Program-made: the position numbers and the translations under genes
The notes under the pieces: model-generated
Told to the model about the DNA's origin: nothing
Seen by the model: only the letters and a program-made list of their open reading frames with translations
Database searches by the model: none
Assembly (NCBI GenBank): GCA_963776275.1
Contig: CAVZMI010000028.1
Location: 48,868 to 112,867 of the forward strand
From: Ignavibacteriota bacterium
GTDB lineage: Bacteria; Bacteroidota; Ignavibacteria; UBA10030; CAVZMI01
Direction: 5' to 3'
Length of the DNA stretch: 64,000 nucleotides
In this document: positions 1 to 64,000 of the stretch, one piece after another
How the letters are laid out: the number at the start of each line of letters is the position of its first letter
Numbering within the stretch: position 1 is the stretch's first letter

Positions 1-2
1 CT

Positions 3-677
3 GCAGGGAGTCTGCTCGGTGACAAGTTGCTCACACTTGCGCAAGGCAGTGTGGGGATCCCAATAGAAAGAGAAGACGATATTGTTAAACAGCTTTACGA
101 CATTGATTTGCTAAGTAGAATTGTAGATGTGAAAGACACTGATGTTATCAGGCATGCAATTAATGTCCTTTTTGAAAGGGAATTAAAAGCGAGAAATGAA
201 CAGGTTCAGTTTGAGATTGCGCTTCAACAAATAGTGGCACTATTGGAAAAATATTCTCATTTGGATTCACCTGGAAGCGAACGCACGGCGCGCGACGCAG
301 TACATAATTTTAGGAGCAATTACGAGCCGAGACCTTTCAGGAATTGGATCAATTGGGGGATTATTACGAAACGTCTGCAATTCTTAATAAAAGCATTTAT
401 AGAAAATCCTGAGGGTGCAATAGGGGTTTTAAAAGAAGCAGATCAAATCGAAAAACTACTCGTACTCGAAGGGAATGAACGAAGAGGGGTTATTCGTAAA
501 GAATTGTCATCAGTATTCGTAGACATATTGAATTCGGCGGGACAGAGTGATATTGCAAAAAGATTGAGGAATTCGAGTCCGGAGAGACTATTCTGGGAAG
601 TGCTCAAGCCTTCTAATTTGAAGGAAACAAAGAATCGAATTCTGGCAAACGTGCCTCCTGGACAAACAACAAAATAG
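3..677 (+). CDS. hypothetical protein, 5'-truncated by the window edge
   Basis: Frame is open from base 3 through the listed TTG at 27 to TAG at 677; helical-looking protein with no motif recognised. Confidence 0.65.
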   Translation, partial: AGSLLGDKLLTLAQGSVGIPIEREDDIVKQLYDIDLLSRIVDVKDTDVIRHAINVLFERELKARNEQVQFEIALQQIVALLEKYSHLDSPGSERTARDAVHNFRSNYEPRPFRNWINWGIITKRLQFLIKAFIENPEGAIGVLKEADQIEKLLVLEGNERRGVIRKELSSVFVDILNSAGQSDIAKRLRNSSPERLFWEVLKPSNLKETKNRILANVPPGQTTK

Positions 678-1022
678 AATCCTGTTTTCACAACATTTCT
701 GCACTTCACATATAGGTGCAGAAAAATAGAAGCAAGGGGAAAATGTACTTTTTATTATAATTATGCTAAAACATTACCCAGAAACTCAAATACAGTATAA
801 AAAGGTGTATTACTTTATCGTTTTATAGCCTGTGATCTTCATACTTGACAAGCACCGTTGTAATGGTTTCGATATAACTAAATTAGCAGTATCTGGCAAC
901 TGAGAAGGTTTAAAAAGCGAAAAAAACAAAAAAATTATTCCTTTTTGGGGTTCTAAATTTCTGCAATTTATATAAAGGTGCATAAAGAGAATCAAGGGGA
1001 AATAAGTAATTATCTACTCTTC

Positions 1023-1362
1023 GAGGACGAAATGTGGTTCGACCCCTCGACTCGCTACGCTCGCTCGGGGCAGGCAAGCTCACCACAAGTAATTTCGACC
1101 TACATTTGTCATCCAGTAAAACAGTAACGATGTAGGTCGGGTTATGGTTCAGTTGGACTCACCACAGGCCAACCCGACCATCATTGGTGGACGGGACAGT
1201 CCGTTCCGCTATAGCGGAACGAGACCTCGCCTAAAGGCGGGCGTCCCGCCCTACATTTGTCACTATGGACTACTAACATTGTAGGTCGGGTAGTTTACCC
1301 GACCATCACCGGTGGACGGGAAGGCCAGCTTTGAGGACGAAATGAAATTTCGTCCTACATTT
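1023..1362. repeat. cluster of GTAG-tagged REP-like palindromes with nested insertions
   Basis: GTAGGTCGGG...CCCGACC at 1132 and 1281; GGACGAAAT...ATTTCG(T/A)CCTAC at 1023 and 1333; GGACGGGAC...GTCCCGCCCTAC at ~1189-1254. Confidence 0.8.
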
Positions 1363-1445
1363 GAATTCTCTATTGCTCGTTTTCCATGTTGTACGCTTCT
1401 AAATAATTCATTGCTTGTGCAAGATGGACGTCTTCGAGCCAAAAA

Positions 1446-2439
1446 TTATAACATCGTCTTCCTTAATTCCTCGTTTGATTTAATGGACAGATATTTAGGA
1501 GCTATGTCAAACACCGTCTGCGCGCCAACCACTCCTTCTTTTCTCAGCCTGTAGGCGGCTCTGGCGTATGCAGCCAGAACATTTCCCGTGAATTCAGGAT
1601 TGCTTTCAAGCTTCAATGAGAACTCCATCAGATGCTTGCTGCCGGAACCGGATTCCCCGATTGTGAGAACAAAACCGCCGTGAGGCATCTTCGAATGCTT
1701 GGCTCTCAATTCCTCCTGAGAAATAAATTTTACAGTTGTGTCGTAGTCGGCAAAATAGTTCGGCATATTCTTAATCTCGGATTCGACTCTGCGCCTTTCC
1801 TCATCGGTATCATTCTCTAAAACAATATAGCACAGCCGTGTGTGCTTCTCTCTTGCGGAAAGAACATAATTAAGCCCGGCCCTTACGGTGTTAATAGCGT
1901 TATCAATAGGAAGTGTGTATTGCCTTCCGTCCTTGACGCCTTTTACCTGCCTGATAGCATCAGAATGTCCCTGGCTGACGCCCGGACCCCAGAATGTATA
2001 TGCCGTACCATCTGGCAAACAGGAATTCTGGATAACCCTCAACATAGAAAATAATCCGGGATCCCATCCAGTAGAGATAATGGCAATATTATTGCCACGA
2101 CGTGCAGCGTTATTAATGGCATCAAAATACTCGGGAATTTTTGCATGTGTGTCGTAACTGTCCACAATGTTGAAGTATTGAGCAAAATGCGGACACTTGC
2201 TCTGAAAGGTCGGTGGCGGAACCGCCGCATAAGACAACCACATCTAAGGAACCGACAAGATCTTTTGCCTTATTAACATGAAAAACTTTTGTCGATGGAG
2301 AATGAGGAATTATTGTATCTGGATTTCTTCTGGTAAGAATTGCATCCATACTCATGTCGGAATTTTGCGCGACAGCCAGCTCGACTCCTTTGCCTACATT
2401 ACCATAACCGACAATTCCGACCTTAATTTTTTGATCCAT
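1446..2439 (-). CDS. ddh: meso-diaminopimelate dehydrogenase (one apparent frameshift near 2191-2196)
   Basis: N-terminal GIVGYGNVG and LCGGSATD in ORF 2122..2439; continues as FNIVDSYDTHAKIP, GWDPGLFS, FWGPGVSQGHSDA, LESNPEFT in ORF 1446..2243; next to lysA. Confidence 0.92.
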
Positions 2440-2557
2440 TAACTAGCTCCCAACCTTTCTAATGTCGTTTCAATATTGATTTTGAATTGTCAAATGTGGC
2501 TATCTTGATCAGTTATTGCCTTTTCTAATAGTAGATAAATCCTTGATGACAAAATCG

Positions 2558-2808
2558 ATATAACACCGCTGAGGTGAAAGACGATTTATGGTGCTGTGAC
2601 CCATTTTTTAGATGAATAATTGTAGGGTCACTGCCACAGAGTACTCAGAGAACATTAAGGAAAGCCATTTTTGAGGTCACAGAGTAGAAATTCTTCTTTG
2701 TGTCCTCAAAAACTACTATTGTATTAGTACTTTGTGTCCTTTTGCGCCGGAGGCGCATGCGCCTTTGGCGCAGTGTTTACCCTCAACAGCCATTGAAAAA
2801 AGAAAAGC
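2558..2808. repeat. ~251-bp dispersed non-coding element, copy 1
   Basis: Reverse complement aligns end to end with 19394..19644. Confidence 0.85.
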
Positions 2809-2989
2809 GGAATTGCTTATTAATTCCTTTCAACGCACCCTAAATACTAAAGTACTCTCGGCTCGCCTGAAGACGAGCCTCCCGAGGGTGCGGCTACCAC
2901 TTTCGATATATCGTCCCGTCTTCGTTTTGTGGTGAACTCTGATATGTTCTTTCAGAAGCACGGGGCTTTTCAAAAAGAAAGTGACACCA

Positions 2990-4345
2990 CTACCTTTCTA
3001 ATTTTGTCTCAATATTGAATCTGTGCAGTATCTGATTTAAATCTTCAAAACCTCTGGAACACTGTATAAGTCTGCCCTTGTGCTCTAACATAACATTAGC
3101 CCTGCCTCTCATACAATAAGGAGAGGACATCACATCGCCATAGGCGCCTGTATCGAGAATACCTAGAACATCCCCCTCACTAATTGTAGGAATTTTCCTG
3201 GGATGATTCTGAGTAAAGGTATCGCCGGTTTCGCATACATTGCCGTCAATGGAATAAACTATTAGAGGTCCGTTTGGATTCGAGACGTTGATTATCTCAT
3301 GATATGCATGGTAGAGTTTCGGCCGTATCAATGTTCCCATGCTTGCATCGGTATATGCATGGAGAATGCCGCTCTTCTCTTCGACGGTATTCACCTTTGT
3401 TAAAAGAATCGTTGAATCGCCGACAAGACTTCTGCCGGGCTCGATGATTAATTTATTTATCCTGACGCCCTTCTTTTCTATCTCTTCACCGATTATTCTG
3501 GCATACGTATTGAAAGGAAAAGACTTTTGAGATTTTCTGTACCTGATGCCGGGGCCTCCGCCAACATCGAGATTCAGGTTTTTAAAACCATGCTCCTGTA
3601 ATTCATTCATGACATCGAGAGTATTTTGCAGGGCGATACTGAAGCTATCAACGTCGTTCCCAAGCCAGCCGGAGCCGATATGGATGTGCAGGGTGTCGGG
3701 ATTAAAACCATACTCGCGGGCACTCAAAAATGTATTGATAATCTTATCCTGCTCGATGCCGAACTTTATAGGAACACCGCCCTCATTTTTTAAACCGGCG
3801 GTAATGACATCCGGATTATGGCCGGCACCGACATTAGGATTCAACCTGATCGAAAGATGCAATCCATGAATATTCCATTCATCTCTGTGCTCTCCGAGTT
3901 TTTTAAGCTGAGAATTGGAATCGATGTTGATTTTATAATTACCGGACTTGACAAGCTTTTCAAGATCATCTTTTGAAACGGAGGTGCCTGTAAACATGAT
4001 TTTTTGCCGGGGGATCCCACGCTGCTCCGCAAGGACGGCTTCATTAGGAGAGACAACATCCGCACCTAAATCAAGTAGTGCAATAAGATCGAGAATCTGA
4101 GGACAATAGTTTGCCTTGACGGCATAATTGATATCGACAACACCATTATAGTATTTTGCAAATGCATCCCTGATGAGTCTGGCCTTATCTTCAATCCTTT
4201 TTCCATTCGTAAAATATAATGGTGTAGGATTGGACTTTGCCAGCTCATCTAAATCGTAATCGTTAAACGAGCGAGACCAGACCTTGTCGTTTCTGACATC
4301 AAAACCCTTGAAAAACCACCAGAATTGCTTGTCGGCCATAAACAT
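2990..4345 (-). CDS. lysA: diaminopimelate decarboxylase
   Basis: YAVKAN (PLP lysine), HIHIGS, DVGGG, EPGR, GNVCETGD, GAYG motifs; start may be the ATG at 4339. Confidence 0.95.
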   Translation of the reverse strand: MFMADKQFWWFFKGFDVRNDKVWSRSFNDYDLDELAKSNPTPLYFTNGKRIEDKARLIRDAFAKYYNGVVDINYAVKANYCPQILDLIALLDLGADVVSPNEAVLAEQRGIPRQKIMFTGTSVSKDDLEKLVKSGNYKINIDSNSQLKKLGEHRDEWNIHGLHLSIRLNPNVGAGHNPDVITAGLKNEGGVPIKFGIEQDKIINTFLSAREYGFNPDTLHIHIGSGWLGNDVDSFSIALQNTLDVMNELQEHGFKNLNLDVGGGPGIRYRKSQKSFPFNTYARIIGEEIEKKGVRINKLIIEPGRSLVGDSTILLTKVNTVEEKSGILHAYTDASMGTLIRPKLYHAYHEIINVSNPNGPLIVYSIDGNVCETGDTFTQNHPRKIPTISEGDVLGILDTGAYGDVMSSPYCMRGRANVMLEHKGRLIQCSRGFEDLNQILHRFNIETKLER

Positions 4346-4427
4346 CCCTTAAAACAATAATATAGTAAATCACGACGATAGAGACAATCGAGGAAGATGT
4401 AACCTCATTTCGTTCTCTTTATTGGGG

Positions 4428-5601
4428 TGTGATTAATTAATTGGAGCGAACTAATTGGTAATATTATTGAAACGGAACGAGCGATTATTGCCATGAACTT
4501 TCCTGCCTGCCCGCCGGCCTGTCCGCCGAAGTCAGCTGTATGCTGACGAAGGCGGAAGTGGAACGAAGGCGTGGTCCGCCGAAATCCGCCAACCTGTCCG
4601 CCATAGCCGAAGGCGTAGGCGGAAGGCGGATGGAGGCGGAAGTTCGTATTGCCACGAACTTCAGTTCGTGGTTTCTTTCAAATCGCTAAACCACGAGGGT
4701 TTTAACCTCATAATTTTGGACCAATTATGCCCTTTGTAAGAGTCTGGATTCATCTCGTCTGGACAACAAAAAATCGTCAGCCAAATCTGGAAAAGAAATT
4801 CCGGGATAGGCTACTTGACCATATCCGTCAAAACGCGAAGGTAAAGGGGATCTATCTAGATTCCATAAATGGCTTTATTGATCACATCCATGCTCTCCTT
4901 TCCATTCGTTCGGAACTTTCCATCTCCAAAGTCGCCCAATTATTAAAAGGTGAATCATCACACTGGGCAAATGAACTGAAACTCGCTCCAAACGAAATTG
5001 AATGGTAGGAAGAATATTTTGCGGTGTCGGTCAGCGAGTCGGATATAGGGATTGTGCGTAACTATATTCTGCATCAGGAAGAACACCATCGGAAAAAGAC
5101 ATATTCTGAAGAGTACCAGGAATTTATGCAGCAATACCACGGTGAGTGTGGTGGGTTAAAACCCGCGGGAGAGGGTGAAGATTCAATTGCCACGACCTGA
5201 AGGTCATGGCAACAGCTAATATTAGCAGCATGATGCAGCAATACCACAGTGAGTGTGATGGATTGAAACCTGCGGGAGAGGTGGGGAGATTAAATTGCCA
5301 CGAACTTTAGTTCGTGGTTTGTAAAAAGAAAAATAGATGGGTTTTAACCCTATATTAAAAAGCCGTATGCTAAATATATGGGGACTAAAGTCCATTTGAG
5401 TTTGGATTTTATTTTCCACGACCTGACCCCACTGGATCCCACGAACAACGTGGGGCCGTAAAAAGCACGGAAGCGTGGGGCGTAAATCCCACAGGCCCCA
5501 CAAAAAACGTGGGACCGTAAATCTCACTGGAGAACGTGAGACGGAAAAAAACGGAACACGGAAACGTGGGACGGAAAAAACCCGAAGCACGAGGTCGTGG
5601 C
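4428..5601 (+). mobile_element. IS200/IS605-type (RAYT-like) tnpA locus flanked by REP-like palindrome pairs
   Basis: Y1 transposase with CCACGAACTTNAGTTCGTGG / CCACGACCTGAAGGTCRTGG hairpins at 4651, 5189, 5297 and 5416-5601, and GGGTT(TT/AA)AACCC-type palindromes; no tnpB. Confidence 0.75.
4727..5200 (+). pseudogene. tnpA: IS200/IS605 family transposase (Y1 HUH) with in-frame TAG at 5006-5008
   Basis: HLVWTTKNR, DHIH (HUH), LLKGESSHW, then W*EEYFAVSVSES...RNYILHQEEHH in the same frame to TGA at 5200; the conserved WQ has become W-stop. Confidence 0.88.
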
Positions 5602-5648
5602 AATAGCTAATAATAACAGCATGTCGTGACAATAACAAAACGCGCAAA

Positions 5649-5685
5649 AATGAAAATGCCCGGAGAATGTCCGGGCGTTTTCATT
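5649..5685. terminator. bidirectional intrinsic terminator
   Basis: AATGAAAATGCCCGGA-gaatg-TCCGGGCGTTTTCATT hairpin just past the stop of 5705..6127. Confidence 0.7.
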
Positions 5686-5704
5686 CTAGGATACATCCCT
5701 CGTT

Positions 5705-6127
5705 TTATGATGAATTCCTACCGCTTACGGCAAAACTCCCTTTATTGGCTTTTGTTTGAACCCATTTCAATATGTAAAGAAAAGGTCTTGGTGTGTTAGC
5801 TTTAAAATTAGCAGTCAGGGTTTGAGTGTATGATTTTTTTCCAGGAGATTGATTCGATTGTCCTTGAGTGCCTACACTTCCTCCCGGTAATATTTTTATT
5901 AAAAATATGAAAGTACCACTTGCCGGATGCGGACCACCTTGTGAAAAATCGAAGGTGAATTCGCCGGCAGCATTTGTGATGCATTGAGCAATTAGTACAT
6001 TACCTGCTTGTAATTTTACTGTTATAGGCACATTTGCTACGCTCAGTTGTGCCTGGCTTATGGTATAGCAGAATAACAAAACAATAATCGAAAGTATTAA
6101 CAATTTGAATTTGTTTGAAGTAGACAT
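5705..6127 (-). CDS. secreted hypothetical protein
   Basis: Signal peptide ending SQA|Q, AGGAG ribosome-binding site, downstream terminator. Confidence 0.75.
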   Translation of the reverse strand: MSTSNKFKLLILSIIVLLFCYTISQAQLSVANVPITVKLQAGNVLIAQCITNAAGEFTFDFSQGGPHPASGTFIFLIKILPGGSVGTQGQSNQSPGKKSYTQTLTANFKANTPRPFLYILKWVQTKANKGSFAVSGRNSS

Positions 6128-6509
6128 AATATCACTCCTTTTCCCAATGTAAATAAAACAAAGATAGATAATCGTACATCGCGGTTAAACGAAATGCTTG
6201 ACATTATATCTAAATGTTACGAAAGCAGGGAGTAAATAGCAACTATCATCGGGAGGATCGATTCATGCACAAAAGTAACGAAATCAAGAAAGTGATAATC
6301 CTATATAATTACGTAAGTTGGAGCGTGTCGGGAATTGCAAATGCATCGGATTTTTCCCTTATGAAATCGCCTTTGTTTCCCGTCGAAATTCTTGTGCTTG
6401 CTTTTCATCTATATCTCGTTTATTTTTAAAAACAGCAGGGAATTTACTCAAAGAACAACGAAAAGATGATCAGGATTGGACCGGAAGGAAAAGCGAAACA
6501 GGGAAAAAT

Positions 6510-8922
6510 ATGGAAAAGGAAATCGGCGAAAATGGAAAAGGCCGGCAATTTTTTTCTGAACGACTGACCCATGTTTTGGATGCCATTAATGAACTCTCTA
6601 AGATCGGATCATTCGACGAATTGTGCCGCCGGTCGGTCGAACTGGCCATCGAGCGACTAGGCTTCGATCGTGTTGGTTTGTGCTTCCTCTCTGAAGATCG
6701 GCAAACAGTACTGGGCGCCTACGGCACGGATGAAAACGGTCACCTGCGTGATGAGAAACACCTCAGAAGACCCGTCAAAACTACTCCCACCGTCAAGAAA
6801 TTATTGGAAGAACCGGAGCCAGTCCTGTTTTTCGACAAAGAAATTTTGTATAACGATAAATTAGACCAGGTCGGCATCGGCAACCATGCGGTCGCCAGAT
6901 TGTGGAATGGAGAGAAAATTATCGGCATTTATGCCGTGGATAATCTTATTCATCGAAATCCCATCACAAGCGAGGATCTGGAAATATTAGTCCTTTATGG
7001 CACGGCGATGGGACATCTATTCACGCTCAAACAGACAGAGGAAGCTCTCAGGGAAAGTGAAAGCCGTTTCAGAACATTATTCGAGCAGGCTGCAGTGGGC
7101 GTGGCGCAGATTGAGACTGTCACAGGAAAATTTTTGAAAGTTAACCGGCGATTCTGCACAATCATAAGTTATTCGGCGGAAGAGCTGCAAAATCTCACGC
7201 TGTCGGAACTCACCCATCCCCAGGATCGTGAAACCGAACAAAAAAACTTGCAGCTTTTGACTAAAGGAAAAATTCGAGACTATTCGATGTACAAACGCCT
7301 TCAGCATAAACGTGGTCACTTCGTATGGGTCAACCAGACAATTTCGTCCATGCAGTCCACCGCAGACGACGGAATACAATGTCGTTGTAGTTCAGGACAT
7401 TACAAAGCGAAAACGTGCGGAAGAGGCGTTACTCGAAAGCAGCACGTTCAACCAGCTTTTAATGGAGACAATACCGTTTGGTATGGACATTGTCGATGAG
7501 AATGGAAAGATACTCTTCATAAACAAAACTCTGAAGGCTCTGATAAATAAAGACGTTCTCGGACAGCAGTGCTGGTCTTTTTATAAAGACGACAACAAAC
7601 AATGTGTCAACTGCCCTCTCCTGTATGGAATCGAATTCGGGAAACCGAAAATTCTCGAGGTCAAGGGGGTACTGGGAGGAAAAATCTTTCAGATAAGTCA
7701 TGTCGGGATGATGTACAAAGGGAAAAAGGCAATGCTGGAAGTATTTCAGGATATAACGGAACAGAAAAAACTGCAGAACGATTTATTCCAGGCACAGAAA
7801 CTGCAGAGTATAGGCACACTTGCCGGCGGTATCGCACACGATTTCAACAATATCCTTTGTATTATTCTCGCCTATGTAACGTCAATGCGTCGGTTAAAAT
7901 TGAGTACGGGAAATGATATTGAAAGTCTTAATGCAATCAGTCAGGCAGTACAACGTGGAGCAGCATTGGTACGTCAGGTACTCACATTTGCCCGCAAAAC
8001 CGATGCCGTGCTTGAAGTGATCGATATCAACAGCCTGGTGCTCGAACTTCTATCGATGTTGAGACGTACCTTCCCCAAAATTATCACTTTTTCGGAACAG
8101 TTGGGGGGAAATCTTCCCTTCATCGTTGCTGACCATTCGCAAATACATCAGGCATTACTCAATCTTTGTGTGAATGCCCGGGATGCAATGCCGTACGGCG
8201 GTATAATTATCGTAAAAACGGAATCGCTTACAAAGGAGTATGTAGCCGAAAAATTTCCTTCTGCAGGCTACAGCAATTATATTTGCATCAGTGTAACCGA
8301 TACCGGAGAGGGAATGGACGAAACGACGCGCCAGAAAGTGTTCGACCCGTTCTTCACGACAAAAGAGAAAGGGAAGGGGACAGGACTCGGATTGTCTGTC
8401 GTGTACGGCATCATGCAGGCGCATGATGGTTTTATCGATATGGAAAGTACACCCGGCCAGGGCACTGCTTTCCGGCTCTTTTTCCCTGTCCCGGTCGCAA
8501 TAGACGAATCCCGCGAATTACTGAAACCGGATGAGAGATACGAGACTGGAGGAAAAGAGACCATTCTACTTGTTGAAGATGAAGAATCCCTTTTAGAAAC
8601 GGTACGCCTCATGCTCCGATCTTACGGCTATACAATCTTGACGGCAAAGGATGGCAGGGCAGCGGTTGATACGTACGTACATCATCAAACCCAAATAAAT
8701 CTAGTTATAACGGACATGGGATTGCCGGGAATAACGGGGGAGGATGAATTCAGAGAATTGAAAATGATAAATCCGGATGTAAAAGTAATTCTCGTCAGCG
8801 GTTATATTGATCCGGATTATAAGTCCGAACTTCTCAAGCAGGGCATTTACGATTTTATTCAAAAGCCGTACAGGTTGGAGAGTATTCTTAAAAAGATTCG
8901 AAATGCGCTGGATACAAATTAG
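6510..8922 (+). CDS. hybrid sensor histidine kinase/response regulator, GAF-PAS-PAS-HisKA-HATPase-REC (one apparent frameshift near 7355-7372)
   Basis: GAF and PAS (THPQD) in ORF 6318..7499; GGIAHDFNN, NLCVNARDAM, DTGEGM, FFTTK, GTGLGL and receiver LLVEDE/TDMGLP/QKP in ORF 7312..8922. Confidence 0.9.
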
Positions 8923-8979
8923 AAGTTAATAACCGTCGAAGAAGAATCGTGTAGGCAGGTTATGCCATTTCAGGAAGAT

Positions 8980-9004
8980 GCTCCCGGATAAGGGAGCTTT
9001 TTTT
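8980..9004 (+). terminator. intrinsic terminator
   Basis: GCTCCC-ggataa-GGGAGC followed by T7. Confidence 0.65.
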
Positions 9005-9064
9005 ATGCCAATGATGGGCATCTTTCATTCCGAATGAAGAAACAATCGGAAACGGTCTGGCTAT

Positions 9065-9297
9065 TGTGATTAATTGATAAGAGCGAACCAATCGGTAGAA
9101 TTATAAAACGGTTCGAGCAATTATTGCCACGAACTTTAGTTCGTGGGTTCCATCAAATCACTAAACCACGAGGGTTTTAACCTCATACCCTTGGACTAAT
9201 TATGCCCTTTGTAAGAGTCTGGGTCTATCTCACCTGGACAATAAAAAATCATCAGTGTAATGGGTTAAAACCCGCGGGAGAGGGGGGAGATTCAATT
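9065..9297 (+). mobile_element. internally deleted non-autonomous copy of the 4428-5200 tnpA element
   Basis: Matches the 4428-4780 leader, hairpin and first ~18 codons, joined directly to the 3' GGGTTAAAACCCGCGGGAGAGG...GATTCAATT segment. Confidence 0.85.
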
Positions 9298-9365
9298 ACT
9301 TGCTTTCGAAATGTATATTGAATATTTTATTGAAAACTCCCCATCATCCATCTTCTTTGAGGTGA

Positions 9366-10448
9366 ATGGCCATGAAGAAACTCCGGACAGTTGTATTCCT
9401 GCTTTTCTGCCTCATCATCATTCATCAGGGTTATGCGCTTCCGCGATTTACCTCGAGCGCATTTCTGAAATGCCAGAATTGCCATATCGATCCTAACGGC
9501 GGCGGAATGCGCAATTATTATGGCGTCATGATGTACGGCCGACAGACTCTGCCTGTCCACAGTTGGACGGATGACTCGACCATGCTGAATTTCACGCCCC
9601 GGCTGAACGACTTTATAAGTATCGGGATGGATATGCGAACCTTGTTTATGTATCAACAGCAGCGTGACTATACCTCTATGTATCAGATGCAGGGAGACAT
9701 TTATCTCAACGCACGCATTTCAAATAAAATCCTTATTTCGGTCACAAAATCGATCTTTCATGATTTTGAGATATTCGGCATTGCTCAGATTCTTCCATTG
9801 AATGGTTATGTGAAAGTAGGAAGGTTCACTCCGGCTTATGGAACAAGAATCGACGATCATACCGCTTTTATCAGATCAAAAACCGTGTTCCCACTGTACC
9901 GCAGACCCGATACCGGTTTCGAGGTAGGAATATCGCCGACATCGCTCACATGGAATGCGGGTGTGTACAATGGCGAAGACGGCAGCGATCCTTCCAATGG
10001 CCGGATCAGACTATTTACCACGAGAGGCGAAGCTCTTTTTCGGATTGAGAATATCAACATTTCCCTCGGCGGATCTGTCTGGTCTAATAAAGGTTTGAAC
10101 GGTACCCTGACAATGTACGGCGGGTTTGCCGGGCTCTATTATAAAGATGTCGCCATCAACGCCGAAATCGATATGAAGAAGGATAAAGCCGGACCGGGAA
10201 CGCAAGAACTCATCACCTATCTGGAAATAAATTGCCTTCTCCTGAATGGTTTCTATTTAAAATTCATGTATGATTTCTACGATCCGGACATCGATTATAA
10301 AACTGGAAGCGAATCGAGGTATAGTTTAGGTATAGAATTTTTCCCGCTGCCCGGTGTGGAAATGCGTCCGGTATTTCGAATATTGAAGAATACACCCGGA
10401 GATGCACATGATAAGGAGTTCGATTTTCTTGTCCATCTCTTCCTGTAA
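9366..10448 (+). CDS. outer-membrane beta-barrel protein with an N-terminal c-type haem motif (cytochrome-porin fusion)
   Basis: Signal peptide GYA|LPRF, CQNCH 11 residues later, amphipathic beta-strands, C-terminal DFLVHLFL. Confidence 0.75.
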   Translation: MAMKKLRTVVFLLFCLIIIHQGYALPRFTSSAFLKCQNCHIDPNGGGMRNYYGVMMYGRQTLPVHSWTDDSTMLNFTPRLNDFISIGMDMRTLFMYQQQRDYTSMYQMQGDIYLNARISNKILISVTKSIFHDFEIFGIAQILPLNGYVKVGRFTPAYGTRIDDHTAFIRSKTVFPLYRRPDTGFEVGISPTSLTWNAGVYNGEDGSDPSNGRIRLFTTRGEALFRIENINISLGGSVWSNKGLNGTLTMYGGFAGLYYKDVAINAEIDMKKDKAGPGTQELITYLEINCLLLNGFYLKFMYDFYDPDIDYKTGSESRYSLGIEFFPLPGVEMRPVFRILKNTPGDAHDKEFDFLVHLFL

Positions 10449-10462
10449 ATAGCGGAGAACTT

Positions 10463-11128
10463 ATGATTTCTCGATGGAACTTTTTCCCGATCGTTATAAG
10501 TGGTGCCCTGATCATCATCCTCTATACCTGCAAAGATATGGGGTCAGAACCCACAGCTAATGGCCCTCAGTTCTCCGCCGATAGTATAAGTCTTCACATT
10601 GCAAAAGGATCTTCGCGGCAAGTGACACTGTCCGGTGGAAAACAGCCATACTCGATAAAATTACAGCCGAATACTGCGGTTGCAACGGCATCATTATCTT
10701 CCACACTTCTCACAATTTCAGCCGTGGATACCGGAAATACTTTTCTCGTGTTGAATGATAGTAGTACTCCGGCACCCGATACTGTGAAAATTTCAATTGG
10801 TGTGTTTGCAGCTACGCCTCTTTCTACCGTTCATTTCTCGACGCAGGTACAGCCGATTTTTAATAGCTATTGCACAAGTTGTCACGGAAGCTACGGAGGG
10901 TTATCGCTTGCGCCAGGCTCAAGCTATACTAATCTTGTGAATGTGCAGGCGCAATCAAGCTGCACTTCATTGAAACGGGTTTTACCCAACGATGCAAACA
11001 ATAGTGTTCTTTATCGAAGGGTAGCCGGATCAAACTGTGGCAGCCGGATGCCGCAAGGAGGCAGCCTCAGTGCGGGGGATATTTCGCTTATTCAGACTTG
11101 GATTAACGAAGGAGCAATCAATAATTGA
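10463..11128 (+). CDS. lipoprotein with Ig-like domain and C-terminal monohaem cytochrome c
   Basis: Lipobox-like YTC; VQPIFNSYCTSCHG...RMPQG...LIQTWINEGA resembles the planctomycete-type cytochrome c domain. Confidence 0.8.
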   Translation: MISRWNFFPIVISGALIIILYTCKDMGSEPTANGPQFSADSISLHIAKGSSRQVTLSGGKQPYSIKLQPNTAVATASLSSTLLTISAVDTGNTFLVLNDSSTPAPDTVKISIGVFAATPLSTVHFSTQVQPIFNSYCTSCHGSYGGLSLAPGSSYTNLVNVQAQSSCTSLKRVLPNDANNSVLYRRVAGSNCGSRMPQGGSLSAGDISLIQTWINEGAINN

Positions 11129-11305
11129 GTGTCAATGGCTCTAAAAGTTGAAGGTTTAAGGTTGAAGGTTTCAGGTTGGGAGGTTTAAAGTTTAAGGTTC
11201 ATGAGATGATTCTGGATAATGGCGACTGTACAGAGAGAGTATTCTGCTTCAGTTGGAAATGGATTTTTTGGCAATTAAATTAAGATAGAAGCCAAAGGAG
11301 AACCT

Positions 11306-11614
11306 ATGAACCAACGGAAACAGATATCGGCCCAACAAAAAGTTATTATTCTCCGGGAACACTTGGAAAACAATGTTCCACTGAGCGAGTTAGGTGAAAA
11401 ATATGGAGTTCACATCAACCTTCTCTATCGGTGGAAAAAAGAGCTTTTCGAAGGAGCGATTGACACCTTCGCTCGAAAACATGAGAAACAATCCAAAGCA
11501 GAGACACGAGCCGCTGATCGCCTCACCGAAAAACTCAAAGCGAAGGATAAGCTCATTGCTGAGCTTGTCGAGGACAACATCCGGTTAAAAAAAAGTCTCA
11601 CTGGCGACAATTGA
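11306..11614 (+). CDS. IS3 transposase OrfA (HTH)
   Basis: LSELGEKYGVHINLLYRWKK HTH, then coiled coil ending LKKS; A8 slippery run at 11587-11594. Confidence 0.88.
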   Translation: MNQRKQISAQQKVIILREHLENNVPLSELGEKYGVHINLLYRWKKELFEGAIDTFARKHEKQSKAETRAADRLTEKLKAKDKLIAELVEDNIRLKKSLTGDN

Positions 11615-12603
11615 ACGATTGTTGGGTCGACATGGACATACGTGATAGTGTCATCGAATACGTTCAGATCATACATCAAAGATCGAATATATCGATCCAG
11701 AGACTTCTAAGCTGGATCGGCATATCACCCAGCAAATATTATGACTGGGTCGATCGTTGTGGGAAAGCCAATAATCACAATGGTAGCATAGTCAAAGAAC
11801 ACTGGCTTTTACCCTGGGAACGAGAGGCAATTATTCGATACTACAGCTCTCATTCCGAAGAAGGATATCGCCGCTTGGCCTATATGATGCTCGATGAAAA
11901 TGTCGTTGCCGTCAGTCCGTCGAGTACCTATCGTGTGCTGAAAACAACAGATCTGTTTAATATGTGGAATACAACACCAAAGAACCCGAAAAAGAAAGGA
12001 TTTGATCAACCGACAAGGCCCCATGAGCATTGGCATATCGATATCAAATATGTAAACTTTCTTGGAACATTTTTATTCTTCACGAGCATCATCGACGGAT
12101 TTTCTCGTTATATTGTCCATCACGAGCTTCGTCTATCGATGCAAGAATTTGATGTACAATTAACTCTCCAACGTGCTTTGGAAAAATTCCCCGGGGTCTC
12201 TCCACGGATTATTTCGGACAATGGGACCCAGTTTATTGCAAAGGAGTTTGGTGAATTCTTACGGTTACGAGGTCTACAACATGCACGGACATCAATCGGC
12301 TATCCTCAGAGTAATGGCAAGATCGAGCGATTTCATCGATCGCTCAGTGAAGAATGTCTTCGAACATCAAGCTTCATTGATCTGAACGATGCTCGACAAC
12401 AGGTTGCCACCTATGTCGAATATTACAACACTCATCGTCTTCATAGCTCGTTGTATTACCTGACCCCAGAAGATTTCTTGGTCAACAGAATCAATAGTCG
12501 TCTCAAAGAACGTGATGAAAAATTATATCAAGCTAGAGCCAATAGAATCCAACAACACTCCACCAGCTGCGTTTCAAGTTATGCGTTACACCTTAATTCA
12601 TAA
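11611..12603 (+). CDS. IS3 transposase OrfB (DDE integrase core), expressed via -1 frameshift
   Basis: GYRR, WHIDIKY, SDNGTQF, SNGKIERFHRS, YYNTHRLHSSL. Confidence 0.92.
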   Translation: MNDCWVDMDIRDSVIEYVQIIHQRSNISIQRLLSWIGISPSKYYDWVDRCGKANNHNGSIVKEHWLLPWEREAIIRYYSSHSEEGYRRLAYMMLDENVVAVSPSSTYRVLKTTDLFNMWNTTPKNPKKKGFDQPTRPHEHWHIDIKYVNFLGTFLFFTSIIDGFSRYIVHHELRLSMQEFDVQLTLQRALEKFPGVSPRIISDNGTQFIAKEFGEFLRLRGLQHARTSIGYPQSNGKIERFHRSLSEECLRTSSFIDLNDARQQVATYVEYYNTHRLHSSLYYLTPEDFLVNRINSRLKERDEKLYQARANRIQQHSTSCVSSYALHLNS

Positions 12604-12910
12604 AGCTGTAATTCCATTTTCCGCTGAACCAGTACAAGAGAGGTCAGGTCTCAACTGTCACTGCAACTATCGAAAGAAATAGCTGCATTAATTTCGTACC
12701 TTAAACGGTCTCCCATTAAAGGCCACAAATATAACAACTTTAAACTTGAAACTTTAAACCTGAAACTTTAAACATCTATCCTCATCTGTTTTTTCTGTAA
12801 CCAACCGGGATAACGGATTGACATATTTAAGGGGGTATTGTGGTGTGAGAAGATATTCTAATCCGTAAACCAGACACTATTTTGCTAACTATTTCTACAA
12901 GGAGCGCTCT

Positions 12911-14278
12911 ATGATTGTCTTGATCAGTGATGTACATCTTACAGATGAATCAACTGCAAGAAATGTTCATAGAAGTGCATTTGAAATTCTTGAAGATGAA
13001 ATCATCAGTAACGTGGAAAGTAAGAAGGATATCAATGAAATAAAGGTCGTTCTTCTTGGCGATATTTTTGATCTGGTGAGAACCGACTATTGGCTCCGGA
13101 AGAACATAGCCCCAGCGGATAGGCCCTGGAATGGCATCATTAATCCCTTAACCGGGATGAATGGAAATAAAGAAAAGGTAGAAGATCAGTTTAATAAAAT
13201 TCTGGAAGGGATATTCGATACTGATGCCTGTAAATCCTTCTTCGCTATGCTTAATAATGTCGCAAAGAGGGCGAAGAAATATAATGTCAGAGATACCAGT
13301 GTCACGTATGTTGTGGGCAACCATGACAGGGCTTTCAATAATTTTGAGAGCCTCAAGAATAAAGTAAAAGAAAAACTGGGAAACGTCGTGAAAATAAAAT
13401 TTGTTTCCGTTCTCCATGATCCTGAATATTCTGTGCTGGCACGACACGGATGTGAGTGGGATAATGACTGCTATTCCTGGAAGTTTTCCAACAATGTCTT
13501 CAAGACAAGATATAATCAGTTTGATGAACCGGTATACAGGATCATGTCGCTCGGGGAAGTTATTACAGCCGAGCTGATGGCAGGCATTGTCTACCACGTG
13601 AGTCAGGCATTGGCGAACAATCCAAGTGAACAAGATAAGCAATTCATTGAGACGATAAAAGAAGTGAACAATCTGAGGCCCATCGTTGAAGTCTTCAAGT
13701 ATCTTGATTGGCTCACAAAGAATGGCATGAACAAATATGACGACATATTACGTCAGGCTCTACGGAAAGCGCTCGAAGCGACATACACATCGAGTCTGGC
13801 GATATTATGGAAAAGGTACGACAACACCATCCCCGGTTTACTGAAAAGAACGAATATCCTTGTGAAAAAAGACTTTGGTTTCGTGAAAATAGTTGTTTTA
13901 TTGCTCCATGCAATCTATAAAGTGTGGGAACGAATAAAAAGCATATTCGTCGGCAGAGAAGACGACCTTGTTTCGGGTGCTCGTGAGGAGTGGAAGAATA
14001 ATAGCTTTGAAAATATTCAGTATATATTTTATGGACATACGCATGAGGCGCGGCAGGATTATATCGAGGGAAAGCAGGATGGAACGGTAAAACTGTATGT
14101 CAATACCGGAACATATCTTCCTTTGATACAGGAATGCAGCGAAGACAATGGTTATAGTACCGCTTATCAAATGACAATGGCATTCGTCTATAAAGGATCG
14201 GAAGACCATGATGGAAAAAAAGGTGATGCAGCAAGCCTCGATGTATGGAATGGAATAAAGAGAAAGAATTACGTGTAA
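12911..14278 (+). CDS. calcineurin-like metallophosphoesterase
   Basis: SDVH, GDIFD, GNHD, RHG, GHTH, NTG motifs; AGGAG RBS. Confidence 0.85.
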   Translation: MIVLISDVHLTDESTARNVHRSAFEILEDEIISNVESKKDINEIKVVLLGDIFDLVRTDYWLRKNIAPADRPWNGIINPLTGMNGNKEKVEDQFNKILEGIFDTDACKSFFAMLNNVAKRAKKYNVRDTSVTYVVGNHDRAFNNFESLKNKVKEKLGNVVKIKFVSVLHDPEYSVLARHGCEWDNDCYSWKFSNNVFKTRYNQFDEPVYRIMSLGEVITAELMAGIVYHVSQALANNPSEQDKQFIETIKEVNNLRPIVEVFKYLDWLTKNGMNKYDDILRQALRKALEATYTSSLAILWKRYDNTIPGLLKRTNILVKKDFGFVKIVVLLLHAIYKVWERIKSIFVGREDDLVSGAREEWKNNSFENIQYIFYGHTHEARQDYIEGKQDGTVKLYVNTGTYLPLIQECSEDNGYSTAYQMTMAFVYKGSEDHDGKKGDAASLDVWNGIKRKNYV

Positions 14279-14398
14279 AACGATGATCGTTGTTGGTACT
14301 CTCCACCGCAGCCCAATACAATCGCCGGAAATCCGGTACCATAGTACTGTTCAGGGAAGGTCGCATTCGTGAAGAAAATGGGAATAAGGAGGAGTGAT

Positions 14399-14878
14399 AT
14401 GAAATGGCTATTCTTGCTGCTCTGTGTGATATTTATCGGCGGGAAATGCACTGCTCAAATGCCCAGTGTATTCTGGCATACTGAAGTAAGCAGCGGTTTG
14501 ATTATAGGACGGAATATCAAACCCTCGCCATTTATTCCTATGCTAAGGTTTGGTTCGCTTATATCGTTGGACAGGACAAACGAACACATATATCTCGGAG
14601 TGCATATAGGAAGCTACTGGGGAAATCCGGGAGTCGGATTTCTCGGTGATGTTTCCGTTCAATGGTATGTGACAACCGTTGGTCAACATTACGCGAGCCT
14701 TTTTATATATCCGGAGACCGGGTATTCAATAGTAGTCAGTCCGGACAACGGCGGATCCTTTTTTGGTGGGGGAGGTATATCGTTGAGTACAAGTTTTCTT
14801 GTGCTCACCGTACGCGGCATGTATTTATTCAGACAGGAATGCGGTATGGGTCAATTGGGCGCTGGAATCCGATTCTAA
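14399..14878 (+). CDS. hypothetical small outer-membrane beta-barrel-like protein
   Basis: AAGGAGG RBS before ATG 14399, signal peptide, Gly/aromatic-rich strands, ends GAGIRF. Confidence 0.6.
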   Translation: MKWLFLLLCVIFIGGKCTAQMPSVFWHTEVSSGLIIGRNIKPSPFIPMLRFGSLISLDRTNEHIYLGVHIGSYWGNPGVGFLGDVSVQWYVTTVGQHYASLFIYPETGYSIVVSPDNGGSFFGGGGISLSTSFLVLTVRGMYLFRQECGMGQLGAGIRF

Positions 14879-14910
14879 ATCTCTTTCAGAAAAATGAAAG
14901 GATACAGGCA

Positions 14911-15912
14911 ATGAAAGCATTAGTTATATCCGGAGGAGGAGTAAAAGGGGCGTTTGCTGTCGGTGTACTCAAAGGTCTTATGGACCAATATCTAGCCCAG
15001 AATTCCAGCGCGACAGCAAACGATTTTTTTAAACAGTATCGAATTATCAGCGGTACTTCAACAGGGGCTTTGATTACACCGTTAGCAGCCATGGGAAGAA
15101 TGGAGGATCTAATCAAACTCTATACAGATGGTTCTAAGCTGGAAAGTTATTATCAATGGAATTCTGACGGGAACTTTGGAAATATATTTTCATGGTATAA
15201 GTCCGTATTCAATGTCGACGGATTAAAGCAGGAATTGCGAGATCGGCTGGCGGCCGATTATAATATACTCATGGAACCCGACAGCCCGACGATCTACTTT
15301 GCAACAGTCTCGATGACAACAGGAGAACGCGTATATTTCAGCAATAAAAATAACGATTTTAATAATCCGGATTACAGGATACAGAAAGTCGACAGTCTCG
15401 GACAGATGGTTGACGCGATTATGGCCTCGGCAAACCAGCCGGTATTCGCGCCGCTCGTTTCAATGAAGAATGATGCGACAGGGAAGAACGAAGAATATGC
15501 GGATGGAGGAATCAGGGAATATATCCCGATACAGGCGGTGTTGGATCAGGGTGCAACAGAGATTGATGTAATTGTGAATTCGCCGCTTTTTTTCAGGCGG
15601 GAATATCCATATCCAGATTTGCTGAAAATTTTGAATAGAACCGTCGAATTACTTACGGATGAAATAGGCGACAGCAATGTTCAGTACGCAAAACGTCTGA
15701 TCGATCTCAAACTTGAAAATACTCCCGGAATAACAATGCAGATTTTCCGTCCGCCGCTGGATGGCTATGGAAAAAATAAGGATAAAGAATTCCCGTTTAA
15801 GGATAGCAATCTTGATTTTGATGCTGGAAAGATGATGATGTTGTTCGACATGGGAATTGAAGTGTCAAAAAAAACAATCCCGGATACTTATGGAGTGTAC
15901 CCGCCGAAATGA
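14911..15912 (+). CDS. patatin-like phospholipase
   Basis: SGGGVKG, GTSTG, ASA, DGG motifs; true start MKALVIS at 14911. Confidence 0.9.
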   Translation: MKALVISGGGVKGAFAVGVLKGLMDQYLAQNSSATANDFFKQYRIISGTSTGALITPLAAMGRMEDLIKLYTDGSKLESYYQWNSDGNFGNIFSWYKSVFNVDGLKQELRDRLAADYNILMEPDSPTIYFATVSMTTGERVYFSNKNNDFNNPDYRIQKVDSLGQMVDAIMASANQPVFAPLVSMKNDATGKNEEYADGGIREYIPIQAVLDQGATEIDVIVNSPLFFRREYPYPDLLKILNRTVELLTDEIGDSNVQYAKRLIDLKLENTPGITMQIFRPPLDGYGKNKDKEFPFKDSNLDFDAGKMMMLFDMGIEVSKKTIPDTYGVYPPK

Positions 15913-15934
15913 GGCGAAGCGTCCGCATATAATT

Positions 15935-16032
15935 GTTTCAAGTTGGGAAGTTTAAAGTTTAAAGTTGGGAAGTTAGAAGTTTCAAGTTGGGAAGTTAGAA
16001 GTTTCAAGTTGGGAAGTTTAAAGTTTAAGGTT
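15935..16032 (+). repeat. degenerate 7-8 bp tandem array upstream of the four-helix-bundle gene
   Basis: Alternating AAGTTTA / AAGTTGGG / AAGTTAG / AAGTTTC units. Confidence 0.85.
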
Positions 16033-16051
16033 GTTAAGAGAGCTATTGATA

Positions 16052-16459
16052 ATGGCGACTGTAAAGAGATTTGAGGAATTAAGGATTTGGCAGGAAGCCC
16101 GTCAGCTTGTACGGGAAACTTATAAAATGACCAGCACTCGGCCGTTTGAAAACGATTACGGTTTGAAGAACCAGATCCAGCGTTCCGCCGTCTCGGTGAT
16201 GTCAAATATTTCCGAAGGATTCGAAAGAGGTTCGAATAAGGAATTCATTCAATATCTTTTTCAATCAAAATCTTCTTGCGGAGAGGTCAGGTCTCAATTG
16301 TATGTTGCCCTGGATTTGGATTATGTCGCTAAAGAGAATTTCGTAATTCTATTAGAACAAACACTGAAACTTTCGAAAGAAATAGCAGCATTCATTTCGT
16401 ACCTTAAACGATCTCCCATTAAAGGCCACAAATATAATAACTTGAAACCTGAAACCTGA
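16052..16459 (+). CDS. four helix bundle protein (23S rRNA intervening-sequence protein family)
   Basis: FEELRIWQEA, DYGLKNQIQRSAVSVMSNISEGFER, SCGEVRSQLYVALD. Confidence 0.93.
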   Translation: MATVKRFEELRIWQEARQLVRETYKMTSTRPFENDYGLKNQIQRSAVSVMSNISEGFERGSNKEFIQYLFQSKSSCGEVRSQLYVALDLDYVAKENFVILLEQTLKLSKEIAAFISYLKRSPIKGHKYNNLKPET

Positions 16460-16498
16460 AACCTGAAACCTGAAACCTGAAACCTGCAACTTTGAACT
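16443..16498 (+). repeat. (TGAAACC)x6 plus two degenerate units
   Basis: Direct count; approximately the inverse complement of the upstream array. Confidence 0.9.
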
Positions 16499-16551
16499 TC
16501 TATATTCTCTTCCTTTCTGTACAGATCTATGATAAAGGTATAGAGTGACAG

Positions 16552-17700
16552 TTACTTGCCAAACATAAAAATCAACGGACGCCAGACACGTGCCGCCCAG
16601 GCATACTCGCTGTGTTCTGCATTCGGATCAAAGAACGAGATGAAATCGGATTCATCGTGATACCCTTTTTCTTTGAGTAGTTCTATCATTTCATCCATCC
16701 CGGATTTAAGGTTTGCCTCATCACCATAACTGCCGCAGTCGAAATAGATTTTTATGTTGTGCGTTTTTCCTCTTTCATCACGGACGAGATCAAGTGCCGA
16801 GGTCGAACCGCGGTCAAAAACACTGGAGACACATCCGGCCTTGGAGAATACGTCCGGATACCACCACACAAACAGGAATGATATCAATCCACCCATTGAA
16901 GAACCCATGACTGCACTGTTCGCCCTGTCCGGTTTTGTCCGATATGCGGAATCGATAAGCGGCTTGACTTTATTGATAACGAACCTCGCGTATGCTTTTC
17001 CGAGGTCCGTGTCCGAATACTCAGGTATACGATCGGGCGAATTGTAGATGCCTACAATGATGATCTCTTCGATTTTATGGGCACGTATCAGACTGTCCGC
17101 CACTTCATCGACATGCCAATCATAGCCGCTGAACGAAGTTTTGGGATCGATGATATTCTGTCCGTCATGCATATAGAGGACGGGATAACGCTTTGACTTC
17201 TGTTTCTCGTATGACGGTGGGAGCCACACAATCAGATCGCGCGCATATCGCAACCCTTCTCCATGAATTTGCCGGTGGTATTTCACCGTTCCGGTAATTC
17301 CCCCCGGCAGTGTTTGATGAACGATATTATTCCAGTCGGTCGGATGAATCACAACTTCTTCATTCATTGCAATGACTTTGCGGCTGTTGGGAGGAACTTC
17401 CATGGAGTGATAGAGAGCCTGACTATCCCACGATCCGAGTGTGATTTTGTATTCGAGTTCCTGCCCTCTGGGGAAGGTAAATGATCTGCTCCAGGTCGAA
17501 TCGTTGATTTTTTTCAATGCGATTTCTCCCGGATTCCAATTCCCCAGTGATTGATGATTCCCGGCGATATAGACAACAGCATCCTGCGGTGTTGTCTTTG
17601 GAACTATCACCGTGAATGCGATTTGTTTTTCCTGCGCCTGACAACCGAAAAGAATTAAAAGAGACAGACAGCAAGGAACAACCAGTTGTCGAATAATCAT
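16552..17700 (-). CDS. CBM20 plus alpha/beta-hydrolase esterase, exported
   Basis: VYIAGNHQSLGNWNP...EYK CBM20; YPVLYMHDGQN, GSSMGG, HSEYAW. Confidence 0.85.
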   Translation of the reverse strand: MIIRQLVVPCCLSLLILFGCQAQEKQIAFTVIVPKTTPQDAVVYIAGNHQSLGNWNPGEIALKKINDSTWSRSFTFPRGQELEYKITLGSWDSQALYHSMEVPPNSRKVIAMNEEVVIHPTDWNNIVHQTLPGGITGTVKYHRQIHGEGLRYARDLIVWLPPSYEKQKSKRYPVLYMHDGQNIIDPKTSFSGYDWHVDEVADSLIRAHKIEEIIIVGIYNSPDRIPEYSDTDLGKAYARFVINKVKPLIDSAYRTKPDRANSAVMGSSMGGLISFLFVWWYPDVFSKAGCVSSVFDRGSTSALDLVRDERGKTHNIKIYFDCGSYGDEANLKSGMDEMIELLKEKGYHDESDFISFFDPNAEHSEYAWAARVWRPLIFMFGK

Positions 17701-17846
17701 AAATGCATACCTGGTCTAAAAACGTTTTTTCCCCACCCGCCATCCGGGATCGTTGCCCTCACGCCTTCATCTGTCCTAAAGCTGAAGTCTTCGCGGTAAA
17801 CAATATGCGAACCAGCCTTTGAGATTTCGTTTTTGTGGCAGATGAT

Positions 17847-19381
17847 TTATATTATCCTAGCGATCTTTGGAGTCTCATCTACATCTTTGACACGAAGGAC
17901 GAAAAGTCCGGCTATGATCATTGACGCTCCTCCAAGTAAAAGCGCATAGATGGCATTTCCTCCAAACAGATGCTTCACATACCATCCGAGGATTGAGGCA
18001 GCGGTGATTTGAGGAATGACAATGAAGAAATTAAAAATCCCCATATAGACTCCCATTTTCTGAGCAGGAAGCGAACCGGCAAGGATTGCATATGGCATTG
18101 CTAAAATTGACGCCCAGGCAAGTCCGATTCCCAATTCAGATACAAGAAGAAGATCGGGGTTCTTAATGAAGTAAAAAGAGAAAAATGCCAGTCCTCCGCA
18201 AAAAAGGCTGATCATATGGACGGTTTTTCGGTTGGTCTTTTTCGCCAACCAGACGAGTACGAAGGCCATCGCAGCTGCAAAACCATTATAGACCGCCATC
18301 AACACACCAACCCAATCCGCTCCTCTATTATATAGTTCTGATGTCGGATCGGTTGCTCCGTAAATGTGATGAGTTACTGCCGGTGTTGTATAGATCCACA
18401 TAGCAAATAAAGCGAACCATGAGAAGAATTGCACGACCGCCAGCTGTTTCATTGTCTTCGGCATCTTATAGAAATCATTGAACACCGTCACAAGGCCGCC
18501 GTTGATTTTCCCCTGCCGTGTGAGTTGACCTACCAACAGCTGCAGAAGGCCGAAAACCATTGAACCGACAAAGAGCACATAGAGTCCAAAGTCGGTTTGT
18601 TCGAGAAATAAACGTAATACTGCCGATCCGGTCAATCCGATGATAATCCAGATTACTCCGTCTCGAAAGAACTTTTTCGCAGACACATTGGAAGAATAAC
18701 CGTCATCAGACTTTGACGCGTGAGGTTCGTTCTCCGGCTCAGAGAATTTCTTCAATTCTTCGGGCGAATATTCCTTCGTGCTGACAACTGTCCATACTAC
18801 GGCGCTGAGGAAAACAATACCGCCAAAATAGAACGAGAATTTCACTGAAGGAGGAATCTCTCCGGCGGGTGCTGTGTTCGAAATTCCAAACCAGTTTGTC
18901 ATGATATAGGGAAGGGCAGATGCTATGATGGCACCGGCCCGATAAAAAAGCTTTGCATCGAAAAGCCTATCGTCCTTTGTTCGGAAGGAAGCATATCTCC
19001 GACGAACGCCCGGAATGGTTCCATCGAAATGTTGATTGAAGCATCCATGATCCAGAGCATCCCTGCCGCGATCCAGAGTACCGGTGAATTGGGCATTGCC
19101 AGGAGGGCAAGAGAAGCGAGGATCGCACCTGACAGGAAAAATGGGCGTCTTCTCCCGAGTCTTCCCCACGTTCTGTCGCTCATATGACCGATGATCGGCT
19201 GTACGATCAAACCAGTTACCGGAGCTGCAATCCAGAGGATCGGAATATTGTCGATCTTCGCACCAAGCGTTTCAAAAATTCTGCTGACGTTTGCATTCTG
19301 CAGCGCAAATCCGAATTGTATTCCGAGGAATCCAAAGCTCATGTTCCAGATTTGCCAAAAATTTAATCGTGGTTTTTTCAT
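17847..19381 (-). CDS. MFS maltose/sugar transporter (one apparent frameshift near 18936-18940)
   Basis: WQIWNMSFGFLGIQFGFALQ, GRRRPF, MEPFRAFVGD in ORF 18923..19459, continuing in ORF 17847..19169 (QFFSWFALFAMW, MGIFNFFIVIPQ). Confidence 0.9.
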
Positions 19382-19393
19382 TATTGAGATATA

Positions 19394-19644
19394 GCTTTTC
19401 TTATTTCGATGGCTGTTAGGGGAAACACTGCGCCAACGGCGCATGCGCCTCCGGCGCAAAAGGACACAAAGTACATTTGAAAATGCAGTTATTTAGGACA
19501 CGAAGAAGAATTTATACTTTGTGACCTCAAAAATGGCGTTATTTGATGTTCTCTGAGTACCCTGTGGCGGTGACCATACAATTATTCATCTAAAAAAATG
19601 GGACACAGCACCGTAAATCGTCTTTCATCCCAGCGGTGTTATAT
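19394..19644. repeat. ~251-bp dispersed non-coding element, copy 2 (inverted relative to 2558..2808)
   Basis: End-to-end alignment with the reverse complement of copy 1. Confidence 0.85.
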
Positions 19645-19689
19645 TTTTCAAAGATGCCATACACTTCCGCCGCACTGTTTTATTTTATG

Positions 19690-22104
19690 TTATCGTACAC
19701 GGAACACACGCCATCCTATCGGCGGAATCGATATAGTTGTACGGTCATTTTTTATATTAACTTTTTCATTACTGATAACGTCTGCTAATTCACAGGAATG
19801 ATACATTTCCGGAAGTCGTAGGTCGATCGTTTGTACCCTATCACTCTTGTTCAATACCACAAGTATTCTTTCGTTCATGTCTGAACGCATATACGCATAA
19901 ATGATGGTGTCAGCCTGCAGGGTGAGGAAATCGCCGTACCGCAGTGCGGAATGTTGATTGCGCATCTTCACGATTTTCCTGGTTTCTTTGAGCATCTGTC
20001 TTTCATGGATCGAAAGCCGATCTCCGAAACGCATCATTCGACGGTTATCCGGATCGTCCACGCCGGTCATTCCAAATTCAGAGCCATAGTAAATTACTGG
20101 TAAGCCGGGAATCGTGAACATATATGCGAGATATAATTCTGCTTTCCTGTAACTTGATGGATGATCGACCGTCGGCGGGTTTTTCCATGCCATCTCTCGA
20201 GTATCGATACCCTGATTTTTTACTTTGCCGTCTGCATAGGCCATATAGCGTACTTTGTCGTGACTGTCCATAATATTGCCCATCAGGTTGTTATGCCCGA
20301 ACGAAGCAAACGACCTCTTCATGTGAAAATCGACGGACGAGAACGATCGATCCGGTTCGAGAAAGACGGGAATTGCAAAATAGGAAAGATTAAAATTGAA
20401 CTGCGCGGTTAACTGACCATTGTTAACATAGGAGGCGATGAGATCGTAATCGCCGAAAGTTTCACCGATCTGATAGACTTTTTTATGCATCGGTATTTCG
20501 ATTTTTTCCTTCAGTTTCCTTGTGAGGGTTCGCCAGAACTTGTTCGGCACATGCTTCACTGCATCGTGGCGGAACCCGTCGGCACCTGTTTCAGTCAGCC
20601 ACCATATGGCATTATCAGAGACGATCTTGAGTGCCTCTTCCGATTTAATAAAATCGAATGAGGGCATGTATGGCTCGAACCATGTTGTGAGACGGTATTC
20701 ATCCCAGAGACGTAAATTTTTCCTTCCATCCGGCAAATCCAGTGTCCCGAACCATTCGGGATGTTCTTTATAGAAGGGATGATCTATATGCACATGGTGT
20801 GTCACTAAATCCAGTAAAACTTTCAAGTGATGTTTATGTGCTTTGGAAATCAATTCCTTCAGCTCTTTCATGGAACCAAATTTCTCTTCCACTTTCTTTT
20901 CGCTGATTGGCCAATAGCCGTGGTAGCCGCTGTACCACCTGTAAGGGGAAGGATACTCGCGGAAGGCTACATCCGGATTATCGTTGACCGGCGAGATCCA
21001 GAGGGTATTGACACCCAGTTCGTCAAAATATCCCTCATCAATTTTATTTATGATTCCCCTGAAATCTCCTCCCTGATAATTGGCCTGGAAAAAGATAGAA
21101 TCGTGCACCACCGGTCTATCGTTGGATTTATCGCCGTCTTTAAATCGGTCGATCATTATCGAATAGATCACACAATCATTCCACGACCGCGTGGTTGATG
21201 CTTTTGCCGCAGGGATCCCATTCCAAAGAACGATCTGTTGAATATTGGTGGGTTTTCCATGCTGGGAAACAAGCACGCGGAGGGTTTTTCCCCCATTCAA
21301 TCCGGCCTTCTTAAGGCGGATTTCGATCTTATTGTTATTGATCATTATTCTGGCAGGATCGACTTTTCTATTATCCAGGAGGGCGATGATATCATCCCGC
21401 AGCAGGGGAGAGGAACGGTTTGTATTTTCATAGACAAAGGAAAAGGATACATCCTCGGACGTTTCTTTTTTTGCGCCGATATGAAGAAATATTTTTGCCG
21501 TATCGACATCGCTCACACGCAATACGGAATTGAAATCATCAAAACCCGTCGGCGACTTTTCCCGATTTCCGGGATCGAGTATCTCTTTTCCATCTACTAC
21601 GAATTTATAAATGTAGTTACCCGGATCAAGCGGCAGTGACAGCTCATACACACCCGTTCCTGCGACATCGGTCAGCCGATCTTTTTCCTTATTCCAATTA
21701 TTGAAGCTTCCGGATACCGCGACTTTTGAAACCTTTCCCTCAGGCTTGTATGAAAATGTAATGAGTTGCTGTGTGACTTTATCACTCTGCACAATCACCG
21801 GGAAAGAATATTTTGTGCCCTGGAGTGTGAATTCGGCAAGTGTCGCACCTATGAAATTATTTTTGGGTTGAAATATTGCAGTGTTTTGTTTCTGATCATA
21901 GATAATGATGAGTTTGTCATTTTCACTGAATTTCAGATCGTAGACTTTCGCATAAAACATATCGCTGACCAGGACCGTATCCTGCTTGCCGCAATAGACC
22001 TTGACGGGTTGAATGAGGTCGCTTATTTCCGCCGCAAGACACGGCGTGATCAGACATAACGCAAATACCAGTGAGTAGGTCAAATGTTTTATCTTTAATT
22101 TCAT
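19690..22104 (-). CDS. GH13 alpha-amylase family enzyme with CBM48-like domain
   Basis: Signal peptide, GSFNNW, YHGYWP, GFRHDAVKH, GET, SHD, YYGSEFG. Confidence 0.92.
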   Translation of the reverse strand: MKLKIKHLTYSLVFALCLITPCLAAEISDLIQPVKVYCGKQDTVLVSDMFYAKVYDLKFSENDKLIIIYDQKQNTAIFQPKNNFIGATLAEFTLQGTKYSFPVIVQSDKVTQQLITFSYKPEGKVSKVAVSGSFNNWNKEKDRLTDVAGTGVYELSLPLDPGNYIYKFVVDGKEILDPGNREKSPTGFDDFNSVLRVSDVDTAKIFLHIGAKKETSEDVSFSFVYENTNRSSPLLRDDIIALLDNRKVDPARIMINNNKIEIRLKKAGLNGGKTLRVLVSQHGKPTNIQQIVLWNGIPAAKASTTRSWNDCVIYSIMIDRFKDGDKSNDRPVVHDSIFFQANYQGGDFRGIINKIDEGYFDELGVNTLWISPVNDNPDVAFREYPSPYRWYSGYHGYWPISEKKVEEKFGSMKELKELISKAHKHHLKVLLDLVTHHVHIDHPFYKEHPEWFGTLDLPDGRKNLRLWDEYRLTTWFEPYMPSFDFIKSEEALKIVSDNAIWWLTETGADGFRHDAVKHVPNKFWRTLTRKLKEKIEIPMHKKVYQIGETFGDYDLIASYVNNGQLTAQFNFNLSYFAIPVFLEPDRSFSSVDFHMKRSFASFGHNNLMGNIMDSHDKVRYMAYADGKVKNQGIDTREMAWKNPPTVDHPSSYRKAELYLAYMFTIPGLPVIYYGSEFGMTGVDDPDNRRMMRFGDRLSIHERQMLKETRKIVKMRNQHSALRYGDFLTLQADTIIYAYMRSDMNERILVVLNKSDRVQTIDLRLPEMYHSCELADVISNEKVNIKNDRTTISIPPIGWRVFRVR

Positions 22105-22228
22105 GTCATTACTCTATAAGTATGTAGTAGATCTATAGAATGATAGAGATAAACGGAGAAGTATTCAATAGAATTTCTATTATAACGACCAGTCGATGAA
22201 GCCATTGATACAAGGATGAAATATTAAA

Positions 22229-22518
22229 AGCCAGGTTACCGAGTAGTACCAATCCGCGTTCGCGGATTGGTACGTATCGAGGTAACTTTACAATTATTGC
22301 GAGCTTAATAGATATGGCCTCGATATGGCGCAGTCCATGGCCATTTGACTCGGCCACCTGGCTGTTAATTTTAAAGAAAAATGTCCAATAGCCAGGTTAC
22401 CGAGTTAACCCGCAATTTCGATAGCCATATCGAGGTAACCCCTTTGAAAAGGCCAGCCTAAATATGTGGCCTCGATATGGCTTTTCCAATGGCTATTTAA
22501 CTCGGCCACCTGGCTGTT
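22229..22518. repeat. two tandem REP-doublet (REPIN-like) elements
   Basis: AGCCAGGTTACCGAGT...ATCGAGGTAAC...GGCCTCGATA...ACTCGGCCACCTGGCTGTT at 22229-22366 and 22390-22518. Confidence 0.8.
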
Positions 22519-22541
22519 CGAACTGTACAATTGGTATTCTC

Positions 22542-23810
22542 TCAGAGTCCCGTCTTTCTTTTTTCTTTCACCATAGTCCAGAAAACTGCGGAAAGTGCCA
22601 ATGAAACGCCGCTGATAATAAAAATGATATTTTTATCGACGGCATTTTTTACAATCGTTCCCACCGCTAGACTTACTAGAAGCTGCGGCAGAACTACCGA
22701 GAGATTGAAAATTCCCATGAAAAAACCTGTCCGGCTTTGATCGATCTTCTCTGTCATAATTGCAAACGGCAGACTCACAACAGCGGCCCAGCCGACGCCT
22801 GCAACTGCCATGAGCAGATAGAGGATAAGCGGTGTATTTCCAAAGAAGACGATACCGAAATATCCGAGTGCCATAATTGCAACACACGACATGTGAGTCC
22901 TCACGCGGCCAATTTTTTCTACAATCGGTTCAAGCACAAATGCCGGAAGAATAAATCCAACTGTATTCAGGATAGCAAAGGCGATGGCAATGATCTGTCC
23001 TGAGTGCGCATTGATGAGTTCACGATCGACAATTCCGTTGAAATATTTTTGCTGGATAAATGCAATGATATACACGAACATGGTCTGAATTCCGATCCAT
23101 GAAAAACCATGTGCAAAATAGATCCGAAATAACTGTCCCCATTCTGTAGCTGTTGCAGTTTTCTGCTGTTCCGTTTCAGTGCTGGCAGCAGCTTTCAGTT
23201 CCCTGCTTTCTGTGATGAAGAACATTGGTACGAATGAAAACAGGAACACGAGCACAACGCCGAAATAAATTAGTACATAATTACCCAACGTCGCCCCGAT
23301 GAGGTATGCAAGGACACCGAAAAATCCGGAAATGGTTTGCATCCAGGTATACCCTTTCGTACGCGGAATTCCTTCGGGTGTTATATCAGCGATGATCGAA
23401 CGTGTAGGATTGAAGCTGATATTAATCGCAAGATCGAGCGTGAGTGCAACGACGATGGCAACGGCCAGCAGACTGCCGATGCCCAGCTGTGCGGCGATCA
23501 CATCGATGTTCGGTAACGCCATGAGCATTCCCGCTGCGAGCACGCCTCCGATCAGTACAAAAGGCCGCCGCCGTCCTCCCCAAAACCATACTTTGTCGCT
23601 GATCAGGCCTATGATCACCTGACCAAAAATACCGGCCAGTGGTTCAGCCGCCCAGACAAATCCGACTTCGTCGATGTGGAGTTGATATTTTGTGGTAAGG
23701 AGCCAGCTCAGCGCTGAAATCTGGATGGAAAGCGCAAAACCCATTGCTGTTGCAGGAAGGCTGAGAATAACGTAGAATGATTTCGTGAGTCGTTCCTGGA
23801 TGCGATGCAT
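22542..23810 (-). CDS. MFS sugar transporter
   Basis: About 12 hydrophobic segments, GRRRPF, MGIFNLSVVLPQ. Confidence 0.9.
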   Translation of the reverse strand: MHRIQERLTKSFYVILSLPATAMGFALSIQISALSWLLTTKYQLHIDEVGFVWAAEPLAGIFGQVIIGLISDKVWFWGGRRRPFVLIGGVLAAGMLMALPNIDVIAAQLGIGSLLAVAIVVALTLDLAINISFNPTRSIIADITPEGIPRTKGYTWMQTISGFFGVLAYLIGATLGNYVLIYFGVVLVFLFSFVPMFFITESRELKAAASTETEQQKTATATEWGQLFRIYFAHGFSWIGIQTMFVYIIAFIQQKYFNGIVDRELINAHSGQIIAIAFAILNTVGFILPAFVLEPIVEKIGRVRTHMSCVAIMALGYFGIVFFGNTPLILYLLMAVAGVGWAAVVSLPFAIMTEKIDQSRTGFFMGIFNLSVVLPQLLVSLAVGTIVKNAVDKNIIFIISGVSLALSAVFWTMVKEKRKTGL

Positions 23811-23834
23811 TTCCTTTTTCCTCTTAGTAAGTTT

Positions 23835-26162
23835 CTATTTCACACCGAATTTGTCTTTTACGATCTGCCGTTCACCCGGCTGTGCAGATATCATGAGCTG
23901 CCGGTTGTTCGCGGGAAACTCCTCGCTCGGCACCCAGACCCCTTCAAAACCGCTGTTGGTATACTTGTATTCCACCTTTATTTTTGCGGGAAACTGCAAT
24001 TCAAGCGACCAGATGCCATCCGATTCTTTCACATCTCCGTGAGTCCCGTCGTCATACATCCGTACAAGGTTTGGTGTCCAATTTCCAAGAACGCTTTGAT
24101 TCCCTACGATATAAATGGCTTTTGAAACTTGAATCTTTGTGGCATCGACCTGAAAAAGGACTGTCACCAGGTCTTTTCTGCTCTGGGCCATCGTGCCCTG
24201 CGTTTGTCCGGAATCATCCGTTTCATCTTTTATAATCGGGGAAAATTCTCTTTCGGGCATGGATGCACCGGCTTCCTGCGCAAAATTATAGACATTTTTC
24301 AACAATGTAATGAATGCACGATCAAACGGTTTATCACCAGCCGGAGCAGTCTGGTCATCTCCGTACCACCAGAACCAATCCGATCCTTCGGCGGCATACA
24401 TCGATTCCCAGGCTTTGTAGGCAAACCATGAGCGCGTATCTTTTTTTGGTTCGACAGCTTTCGGGTCAGGAGCCCGCAGCCCCGACTCTTCAAGGTCATT
24501 TCTCACAGTGAGAAGATATTCCCATGCCTGATTCTCTTCGGCTTCTCCGATCCAGGTATCATAATTTGCATTAATCCATGACCCGGGCCAGAGCCATTGA
24601 AGTTTTGGCATCGACTTGACCGCATGTGCAGGGATATTTCGTGTGGGATTCCCTTTGATATATTCAGTGACCGTCACGGTTTTCACTTGATCTGTTTCGT
24701 ATAACCCGCTAAGTTTTTGATACAGTGCATTCAGAAATTCTTTTCCGTCATTATCATACCGGTATGACTCCCATGCATTTTCCCCGTCCAAAATGACCGT
24801 AAGAAGGCGATCGGATTCATTCTCTTTCGGAACGTATGTCAATATGCTTTTAATAAAATCGTCAGCCGCATCTTCGCCATGATAGTTCTGATATGTGAAT
24901 CCTATCTTATCTGAGAGTTCAGTATCCCTGAATACAACGACGATATCTTGATCTTTACCGTTTTTACTATGTAAAGCATATGGATAATATTTCGGCTGAT
25001 CATTCGGTTTTGAATGTACCAATACCTTCTCATCTGTGGCGATCCATCCGATATTGTGTGCCGTAAAGACGGGAAGGATATCATTTGCTACCGATCCTTC
25101 AGCCGGCCACATTCCTCCCGGGGGCATTCCAAATTTTTTTGTGTAGTAGGCGATGGCTTTTGACACCTGGGCATCAGCATCCTGTGGATAGTGAAATCGT
25201 GATGGAGCCGGGTCGTTCGGCTGGCAGACTTTTTCCAGATCGCTGTCATAGATCAAGGGGAGAATAGGATGGTAAAACGGTGTAGTAATAATTTCTATTT
25301 GACCTTTATATGAATCAGTATGATACATCAGTTTTTTATGGACTGGAATGATTGCTGAAAGTACTTTGTACGTCTCTGCGATAATCCTGTTACAATCATC
25401 TTCACCGATTGTCTTCTTCAATCTGTATGTTCCATCGCTTTGTTTTTCGATAAGATCCCGTATATCGACGGTCATCCCGTTTGCCAGTGTTACGCGTTGT
25501 TCAAAGAAGTCAGGATCGAAATATGCCAAATAAAACCAGAACTTTATATCACGGCGATCCTGTTGAGATAGACTGCTGGACCCGGAAGCGCGATACTTTT
25601 CTTTGAGAGCTTTATATCCCGGGAATCGATTCATCATCACGTCACTGATACCAAGCGCATTCCATGGGTTGTTCAATAAGAATGCCAGATCGTCTCCGGT
25701 AAATTCTGCCGTGGGTTTCAATGCAAGATCGATCCAAGGGTCCGTCTTCCCGGTATAGGTATCCAGAAATTTTTTCGAATTTATGCGGTTCTTTTTAATA
25801 TTAACGAAAGGCCTGAGCCTTTGTATATAATAGTCGTTAAGCTGATAAAGGAGCGATGAAGTGAGATTGATCGTACAATGTATTTTCGTGTATTTCTCCA
25901 ACAGCGCAGCCATATCATAGTAATCTTTGGTTCCATGCGTCCTCACCCAGGGACCCTGCAGCTGATCTTTTGCCGGATCTAGGTAGAGCGGTTGATGTTG
26001 ATGCCAGATGATATTTAGATAAAGAGTCTTACCTGTCTTCGGATATGAATCATTGTACGTGGTTTGAGGTTGTGCAACTAATACAGAAATTGAAAGCATG
26101 CTGCATAAGAATACATCGATATACCATTTATAGATTGCTCGATTCATTGGATATTTTGTCAC
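23835..26162 (-). CDS. GH57 amylopullulanase-like enzyme with C-terminal CBM20
   Basis: WHQHQP, HPILPL, WPAEGSV, ILDGENAWE, AEGSDWFWW; IYIVGNQSVLGNW. Confidence 0.92.
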   Translation of the reverse strand: MTKYPMNRAIYKWYIDVFLCSMLSISVLVAQPQTTYNDSYPKTGKTLYLNIIWHQHQPLYLDPAKDQLQGPWVRTHGTKDYYDMAALLEKYTKIHCTINLTSSLLYQLNDYYIQRLRPFVNIKKNRINSKKFLDTYTGKTDPWIDLALKPTAEFTGDDLAFLLNNPWNALGISDVMMNRFPGYKALKEKYRASGSSSLSQQDRRDIKFWFYLAYFDPDFFEQRVTLANGMTVDIRDLIEKQSDGTYRLKKTIGEDDCNRIIAETYKVLSAIIPVHKKLMYHTDSYKGQIEIITTPFYHPILPLIYDSDLEKVCQPNDPAPSRFHYPQDADAQVSKAIAYYTKKFGMPPGGMWPAEGSVANDILPVFTAHNIGWIATDEKVLVHSKPNDQPKYYPYALHSKNGKDQDIVVVFRDTELSDKIGFTYQNYHGEDAADDFIKSILTYVPKENESDRLLTVILDGENAWESYRYDNDGKEFLNALYQKLSGLYETDQVKTVTVTEYIKGNPTRNIPAHAVKSMPKLQWLWPGSWINANYDTWIGEAEENQAWEYLLTVRNDLEESGLRAPDPKAVEPKKDTRSWFAYKAWESMYAAEGSDWFWWYGDDQTAPAGDKPFDRAFITLLKNVYNFAQEAGASMPEREFSPIIKDETDDSGQTQGTMAQSRKDLVTVLFQVDATKIQVSKAIYIVGNQSVLGNWTPNLVRMYDDGTHGDVKESDGIWSLELQFPAKIKVEYKYTNSGFEGVWVPSEEFPANNRQLMISAQPGERQIVKDKFGVK

Positions 26163-26164
26163 CC

Positions 26165-29100
26165 CTATCTGATAAGGATAATTTTTTTAGTTTCCATGAA
26201 CGTACCGGCTTCGAGGCGCATAAAATAGACGCCGGAGCTTGCGGGCTTGTTATATCGCGTGCGCCCATCCCATCGCACATGGTGCACACCTGCCTGATAG
26301 ATGCCATCGGCAATTACGGCGATCTCTTCTCCAAGTATATCAAAAATCCGCACACTCACACGTTTTGTCGTGGGAACATCGAATAGGATGGTGGTGCCCG
26401 GATTAAACGGATTAGGATAATTTTGATATAGTTTGAATGCAGTCGGATTTTGTCCATCGCGATGTGGTTCAATGCCATTTATCGGTGGAATATTCACCTG
26501 TCTGGTACTATCTGCCAGAACAAATATGGCTGTTCCGTACGGGGGCAGGGTGAGATTCAGGCTTGCATTGTTGTCGGTGATCCGGACTGAATCCGTGCCT
26601 CCATTGTAAAGATCGCTCGCAATATAACTCTTTCCTTCTTCAACCCAGCCGCCTAAATCTAAGACAGAAAATGAAAGGGTGACATTCGTAGAAGATTCAC
26701 TAAAGTTGACGGCAACAATACCATCTTCTTTCGCATAAGGACGAGTAAAGGCATAGACAAGCTCGTCGCTCGAATTAATTCGCTGAATTTGCTGCGTTGA
26801 AAATGCCTTGAACTGTCCGCGGATCTGCGCCAGCCGTTGATAATGCGGCATCAGCAGCGTTTTCCCCTGATAATTCCAATCGATAACGCCGCGGCGACGG
26901 CTGTCGAAATTGCCGTCTCCATATCCTTTTCCGACTTCCTGTCCGTTCCAGATCATCGGTATGCCGGGAATAGTGAAGATGGTGCTTGCCATCGGCATCG
27001 TCCGCATAAATGTTGTTGTGGCATCGATGAAGCCGTTTAATGAATACGTATAAGCGATCCGGTCTTCATCCTGTGATTCCATAAATCGCATATAGAGTGA
27101 ATTCGGACCGGGGTAATATCCATTGTTCACGATATCGCCGTCCAAATAATTCACCGCTGAAGCATAGAAACCAAATCCTCTGATCTGGTTGAAGAATAAT
27201 TTAAAATCATACGCAGCATCAACGCCGCCGTTAATCCCTCCGCTCGAATAGTCGGCATAGATCGTTTCTGTGTTCTCACCCGTCCCAGCATCCTCAGCGA
27301 GCAAGAGGATATCAGGCTTTATATGCTTCAGAGCATCGCGCACAGGTTTGCCCATATACTGCTCGCCGTAACGACGGTGCGGCCCCCAGTAGACATCGAA
27401 CCTGTATCCGTCTATACCGAATTCTTTTATCCAATACTGATACACATTAATCATCTCGGACTGCATGTCGATATCGGTCCAATTAAAATTTAATAGTTGC
27501 TCGCTAAAGCCGCGGTAATAATTGAATCCATCGGCATCGAGCGAGGAACCGAGACCGTTAGTCTTATCAGAAGGTTGATTGTTATGTTCATACCAGTTCC
27601 AATACGGCGATTTCTGCTTGTTGGTATGAGCGTCTGCCGACCATGGATGGAATCGGCTTGAGTGGTTCGGTGTTACGTCGAGAATCACTTTTAAGCCGAG
27701 GGAATGTGCCTGATCCACAAAATTCTTGAAATCCTGATTTGTCCCATATTCCGGCGCAACGTTATAGAAATCAATGATATTGTAGCCTGGCCCCCCATCG
27801 TTATTAATCGGATATGCATTTGTCATCACGGGCATCATCCAGATAATATTGAAACCCATGTCTCTGATAATTGTCAGCCGTTCTGCAGCCGCATTGATTG
27901 TGCCTGCACTTGATGCTGCTTTCGGGAAAAGAAAATATATCCGGGCACGTTTGGCCCACTCCGGATTACTCGCAATCGTTGGGTTTGATATCGAATCATT
28001 GCTATTGACAATGAAATAGGAACGTGTTGTATCCGAATTTCCGGAAGAGTCAGTTACGATCAATCCAAAATAATATTCTCCCGGGATCGCCGGTCTCGTG
28101 ACTGAAACATTTGATCCTGTCCGGCCGTTGAGACCGAGGGAGTATAGATCGTCATCCAGCCATTTGAAATTGGTGAGAGTTTGTCCATCCGGGTCGGTAC
28201 TCGAATCGGCATTCAGTATGACTGAATTCCCGGAAAGTTGTGCTGTCGCTTTTGCCCAGGGAGTATGGTTCACAATGCGTGTTACCAGCACGCTGTCGCT
28301 GCCATTTATAGTGCTGACTACGATCCAGTTATTTCCATCAACAAGTGCCGTACTATCTAAAAAGATGCCATTGCTCACTGAAATGCTGCGTGCAGAGCCA
28401 TTGACCGAAATCGTCGCTGATGTGATTGAACTGTCGATTCCCATACCATCGGGACGGGTAAAAAATCCCGCCGTTACATATACCGGTTTCCGTGTGATGA
28501 ATGGAGCTGTTTCGATCTGCACGGGGTTTGCGGCAACAGAAAACGTCGTACTATCCGTGACAGAACCGATAGTCAGCTGCATCTTGTGCGTACCATTTAA
28601 CAAAACCGAGGGGAGAGTATATGAAAGTTTTCGGGTATTAAAATCATAGTAACCACCAAGGTTAGAATAGGTTACCGAATCAACGCGCAGTGTCACGTGT
28701 GATGTATCGAGGACAGTCTCGACCGCAGGAAAAAGGTAAGCCGTAATAGTCGGCTGGCTTGTTCGGATGGTGCCGACGAGTTGATTCGGAAGCAGGTGGT
28801 ATATCGTCGGATCATTTATGTAGATGATCGAATTGCTATAAACATCGGTATTGTAATACGGATTAAGCGGATCATTCGGCCAGATCTCTTCACCAGTGTA
28901 GAATTTATACATGTAAGCCCCTGCAACTCCTCCGTCGGTTTCTGGCTCGCCGATCCGCAGCCGGGCTGTTCTTTCAAAGAGTCCGTTTCCCTTTGCGGTC
29001 ATTGGCCATGCGGAGGTATTCCATCCGTTGAATTCTCCCACCAGCGCGACCGATGTGACAGTACCTATTACGGTATAATTGAATGTGACATCGACACTGT

Positions 29101-29176
29101 CCTGTGAGAATGCGGTGAACGCAAATGTACCAAAAACCAAAAGGAGAATAGATATTAATTTCAACATATACCTCAT
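26165..29176 (-). CDS. GH13 alpha-amylase family enzyme with CBM48, PKD-like domain and T9SS C-terminal domain
   Basis: GEFNGW, DVTPNH, DGYRFD, AED, SQD, LYQNYPNPFNP...KKIILIR. Confidence 0.92.
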   Translation of the reverse strand: MRYMLKLISILLLVFGTFAFTAFSQDSVDVTFNYTVIGTVTSVALVGEFNGWNTSAWPMTAKGNGLFERTARLRIGEPETDGGVAGAYMYKFYTGEEIWPNDPLNPYYNTDVYSNSIIYINDPTIYHLLPNQLVGTIRTSQPTITAYLFPAVETVLDTSHVTLRVDSVTYSNLGGYYDFNTRKLSYTLPSVLLNGTHKMQLTIGSVTDSTTFSVAANPVQIETAPFITRKPVYVTAGFFTRPDGMGIDSSITSATISVNGSARSISVSNGIFLDSTALVDGNNWIVVSTINGSDSVLVTRIVNHTPWAKATAQLSGNSVILNADSSTDPDGQTLTNFKWLDDDLYSLGLNGRTGSNVSVTRPAIPGEYYFGLIVTDSSGNSDTTRSYFIVNSNDSISNPTIASNPEWAKRARIYFLFPKAASSAGTINAAAERLTIIRDMGFNIIWMMPVMTNAYPINNDGGPGYNIIDFYNVAPEYGTNQDFKNFVDQAHSLGLKVILDVTPNHSSRFHPWSADAHTNKQKSPYWNWYEHNNQPSDKTNGLGSSLDADGFNYYRGFSEQLLNFNWTDIDMQSEMINVYQYWIKEFGIDGYRFDVYWGPHRRYGEQYMGKPVRDALKHIKPDILLLAEDAGTGENTETIYADYSSGGINGGVDAAYDFKLFFNQIRGFGFYASAVNYLDGDIVNNGYYPGPNSLYMRFMESQDEDRIAYTYSLNGFIDATTTFMRTMPMASTIFTIPGIPMIWNGQEVGKGYGDGNFDSRRRGVIDWNYQGKTLLMPHYQRLAQIRGQFKAFSTQQIQRINSSDELVYAFTRPYAKEDGIVAVNFSESSTNVTLSFSVLDLGGWVEEGKSYIASDLYNGGTDSVRITDNNASLNLTLPPYGTAIFVLADSTRQVNIPPINGIEPHRDGQNPTAFKLYQNYPNPFNPGTTILFDVPTTKRVSVRIFDILGEEIAVIADGIYQAGVHHVRWDGRTRYNKPASSGVYFMRLEAGTFMETKKIILIR

Positions 29177-29212
29177 GAATAAAATTCGCAGTACAATGAA
29201 TTCATTATACAG

Positions 29213-31034
29213 CTATGGAAGCAGTACCTTTTCAGGATTTTCAACCCCGATCCAATCTACCTGCGGTGTAACAAAAGGAACGGCAAACATCCTCCCGCCG
29301 AATCCAAGTATTCGATAGGTTATCATCGGCACACTTGATACTTTGAGCAGCTTCAATCGATCCGTATAAATATCGTACCCTCGCTGCCGGGCGCTTTTCG
29401 CGATGGAAGCATCCAGTATTTTTTTCTGCTTGATTGGACGCAATGCCGAAGCGGCTTTTTGTATCACGGCATTAAAGGAAGAATCAGTGACGCCGGCCGG
29501 TAATTCCTTTTTGACAAGCTCGAAGAAAATATAGTCATTGTTGATGTGAAGATGGACCATGTCGTTCTCCTACTTGCATTTTCCAGGAAATGAGGCCGAG
29601 AGGCATCCGAGCGTTTATAGCGAATTCATCGGAAAGTCCGTTGTTTTGCACAGTGGATGTATCGATTGAATATTTTCGGACGGCTGCCTCGAACGGAACT
29701 CCCGAATATATTTCTCCCAGCGCCTGTTCCATTGCCGAAAGATTCCTGGTGTGCAGTTCGCGAATTTGGACGTGGGGATATTTTTCATCTGGATATGTTT
29801 CCGAAATATATTGGAAAATATCCTGATCGGAGAGTCGGACGTTCTTTTGAATGTCCATCTCTTCAAATTTGGCAAGTGTTTGTTGACGCCAGATATCCAA
29901 TTCGTTTTTTGTCGACCATCGTTCATCCAGTTTTCGTGAGAGCGCTTCTTCTGCCAGCAATTCTTGCTGTACTATAATCAATAGGTGATTATTTAATTGG
30001 GCCGCGATCCCCGTCGTTCGGCTTCGATCGATTGTAAAAATCATCCCGCGCAATTTCAACAGCACATCCTCCACGCTCCAACATGAAGAGCCGACGACGA
30101 CCATCGAATCCTGAAGTATCGAACGGCAGCGTTCTTTCATGATTTCCAGAAGCGAGTCCGTTATCATCTGTTCCGTTGCCGCAGGTACATTGTTCCAGAT
30201 ATTATTCAACGTCTGTGCGATGACTTTGAATGGCCAGGGAAGAGAAAAACCGGTTTTTGTGTGAAGGACGTTCTGAACATACTCATCCAGCCGTGCTTTT
30301 TCTTTCCTGAGCCGGAGTTTCGTTTCGATTCGTTGGTATAGAACATGGGGCTGCATGGATACATAAAACTGATTGGGCGATTCCTTTTCCAAATGAAGAA
30401 TGTAATATCCTGTTGAAGCCTCAACGACGGGTGAACACTCTCCTTTCTTCAGACAGAATCCTGCCTGTTCAATAGGAGCTTCAGCCTCACCCCACAGCAA
30501 TGTAGCCGTATCGTGAACGACCGCCACGGTTGTATCGATTTGAAAACGATCGAATTGTTTGCAGTTCTTTAACTGTTTTCTGGTAAATTCCGCATCGGTA
30601 CTATCTTCGAAATACAGAAACGAGAGAAAGAGTCTGCGTCGGGCATCTATAGCGGCCTTTTGCACCTCTTTTTTTGTTACCTGGACTTTCCCGCTTATTT
30701 CTTCTCGATAGAGCTGATCGCGCGCCAGCATTTTTTTTATTCCTTCAACGGCATGCTGATACACGCTATCCTGATCAAGATGGTTGTCTTCCGCCTCTTG
30801 CGCCAGTAGTTTTTCAGCGATCAATGAGTACAGAAAGACGAGTTTTGATTCCTCAACGTTCCGGCGGTTTCGATATTGGCCCGGAAGAAGTTCGTATCGT
30901 TTTAAAAATTCCTCTTCGGATATATACATATTTCCTGCGCGGGCGATAAACGACCCTTGATTCTCGGCTGGCTGAGCGTTGCCGGGAGAAATCGATATGA
31001 GAAGTAAGAGTATATTCAGCGAATATTTGATCAT
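29213..31034 (-). CDS. PpiC/SurA-like peptidylprolyl isomerase (one apparent frameshift near 29552)
   Basis: SLIAEKLLAQEA, LKKGECSPVVEASTGYYI, FEAAVRKYSID; C-terminus continues in ORF 29213..29560; start MIKYSL at 31034. Confidence 0.8.
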
Positions 31035-31067
31035 TCGATGTGATGAAGTATAGGAAGGAATAATCAA

Positions 31068-31100
31068 ATAATAAGGCGGGAGAAATTCCCGCCTTATTAT
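31068..31100 (-). terminator. strong hairpin after the T9SS cargo gene (terminator or mRNA stabiliser)
   Basis: ATAATAAGGCGGGA-gaaat-TCCCGCCTTATTAT. Confidence 0.65.
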
Positions 31101-31118
31101 CAATATATCATTTGAATA

Positions 31119-33206
31119 TTATTTTAACAGTATCATCTTCTTTGTTGCGATAAAATTGCCGGCAGTGATTTGATAAAAATACAAACCTGTAGACAACTTA
31201 GAGGCATTAAAAATAATGGAATGTTTACCGGCCTCCTGCTTTGCATCCATCGGCGTGGCAACGACCTGTCCCAGCACGTTGAACACCTTTATCGTAACGA
31301 TCCCGGCCTGCTTAATCTCGTAATCGATCTTCGTTGATGGATTGAAGGGATTGGGATAATTCTGTTCAAGCTTATAGACCAATGGAATTCCCGCTGCCCT
31401 GTTTATAGCATTTGGTGCAGCCGGAGTATGGTTGGTATAATCCCACGCATCGAAGAAGACCGGATCGATACTGCCAAACTGCGATGCGATCGTATCTGTC
31501 GGGTTTGCATCATTGATGTTCTCGATGTGGTTATTCCCGAAGCCGCCCTCGTTATCGCATCCATAGATGCCGAATTTAAACTCCTGTCCGATCGTGTATG
31601 CAGTTGTGTAAGCCTTCTGCAGTGTGAAGATCGAGTCACCAGCTAGGGCATCGCCATGAGTGCCGTCGTCCAACATCTTGCAGGAGTCGAGGGCGCGGCG
31701 ATCTGCACCCCAGGCACCGCCGATATCCCATCCGCCGACTGCAGGGCCGTTCATCCAGACTCCGTAGAGTAATACACTGTCCGGATCGGCAATATTATAG
31801 GTGGTGATGTTTGTCGCTTTGAGTGTATCTCCTGCTTTCAACTGGTAGATCGCAGGACGAACATCGCAGGTATATGTCACCAGTACTGGTTGAGACAATT
31901 TCTTCATATTTTGGAATCTCGGCATACGATGCTCATCGGTCGTCGAGTATACCGTATCTTGAATTGTCAGAGTTTTGCTTGACATCGTGAACCGGCGTTT
32001 CTCTGCAAATGCACTGGTTCCGGGATTTGCGAAGTTGTAGTAGATCTCCCGGACTTCCCCGCTCTTGGGAGTTCTATAGTATTGATAATAGAGTGGTGTA
32101 CCAAGAATTGTCTTAACGGTAACGGTACCCGAGAATTTTGAGGATGTACCGACCCTCAACAGTCTCTTTTCAAGTATCGATGCAGCACTGTTATTGTATC
32201 CGGTACGTACAACGAGTGTATCGTTGTAGACAAATCCGTTTTCTGAAATTGCCTGAGCAAGATCTGCGCGGAAAGTTATTGCTACGTTGTCCGTGCCGGA
32301 GAATGGTGGTATTGGTGTGTTTTGCCACCATTTCCAATAGAGGGTTGTATCCGGCATGTCGGGACGGAATTTGAAGAAACGATTCCCGTCTCCTCCTACG
32401 TCAGGAGCAGCACCGATATTATTTTCATATGCCGGGTCTGTAGCCGAATCAGCTGTGGCGGGAAGGATGACAAATTTATAATGAACAGTATCCGCCGCGG
32501 CACTTTTCGGGAATTTTACAAATCCCGACCAAAAGTTTGTTCCGTCATAATTGCTACCATTGCCGTGAACTGCCTCTTTCGTGAGGAAAGTTGTCCTGTC
32601 CCATGATAACGGCGCCATACTGCCCCGGACACCCAACTTCATCGTCGTTTTGCTGAAGCCTTCATTTGACTGCATATTAACCCGGAACATCACAGCGACA
32701 CTGTCATTCGAAGGGACATACGGTTTCCACCATTGAGGTTCCGTAAATCTGCCGTTGACGTACTGAAGAGCAAGCGTCGTATCTTTATTTCCGGTATATG
32801 GACCGATGGTAAGCCACCGATTGCCTCCGGCATTCGTGAGAGCGCTTTCCCAACTTTGTCCATCAGCAAAAGTGACAGAATCTTTCGAATTTGTCCAAAA
32901 CTTGTACTCAATCTTCATCGTATCGCCACGATTGAGTAAAAATGGTACCGTCGCTCTCCAGTAGTCGCCGCCGATATTAACTGCATGAATCTCAGTACTA
33001 TCATTCCAGTACAACGGTAATTTGTTGCCACGTACCTGCACCGTCGAAGTCGATCGAAGTGTATCCGGAACAGTCGCCGTATTGGCATTTAATATGACGG
33101 TTACTGTATCTGTAACAACCGCCCTGTTTTTTGCCGGTTGTGCAGTTGCCGCAAATCCCCACAGGACAATACACATGAGGATAAAAATAGTAATTCTGGT
33201 TCTCAT
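31119..33206 (-). CDS. T9SS-secreted protein with repeated CBM20-like beta domains (putative alpha-glucan binding)
   Basis: Signal peptide; VRGNKLPLYW / VRGSMAPLSW with EYKF/HYKF/EFKF repeats; DDGTHGD motif; LEQNYPNPFNPST...KKMILLK. Confidence 0.8.
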   Translation of the reverse strand: MRTRITIFILMCIVLWGFAATAQPAKNRAVVTDTVTVILNANTATVPDTLRSTSTVQVRGNKLPLYWNDSTEIHAVNIGGDYWRATVPFLLNRGDTMKIEYKFWTNSKDSVTFADGQSWESALTNAGGNRWLTIGPYTGNKDTTLALQYVNGRFTEPQWWKPYVPSNDSVAVMFRVNMQSNEGFSKTTMKLGVRGSMAPLSWDRTTFLTKEAVHGNGSNYDGTNFWSGFVKFPKSAAADTVHYKFVILPATADSATDPAYENNIGAAPDVGGDGNRFFKFRPDMPDTTLYWKWWQNTPIPPFSGTDNVAITFRADLAQAISENGFVYNDTLVVRTGYNNSAASILEKRLLRVGTSSKFSGTVTVKTILGTPLYYQYYRTPKSGEVREIYYNFANPGTSAFAEKRRFTMSSKTLTIQDTVYSTTDEHRMPRFQNMKKLSQPVLVTYTCDVRPAIYQLKAGDTLKATNITTYNIADPDSVLLYGVWMNGPAVGGWDIGGAWGADRRALDSCKMLDDGTHGDALAGDSIFTLQKAYTTAYTIGQEFKFGIYGCDNEGGFGNNHIENINDANPTDTIASQFGSIDPVFFDAWDYTNHTPAAPNAINRAAGIPLVYKLEQNYPNPFNPSTKIDYEIKQAGIVTIKVFNVLGQVVATPMDAKQEAGKHSIIFNASKLSTGLYFYQITAGNFIATKKMILLK

Positions 33207-33287
33207 ATTTTTTGCTCCTTTCTTATTGAAAAATATGTTATTGGATTTGTTTCGAGCAATTATTTTCATTCAAACCATTGTAGACTT

Positions 33288-34322
33288 TTAAAAGGATACC
33301 GATACAGCAAATGTGTTTATATTCCCGAATCGTCCAAACTGTTGATAGGCATAATTCACTTCCAATCCCATGGAACCCGGCTGGGCATATTTCACACCCA
33401 CTCCAAGAGTCAATCCTTCTTCCGAATCGGTCTGGAAAAGAGATTTGTATCCACCTCGCAGAGAAACAATATTCGATATTGTCGCTTCAGCTCCAACATT
33501 GACCACTTCCACGTTATCGCTGGGACGAAGTGCATCGCATTCAATAGTGAGTCCTACGGATTCATTCTTCAAAATATCCATTGCGAGTCCTACACGGAAT
33601 AACAATGGAATTGGCCAAGGGTCGGTATTCAATTTTGCTACATTGAGTTTGTTGGAACCCGCGTTACTTGGATCGATATCGATAATTTTCTTAAGATCGC
33701 GTCCGTCCATCGTCATGTTACCGCCAAAATTTGATATGGACATTCCCAGACGCATGTCATAAAATCCTGTGACAAAAAGCAACCCGATATCGAAGGCAAA
33801 CGAGCTTGCAGACTCGTTCCAGATCGACTGGTTGATATACTTTGCAGAGCCTCCGATTGAAAAGTGGTCGGTCAGAATACGGGAGTATGAAAGTGCCACG
33901 GCGAAATCCTGTGCGGACCATCGTTCCCCCGTTCCATCAGGATTGTCCGGCGTTGTAACTTCTTCCTCGCCGTAATCAAGTTGTGTTACACTTAAACCGA
34001 AGGCGTTCGTTCCATCAATATTCACCATTGCCGCCAGCCATCGCAACTTGGTCCCGATAAGCCAATCTGTTTGTGAAAAAAGCACTTCCGATTTCCGGGC
34101 TTGCGAGAATGCTCCGGGATTAAAGTAGATCGTGCCCACGTCGGACGATGCTGCGACCGATGTTCCGCCCATACCCAGAGCACGCGCCCCGACCGTAATG
34201 CCTAGGAATTGAGCTGCCGTTGTGCCAATTTTAGCCTGCGCGACAGACTCTGAATGACCTAATAAAAATACACATGCGAATGCCGCCAGAGTTCCGAGTT
34301 CTTTGTAGATTCTGTGCATCAT
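33288..34322 (-). CDS. PorV/PorQ family outer-membrane protein
   Basis: FLGITVGARALGMG, IYFNPG, beta-strands, terminal Phe. Confidence 0.88.
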   Translation of the reverse strand: MMHRIYKELGTLAAFACVFLLGHSESVAQAKIGTTAAQFLGITVGARALGMGGTSVAASSDVGTIYFNPGAFSQARKSEVLFSQTDWLIGTKLRWLAAMVNIDGTNAFGLSVTQLDYGEEEVTTPDNPDGTGERWSAQDFAVALSYSRILTDHFSIGGSAKYINQSIWNESASSFAFDIGLLFVTGFYDMRLGMSISNFGGNMTMDGRDLKKIIDIDPSNAGSNKLNVAKLNTDPWPIPLLFRVGLAMDILKNESVGLTIECDALRPSDNVEVVNVGAEATISNIVSLRGGYKSLFQTDSEEGLTLGVGVKYAQPGSMGLEVNYAYQQFGRFGNINTFAVSVSF

Positions 34323-34334
34323 GGCTGACTCCGA

Positions 34335-37300
34335 TTACTTTATAATCGCAATTTTGCCGGTTTTAGTACCCACCGGCGATTCCACTACATAGAAATATAT
34401 CCCATAAGCGATGTCGAGATTTTCTTTAGTTTTCAGATTCCATGAAACATGCCCGTCTTCTATATTGCCGTCATGAAAGAGAGAAATAACGTGATCACCA
34501 CGTGATGTGTAGATATGAATTTTTGCAAATGCCGGCAAATGAATGAAATCGATCCGGCGGATACGACCGCTTGTAACACTGGGTGGTAGCGGCGGTTCAA
34601 GTGTCGAAGCCGAAACGTACGGGTTCGGAACTACACGAATTCTCGACAATGCATCCTGCGTTATGGAATTGTCCAGCTTCGGTTTTGTTGTAATAAATGT
34701 AAGCGTATCACCCTGTTCGAACGGTTTCGATGTAATGATCCGCAGGGTATCATCTTTATGATAGGGGATCAATTTTCCATCGTTGGAATCGAAAAAAAAT
34801 TCCCATGTGTAGCTGTATCCGCCTCGCGGATCTTTTTCATAGAGAAAAATATCATCCTTAGGCGCCAGTCTTCCACGGTTGATAAAATTCAGAGTGGTAT
34901 AACTAAATTTTACGAATGTCTTTTCCGTCTTATTATAGATTCTGAAATTTGTGGGTATTGGATCCGAGGCCAGAGTCGTATCTGCATATGATGTATCAAT
35001 AAATGCGGTCGAATCGAATATGAACTCATAGTCGGAAGGTTTTTTAAAACCGTGGGCTAACGGTTCTTGCAGTCCATTATACAAATCGATGAGGTACATG
35101 CTCAGGCGGTATGCCGGTTTTGTGCTGGTCCATTTTGTCAATGAATCGACCTTTTCCACCTCCCATGGATTGTTGAAGACGAGTTCCACTCCATCGAATA
35201 CATCAGCATCTTTACTATCGGTCGCAAATGGTGTTCCGCGGATATACTTACTCTGATAAACCGGATAGTATTGATACTTGATAGTACACTGTCCTGTCGG
35301 GAGTGTCCCGCTGTGCTTTCCTCGAATTTGGCCTGTTTTAAGGTTCAATTTGTACAGGGAATCAGAAATAAGTATCCCCTGATTATCATAAACGGCAATC
35401 GTTCCCGGTACAAAATTCTTACGCCGTAGTGTGACAACTGTAGTATCAACAAAACTGAATTCTTCGCTTTGTTCGCTTAAATCTCTCACGCTGTAACTCG
35501 TTGTCCTGCGATCCCATTCGCTAGAATCAGCCAGATCGATAAGTCCGTTATCATTATTGTCGATCCCATCCACCTGTGTGTCGAGAAATTCTACCCTGTA
35601 ACGATTGCCTGTGATTTTCGTATTATCATCCACTTTGAAGTAAGCGTCTCCCGTCCCGGCACCGGAAAGATGATCGAGTAGTACTCCATCAGTCGGACGA
35701 AGATAGTCGAGAGTCTTTGCATTCGGCACAACCACAGTGCAGTTCTGACCGACGGACACCTCGCCTGAAGGTGAAATTGATACATTGATTTTATTCTCGG
35801 CGGGAAGAATTTCTAAATATTCATCACCGTGATTATAAGCAACCAGTGTATAATAATAGGTTCTTCCATTCTGAACGGAACTATCAACATAACTGTGCAC
35901 AATCCCGTTATCGCTCCCGAGGTAATACGCATACCCTGAAATGTCGCTGAACAACTGACCGGAAGAATGGAAATATCCGGTGATCCCGTCTTTTAAGTCG
36001 TATTGTTTTAATGGCTGGTATCCGACTGCTGAACCGGAACCATCCGTAATCGTGAGTATATCGTTAAAAGTCGGATCTGTGAACCGATAGAGTTTATATC
36101 CTTCAAATGTCTTGGTTTGAAGGAGAGGATCGATTGTTTCTTCCGCAACTCGATCCCAGTAGAGCGTCACCTGTTTGTCACCCGGAACTGCTGTAAGGGT
36201 CGGAAGGTCCGGAGGTTGGGGGAATTGATAGTTTGCGTCATAAATCTTTTGAACGGTTTTTTTATTCTTCAACAGGTCGGCAACATCAACATCATATCCC
36301 TGTCGTTTGCCTCCTCCGTACACCAGAGCGAGAGAAAATCGTTCGGTTTTCTTCGCCCGTAGTGGAAAATACCCTGAACCGTAAATAAAATCTCCGTCTG
36401 CGCCATCAACAGGCTTGTTATTTTGAATCACATTTGGTACATCGAAGAACCCCGGTGCCAGGTATACCCACATGGTATCTTTGTCACCCATTTTAAAGTT
36501 ACCGGCAGGGGTAAAGTAGAAGAAACTTGTCAGGCCAATTTGATCGGATTCCTTGACATCAGTTTTATCGACACGAGGTTCTCCCGGAAGACCTGTGTCA
36601 TTTCCAAGATCATCATAACCGGAGGTTGGTTGGCCGTCGCCTTCGCCAAAGTCGCCTGTGTTCGCGACACCATCTCTGCCGATATCATCGTGAAGGATGT
36701 TCCAGTTCCTGTTGTTGTCGATCCTATCATCACGCCGTTCATCGATCATACTATAAGGATTGCTTCCAATGCCTGTTGAATAATCGATGTACGCTACAGC
36801 GCGTGGGAGATTAAAAAGGACTATTCCCTCTTTTGTTCTTTTTACCTGTAGAAAATGCAGATAGTAATTTTCATCGATAAGGCCGTCGTAATCATTGTCG
36901 ATGCCATCATAGGCATTTGGATTGATAGATTTATCACTCTGTACATTCCCTTCGCTCACCCGTGTCGTTCCCGGATAGATCCATCGAGTCAGTCCGCGAG
37001 TCGTGATCTGAACCGAATCAAGGGAAGGAATCGTATAGATATACCGGCTGTAATCATCCCGGATTAATATAATTTGCATACCCGGAGTAAGGAGGGTCGA
37101 ATCGAAGCTTGCCGAAGTGAATTTCGGTGCAAGCATTCCTGTCAAAGAAGAGTCGGCATCACCGTCATTATCGATTCCATCATATGGATTGCCCGGACTC
37201 TCAAGAAAAGCGTACCCGACAAGCCCGACTCCGCTGCACGGTGTCGGCTGCCAGAGCGGATTGTTCATGCACCGGCTCTGAATTCCCTTTATATCGCCGG

Positions 37301-38195
37301 TATAAGTGAGATTGTTCGTCACATCAAAAAAAGACCAGTCGTCTTCATACTCATGGTAATTCTCGGTTGATGTCACTCCGACATAGGTCCCGACAAGCAT
37401 TCCGAACACCGCCCGGTCGTAATTTGTAGTTCCTGTATTTGTGATTTCATACAGCCAGAAAATATTATCCTTCGCCAGAAATTGTGCCCATTGCATTGCA
37501 CGGACACTCATCACCAGGCCGAGTCCGTTCCTGTTCGAATTAGTCGAATCGGGTTTGAATGCCACTCCTATAGAATTGTTACCTGCATTATTGTATCGCT
37601 CGTCATTATTATCATCCATCACGAAATATGTTTCCAGATCGGCGTTCTTACGGTTTTTACCAAAATAGCCATTCCAGGAATTGGGCCAGCCCGGATCGTT
37701 GAGATCCTGCAATTTATCAGGCCATGCCGTCGGCCATGTAGTTTTATCATCACTCATGGCGACCTTTTCTTTCGTTGCGTTAAAATATCCCGCCTCAGGC
37801 TCGAATGTCCAGTATTTTCCTGTCCGTTGATCTATATCCCTTAATAGTGTCGGCCGGTTTATCGGGCAGGTGGCGACAGAGTGGAATGTGGAATTCGGCG
37901 TTTGTATCCATTGATCGTTTTTGTATACTGAGTCGTACCATATCTCGGCACCGACCAATGGGCTTACGTCTCCAAGGTATCCGTTGTTGGGATATTTCCA
38001 CGCACCACGGTGTCCTTGCTCCTCCGGTTGGCCGATGACGCCCCAGTTGCCGAACACTGTTTGCACCTGATTCCCGTTCATAATCGCAGTTCGCCGATAG
38101 ATACGTCCGCTGGGCTGCTGTGTCTGCGCGAGGACGCTCGGGATGCCGATGAATACGAATGAATACAATAATAGGGTACGAATGATGTTCTTCAT
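34335..38195 (-). CDS. large secreted protein with Ca-binding DGxDND repeats, FN3-like domain and VVPNPY-type C-terminal sorting domain
   Basis: DGIDNDGD, DGIDNDYDG, DGIDNNDNG; LTAVPGDKQVTLYWD; IRVVPNPY...GIYFYVVE...GKIAIIK. Confidence 0.85.
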   Translation of the reverse strand: MKNIIRTLLLYSFVFIGIPSVLAQTQQPSGRIYRRTAIMNGNQVQTVFGNWGVIGQPEEQGHRGAWKYPNNGYLGDVSPLVGAEIWYDSVYKNDQWIQTPNSTFHSVATCPINRPTLLRDIDQRTGKYWTFEPEAGYFNATKEKVAMSDDKTTWPTAWPDKLQDLNDPGWPNSWNGYFGKNRKNADLETYFVMDDNNDERYNNAGNNSIGVAFKPDSTNSNRNGLGLVMSVRAMQWAQFLAKDNIFWLYEITNTGTTNYDRAVFGMLVGTYVGVTSTENYHEYEDDWSFFDVTNNLTYTGDIKGIQSRCMNNPLWQPTPCSGVGLVGYAFLESPGNPYDGIDNDGDADSSLTGMLAPKFTSASFDSTLLTPGMQIILIRDDYSRYIYTIPSLDSVQITTRGLTRWIYPGTTRVSEGNVQSDKSINPNAYDGIDNDYDGLIDENYYLHFLQVKRTKEGIVLFNLPRAVAYIDYSTGIGSNPYSMIDERRDDRIDNNRNWNILHDDIGRDGVANTGDFGEGDGQPTSGYDDLGNDTGLPGEPRVDKTDVKESDQIGLTSFFYFTPAGNFKMGDKDTMWVYLAPGFFDVPNVIQNNKPVDGADGDFIYGSGYFPLRAKKTERFSLALVYGGGKRQGYDVDVADLLKNKKTVQKIYDANYQFPQPPDLPTLTAVPGDKQVTLYWDRVAEETIDPLLQTKTFEGYKLYRFTDPTFNDILTITDGSGSAVGYQPLKQYDLKDGITGYFHSSGQLFSDISGYAYYLGSDNGIVHSYVDSSVQNGRTYYYTLVAYNHGDEYLEILPAENKINVSISPSGEVSVGQNCTVVVPNAKTLDYLRPTDGVLLDHLSGAGTGDAYFKVDDNTKITGNRYRVEFLDTQVDGIDNNDNGLIDLADSSEWDRRTTSYSVRDLSEQSEEFSFVDTTVVTLRRKNFVPGTIAVYDNQGILISDSLYKLNLKTGQIRGKHSGTLPTGQCTIKYQYYPVYQSKYIRGTPFATDSKDADVFDGVELVFNNPWEVEKVDSLTKWTSTKPAYRLSMYLIDLYNGLQEPLAHGFKKPSDYEFIFDSTAFIDTSYADTTLASDPIPTNFRIYNKTEKTFVKFSYTTLNFINRGRLAPKDDIFLYEKDPRGGYSYTWEFFFDSNDGKLIPYHKDDTLRIITSKPFEQGDTLTFITTKPKLDNSITQDALSRIRVVPNPYVSASTLEPPLPPSVTSGRIRRIDFIHLPAFAKIHIYTSRGDHVISLFHDGNIEDGHVSWNLKTKENLDIAYGIYFYVVESPVGTKTGKIAIIK

Positions 38196-38197
38196 AA

Positions 38198-41104
38198 TTA
38201 AAACTCCAAGTTCATACCAAGTTCGATACGACGTGGTTCAGAGTATCTCGTAGGATCTGTGAACCATTGATCTACGGTATTGACAAGTGGTTGTGTTGTT
38301 CTTGCAATTTTTTCATCAAGGGAATAATCGGAACGTCCGGTTGAAGGATAAACATTCGTTTGATTCCGGGTATCAAACAGATTGAATACACGGGTGAACA
38401 AGACTATTTTCACGGGGTTGAAGTTGATCTGATAAAATGCTCGAAGATCACAATTGAGCGACGCCGGTTTGGTTTGACTATTTGTGACCAACGTGGAGAC
38501 AGTCCCGCTGTATTGAAGAGCAGGAGTATATGGTGTCCCGGAGCCGTATTGTATAATGGTACTTGCACCCCATGTATCCGTTGAATAGTTGATTGATACG
38601 TTCAAGGTATGCCGTTGATCCCAATCCAAAGGAACCATCTCAATGTCAGGAAGCGCTCCGCCTGATTTTGCATTTCGGGCCTGTTGAGGATCGGATGCAG
38701 TTCCTGATGCAATCTGATATGTATAATCAACTCGTGCAGTGAATCCGGTAGAGAATTTCTTATCGAGTGTCAACACAATACCTTTAACTATTCCGAAGTC
38801 ACTGTTTGTATATTTGTAATATGATCCTCCACCGAAGACATGGATGTTGTCGCCCTGAGTACCAGTCAATCCTCGAATATCACGCATGTACGCTGTTAGA
38901 TCGAAGGCAATGTCTTCGGATAACTGCTGCTGTAAACCAAGTTCCGCGCTGACAGTCAGCTCCGGGGTGAGGTCGGCGTTGCCTACAGTCCCCATGTTGT
39001 CGGAAGTAGACTGGCTGAGTTTAAATCTTGGATTTTCGTAAAGCCGTTCAAATCGTGGAATCTGGAAAAAATGGCCGTACGAGAAGTGAATAATTCCTCT
39101 ATCTGTAAGGGGAAAAGAGACGCCTAACCTCGGGCTCACGGCATACTTTACGGTTGCCGGTTTGAACCAGAAAGCTTCCCGCTCTTGAAGGGTCAAGGGA
39201 TCTCCATTACTGTTAAACCGATGTTCCGGCCGTAACGGATTATCGATGCTCGGATCATCAACAGTGTACATGTAATGAAGAGGATCATCAGGATCCGCGT
39301 GTTCGTCATTCAACACATGTCCATCCGGATTGAAGTAGTCGAACCGCACACCGACATTGACGATGATACTTTGAAATTCCATTTTATCCTGTATGTACCC
39401 AGAAAACTCTTTCGGATGATGTTCATAGAGATCATGTCCCGGAGCCGTGATATCAGGAATTTCAGTCCGCATATAGTACTTTGATTGTGGATTATTGATG
39501 AGGTCGAATCCTGATTGCGACCCTGCTGCAATAAGGGTGATGGCTTCATTTTTTATGATGTGTGAACGATAGTCTAGCCCGAGTTTTATCATATTCATCT
39601 CATCAATTTGACTGGTCAAGTCAAACTTAAGGAGTCCTGTTCGTGTAGAACGATGAGATCTGTCAAGGTCTGTACCGCCGGTCATGAAACTATATGCAGG
39701 TGCAATGGACAATCCGGGATAGACATAATGAGGGCCATTAGGGTCAACGACTTCTACTTGTATATGATCTCCCTGAGTTGTTGTCGAATCCATGTACTGT
39801 AAGTCATAGAGATAGTACTTGTAGTCTTTTAAAAAATAAGATCCTCCAATTGTATAGAAGGTGCTCGAACTGAGCGTGTGATTAAATTGGAAGATCGCTG
39901 TATTGCTTACATTATATTCATTTCCCTTCCCGTCAGGGTTATAGAAATATATCCGGTCATAAAGCGGGTCAAATTTCTTATTTTCTTTATTATCATAGAT
40001 GAAATTTGCCGTGAGCTTCATCAGCGAAGAGATATGCCATGTCATTTTACCCTGGACATAAGACCGCTTGCTCCAATCCATGGGAACAACCGCGCTATCA
40101 CCAAGTCCGTTAGGCACGACTGATATCAATGTGTTGGTGGTATCCGAGGGGTTAGCTTTTCCGACGATAGAGTAATTCCACGGATTGAATCTGCGGAACC
40201 CTTTTTGGTAGCCATTGAAATAGATATATCGGGCATTGGCAAAGAAAGTAAGGTCGCTCGTGAACAGGGGACCGGCCAGGTTCCCTTCGATATCCCGGAT
40301 ATTGGTTGGCTTGAATTTGTTCCCCGGGAAAATACCGTCATTCGATGGGAGATAATCGCCGCCATAAATTCCCAAACCGCCGGTAAATTTATCGCCACCT
40401 TCTTTGGATGATATGTTCACAATACCCGACATCGCCTGGCCGTACTCTGCATTGAAAGCTCCTGATATTACCTGGAGTTCTTGTATAAGACTCTTATTGA
40501 CCTCAACAATTTGAGTACCGTCGTAAGCATCTGTAACAGGTACACCGTCGATCCAGTAGGCTACTTCACCTTTGCGTCCTCCGCGAAGACTTCCTGAAAC
40601 AAATCCTGCCTGTAGGGAAATGATTGCACCGACTTCTGCCACCGGCATAGCGGATATCTCGGTCCCGCTCACAATAGCTGTTTTTGCCGTGAGGTCTTTT
40701 TGTACGAGTGGACGTTCGGCAACAACAATCATCTCCTGACCGACCTGGAGAAGGGTTTCCGATAGTTCCATATTGATGGTTGTAGTTAGATCGCCCCTTA
40801 CAAGAACGCCCGTGGTCTTGGATGGCGAGTATCCGATCATCGTTGCGATGACACTATACTCCTTCGGAGAAATATTGATGATAAAATACTTACCATCAAG
40901 ATCAGTTGTCCCACCAAGAGTAGTGCCTTCCAATCTGACGTTGGCTCCGATGATGGGTTCACCTGTTTTCTTATCTTTGATTACTCCTGCTATCTTTCCA
41001 GTAGAACCGCCGTAAGTGTGCGAGAAGAGGAGAGATAACAATAAAATAAAATTCAATGTTCGTCTCAAGGTGATTCTCCTTTTACACTGATCGTTATCCA
41101 ACAA
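38198..41104 (-). CDS. TonB-dependent receptor with N-terminal carboxypeptidase-regulatory-like domain
   Basis: GKIAGVIKDKKTGEPIIGANV, LRGGR, GAFNAEYG, SPRLG, PRRIELGMNLEF. Confidence 0.93.
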   Translation of the reverse strand: MLDNDQCKRRITLRRTLNFILLLSLLFSHTYGGSTGKIAGVIKDKKTGEPIIGANVRLEGTTLGGTTDLDGKYFIINISPKEYSVIATMIGYSPSKTTGVLVRGDLTTTINMELSETLLQVGQEMIVVAERPLVQKDLTAKTAIVSGTEISAMPVAEVGAIISLQAGFVSGSLRGGRKGEVAYWIDGVPVTDAYDGTQIVEVNKSLIQELQVISGAFNAEYGQAMSGIVNISSKEGGDKFTGGLGIYGGDYLPSNDGIFPGNKFKPTNIRDIEGNLAGPLFTSDLTFFANARYIYFNGYQKGFRRFNPWNYSIVGKANPSDTTNTLISVVPNGLGDSAVVPMDWSKRSYVQGKMTWHISSLMKLTANFIYDNKENKKFDPLYDRIYFYNPDGKGNEYNVSNTAIFQFNHTLSSSTFYTIGGSYFLKDYKYYLYDLQYMDSTTTQGDHIQVEVVDPNGPHYVYPGLSIAPAYSFMTGGTDLDRSHRSTRTGLLKFDLTSQIDEMNMIKLGLDYRSHIIKNEAITLIAAGSQSGFDLINNPQSKYYMRTEIPDITAPGHDLYEHHPKEFSGYIQDKMEFQSIIVNVGVRFDYFNPDGHVLNDEHADPDDPLHYMYTVDDPSIDNPLRPEHRFNSNGDPLTLQEREAFWFKPATVKYAVSPRLGVSFPLTDRGIIHFSYGHFFQIPRFERLYENPRFKLSQSTSDNMGTVGNADLTPELTVSAELGLQQQLSEDIAFDLTAYMRDIRGLTGTQGDNIHVFGGGSYYKYTNSDFGIVKGIVLTLDKKFSTGFTARVDYTYQIASGTASDPQQARNAKSGGALPDIEMVPLDWDQRHTLNVSINYSTDTWGASTIIQYGSGTPYTPALQYSGTVSTLVTNSQTKPASLNCDLRAFYQINFNPVKIVLFTRVFNLFDTRNQTNVYPSTGRSDYSLDEKIARTTQPLVNTVDQWFTDPTRYSEPRRIELGMNLEF

Positions 41105-41149
41105 TTTAATTATAGCCTACATGAATCACGTTTCGTACGGAATCAAATT

Positions 41150-42187
41150 TCACACGGAATTAATTGGCCCCGATGTCCGGCGAACTACGAGTGTCGGAAC
41201 AAAAGTTTTAAGGATCGGTTCTAAATTCTTTTGTTTCATACGTTCAAACAGACGATGAACTGCAAGCGATCCCATCTCCGACATTGGTTGTCTCATGGTG
41301 GTTAATCCTATATGCCGGGCTAATTCGATATCATCGAAGCCAACCAGAGCGATGTCTTCCGGGCATCGAACGCCCTCCTCATCCATTGCCTGAAGAGCGC
41401 CGGACGCTTGAATATCGCTTGTCACAAAAACAGCAGTCGGCCTGGAAACACCAAGGGAAAGAAATTGTTTCATCAGATTATATCCATCTTCATGAGTGAA
41501 TCCATCAAGGTGTGAAGATTTGCTGTGCTTTATCAAACACGGTTCAACGGGAATATCTGCTTTTCTCAATGCCTGTTTAAAACCCTTCAAACGCTCACGG
41601 GCCGGGGGACTTTCAAGATTTGCATTCAAGATGCCAATATGCCGGTGCCCGAGTGATATGAGATGATCTGTTGCAATAGCAGCGCCGCGGACATTTTCAA
41701 CTGTGAACGAATCGAAGTCCGGATGGTAGGTATCAACGAGTACGATAGGGACATGTGAATGGACATATTCGCGGGCAAATTTATCCGGTACCTTCAACGA
41801 AAAGATAAGCATGCCGTCCACTCGACCGCGTACGGTATTTTTCTTTAATGTTCCTTCTGCGTGATCGGGATTCGTGACTCCATGGAGAATGAGATCGCAT
41901 TCGGATTCCGCAAGAGTAGCCTGAACCGCCTGAAGTATTTCGACGAAAAAGAACGTCGTGAAATACGGGATAATCGCGAGGACCGAGTTGGTTCTATTAC
42001 TGGCAAGACCTCGTGCATACGGGTGAGGATGATAATTCATCCTCTTTGCGATGTGAAGAACACGAATCTTCGTGTCGTGTGAAACATTAGGATGGTTGTT
42101 GAAAACACGTGAGACTGTACCTATTCCGACACGTGCTTTTTTCGCGATATCGTAAATGGTCGGTGGCACAATAGAATAATTATTCAA
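41150..42187 (-). CDS. LacI-family transcriptional regulator
   Basis: TIYDIAKKARVGIGTVSRVFN, VGFDDI, LTTMRQP; start may be the GTG at 42169. Confidence 0.95.
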   Translation of the reverse strand: MNNYSIVPPTIYDIAKKARVGIGTVSRVFNNHPNVSHDTKIRVLHIAKRMNYHPHPYARGLASNRTNSVLAIIPYFTTFFFVEILQAVQATLAESECDLILHGVTNPDHAEGTLKKNTVRGRVDGMLIFSLKVPDKFAREYVHSHVPIVLVDTYHPDFDSFTVENVRGAAIATDHLISLGHRHIGILNANLESPPARERLKGFKQALRKADIPVEPCLIKHSKSSHLDGFTHEDGYNLMKQFLSLGVSRPTAVFVTSDIQASGALQAMDEEGVRCPEDIALVGFDDIELARHIGLTTMRQPMSEMGSLAVHRLFERMKQKNLEPILKTFVPTLVVRRTSGPINSV

Positions 42188-42191
42188 TTAA

Positions 42192-42205
42192 TGGAAGCGC
42201 TTCCA
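42192..42205. promoter_or_regulatory. LacI-type operator
   Basis: Perfect 14-bp palindrome TGGAAGCGCTTCCA immediately upstream of the LacI gene; TTGACT -35 on the minus strand at 42229-42234. Confidence 0.75.
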
Positions 42206-42357
42206 AAAATCCGAATTTTCCTTCTCAGAGTCAAGCTTTTTTTTGCTGGAATTCAATTTTTTTAAAAATCTTATTGCTTAGGATAGAAAAGGGTGCTGTG
42301 TTAATAATAGCCGAAAAAGCCTTGCTTTTCGAAGAAGTAGAGACCTTGTCGAACCTG

Positions 42358-42752
42358 TTTACCGTGAGCTTGTCGAACGGTCGAGACCCGGTCGAACGGT
42401 CGAATCACTTGTGGTGAGCTTGCCTGCCGTGAGTCTATCGAACGGTCGAACCACTTGTGGTGAGCTTGCCTGCCGTGAGCTTGTCGAACGGTCGAACCAC
42501 TTGTGGTGAGCTTGCCTGCCGTGAGCTTGTCGAACGGTCGAACCACTTGTGGTGAGCTTGCCTGCCGTGAGCTTGTCGAACGGTCGAACCACTTGTGGTG
42601 AGCTTGCCTGCCGTGAGCTTGTCGAACGGTCGAACCACTTGTGGTGAGCTTGCCTGCCGTGAGCTTGTCGAACGGTCGAACCACTTGTGGTGAGCCCCTC
42701 GACCCCTCGATAAACTCGGGGCAAGCAAGCTCGGGGTAAACTTGTCGAACCA
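42358..42752. repeat. 46-bp tandem repeat (6 full units, 42405-42680) built from nested 23-bp palindromic units
   Basis: Unit CCACTTGTGGTGAGCTTGCCTGCCGTGAGCTTGTCGAACGGTCGAA; no spacers. Confidence 0.92.
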
Positions 42753-42805
42753 TGATTGTATTTTGTTCGGGGAGTCGAGACAACTTATTCCAGACGCATT
42801 GATTC

Positions 42806-44329
42806 TCATTTTTCCGCTACGCGGTTCAATCTATCCGGTTTACATCGCCCGTAGAGCTCGGTCAACTTGTATAATTTGTTTGTCGCCCGGGATTCAATTT
42901 TATCCCATGTAAACCGCCATTCCCAATTTCCTTCAATAGTACCGGGAAAGTTCATTCTTCCATCACTTCCAAGTCCGATGATATCCTGCAATGGTATCAC
43001 TGCAATATCTGCAACCGATTGTAATGCAAGCTTGATCAAGTCCCAATTTATTTTATGACCATCCGTTCCGCAATATCGCTTGACAAAATCGCGTTCCTGT
43101 TCAGTAGCCTTGTCATACCAGCCAAGAGTTGTATCATTATCGTGTGTGCCGGTAAATACGACATAATTTTTTTCATGGGTGTGTGGGAGAAAATTATCTT
43201 CCGGACCGCTTGAAAATGCAAATTGCAGCACTTTCATTCCTGGGAAACCAAATTTTTCCCGCAGAGCGACGACTGCCGGCGTGATTACACCGAGGTCCTC
43301 CGCAATAATCGGAAGAGTACCTAGTTCCCGCTTCACCGCCTTGAAGAGGTTTTCCCCCGGTTCCTTCACCCATCGACCGATCCTCGCTGTTTTTTCTTTT
43401 GCAGGTATTTCCCAGTACGCTTCAAATCCCCGGAAGTGATCGATGCGGATAATATCAAACAGCTCGAATGTCTTCCGGAAGCGTTCAATCCACCACCGAT
43501 ATTTTTGCTCCTTCATTTTATTCCATCGATATAATGGATTACCCCACCGTTGTCCGTCTTCGCTGAAATAGTCGGGAGGAACACCCGCTACCACGATAGG
43601 CATTCCATCTTTATCCAGAGAGAAAGCTTCTTGATTTGACCATACATCTGCACTATGATGTGCAACAAAGATGGGGATGTCGCCGACAAGTTTTACGTTT
43701 CTTTCGTTTGCATACTTCCTCATTTTTTTCCATTGGCGGGCGAAGCACCATTGTGTGAACTTATGAAAGATGACATATTCGCGCAATTCGTCTGCAGAAT
43801 TCTTCAAGGTATGTGTATTCCGATGCACGAGATCATGATCCCAGGAAATCCATCCGTTACCGTCATACCGATCATTCAGTGCTTGAAAGAGGGAATAGTC
43901 CTCAAGCCACGATTTTTCGGTGCTGCAATAAGTCTCGAATTGTTGACTGTATTCTCCATTTCTTTTTTGGAAGAAATTTTTTGCTGCTTTAGCAAGCATC
44001 GCCATTCGAGCTGTTGTAACCTGTGGATAGTTGACACGTTGATCTGAAAAGTGCGGCATTCCATCAAGATCATCCTTTGTCAACCAACCGTGTGAGACCA
44101 ATTCGTATAGGTCGATAAATAACGGACTCCCGGCAAAAGCCGAAAGAGACATATATGGCGAGTTTGCCATACCTGCCGGACCTATTGGAAGCATTTGCCA
44201 GAGCGATTGACCGGTTGATGATAACAAATCGATAAATTTATATGACTCTGCGCCAAGATCTCCAGAACCGAAAGGACCCGGTAAGGATGTTGGATGTAAA
44301 AGAATTCCGCTGCTACGAGGAAACCTCAT
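42806..44329 (-). CDS. malQ: 4-alpha-glucanotransferase (amylomaltase, GH77)
   Basis: SGILLHPTSLP, GDIPIFV, GVPPDYFSEDGQRWGNP, RIDHFRGF, AEDLG, TGTHDNDT, RMNFPG. Confidence 0.97.
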   Translation of the reverse strand: MRFPRSSGILLHPTSLPGPFGSGDLGAESYKFIDLLSSTGQSLWQMLPIGPAGMANSPYMSLSAFAGSPLFIDLYELVSHGWLTKDDLDGMPHFSDQRVNYPQVTTARMAMLAKAAKNFFQKRNGEYSQQFETYCSTEKSWLEDYSLFQALNDRYDGNGWISWDHDLVHRNTHTLKNSADELREYVIFHKFTQWCFARQWKKMRKYANERNVKLVGDIPIFVAHHSADVWSNQEAFSLDKDGMPIVVAGVPPDYFSEDGQRWGNPLYRWNKMKEQKYRWWIERFRKTFELFDIIRIDHFRGFEAYWEIPAKEKTARIGRWVKEPGENLFKAVKRELGTLPIIAEDLGVITPAVVALREKFGFPGMKVLQFAFSSGPEDNFLPHTHEKNYVVFTGTHDNDTTLGWYDKATEQERDFVKRYCGTDGHKINWDLIKLALQSVADIAVIPLQDIIGLGSDGRMNFPGTIEGNWEWRFTWDKIESRATNKLYKLTELYGRCKPDRLNRVAEK

Positions 44330-44616
44330 CTATATCCTTCCTATTTAATACATTTTTACTTAAAGATTGCACTTGCATTTCGAATACAGCGAGTTAAACA
44401 TAAAGAAGCATCTGCACAAAGGCAAGGGAAAAATGCAAAACCATTCAAAGACCAATAATCAGAACCAAAAATACGTGGTGCATGTCTTCGCGGTGTCTTG
44501 CACAATAATTTGGGAAAAGCTCTCGTTGATGGCCAAGATTGACATATTGCGGTTGATTCTCGCCCCATATTTTCATTACTTTAGTAAAATTATTTCAGGG
44601 AATGAAAGGAATTTCA

Positions 44617-45612
44617 ATGGATGAATATCATGCTTTAGATGCTCGATACGATTCAATGAAATATAACCGCTGCGGCCGCAGCGGACTCAAACTGCCGGCC
44701 ATCTCGCTCGGACTCTGGCATAACTTCGGCGGAGTAGATGCGCCGGGAAATTCACGCGCGATGATCAGGCGTGCATTCGATCTCGGCATAACGCATTTCG
44801 ACCTTGCGAATAATTATGGACCTCCGCCGGGTTCGGCAGAAGAGACCTTCGGAAAAATTCTTCGACAGGATCTATCAAGCTACCGGGATGAACTCATCAT
44901 CTCTACGAAGGCAGGATACCTGATGTGGCCGGGACCGTATGGTGAATGGGGGTCGCGCAAATACCTCGTTGCAAGTCTGGATCAGAGTCTGCGCCGTATG
45001 GGATTGGAGTATGTAGATATTTTTTATCACCACAGGCCGGATCCTGAAACTCCCCCGGAAGAAACGATGCAGGCGCTCGACAGTATTGTGCGCAGCGGCA
45101 AGGCTCTCTATACAGGCATCTCGAATTATAATGCAGAACAGACACAACATGCCGCACAAATATTACAGTCACTCGGAACACCCTGTTTGATTCATCAGCC
45201 CAAGTACAATATGTTCGACAGGTGGATTGAAGACGGCCTGCTACGGGTGCTCCGTGAGAAGGGAATTGGCTGCATCGTGTTCTCACCGCTGGCTCAGGGT
45301 ATGCTGACCGACAGATATCTTGATGGAATTCCCGATGGCTCGCGTGCAAGCAAACCACATGGTTTTCTTAGACCGAATCAAATTACAGAAGACAAATTGT
45401 CCCGCGTGCGGCGCTTGAACGAGCTGGCAGTGAAACGGGGCCAAACACTGGCACAAATGGCACTCGCGTGGGTCTTACGGCATCCCGAAGTGACTTCGGC
45501 CGTTGTCGGAGCCAGTCGTGTGTCGCAAATCGAAAATGCAGTAGCGGCGTTGAATGATTTGACGTTTACACAGGAGGAATTGAAGAAAATAGATAATATT
45601 ATCAAGTCATGA
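44617..45612 (+). CDS. gpr: L-glyceraldehyde 3-phosphate reductase (aldo/keto reductase)
   Basis: CGRSGLKLPAISLGLWHNFG, THFDLANNYGPPPGSAE, ISTKAGY, GPYGEWGSRKY. Confidence 0.92.
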   Translation: MDEYHALDARYDSMKYNRCGRSGLKLPAISLGLWHNFGGVDAPGNSRAMIRRAFDLGITHFDLANNYGPPPGSAEETFGKILRQDLSSYRDELIISTKAGYLMWPGPYGEWGSRKYLVASLDQSLRRMGLEYVDIFYHHRPDPETPPEETMQALDSIVRSGKALYTGISNYNAEQTQHAAQILQSLGTPCLIHQPKYNMFDRWIEDGLLRVLREKGIGCIVFSPLAQGMLTDRYLDGIPDGSRASKPHGFLRPNQITEDKLSRVRRLNELAVKRGQTLAQMALAWVLRHPEVTSAVVGASRVSQIENAVAALNDLTFTQEELKKIDNIIKS

Positions 45613-45749
45613 ATATTTTTCGTTGAATAAGGGTCTTTTTCGGTTGTTTGTTTCCGTCGACTTTCGTACAATTTAATAAGTCTTCCCGATTCCATACAAG
45701 GACAAATGCTGAATAATTTATTTATCATATCCTAACTCTGGAGAACGCC

Positions 45750-46718
45750 ATGACAATTACTCCCATGACTCTCGGTGAGATATTCGACCGGCTCTTTAAA
45801 CTGATCGGAAAAACCTGGCTCCGAAGCCTTATCCTAGTTTCGATTATTATGGTGCTGCCTGCCGTAATATTCATCCTCGGAATGGATTCTTTCTTCTCCG
45901 AAATTGCAAATATGATCAACGATAAAGCGATCGGAGGGGCGAATATCCCTGAAGGATTCGGAAGTATGTTGATTACTATGATAGGATTTTTCATAGGATT
46001 AACCTTCTTTGTTTTGGGAACGGAAGCAGCTACCTTAGGCGTCACTATCACGAGCTGCGAGGAAATGAACGGGCAGTATATCACCTGGGAGGAAGCATTG
46101 CGCCGAATGTTCAGCATACGATTTCTGCGGCTGATAGGACAAAACATACTGATAGGACTTGTAATCGTCGGTTTGGTTCTTATTCCATATATCCTGCTTA
46201 TCGCTGCAATCGCGGCAAAATCGTTTCTGTTAGGATTCTTTGCGGTTCTACTTCTATTAACTTCCATAGGGTTTATCGTCTTTCTTACTACAAATTGGGC
46301 TTTTACGGTTCAGGCTATAGGGTGGGAGGATGCGAATATTTTTCAGTCCTTCAGGCGAAGCAGGCAACTTGTCCGTGGTAACTGGTGGCGCGTCTTTGGA
46401 ATTCTACTGCTGATGAATATAATGCTGAGCTTTGCGGTCTCTCTTATTATAACACCGGTATATCTTATCGCGATGTGGGATTTCTTCGCTTCTTATTTTT
46501 CGATGCTGGGTTCGGCCGGTTCAAAAGAAGTCGATCCTACGGCGATTTTTGAGACTTTCAGAACAATTGGAATTCGTATAGGATTAGTCGGCAGCCTAAG
46601 CACCGTACTGCAACTTCTGGTAAGCCCGTTGTACACAACAGTGCTGTATTTCGATCTTCGTGCACGAGATGAATTAAATGTTCAACTGAGGCAAACTGAT
46701 ACGACAATTACGATATGA
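45750..46718 (+). CDS. integral membrane protein (GDPD membrane-anchor-like domain)
   Basis: PMTLGEIFD, RSRQLVRGNWWRVFG, LYFDLRAR; several TM helices. Confidence 0.75.
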   Translation: MTITPMTLGEIFDRLFKLIGKTWLRSLILVSIIMVLPAVIFILGMDSFFSEIANMINDKAIGGANIPEGFGSMLITMIGFFIGLTFFVLGTEAATLGVTITSCEEMNGQYITWEEALRRMFSIRFLRLIGQNILIGLVIVGLVLIPYILLIAAIAAKSFLLGFFAVLLLLTSIGFIVFLTTNWAFTVQAIGWEDANIFQSFRRSRQLVRGNWWRVFGILLLMNIMLSFAVSLIITPVYLIAMWDFFASYFSMLGSAGSKEVDPTAIFETFRTIGIRIGLVGSLSTVLQLLVSPLYTTVLYFDLRARDELNVQLRQTDTTITI

Positions 46719-47674
46719 TGAATACGGAAAGCCAACCGCAGGTACAATCTGAAATCACGACGCCGGATGGTAATTCTCTTCTGGAGGGTTCATGGGAGCA
46801 GAGCGGTCGCAGTCTGAATACAGCTGCAATAATCGCACTCCTCGGCATCGGCATATTATATTTCAATGCAGAATCAATTATCGTCGTCATAACCATTGGC
46901 ATAGGCCAGCTTGTGTCGGGTGGTCCGGAAACGAGCGGTAATTATTTTGATAGGCTTTCAGAATTTATGAAATATTATGCCGCTCCGCTTCAGGCTGTTG
47001 TTTTAGTCTCGGAATTTAGCTTCATGTTGATGCCGGTTTTATGGCTAATCAAACGCTGGCATACGTCCGATATACGAGAGTACATCCGGCTTAAACGCAG
47101 TTCCTTCGTGGAAATCCTGCTGGCCGTCATTGCTACGCTGACTCTGATACCTGCAACCAATTGGATTGCCGATGAGTTGTTGCGTCAATTACACATCCCG
47201 GAAAAAATATTGGAAATGAATGCAGAAATTTTCACAGCACATTCTACCGGGGAATTACTATGGCTTGTGATCGTTATCTGTCTTACACCGGCGATTTGCG
47301 AGGAGATTTTCTTCCGGGGGTATGTACAACGCACGTTTGAACGGACGATACGATGGAAAAGCATTCTCCTGGTCGGAATAATCTTCGGCCTCTTCCATTT
47401 TCAGCCGCTGGGACTCGTATCGCTCTCAATGCTTGGTATACTTTTCGGATATTTTTATTACCGAAGTAAGGGTCTTCTCCCTTCAATGGCAGCACACTTT
47501 ACCAATAACTTTGTTGCTATTTTAATACTCTATCAGCCGATGGATACGCAACAGGAGGGAATCCGGTCAATTGCAGGCCAGTTTCCTTTGTGGCTTATTT
47601 GGGCAACACTGCCTGTAGAAATCGGAATATTATATCTATATCAAAAAGTAACAAACAAATATCATGCAGGGTAA
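46715..47674 (+). CDS. CPBP (Abi/CAAX) family intramembrane metalloprotease
   Basis: EEIFFRG, FGLFH, HFTNN motifs. Confidence 0.9.
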   Translation: MMNTESQPQVQSEITTPDGNSLLEGSWEQSGRSLNTAAIIALLGIGILYFNAESIIVVITIGIGQLVSGGPETSGNYFDRLSEFMKYYAAPLQAVVLVSEFSFMLMPVLWLIKRWHTSDIREYIRLKRSSFVEILLAVIATLTLIPATNWIADELLRQLHIPEKILEMNAEIFTAHSTGELLWLVIVICLTPAICEEIFFRGYVQRTFERTIRWKSILLVGIIFGLFHFQPLGLVSLSMLGILFGYFYYRSKGLLPSMAAHFTNNFVAILILYQPMDTQQEGIRSIAGQFPLWLIWATLPVEIGILYLYQKVTNKYHAG

Positions 47675-47841
47675 CCACTATCATGCCGATCAATAGACAT
47701 GAAAACCGGATTCTGTGTGTGGGAGAAGAGATCATAAAACGGTCGGTTGGCAGACTAACATGAAGAGAAATTAAGTAGACATAACTATATTTAATTAATA
47801 CATCACACCCATATAATCCATAATTACTACTACGTGAAATC

Positions 47842-50764
47842 ATGAGAAATAAAACGAGTAAAATTAGACTGATGCTGGTTATGGCATTACTGCTGGTACC
47901 AAGCATCCCGGTTTCAGGACAATCCAGTTTCCGGAACCCGGCAACTTCTGCCGGACGCGAACGGTTGTTAATGGATTTCGGATGGCGTTTCGCCTTCGGA
48001 CATGTATTTAATACAGACAAAGATTTTAATCATGCGACCCGGTACCATTCCTATTTTGCTAAAGCAGGTTATGGTGACGGCCCCGCTGCAAAAAATTTTG
48101 ACGATCGCGCCTGGCGGATACTCAACCTTCCTCACGATTGGGCGGTGGAGCTCCCTTTTGATGCGAAAGCCAGTTCCAGTCACGGCTTTAAAACAGTCGG
48201 TAGGAACTTCCCGGAAACCAGTATCGGCTGGTACAGGAGGACTTTTTTCATTCCGGAATCTGATCTTGGCCGACGTATCAGTATTGAGTTTGACGGCGTC
48301 CACCGGAATTCGACTGTCTGGATCAACGGATTCTATCTGGGTGAAGAACACAGCGGCTACTCGGGCTTTCAGTATGACGTCACCGACTATTTGAATTATG
48401 GCGAAGATAATGTTGTCGCCGTTCGTGTCGACGCAACAATGGAAGAAGGCTGGTACTATGAAGGCGCGGGTATTTATCGCCATGTCTGGCTTAATAAAAC
48501 ATCATCGCTCCACATTGCACCGTACGGGACATTCGTCTCATCCGATCTTGTGGAAAATTCGGCGATTGTCACGGCTCGGGCGACGGTTACCAATGAAGTG
48601 ACCGCACGATGAAAATTTCTATATCGCTCAGATCATAGTTGATGCAAACGGAGTAACAATCGCGAGAGGAGAGTTAGTACAGCTTGAACTGAAGCCGGGC
48701 GATATCAAAGAGTCTTCATGTTTGATACGGGTCGAGAATCCATCACTGTGGTCGGTCGAAACGCCGTACCTTTATACGCTCATCACCACTCTCAGTTCCG
48801 GCGGCTCCGTAATAGACCGGTATGAAACCACATTCGGCATCCGGACTATTCGTTTTGATCCAAGGGAAGGATTTTTCCTTAACGGTAAACATGTGTATCT
48901 CAAAGGCACGAATAACCACCAGGATCATGCCGGTGTCGGTACTGCAATGCCAGACGCCCTCCAGGAATTTCGTATTAGGCGTCTGAAAGGGATGGGATCG
49001 AACGCCTACCGCTGTGCGCATAATCCTCCCACTCCGGAGCTGCTTGATGTATGTGACCGTCTTGGCATGCTCGTGATCGACGAAAACCGATTAATGGGCA
49101 GCAATACAGAGCACCTCGATCTGCTCAGGCGCTTGATCATGCGAGACAGGAACCATCCCAGCGTGATAATCTGGTCGATAGGTAACGAAGAGTGGGCTAT
49201 CGAAGGGAATGTCACGGGTGCACGCATTGCATCAACAATGCAGACATTTGCGCAGCGTCTTGACTCGACACGCCGTTTCACATATGCAAACAGCGGCGGG
49301 TGGGGAAAAGGCATCTCCACGGTCCAGGATGTCATGGGATTCAATTATATTTTTAACGGAGACATCGACAGGCAAACCATGGATTTTCCCGATCAGCCGC
49401 GGATCGGTACCGAAGAAACGACATCACGCGGAACCCGCGGTATCTATGAAGACGACACGGTCAATGCACATATGACGGCAACCGACAGAAAATCTGCAGG
49501 ACGCAGTCTGGAAGAAGGATTTAAATTTTATGCCGCACGTCCTTTTCTGTCCGGTTTGTTCTTTTGGACTGGGTTCGATTATCGTGGTGAACCGAATCCG
49601 TTCGGCTGGCCTCAAGTAAGTACTCAATACGGCATCCTGGATCTCTGCGGTTTTCCAAAAGACATGTTCTATTATCTCAGATCGCGGTGGACAGATGAAC
49701 CTGTACTTCATATTTTTCCTCACTGGAACTGGAAACAGAAAGTTGGACAGTCGATCAATGTATGGGCTTATAGTAACTGTGATGATGTCGAACTTTTCCT
49801 GAATAATAGAAGTCTCGGACTGCAAATCATGCCTAAGAACTCACATATAGAATGGATGGTGAATTATGAACCGGGGACACTGCTCGCACATGGTTATAAG
49901 AATGGTAAAGAAATTATAACCGATCAGATCGAGACCACCGCAGAACCGGCGATCGTTACACTCACTCCTGACCGTTACTCAATAAGAGCCGACGGTGAAG
50001 ATATATCGGTGATTACAGTACAGGTCGCCGACATGAATGGAAGAACTGTGCCCACAGCCGGGAACGAAATTGCTTTTTCTATACAAGGACCGGGAAGAAT
50101 CATTGGCGTGGGGAATGGCGATCCATCGTCGCATGAACCCGATAGTTATTTTGAGGAAATTAATCAGATAAGAATTGATGGCCTTAAAGCACAAGCAGTG
50201 CGGACAGTGGAGAGTTATCCTGAAACAAGTCCCGATTTTAACGACTCAAACTGGCCGTCTGCACTCGATGAACAGGGTAATTACAACGCAAAAACGAACG
50301 ATATATTTAAGACGATTGTTATTCGCGGCACATTCAATTTAACCCGCCTGACAGACGATGAAGAAATATCGTTGTGGCCAAAAAGTCTGGGCGAAGAACA
50401 GGCAATTTATGTGAATGGACATTGTGTGGCGAAAAAAATCAAGCGTGACGATGCCGTTCAAAAATATATACTTGATCATTCCATTCTGCATGAAGGTAAT
50501 AACATTTATTCAATCGTCGGGACCCCGCTAATTCCAAGATACCTTTATGATAATCTTAATACCGATGCGGGTATCATCCGGGTTTTCACACCAACGGACA
50601 TCTGTAAGCGTAAGGTATTCAATGGATTGGCACAAGTGATCGTACAATCAGACAAGCAATGGGGCGAAATAACACTGACAGCAACTTCGCAAGGTTTATC
50701 AAAAGCAGTGCTAAGACTTCGTGCTCAATCCGCTAGGCTTCGCCCGGCGGTGCCGACGAAGTGA
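47842..50764 (+). CDS. GH2 beta-galactosidase (one apparent frameshift near 48598-48603)
   Basis: LPHDW, FDGV, YEGAGIYR; reading resumes PHDENF...FGIR, HQDHAGVG, WSIGNEE, WTGFDYRGEP. Confidence 0.92.
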
Positions 50765-50775
50765 GCGGATGAGTA

Positions 50776-53581
50776 TTAAAATTGTACAATCTGTTCTTTA
50801 CCCTGATAGTGAATGACTTTATCGGGTTTCTCTGTCATTTCTATCCCGATGCCTTTATCTTTATTCACAATGATAATTTCAAAGTCGCGGTTTTCCAACA
50901 TCCCTGGGAATGAACCGCTCCGCTTGCCTATTGTAAGCCGGTGTTTCGCATCGTCCCACGTGAAATCGATTGTTGCGAAGAATCCTTTTTCATAATTATA
51001 ATTATCATTTTCATCTTCATAGAGTGTAAAGCTTCCGTCTGCACCGGGATAAATACGCAGTTCGATGGGATCGGCAGGTTTCTCAGTTGTATACTGAATA
51101 AAAGGTCCCATCGGTATTATTGAACCCGCTCTTACAAGCAGAGGTATTTTATCTATCGGTGCATCTGAAAGAATGTTTTGACCGCCTGAATTGATTTCGC
51201 CCGTCCAAAAATCATACCATTGATGGGCTGCAGGTAAATATACTTTCCGGTTTTGTACTTTTGTCTCTGCTATTTTTTCTTTGGCGAAAATATCGGGTGT
51301 CTTCCAATAAAGTAAAACCCTTAAAGCACCCGTAGGATAATTCTCTGTCTCCATTACGAAATCATATTCTTTACCGGCCTGTAATTCTACAAAATCGGTA
51401 TACGCTTCAACACTTTGATAAATAAATTGTAATTCTTTCCCGTCGATGAAAATACGTTTAGGTCCGAAGCATTTGATGTGAAATTGGTGTTTTCCTGTCT
51501 GGGTTGGTACCAGTTTTCCAGACCAGCGAATTGCCAATGTTGAATCTGTGACATAATCCGGGCGTCCTGTATACCAGAAAATATTGATCGTAGAATCGAT
51601 TCTTTCGAGTGTCAGATTTTTATATTGTGTGTCTTTATAATATTCGGCATGTAAGCCCTGTGTACCGTCTTTCGTCTTAAAGTGTTCGGCAGTAACCGGG
51701 ATGCTCTGTTCAGGCGGTCGATGAAGCATGTACTCGGTAACAGGGCATACCATTATTGACGGACCAAACATGAACTGATCGTCGATGGAATAAGTATTCT
51801 TGTCATTCTCAAAATCCATGGGCAAGCCGCGCATTATTGTATATCCATTATTAGTGACCCGGTATGCCAATGAATAGATATAGGGGAGCAGGCGATAGCG
51901 CAAGTTGTCGAATTTTAAAAGCGTTTGAGAAAAATCGCCGAACTGCCATATTTCACGCGGAGTCTCTGAACCATGAGATCTGAATATCGGACAGAACGAG
52001 CCAAACTGAAACATCCGTGTGTATAGTTCCTGATAAGCCGGATCTTTACCACCGTTTGAGAAAACACCTCCGTAACTGCCGATGACAAAACCGCCGATAT
52101 CAAATGTCCAGTACGGGATGCCGGCCATACAATGGTTAAGACCTGCTGATATCTGGTTTCTAAAAATGCTCCAGTCGGCACCGATATCGCCCGACCATGT
52201 CGTCGCTGCAGCCCGCTGTTGACCTGCAAACGTCGATCGCGTAAGGATATAGACACGTTTCCGATCGGTTTCTTTGCGTTGATTTCTATAAACCGCCTCC
52301 GTCATGAGAAGCGAATAAGGATTGAGATATCTGGCAAAGGAACCTATATAATTTCTGCCCACTTTTTTCATTTCATACTCGGTAGATTCTTTTGTCAGCG
52401 CATTGATGATATCGGGCTCGGTTGAATCTATCCACCAGGCGTCAATACCTTTGGAGAATAATCCTTTTTTCATGTAGTACCAGTACAGGTCGTTAGCAGC
52501 AGGATTATATGCATCGTAAAATTTAAAACCGCCCCATCCGACAGGACTGTAGAGATACCCTCGCTGCTGCATGTCTTTATAAACCGGAGTATTTGGCCCT
52601 AATCCCGGCCAGATAGAAATCATGACATGAAAGTTCTGCCTGTGAAGGCTATCTATCATTTCTTGTGGATGAGGGAATTTTTTTTCGTCGAAGAATAATT
52701 GTCCCCAATTTTGTCCGCCATCCCAGTAATCCCAATCCTGGATGATATTATCGATAGGAATTCTACGATTGCGGTACTCCCATGCAATTCTCAACAATTC
52801 ATCGCGGTTTTCATAATGTTCTTTGCTTTGCCAGTATCCGTAGACCCACTTACCGTACATCGGAGCCTGTCCTGTAAGATTTCGGTAACCGGCTATGACG
52901 CTGTCCATTGAATCGCCGAAAATAAAATAGTAATCGATATTATCCGCAACGTCCGACCAGAGCGAGGTTTCTTTTTCGCTGTCTTTGAAAATTGTCTTCG
53001 AATAATTGTCCCACAGAATCCCATAATTTTTTGTAGAGATCATAAAAGGTGTAACCGCATCGGTGTTGGTTTGGACGAGCTTCACCGTGCGTCCGCGGTA
53101 ATTCATGTATCCGTATTGATGTTGCCCAAGTCCGTATATCCCTTCATCCGGCGGCAACACAAATCGCTGTTCAATTTGAAAAGTCTTATCGGCTGTCGGT
53201 GTAATAATCGCTTTTCCGCTCTCTTTCAGAATTTTATCGAGATCCCTTGTCAGGAATGCAAGAGAGCCGTCGATTTTTGAAATTCGTACGAGTAATTTTT
53301 CAGAACCTGCGATGATTTCCGGTTCCGATCTCGCGAGTACGGATATTTATCTCCGGCATCGTTTTCCGGATCACAACCAGGCTCGTCGTGTCGGGTGTCG
53401 TTCCGGGCAGCCATTTTACGACTCGGACTATATTATCTGCATAAAACTGCACTTTTATATTCAAGTCATTAATTTCTACCTGAACTCCGTTTTGGATTAT
53501 CTTCTTCTCTGCACGGAGATAAAAATTATGACTTGAAAAAACAAGAAGGAAGCCTAGTAAAAGAATATTCCGGCGTTTCAT
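50776..53581 (-). CDS. GH31 alpha-xylosidase-like enzyme with PA14 insertion (one apparent frameshift near 53321-53326)
   Basis: N-terminus in ORF 53300..53581 joins the frame of 50776..53160; QDWDYW, WWIDSTEPD, WSGDI, FRSHG, YEDENDNYNYE. Confidence 0.9.
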
Positions 53582-53596
53582 AGGTATGCACCTGAA

Positions 53597-53627
53597 TAAA
53601 AAGATGTCCCGCTAAAAGAGCGGGACA
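53597..53627 (-). terminator. intrinsic terminator after xylA
   Basis: Minus strand TGTCCCGCT-ctttt-AGCGGGACA then TCTTTTTA. Confidence 0.6.
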
Positions 53628-53686
53628 GTCGATAATAAGAATATAAAAATGTCTAGAAAAGCGGTTTATTAAGTAATTGTTGACTG

Positions 53687-55024
53687 TTAAATGTAGTCGT
53701 TGATAAATGTCTCAAACAATTCCTGTTTGCCGCTGATTTGCTTTGGTGCGCCGTTCTCTATAGCGATCTTCCGCAGGTCTTCGAGAGTCAGTTTTCCCTG
53801 TTCGAATGCAGCACCCGAGCCGTTATCGAAGGAGGCATACCGCTGGGTGCGGAGTTTTCTGTACGGAGATTTTTCCAGGACATTGATAGCAATCAGGAGT
53901 GCCCGTGCGATAGCATCCATCCCGCCAATATGCGCAATGAAAAGATCTTCAGGATCTGTCGAGTTCCGTCGAACCTTCGCGTCGAAGTTGATTCCGCCTG
54001 CGGTAAATCCACCGGCTTCCACGATCACCAACATTGCCTGCGCCAGATCAAACAGATCTATTGGAAATTGATCGGTGTCCCAGCCGTTCTGGGGGTCGCC
54101 TCTGTTTGCATCTATGCTTCCCAGCAAGCCGCTATCGGCGGCAACCTGAAGCTCATGCTGAAAAGAGTGATTTGCCAGTGTTGCATGATTCACCTCGATG
54201 TTCAATTTGAAATCGTTCTGCAGATTGAATTCGCGCAGAAACCCGATTACCGTTGTTGTATCGAAATCGTACTGGTGCTTCATCGGCTCCATAGGCTTTG
54301 GTTCGACAAAGAACGTTCCTTTGAAACCCTGTTTTCTTGCATAATCGCGCGCCATAGTCAGGAATCGTGCCATATGTTCGCGCTCGCGTTTCATATTCGT
54401 GTTGAGGAGCGACATATACCCTTCGCGTCCTCCCCAGAAGACGTAGTTGAGTCCGCCGAGTGCGATCGTCGCATCCAGCGCATTTTTTAGTTGTGCCGCG
54501 GCATGAGCGACGACGGCGAAATCTGGATTGGTTCCGGCTCCATTCATGTAGCGCGGATGGGAAAAGAGATTTGCCGTGCCCCAGAGAAGCTGGATGCCGG
54601 AGGCTTTTTGTTTCTCTTTTGCATATTCGACCATCGTGGATAACCGCTGTTCCGATTCTCGAATCGATGAAGCTTCATCCACAAGATCAAAATCGTGGAA
54701 ACAGTAAAAGGGGACACCGAGCTTTGTTATGAACTCAAATGCCGCGTCCATCTTTGCTTTTCCTCGTTGTATGGGATCAGCCGGTTCATTCCAGGGCAGG
54801 TTTTTTGTGCCGGGTCCGAATGGGTCGCCCCCGGTTCCACAGAACGAATGCCAGTAGGCAACCGCAAAGCGGAGAAACTCCTTCATCGTTTTTCCGGCTA
54901 CCGATTTATTTTCATCATAATACTTAAACGCTAATGGATTTTTTGAGCCGGGCCCTTCAAAAGCGATTTTTTTACCGACCATTGGAAAATATTCTTTGTT
55001 GCCGAGTGTCACATTTGTGCTCAT
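53687..55024 (-). CDS. xylA: xylose isomerase (class II)
   Basis: [46 protein letters not shown]. Confidence 0.98.
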
Positions 55025-55028
55025 TGTA

Positions 55029-56525
55029 TTATCCCTTTAATTGAAGAATTTGATTTAATGCAGAAGACCAGTGTTCGTATAAATTTCTATATTCAGCTAT
55101 CCGTGAGTTTTGAGGTTCGATGACTTTCAGACGTTGAAGTCCATTAAACATCTCTGTGCGAGATTTGTAGTACTTCACACCCAGTGCGGCTCCTCGTGCA
55201 GCGCCTTGAGCACCGTCGGTACTGTATAGCTCGATGGAGACACCCGCTGTATGTGCCAGAGTCTCCGAAAATATGGGACTTAAAAATAGATTGGCAAGAC
55301 CGGCGCGAACCACGGTTGGCTTTATATTCATTCCATGCATGATTTCAATTCCATAGTTGAAAGCGAATGCAATTCCTTCCTGTATGGAGCGCATAAGATG
55401 CGATTGTGAGTGAAGGTTGAATTGCAGATTGAGAAAATGTGCGCCGATGTCGCGATTCTCCAGCATCCGTTCCGCGCCGTTGCCAAACGGCAGAAAGATG
55501 ATTCCGCCGGATCCTGCCGGAATTTTTGATACAGCTTCATCCAGCCGAGCGTATTCGACAGATTGTTGACCCGTGATGCGACGGATCCAGCTGTTGGCAA
55601 TGCCCGTTCCGTTGATGCACAGCAATACTCCGATGCGTTGGGCGTCGGTACGGTGATTGACGTGAGCAAATGAGTTGACGCGCGAAGCATGATCGTACTT
55701 CAGTGTATCACTCACGCCGTAGACAACACCGGATGTTCCTGCAGTTGCAGCAATCTCGCCCGGTTCCATTACATTTAACGAGAGGGCATTGTTTGGCTGG
55801 TCGCCCGCCCGGTAGGAAACAGGTATACCTTCCGGCAGACCCAGTTCCTGCGAAGCTGGTCGGCTGAGACGGCCTTGTTCACCAAATGTCGGAACGATGT
55901 GAGGGATCAAGCGTGGATCGATGCCGTAGTGGCCGAGCAGGAAAGAGGCAATCGAATCAGTTTTGAAATCCCAGAGAATTCCCTCGGATAAACCGGAAAG
56001 GGTTGTCGCAGCTTCACCAGTTAACCGCATGGCGATGTAATCACCCGGGAGCATAAACTTATCAATCCTGTCGTACAGCTTGGGCTCATTCTCTTTTACC
56101 CAGCGCAACTTGGAGGCGGTGAAATTTCCGGGAGAGTTCAGGAGTGAACCGAGGCATTTTTCAGCACCAAGGGCGTCAAAAGCCTTTCGACCGATCTCTA
56201 CAGCTCTGCTGTCGCACCATATAATAGAGTGACGAAGAGCTTGTTTGCTTTTATCGATGATCACGAGGCCGTGCATCTGATAGGAGATTCCTATGGCGAT
56301 TATTTGATCGGGCTTGATGTGTGAAATTGAGAGAGTTTCCGATGTGGCGAGTTTCAAATTCTCCCACCACATATTCGGATCCTGTTCTGCCCAGCCGGCA
56401 CGAAGAGCGGTGATCGGCATTTCGTTTTTTGGAAAGAAGGCGCTGGCTTCGACCTTCCCCGTCTCAAGATTTAATAGAGCCGCCTTGACGGATGAACTAC
56501 CAACATCATAACCAAGAGTATACAT
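55029..56525 (-). CDS. xylB: xylulokinase
   Basis: [32 protein letters not shown]; next to xylA. Confidence 0.93.
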
Positions 56526-56630
56526 ATCTTTTCGGAAGGAATTCTTCTTAGAATAATTTAGAATGTGGTATATTTAGATGTCTTACTTGTTATAAAATAT
56601 CTAACGACCATACCCCTCAATCAGTTCCCT

Positions 56631-57710
56631 TTATGTCAGGGTTCCTTCCAGACTATGCTGATTCAATGTAGGTAACGGCGGATGCAAGATCTTCGTGGAT
56701 TTTCTTACAACAAACTCTGCATCCAGAACCACGTTTTCTACTGGTAAGGGTTCGGGGGATTCGATGTTTTTGATCAGGATTTCTGCTGCCCTTCTGCCCA
56801 ACTCGAACATTGGAGCGCGAATCGTCGTTAATTGCATTGGATTGTATCTCGAAAAGGGAATATCGTCATTACCCACGACAGAAATATCATCGGGTATCTT
56901 AATTTTCAATTCGGCCAAAGCCTCCATAACACCGAGAGCGACGAGATCGTTGTAGCAAACAATGGCGGTTGGATAATCCTCACGGATTCTGTCTTTAAAA
57001 TATTCGATACACTTATGGTAACCATCGTCAAGGTGAGCACCTGTCGGGACTATCATTTCGATGTTGTAGGCAAAATGGCTTTCACTATAAGCCCGGCGGA
57101 AGCCATCGATCCTTTCGTATGTGTGAGAAGCATGCTTCGGCCCAGAAAAATGTACGATCTTGGAATGGCCGTTATCAATCAAATACTTCATTGCTTCTTT
57201 CATCGCCTTAATGTTATTTATGCTCACTACATTTGCCTGGATGCCTTTGACGTTTTCCAGTAGCACAAACGGGAAATTGATCATCTTTAGTCGGAAGAGA
57301 TGTTCGATTTCGGCAGTCCCTTCCAACACCGGTGCGATAATTGCTCCTTTTATATCCTTGTCAGAGAAACTCTGTGTAATTTTTTCTTCGTACTTATGAT
57401 CGCCTTCTGAACTAACGATACTGACTAAATATCCCTTGCTGCTGGCATACTCAATTACTCCCAATGCAATTGCTGTATAAAATGGATTGTCCAACTCGCG
57501 AATGAGCAAGCCGATACTGCTGTAGGTCGTGGCTGTGTTCTTCAGATTACGAGCACTCCCCCGCGGTCGGTAATTCAGTTCTTTCATTGCAATTAGAACT
57601 GCTTTTCTTGTCTCGGATTTGACGATATTTTTTTCGTTGATTACGGCAGACACCGTACCGATCGAGACGCCGGCTCGTCTGGCAACATCGTCAATGGTTA
57701 CTTTCTTCAC
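56631..57710 (-). CDS. LacI-family transcriptional regulator of the xylose block
   Basis: VTIDDVARRAGVSIGTVSAVIN; GTG start with AGGAG RBS. Confidence 0.93.
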   Translation of the reverse strand: MKKVTIDDVARRAGVSIGTVSAVINEKNIVKSETRKAVLIAMKELNYRPRGSARNLKNTATTYSSIGLLIRELDNPFYTAIALGVIEYASSKGYLVSIVSSEGDHKYEEKITQSFSDKDIKGAIIAPVLEGTAEIEHLFRLKMINFPFVLLENVKGIQANVVSINNIKAMKEAMKYLIDNGHSKIVHFSGPKHASHTYERIDGFRRAYSESHFAYNIEMIVPTGAHLDDGYHKCIEYFKDRIREDYPTAIVCYNDLVALGVMEALAELKIKIPDDISVVGNDDIPFSRYNPMQLTTIRAPMFELGRRAAEILIKNIESPEPLPVENVVLDAEFVVRKSTKILHPPLPTLNQHSLEGTLT

Positions 57711-57765
57711 TTGTGCTCTCCTATTCGTAAATAAACTTCCCGATAAGAAGAACTTCAATTTTTAA

Positions 57766-57840
57766 AAAACCGATTTCAATTGAAACGGTTCAATCACCTT
57801 TTAATTTGTTCAATTTATGATAATTCATTTTAAAAGTCAA
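57766..57840 (-). promoter_or_regulatory. sigma70-type promoter with tandem LacI-like operator sites
   Basis: Minus strand TTGACT-17-TAAATT; imperfect palindromes AAAACCGATTTCAA (57766) and TTGAAACGGTTCAA (57780). Confidence 0.55.
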
Positions 57841-58018
57841 GAACCCAATCTGACCTCATAAAATTTTTAAAATGAAAAATTTTGCCCTTTTTGAAGGTTT
57901 TTCTAATTGATAATCCTTCATTGCAAGGGTTATGCTATAACTGTATAGGGCATGAATTTTGACTTTTTATAAAAATTTTATCAAATTGTTACGATATATG
58001 CTTATTGAGGAGAAATTC

Positions 58019-59875
58019 ATGAATTCTGCTTCTTCAAAGATATCGGCAAAAACCGGCATTAAATTCATCATACGCGAAGGGGTTTTCTTCAGTGCCTTCT
58101 TCCTGTATCTCTGGCTTCGCATTAATCCGGCTCTTTATAATCAGCGTCAGGATCCTATATTTCTGCTTGATTTTAGATTCTTCCGAGGATTCCTTAACTA
58201 TCCTGGCGGGCTCTTAGATTATGCGGCAGTACTTCTCTCACAACTCTATTATTTTCCGATGCTGGGTGCGCTGGTTATAACAGCCACGGTTTGGGCAGTT
58301 ACCCGATTGACAGCAGCGCTGATCCGAGCAATTCGACCTGGTTATCAAATCCAGTTGGTTCATTTTATCCCGGCTATTCTGTTATTGATGCTTCACAGCC
58401 ACTACAAGCATCCGCTCGCGGTCAGTCTGGCTCTGGGTCTTTCCTTACTTTTCGTCCTTTTACAATTCCGAATCGGCAAGAGTGCCATGTCGAGGATTGT
58501 CTCCTATCTTGCGGTTGGACTTGTTCTTTTCTATGTCGCCGGGGGTGTATTTTTATTATATGCACTGATGTGCATTCTGTATGAAGCTTTCTATTTAAGG
58601 CGCCCCGTCCTGAGCATAGTATATCTGTTAATTGCATTAGCGGTACCTTATATGGCCAAAGAATTTCTTTTCCTGATCAATGATCAGATGGCATATCTCC
58701 ATCTCCTTCCTTTTACGGAGTCTTACACACCGCTTATTACGCCGTATTTACTGATACTATTTTATATACTAGTATTTATAATATATCATCCATTTATTTT
58801 TGAGCGGCTTGGTTTTTTGAAGAAATTAAAATTTCGGAATTCATGGCTGCAATACGGATTGCAGACCCTTGTACTTTTCTTGGTTGCAGGAGTTGCCGCT
58901 TTTTTTTCATTTGAGAAAAACAACCACCTTTTACTTCAAGTAGATTATTACGCGCGCCACCAGCAATGGGAGGATATCATACGGACTTCTGTGGAGGAAC
59001 CATCCAACCTATTACAGGTTGCGTTTCATACCAACAGAGCGCTTTTTCATACTGATCAACTTCTGGAAAACATGTTTTCGTTTCCACAGAATAACAGTAC
59101 AGCCGGCTTGATATTACCAAAAGGGTTTAGTGATTCGGCTCCGCTTCAGGAAAGCGATTTCTGCTATGAACTTGGCTCCATCAACGAGGCCAGGCATTGG
59201 GCCTATGAAGCCGTATCTACAGATGGGGAAACACCGTGGATAGTAAAACGCATGGTGATCGTCAATTTTGTGAGCGGCGATTTTCGGGCTGCGGAGCGAT
59301 GTCTGAACGTGCTGGACAAAATGTTGTTCTTTAAAGACTGGGCACGGGAATTCAGAAAAATCCTTCAGAATCCGGCGCTGGCTTCCAATGACGAGATATT
59401 GAGTCACGGTCTGTCTATGCTGGTGAAAAAGGACTTCGTCATTATGAGTGGTCATCCTCCAGTGGAATTTGACAGCCTTCTGAAAGAAAATCCAAAAAAT
59501 AAAATGGCATTCGAATACAGGATTGCCCATGAGCTTCTAACCTGCCGATTGGGAGGTCTGATGAAAGATCTCAATATGTTGAACAATTTCAATTATCGTC
59601 ACATTCCCAGGCACGTGGAGGAAGCGTTGCTTAGCTTGTGGGTGATAAGCAAAACGCCCGAAACACCCCCGTTTATACGGTATATCCGGAATGAGACATT
59701 ACAACATTTTCAGGACTTCAATCACGTGCTGGCGAAGTACAACGGTGATCGAAAAGCCGCTCAATCTGAGCTTCGGCAGCAGTTCGGAAACACATATTGG
59801 TATTATTTGTTTTATAACAATCCTATAGAGCGCAAGGCGGGGCAAACGTCATCCAGAATGTGGGGAATCGAATGA
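58019..59875 (+). CDS. DUF6057-like membrane protein
   Basis: YPGG...LSQLYYFP, multiple TM helices, NKMAFEY, FGNTYWYY; GAGGAG RBS. Confidence 0.8.
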   Translation: MNSASSKISAKTGIKFIIREGVFFSAFFLYLWLRINPALYNQRQDPIFLLDFRFFRGFLNYPGGLLDYAAVLLSQLYYFPMLGALVITATVWAVTRLTAALIRAIRPGYQIQLVHFIPAILLLMLHSHYKHPLAVSLALGLSLLFVLLQFRIGKSAMSRIVSYLAVGLVLFYVAGGVFLLYALMCILYEAFYLRRPVLSIVYLLIALAVPYMAKEFLFLINDQMAYLHLLPFTESYTPLITPYLLILFYILVFIIYHPFIFERLGFLKKLKFRNSWLQYGLQTLVLFLVAGVAAFFSFEKNNHLLLQVDYYARHQQWEDIIRTSVEEPSNLLQVAFHTNRALFHTDQLLENMFSFPQNNSTAGLILPKGFSDSAPLQESDFCYELGSINEARHWAYEAVSTDGETPWIVKRMVIVNFVSGDFRAAERCLNVLDKMLFFKDWAREFRKILQNPALASNDEILSHGLSMLVKKDFVIMSGHPPVEFDSLLKENPKNKMAFEYRIAHELLTCRLGGLMKDLNMLNNFNYRHIPRHVEEALLSLWVISKTPETPPFIRYIRNETLQHFQDFNHVLAKYNGDRKAAQSELRQQFGNTYWYYLFYNNPIERKAGQTSSRMWGIE

Positions 59876-61386
59876 GAATCTATTTAAAATATGCGTTTTT
59901 CTGGTTCTTGATAATCATATCAGTGATAGGGATGTCCTGCGAGAAACAGGATATCGGAAATCCACGGGAAATTCATCGGTCTCCTCGCATCGAACCCGAT
60001 TACTCAGGGACGATCATTCCACCAAACATCGCACCTCTGAATTTTGTGATTCAGGAGAAGGCTCTTCAATACCGCGTAGACATCATTAGTGGGGAAGGTA
60101 AACCCATCGAAATCAACAGTAGTGAACCGGAGATCAGAATTCCCATTTCACAATGGAAGGACCTTCTTGTGCAGAACAGGGGCAAAGAAATCCGTTTCGT
60201 TGTTACAGCCCAGGATTCGCAGAACCAATGGGTGCGGTTTGATCCGATTCGGAATCAGATCGCACAAGAAGAAATAGATCCATACTTGGTCTACCGGTTG
60301 ATGCCCCCTCTTTATATGTACTGGAAAAAAATGGGGATTTATCAGAGAGATCTAGAAAATTTTGACGAAAAGCAGATTCTCGACAATAAACCCTTGAACG
60401 ACGGATGTGTTAACTGCCATTCGTTTCTTCATAACAGTCCGGACAATTGGATAGTTCACTTTAGGGGTGCGCCTTTAACGGGCATGCTTCTCAGCGTCGG
60501 TGGAAAAACAACTTTTATCAAGACACAAACAGAATTCAACAAGGCTCCGGCGGGACATCCAGCATGGCATCCAGGCGGCAAGTATCTCGCTTTTTCGGCG
60601 TATAAAGTCAGACAATTCTTTCATACCAGAGGTGTGAACCGAGACGCTCTTGATTTTGTCTCCGATATAATTCTCTATGACGTGGAATCCAACACGATCA
60701 CAGCCTGTCAGTCGATTGCTGATACCAATCGGTACGAAACATATCCAACCTGGTCTACGGACGGCAGATGGCTCTATTTCTGCAGTACGCAACGCTTTGA
60801 TTCCATTGAAGTTTTGAAAAATGAAAATTATAAGAATGTAAAATACGACTTAATGCGGATCGAGTTTGACCCGCAGACCGCCACATTCGGAAAACTGGAG
60901 ACATTTCTGGCTTCATCTGAGACCGGCATGAGCATCACCTTCCCGAGGTTCTCTCCGGATGGCCGATACCTGCTTTTCACAATGTCTGAATACGGCAACT
61001 TTCCATTGGCCCGGTCCAACGGCCACCTGTACGTCATGGACATGGAGTCCAGGCAAATCCGGAAACTTGCCTGCAACGGCGAGCGTTCCGACAGCTACCA
61101 TTCATGGTTCAGCAACGGACGTTGGATTGCGTTCAGCAGCAGGCGTGAAGACGGCATCTCCGCGAGACCTTATTTCAGCTACTTCGATGAGCAGGGAAAT
61201 GCCAGTAAAGCTTTTGTGCTGCCCCAGGAGGATCCCGCTTTCTACGAATCGGCCCTTCAAACCTTCAATATCCCGGAACTTATTACAAGCCCAATTCCGC
61301 AAAGGCCGCAGGAGCTGATCAAAATTGCCAGGCAGACGGATAAGAGTTTAAATGCAAAGTATTTTGCACCGGGAGAACGACGTTAA
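59872..61386 (+). CDS. TolB-like PD40 beta-propeller lipoprotein with a CxxCH motif
   Basis: GMSC lipobox, PPNIAPLNF, GCVNCHSF, PAWHPGG / PTWSTDG / PRFSPDG repeats; ATGA overlap with upstream gene. Confidence 0.85.
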   Translation: MRIYLKYAFFWFLIIISVIGMSCEKQDIGNPREIHRSPRIEPDYSGTIIPPNIAPLNFVIQEKALQYRVDIISGEGKPIEINSSEPEIRIPISQWKDLLVQNRGKEIRFVVTAQDSQNQWVRFDPIRNQIAQEEIDPYLVYRLMPPLYMYWKKMGIYQRDLENFDEKQILDNKPLNDGCVNCHSFLHNSPDNWIVHFRGAPLTGMLLSVGGKTTFIKTQTEFNKAPAGHPAWHPGGKYLAFSAYKVRQFFHTRGVNRDALDFVSDIILYDVESNTITACQSIADTNRYETYPTWSTDGRWLYFCSTQRFDSIEVLKNENYKNVKYDLMRIEFDPQTATFGKLETFLASSETGMSITFPRFSPDGRYLLFTMSEYGNFPLARSNGHLYVMDMESRQIRKLACNGERSDSYHSWFSNGRWIAFSSRREDGISARPYFSYFDEQGNASKAFVLPQEDPAFYESALQTFNIPELITSPIPQRPQELIKIARQTDKSLNAKYFAPGERR

Positions 61387-61892
61387 GAATGGTTTAGGAT
61401 TAAAATACCCAACACAGGAAGAACTCAGCGTCCCGCCTTCTTCATAAGAGTCTCTGCCAGGAGTAGAAGGATTTCATGAATCGTTAGACTGGATGAAATT
61501 GAACCATCTGTCGATATCCGATATTTTTACTTTGAAAATAGATTAATAAATAACTCAGACTTGTCCAAAATAAATATTCGAAAAATCGTCTTGGACAGCA
61601 TAATTCGATTTTAACTACATCGTTGTCGATAACTCAGCGTCAGAAACAATGTTTTTTCTGATGTTTTTAATAATTCGTACGAAAACGGGTCGTCTTCTTA
61701 TCACATCAATAAGAAACGCTGTAGAGTATAGTAATTTCTATCCTATTTGCAGAAGCGATTTCTATTTCGACCTCGGTCATGTAAACGAATCATGGCATTG
61801 GGCTCCTGAGGCAATCACAGTTTATTGATACCGTTGAAAGTAAAATTAATAGCAATATCTTGAATCATCCATAGACAAAATGGAGTAGAGTA

Positions 61893-63752
61893 ATGACAAA
61901 ATCTCTTCAATCCTCCGCTGAATACAATAAGTTTTATTATTTGATTGTTAACGCTATTTTTTTTATTTGCTTTTTTTTGTGGTTCTGGCTTCGAGTGGAT
62001 CCAAAAATTATCTATCAATATCAAGAACCCATCTTCTTTTTTAATGTTCGATTCTTTCATGAATTTTTACTCTATCCAGGTGGAGTGGTAGATTACATAT
62101 CTGCATTTTTGGCACAGTTTTATTATTTTCCATGGATCGGTTCGATGATGGTTACGGTTTTTGCCATTCTGACTACCTACCTAACACGGTGGCTGATTCA
62201 AAACACTGGAGCAAAAATAAAGGGAGACATTATATCTTTTCTTCCTGCCCTGTTGCTCTTGGCCTGTCATAGTAAATATGAATTTTTATTGAACTATACC
62301 ATTGGATTTCTCCTTGCTTTACTATTTTCTTTTCTTTATATCCGTTTTGTGCCAAAGAATCAGGTAACTCGTTTCCTCATATATATCCTGTCGTCGCTTT
62401 TGCTTTATTTTTTAGTAGGTGGAGCGTTTTTCCTTTTTGTTCTTTTGTGCGGTCTTTTTGAACTTCTGCTTGCTCGTCGATACATTTTGGGTGTCCTCAT
62501 AATTCTTTCCAGTATCGGATTACCCTATCTGGCAGCATCCTTTATCTTCTTGGTCAGCATGCAGAAGGCGTATATCTATCTCTTACCTTTTGATTATATT
62601 AATGAAAAAACCTATTTACTACGTGTCGCATTATATGCGTTCTATCCACTTATATTGATTGTTCAAGGTATAATCACTTTACTGAATTTGAAGAAGGTTA
62701 AAACTGTTAAGCGGAATCTTTTGACCTCTTTGAGAAGTCGCGTAGGGTCTCGGTTGAACATGACACTTCAGGTTATCGTACTTATCTTTCTTCTAGCAGT
62801 AACAGCTTTTCTCTCATATGAGGAAATACAAAAAGACCAGCTGATGGTGGATCACTATGCTCAATGTCATGAGTGGCAACAAGTATTAGAAACGGTAAAG
62901 GGTACATCCCGATTAGATTTGGAAATGATTTTTCAAGCCAACAGGGCATTTTATCATTTGCGGCTCTTATCGTCAGATATGTTTGCCTTGCCACAAATTT
63001 GGGGGACACATGGTTTGCTCATGACACAAGATGACGGGTTCGTCCACCCCCTTCAGAATAGCGATTTTTATTATGATTTAGGACACATTAATGAAGCAGA
63101 ACACTGGGCCCATGAGGCTATGTCAATTCGTGGCGAAACCGGATGGACTCTTGAGCAATTGGCATTGGTGAGTATAGTCAAAGGTGAAATTGATGCGGCT
63201 CATGTTTTTATCTCTAAACTTAATCAATCATTGTTGTTTAGGAAAAATGCAAATCAATTACGCCAATTATTGAATGACAATACCAAGTTTTCACGTGATC
63301 CGAATATTCTTGACATACGTTCTCGTATGCCCAACCCGGAGCATGATTTTATCTATTATTCTGTTTCTCCAGATATTACCTTAGAAGGCATTCTGAATAA
63401 CAACCCCTCTAATAAAATGGCTTTTGAGTACTTAATGGCTTTTCATCTGTTGAGTGGTAATCTCGGTAAATTTGCCAATGAAATAGTACGCTTAAAAGAT
63501 TTAGGCTATACTAAGATCCCCAGGCATTATCAAGAAGCCCTGTTGCTTTATTTTACTGTTTCTGGGAAGCGTGGTCTTCCTTCACTTGAAGGATATAAAA
63601 TGAATGGGGAAATAGTAGAGAGATTTAAAAATTTTCAAAATATATTGAAAAAATTCCGTGGTGATAAAAGTTTGGCCCGTAATGAACTGTATAAATATCA
63701 CGGGAACACATATTGGTTCTATGCACTTTATTATAGACCAAAGGAGCATTAG
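61893..63752 (+). CDS. DUF6057-like membrane protein, second paralog
   Basis: Same motifs: YPGG, NKMAFEY, IPRHYQEA, GNTYWFY. Confidence 0.8.
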   Translation: MTKSLQSSAEYNKFYYLIVNAIFFICFFLWFWLRVDPKIIYQYQEPIFFFNVRFFHEFLLYPGGVVDYISAFLAQFYYFPWIGSMMVTVFAILTTYLTRWLIQNTGAKIKGDIISFLPALLLLACHSKYEFLLNYTIGFLLALLFSFLYIRFVPKNQVTRFLIYILSSLLLYFLVGGAFFLFVLLCGLFELLLARRYILGVLIILSSIGLPYLAASFIFLVSMQKAYIYLLPFDYINEKTYLLRVALYAFYPLILIVQGIITLLNLKKVKTVKRNLLTSLRSRVGSRLNMTLQVIVLIFLLAVTAFLSYEEIQKDQLMVDHYAQCHEWQQVLETVKGTSRLDLEMIFQANRAFYHLRLLSSDMFALPQIWGTHGLLMTQDDGFVHPLQNSDFYYDLGHINEAEHWAHEAMSIRGETGWTLEQLALVSIVKGEIDAAHVFISKLNQSLLFRKNANQLRQLLNDNTKFSRDPNILDIRSRMPNPEHDFIYYSVSPDITLEGILNNNPSNKMAFEYLMAFHLLSGNLGKFANEIVRLKDLGYTKIPRHYQEALLLYFTVSGKRGLPSLEGYKMNGEIVERFKNFQNILKKFRGDKSLARNELYKYHGNTYWFYALYYRPKEH

Positions 63753-63754
63753 CA

Positions 63755-64000
63755 ATGAAGATCTTCTTCAAATATACATTTTTCTGGTTCTTAATAATCA
63801 TATCAGTGATAGGGATGTCCTGCGAGAAACAGGATATCGGAAACCCACGGGAAATCCATCGGCCTCCTCGCATCGAGCCCGATTACACTGGGATAATCAT
63901 TCCACCAAACATCGCACCTCTGAATTTTGTGATTCAGGAGAAGGCTCTTCAATACCGCGTAGACATCGTTGGTGGGGAAGGTAAACCCGTCGAAATCCAC
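63755..64000 (+). CDS. second PD40 lipoprotein, 3'-truncated by the window edge
   Basis: MKIFFKYTFFWFLIIISVIGMSCEKQDIGNP..., near-identical to the start of 59872..61386. Confidence 0.88.
   Translation, partial: MKIFFKYTFFWFLIIISVIGMSCEKQDIGNPREIHRPPRIEPDYTGIIIPPNIAPLNFVIQEKALQYRVDIVGGEGKPVEIH

Follow-up and report, generated by a model that had tools for sequence, protein, structure and literature searches.

The window analysed here is a stretch of 64,000 nucleotides of DNA. All coordinates below are positions within it, and the genome that carries it is referred to as G000. Two genes on the minus strand, one encoding a 4-alpha-glucanotransferase (GH77, malQ; 42806..44329; Pfam PF02446, E = 6e-181) and the other a LacI-family regulator (lacI; 41150..42187; Pfam LacI and Peripla_BP_3), form the upstream and the downstream flank of a spacer that carries short repeats, the first of them 54 nt past the stop codon of the 4-alpha-glucanotransferase gene. 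The motif TCGANNNRCTC is found 15 times in the window as compared to 4.11 expected occurrences, and none of 100 shuffles reached 15.

Six tandem 46-nt composites on the minus strand were delimited at 42408..42683 by TRF and a unit parser. TRF calls a 46-bp period with 6.6 copies and 98% matches over 42391-42695. According to the parser six copies are complete, reading TGGT-TCGA[CCGT-TCGA-CAAG-CTC-ACGG-CAGG]CAAG-CTC-ACCA-CAAG on the minus strand, and one copy in the array shows the loop variant TAGA. In each 46-mer a TGGT-armed 23-mer with the tail CAAG is interrupted behind its TCGA by a CCGT-armed 23-mer with the tail CAGG, so that the composite is indeed two nested 23-mers, as the original prediction had it. 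Exact 76-nt pieces from inside the array, tandem junctions included, are present in the public runs X3 and X4, which stem from samples of other studies. This check covers short assembled pieces (Logan contigs) only, and parts that are not covered carry no meaning. No Logan contig piece spans the whole array, hence the figure of 6.6 copies rests on the assembly alone. An assembly artefact, which had been named among the findings that would overturn the first reading, is thus countered for the tandem junctions, while the copy number remains unconfirmed.

Next to the array lies a three-level nest. Its outer TGGT unit (42684..42752, minus strand) is split after the loop CAAG, at host position 12, by an insert on the opposite strand. 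This middle unit, CCCC-TCGA-CAAG-CTC-GGGG-TAAA (42695..42740, plus strand), is itself split after its own TCGA (position 8) by an innermost unit, CCCC-TCGA-TAAA-CTC-GGGG-CAAG (42703..42725, plus strand), a polymorphic 23-mer whose boundaries are ambiguous by 1 nt. The 69 nt amount to 3 x 23 with zero leftover bases, and the nest parses exactly as first noted. Older, partly decayed units are found on the minus strand at 42340..42407. They comprise half-units (TGAT-TCGA, CCGT-TCGA) as well as a GGTC-type host that has lost 1 nt and encloses an intact CCGT...TAAA unit (42358-42380; position 42358 corresponds to C28:91225). These decayed units are kept, with point differences, in G001, a syntenic relative with about 93-95% nucleotide identity to G000.

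A 23-nt module with complementary arms

Concerning the genome as a whole, the units follow one plan: a 4-nt arm, TCGA, a 4-nt loop, CTC and the complementary 4-nt arm make up a 19-nt core, which together with a 4-nt tail gives 23 nt in this lineage. The loops are mostly CAAG, CAGG, TAAA or TAGA. A scan of G000 revealed 106 cores with perfectly complementary 4-nt arms as compared to 3 in the reversed-sequence control, and 289 as compared to 59 if one arm mismatch is allowed. Among the 106 perfect-arm cores the tails CAAG (33), CAGG (20), CGAG (10) and TAAA (8) were counted. In total, 110 confident units in 59 clusters were identified, with at least 14 arm types, every one of them self-complementary, which bears out the shared plan with co-varying arms that had been proposed from the window. 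Identical 23-mers occur at unrelated loci, the commonest in 12 copies over 6 clusters. Even though ORFs of at least 150 aa make up 80% of G000, 50 of the 59 clusters lie outside such ORFs.

The length of the module emerged from a blind excision scan, in which all offsets and lengths from 19 to 29 were scored by the restored host core. A host core was restored repeatedly at length 23 only (10 unambiguous excisions and 7 whose boundaries are ambiguous by 3-4 nt); lengths 21, 22, 24 and 28 gave one restored site each. The hairpin reading stood only in part. The predicted stability, -1.4 to -3 kcal/mol (z about 0), is marginal and does not exceed that of shuffled sequence; pairing is supported instead by the complementarity of the arms over many arm types. 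Unit orientation shows no bias relative to neighbouring genes (32 versus 40) or to GC skew, thus no strand bias of the kind that known single-strand transposons typically display is seen.

Insertion at the loop edges

Iterative excision of 23-mers from G000 uncovered additional units at levels 1 to 4, in numbers of 20, 5, 3 and 2. The deepest nests have five levels, and complete parses were obtained for nests of 138 nt (6 x 23) and of 161 nt (7 x 23). Among 29 non-redundant unit-in-unit insertions, 13 are at host position 8, 6 at position 11, 9 at position 12 and 1 elsewhere. The edges of the 4-nt host loop hence take 28 of the 29 (P = 2e-17), and the insertion at the loop boundary that was inferred from a single locus proved to be the genome-wide rule within units. 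Inserts have the orientation of their host in 25 cases and the opposite one in 4 (binomial p = 1e-4). It should be considered that similar nested pairs recur, and the 29 insertions are therefore not all independent events. Where units do not sit in another unit, loop targeting is less well supported: flanks pairing over at least 6 bp are found at 8 of 79 blocks versus 0.8% of random sites.

The 4-mer preceding the insert is TCGA in 13 of the 29 insertions and another purine-ending 4-mer in the rest. No target duplication was found at nested or solo sites, in agreement with the first reading of the locus, and inserted cores have a different 4-mer on each side. We also considered that the tail might be a duplicated host loop. 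This was rejected, since the flanking 4-mers differ in all five same-orientation cases at position 12; at position 8 the idea fails as well, both 4-mers lying on one side.

Differences between closely related genomes

Comparison with G001 supports the claim of an ultra-small mobile unit. At the window locus G001 lacks exactly the innermost 23-mer, which appears as a 23-nt gap, and the 6 x 46 array. The outer and middle units of the nest are both present, the middle one uninterrupted and with TCGG for TCGA at the empty site. A contig of about 94% identity from an independent peat run likewise represents an "empty" allele without the 46-mer array. Precise differences of 23, 24 or 46 nt were detected in 6 of 22 aligned G000/G001 clusters. 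Beyond the window locus these are five unit indels of 23 or 24 nt in four clusters, in both directions, and one 46-nt composite; one locus shows reciprocal gains in G000 and G001, and in cluster 18 a whole unit landed in an A/T-rich spacer. The 46-nt composite interrupts a Y1-transposase-like ORF in G001. Removal of exactly these 46 nt makes the frame colinear with that of the G000 ortholog, and as the broken reading frame is thereby restored, this event is polarised as an insertion. For all other differences the next relatives are too far removed to distinguish a gain from a precise loss.

Gaps of 23-24 nt, 6 in number, were slightly overrepresented in an unbiased indel spectrum over a 348-kb G000/G001 alignment. 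Only one of the 6 gaps is a unit, so we do not count this excess as evidence. Within the phylum the family is patchy and was judged by eye to be present in about a dozen of 300 genomes.

Occurrence in other phyla

The unit is not confined to this lineage, a point that the first reading had not noted. In a collection of 185,579 species the exact 19-nt TGGT core was found in at least 120 stretches of genomes that belong to many phyla, where about 4 are expected by chance according to our own arithmetic under uniform base composition. Among the matches listed (at least 120 loci), there are 216 cores versus 1 in the control, and the 4-mers following the core in other phyla include CGAA (90) and TGAG (48). 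Five genomes of other phyla or classes hold 151-241 copies as compared to 1-17 in controls, and of five further genomes four hold 11-359 copies, above control. Overall, 9 of the 10 non-Bacteroidota genomes counted exceed their controls, with 11-359 copies. The family is present in finished genomes of cultured bacteria, and unit-rich genomes include a Dehalococcoidia chromosome, Moraxella lacunata and Phyllobacterium sp. 628; a Phyllobacterium isolate has about 240 copies. A candidate-phyla-radiation assembly of 0.4 Mb contains 11 units versus 0 in the control, and one Nostocales genome 32 versus 3.

The core of other phyla carries longer outer arms. In other genomes inverted doublets with spacings of 27-40 or about 95 nt are frequent, whereas single 23-mers and same-orientation nests dominate in G000. 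Another Bacteroidota genome has tandem arrays of half-units that resemble slippage products.

Search for a linked gene

The original prediction further suggested that a gene consistently flanked by the unit might be found. This was not fulfilled: no recurrently flanked gene was detected in G000, in 120 loci of other phyla (among the matches listed) or in 78 viral loci. Clustering of ORFs returned only an ABC-transporter-like cluster, in 10 loci, from the 120 listed genome loci, and GC-rich spurious or prophage clusters from the viral loci. Movement in trans by an unidentified enzyme accordingly remains an inference.

A RAYT/Y1 transposase as specific driver was rejected, as units do not flank the Y1 genes examined and unit-rich genomes without Y1_Tnp exist. 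No such hairpin lies within 1.5 kb of 12 Y1_Tnp loci in five unit-rich Bacteroidota genomes, and the flanks of 10 Y1-like genes in G000 carry other hairpins. The sole RAYT-like gene near units is that of C38, where the upstream nest lies inside the gene's own GTAG-tagged hairpin. Three of five unit-rich genomes of other phyla, those of the Dehalococcoidia chromosome, Phyllobacterium sp. 628 and Moraxella lacunata, lack a Y1_Tnp match at E <= 0.01. The presence of Y1_Tnp is uninformative, since 220 of the 301 genomes sampled from the phylum have it. The IS91-type Y2_Tnp was detected in none of five genomes, a weak negative given that the control genomes gave no match either. Units were also considered as terminal inverted repeats of an insertion sequence; however, an inverted pair 1.95 kb apart in another Bacteroidota genome encloses ordinary genes and no transposase.

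Relation to known repeat families

SDRs of cyanobacteria nest in each other too. Those of heterocystous cyanobacteria, SDR1-8 of Elhai et al. 2008, are reportedly 21-27 nt long, with mobility argued from presence and absence between strains, and are said to insert precisely at defined positions without a known enzyme. The 23-nt module falls into this size range and likewise shows precise presence or absence between related genomes. It differs in its host, an Ignavibacteria-type member of the Bacteroidota, in its TCGA and CTC boxes, in the preference for its own loop as target and in a core shared across phyla. A citing paper of 2026 still describes SDR5 as a 21-nt repeat of unknown function, and according to a further citing passage its insertion splits the HIP1 octamer precisely after the third base. 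The literature considered here is represented by passages, not whole articles (PMC3116915, PMC4390886, PMC13756078, PMC3184786, PMC2267715).

With REP and REPIN elements the units have in common that they are short, extragenic, imperfect palindromes of high copy number with an unpaired tail, often arranged elsewhere as inverted doublets, and that mobility is inferred. REP super-families are tagged by GTAG or CGTC, and CGTC REPs are said by Di Nocera et al. 2013 (PMC3733652) to be without dedicated transposase. The units lack either tag, have 4-bp stems instead of 8-9 bp and are conserved in the loop boxes; moreover, no RAYT gene is flanked by units, and some unit-rich genomes are without any Y1_Tnp. 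In outline, dependence on a hairpin, absence of target duplication, defined ends and orientation-specific insertion recall IS200/IS605 (Y1) and IS91 (Y2) elements. IS91-family elements insert beside specific tetranucleotides, which resemble the commonest tails here and in other phyla. In contrast to these insertion sequences, a unit is one 23-nt hairpin and does not have two distinct ends, and its targets do not clearly share one tetranucleotide (only 13 of the 29 inserts follow TCGA). No replication-strand bias and no associated Y1 gene were seen; that no Y2 gene was detected is a weak negative. Against a MITE speak the missing target-site duplication and, where checked, the lack of a transposase between inverted units; head-to-tail copies as in a plain tandem repeat are true of the 46-mer array only.

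The consensus of Rfam RF02901 (AaHKsRNA41, Aggregatibacter small RNA 41) holds an inverted doublet with a box one base off that of the unit. Sub-threshold matches to RF02901 lie exactly on units at 3 of 8 loci of other phyla (26-31 bits versus a gathering score of 97). RF02901 is, however, described as a small-RNA gene and not as a repeat family, and the array of the window has no Rfam match at E <= 10. In literature text neither the DNA strings of the units nor hand translations of them appeared in a relevant paper, and literature on SDRs and on nested or hairpin, mosaic-element and stem-loop families contained no description of this family; supplements, which may list such families, were not covered in either case.

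Interpretation

We consider it probable that the spacer is a pile-up of a non-autonomous mobile micro-repeat, similar to REP elements and SDRs, that is moved in trans by an unidentified activity. The 23-mer behaves as a discrete module. Its gain, and possibly its loss, is precise and leaves no target duplication. As landing site it mostly takes either edge of the 4-nt loop in a unit already present, mostly in the orientation of that unit, and nests up to five deep are the result. Composites multiply as wholes, as evident from the six-fold tandem amplification of the 46-mer, most simply by slippage or unequal exchange.

Several other explanations have to be weighed against this reading. Movement may need no dedicated enzyme, if host template switching or microhomology copying took place between copies sharing TCGA and CAAG-CTC and tandem growth followed from slippage. 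That no gene is linked to or co-occurs with the units in any set examined would fit such a process, as would the units of the 0.4-Mb candidate-phyla-radiation assembly and the slippage-like half-unit arrays of another Bacteroidota genome; the 46-mer array itself is explicable by slippage alone. Yet slippage does not account for the opposite-strand, differently armed nest, a point made from the outset, and whole units landed without prior homology in coding sequence and in the A/T-rich spacer of cluster 18. The constant ends and constant length (23) of the inserts, the 4 of 29 inserts in opposite orientation and a patchy family, which a universal process would not predict, lead us to regard host copying as unlikely, even if it cannot be set aside. 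Still less do we expect that the hairpin is primarily a functional site kept by selection, be it a protein-binding DNA or an RNA end-protector, processing signal or small RNA, with nesting and indels as side effects of a repeat-rich spacer. A core identical across phyla, the extragenic location and the RF02901 matches exactly on units would be in line with it; units are not oriented relative to transcription, though, they come and go rapidly between genomes of ~94% identity, one copy destroys a gene, predicted stability is marginal, and Rfam is silent on the array of the window. Judged by analogy to REP elements, such a function could coexist with mobility.

That the array and the nests are mere assembly artefacts of a metagenome-assembled genome is hardly credible, and for the nest this is largely refuted already. 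Admittedly, G000 is a 38-contig draft with 5.3% contamination, 305 nt of 46-mers are hard to size from short reads, and public runs yielded contig pieces of the array, never a spanning one. An independently assembled relative nevertheless shows matching architecture minus specific units, junction-crossing pieces are exact in runs from two other studies' samples, complete nests exist at many loci, and cultured bacteria with finished genomes harbour the family.

How a micro-repeat mobilised in trans would move can only be inferred. Single-stranded DNA may fold into a weak hairpin, whose 4-bp stem could be extended, on the strand reading GAG-CTTG-TCGA, by tandem G.A/A.G pairs and one G-C pair formed by the boxes. 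A putative trans-acting, structure-specific nuclease/strand-transferase, whose identity is unknown, would cut the donor unit at its foot and tail, and the donor might then be joined to a target hairpin within its exposed loop. Given the same core in many phyla, the recognising activity would be either very widespread or repeatedly transferred. A bolder version, which we put forward only as a speculation with the odds against it, regards the TCGA-loop-CTC hairpin as the recognition module of an unknown pan-bacterial nuclease/strand-transferase that copies single-stranded hairpins of 19-33 nt into exposed loops without target duplication and is distinct from RAYT/REP and all insertion-sequence families. 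If this were true, the units would be the smallest self-nesting mobile DNA known, and the enzyme could be sought in cultivable hosts such as the Phyllobacterium isolate.

To our knowledge, the movement of repeats of ~20 nt has been an open question since cyanobacterial SDRs were described in 2008. Here the footprints are unusually clean, in that lengths are whole multiples of 23 nt, insertion points are fixed and one insertion is polarised; recent activity is visible between two genomes of ~94% identity, and the same core exists in cultured bacteria of other phyla with finished genomes. The question of mobility is therefore testable by association over thousands of genomes and by biochemistry on hairpin oligonucleotides. 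The units can inactivate genes, as seen for the Y1-transposase-like ORF of G001. They also produce spurious ORFs, for example a peptide reading straight through two units in viral loci, and they break assemblies.

Nested layout of the repeat-bearing spacer

The repeats lie in a 618-nt spacer that separates the stop codon of a GH77 4-alpha-glucanotransferase gene (42806-44329) from the start of a gene for a LacI-family regulator (41150-42187); both genes are on the minus strand. In minus-strand order the spacer contains a 69-nt block (42752-42684), six head-to-tail 46-mers (42683-42408) and 68 nt of older, partly decayed units (42407-42340). Tandem Repeats Finder places the 46-nt period array at 42391-42695, with 6.6 copies and 98% matches. 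In each 46-mer, one 23-mer (CCGT-TCGA-CAAG-CTC-ACGG-CAGG) is placed immediately after the TCGA box of another (TGGT-TCGA^CAAG-CTC-ACCA-CAAG). In the 69-nt block, an outer TGGT unit is split after its loop by a CCCC...TAAA unit on the opposite strand (42695-42740), which is itself split after TCGA by an innermost CCCC...CAAG unit (42703-42725); together the three units use up the whole 69 nt. The original prediction had described the 46-bp repeat as two nested 23-mers, accompanied by a three-level nest. The observation is real, and both description and coordinates are exact.

A genome-wide family of 23-nt units

The draft assembly holding the window comprises 3.70 Mb in 38 contigs (45% G+C), the window being on contig 28. 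A scan for the 19-nt core, arm4-TCGA-loop-CTC-arm4', found 106 cores with perfect arms as compared to 3 in the reversed-sequence control, which establishes the units as a genome-wide family; with one arm mismatch allowed the counts were 289 and 59. One of four 4-nt tails follows 71 of the 106 cores, namely CAAG (33), CAGG (20), CGAG (10) or TAAA (8). The 110 confident units fall into 59 clusters and represent 70 distinct 23-mers, the commonest with 12 copies in 6 separate clusters. At least 14 kinds of arm pair occur, every one self-complementary, and this complementarity across types supports pairing of the arms. By nearest-neighbour energy the hairpins are only marginally stable (-1.4 to -3 kcal/mol, z about 0). 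With the strand read as GAG-CTTG-TCGA, tandem G.A/A.G pairs and a G-C pair might additionally form between the boxes, as inferred solely from the sequence and from general knowledge of sheared G.A pairs.

Geometry of nesting

In a blind excision scan, all windows at offsets -6 to 0 and lengths of 19-29 around each core were removed and the joint was searched for a new core. Length 23 alone restored a host core repeatedly, unambiguously in 10 cases and with boundaries uncertain by 3-4 nt in 7; for lengths 21, 22, 24 and 28 this happened at one site apiece. When core plus tail were removed stepwise, levels 1 to 4 yielded 20, 5, 3 and 2 additional units. Nests of five levels occur at two loci on other contigs; their 138 and 161 nt equal 6 and 7 complete 23-mers.

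Among 29 non-redundant parent-child pairs, the insert follows the host TCGA (position 8) in 13, sits at position 12 in 9 and at position 11 in 6, the latter all GGTC-type units with a 1-nt ambiguity towards position 12; a single insert lies elsewhere. Thus 28 of 29 inserts fall on 5 of 22 junctions (chance 2e-17), positions 8, 11 and 12 being the edges of the host's 4-nt loop. Insert and host share orientation in 25 pairs and are opposed in 4 (p = 1e-4). The 29 insertions are not all independent, since similar composites recur. The 4-mers on either side of inserted cores differ and there is therefore no target duplication, as had been claimed. Insertion at hairpin-loop boundaries, also predicted, is strongly borne out for unit hosts and only partially elsewhere, because mutually complementary flanks (at least 6 bp) surround just 8 of 79 blocks outside other units, as compared to 0.8% of random sites.

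Larger repeats of about 100-380 nt with the same plan and 7-bp arms (GGTTACC-TCGA...ACTC-GGTAACC) occur on contigs 5, 18, 20 and 23, e.g. contig 20:278340-278440. Their loops hold 23-mers and plain hairpins, and whole repeats are present or absent relative to the related genome G001.

Presence and absence of units in a close relative

G001 belongs to the same genus and is syntenic at about 93-95% nucleotide identity (MalQ, 96% identical). In its orthologous spacer the decayed units and the nest's outer and middle units are preserved; what is missing is precisely the innermost 23-mer together with the full set of six 46-mers. The comparison took in 400 kb and 20 loci of G001, from which 22 unit-bearing clusters were aligned. 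Whole-unit differences were found in 6 of these: +23 and +276 in our genome at the window locus; +24 in our genome; one locus with +23 in each genome; +23 in G001, where the unit stands alone in a spacer rich in A/T; +24 in G001, with the unit placed in a longer hairpin's apical loop; and +46 in G001. The two genomes also differ by units with long loops (+44, +55) and by composites of greater size (+155, about +380). A 3.7-kb contig from an independent peat run, about 94% identical to the window, lacks 42419-42725 and represents the empty allele.

The 46-nt element in G001 consists of a CCCC unit with a TGGT unit as its host. It lies within the 5' portion of an ORF resembling Y1 transposases and stops the frame after 47 codons. 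This difference must be an insertion, since removing exactly the 46-mer renders the frame colinear with its ortholog (Pfam Y1_Tnp, 24.6 bits). The intact ortholog (contig 37:44862-46166; locus L372 263-1567, minus strand) carries, between an HUH-type motif and a C-terminal tyrosine region, a 30-nt repeat (peptide ISPDSEDRMR) in about 23 in-frame copies. At contig 4:18785-18899 a single 23-mer (CCCT...TAAA) stands in five tandem copies, and the orthologous G001 site differs in unit content.

Distribution in other genomes

Counts of the 11-mer TCGACAAGCTC in 300 further genomes from the same GTDB phylum are mostly close to control; about a dozen scattered genomes, judged by eye, are strongly enriched (e.g. 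51 vs 1, 35 vs 0 and 30 vs 0; 52 vs 6 in our genome). The enriched genomes show lineage-specific longer arms, often as inverted doublets or tandem half-units.

A scan of 185,579 species, one genome each, gave at least 120 stretches matching the exact 19-nt TGGT core, about 4 being expected by chance under uniform base composition. The 80 matches listed include Dehalococcoidia and SAR202, Methylococcales, Gallionella, Nitrosomonadales, Moraxella, Actinobacillus, Phyllobacterium, Hyphomicrobiaceae, Desulfuromonadales, two cyanobacteria, a planctomycete, Elusimicrobia, Acidobacteriota, Vulcanimicrobiota, Fibrobacter, Prosthecochloris, a Zambryskibacteria genome and Clostridia. The cores lie among non-homologous genes, within longer hairpins (consensus cgcTCA-[core]-cGAacGG), and often adjoin a reverse-oriented CCCT or TCCT unit. 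In 120 of these loci, perfect cores numbered 216 as compared to 1 in the control. Whole-genome counts of TCGACARGCTC against control were 191 vs 17 in a Dehalococcoidia chromosome, 241 vs 6 in Phyllobacterium sp. 628, 151 vs 1 in Moraxella lacunata, 210 vs 1 in Crenothrix, 175 vs 6 in Gallionella, 32 vs 3 in Cuspidothrix, 19 vs 1 in Prosthecochloris, 11 vs 0 in the 0.4-Mb Zambryskibacteria assembly and 359 vs 64 in Acidobacteriota; a Synechococcales genome (7 vs 4) was not enriched. A longer form of the unit occurs in 78 IMG/VR stretches. Strict unit-in-unit nesting is rare in the 120 loci from other genomes (one clear case, in a Flavobacteriaceae genome), so that the tailed 23-nt form and the deep nests are so far a speciality of this lineage.

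An inverted unit doublet in Phyllobacterium sp. 628 (locus L187, 1426-1559) matches the plant microRNA precursor family MIR533 on both strands below threshold (38-40 bits, gathering score 80), probably only a likeness between long hairpins.

Search for a mobilising enzyme and alternative readings

Our genome has nine Y1_Tnp matches besides the contig 37 gene, and the flanks of all of them carry other hairpin families. One RAYT-like gene, on contig 38, has units nearby; it has its own GTAG-tagged hairpin, and the nest merely lies within the upstream copy of that hairpin. No Y1 locus out of 12 in five unit-rich Bacteroidota genomes has units within 1.5 kb, and of five unit-rich genomes from other phyla three gave no Y1_Tnp match. 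A Y1 (RAYT-type) transposase was rejected as the mover on these grounds; the mere presence of Y1_Tnp is uninformative because 220 of 301 sampled genomes of the phylum have one. IS91-type Y2 enzymes were found in none of five genomes, but positive-control genomes were equally silent. A gene consistently flanked by the unit, which the prediction envisaged, did not emerge: none is repeatedly bracketed in our genome, and neither 120 genome loci nor 78 viral loci showed a recurring ORF family next to the units. Unit orientation is unbiased relative to flanking genes (32 vs 40) and to GC skew. As none of these tests gave a candidate, the enzyme remains unidentified.

We nevertheless favour, with some reserve, the TCGA/CTC units as a discrete module mobilised in trans, and the reading originally proposed is to that extent supported. 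With the enzyme unidentified, copying of units by a host process is unlikely in our estimate and cannot be excluded; that the units are primarily a functional site appears slightly less likely again. An artefact is very improbable. Exact 76-nt pieces from within the array occur in runs of two other studies. These public data are assembled contigs only and do not confirm the copy number of 6.6.

The contig 38 gene (31040-31990, locus L373; 211 aa) has one copy of the hairpin GTAGGTCGAAAT...ATTTCGACC within its coding sequence and others on its upstream and downstream sides. Gene and hairpin are a classical REP/RAYT pair, distinct from the TCGA/CTC units. In the window, a Y1_Tnp (IS200-like) frame at 4739-5077 (plus strand; 84.9 bits, one in-frame TAG) has GC-rich hairpin repeats at its flanks that bear no relation to the units.

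Comparison with known systems

The TCGA/CTC units are best read as a micro-repeat of the REP/SDR type, placed beside the cyanobacterial small dispersed repeats (SDRs) by features and not by sequence. As in REP elements and SDRs, great shortness, a palindromic build, extragenic location and precise gain go together with the lack of a known enzyme. Unlike RAYT-linked REPs they have neither a GTAG or CGTC tag nor a flanked RAYT gene, and they fail the definition of MITEs because there is no target duplication. Two properties are unusual, the self-nesting with fixed geometry and the core common to many phyla. The sole curated entry touching the family is Rfam RF02901, an Aggregatibacter small RNA whose consensus contains an inverted doublet of a near-identical box; unit matches to it are far under threshold. 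Searches of full texts, supplements not included, with unit DNA strings and their translations found no description of the family.

The window also contains heptamer-based tandem repeats (11147-11199, 12736-12773, 15935-16033 and 16439-16490) with units such as GTTTAAG and AACCTGA; a small ORF at about 16060-16440 lies between two of these arrays. Heptamer arrays next to very small mobile repeats also figure in accounts of the cyanobacterial SDRs.
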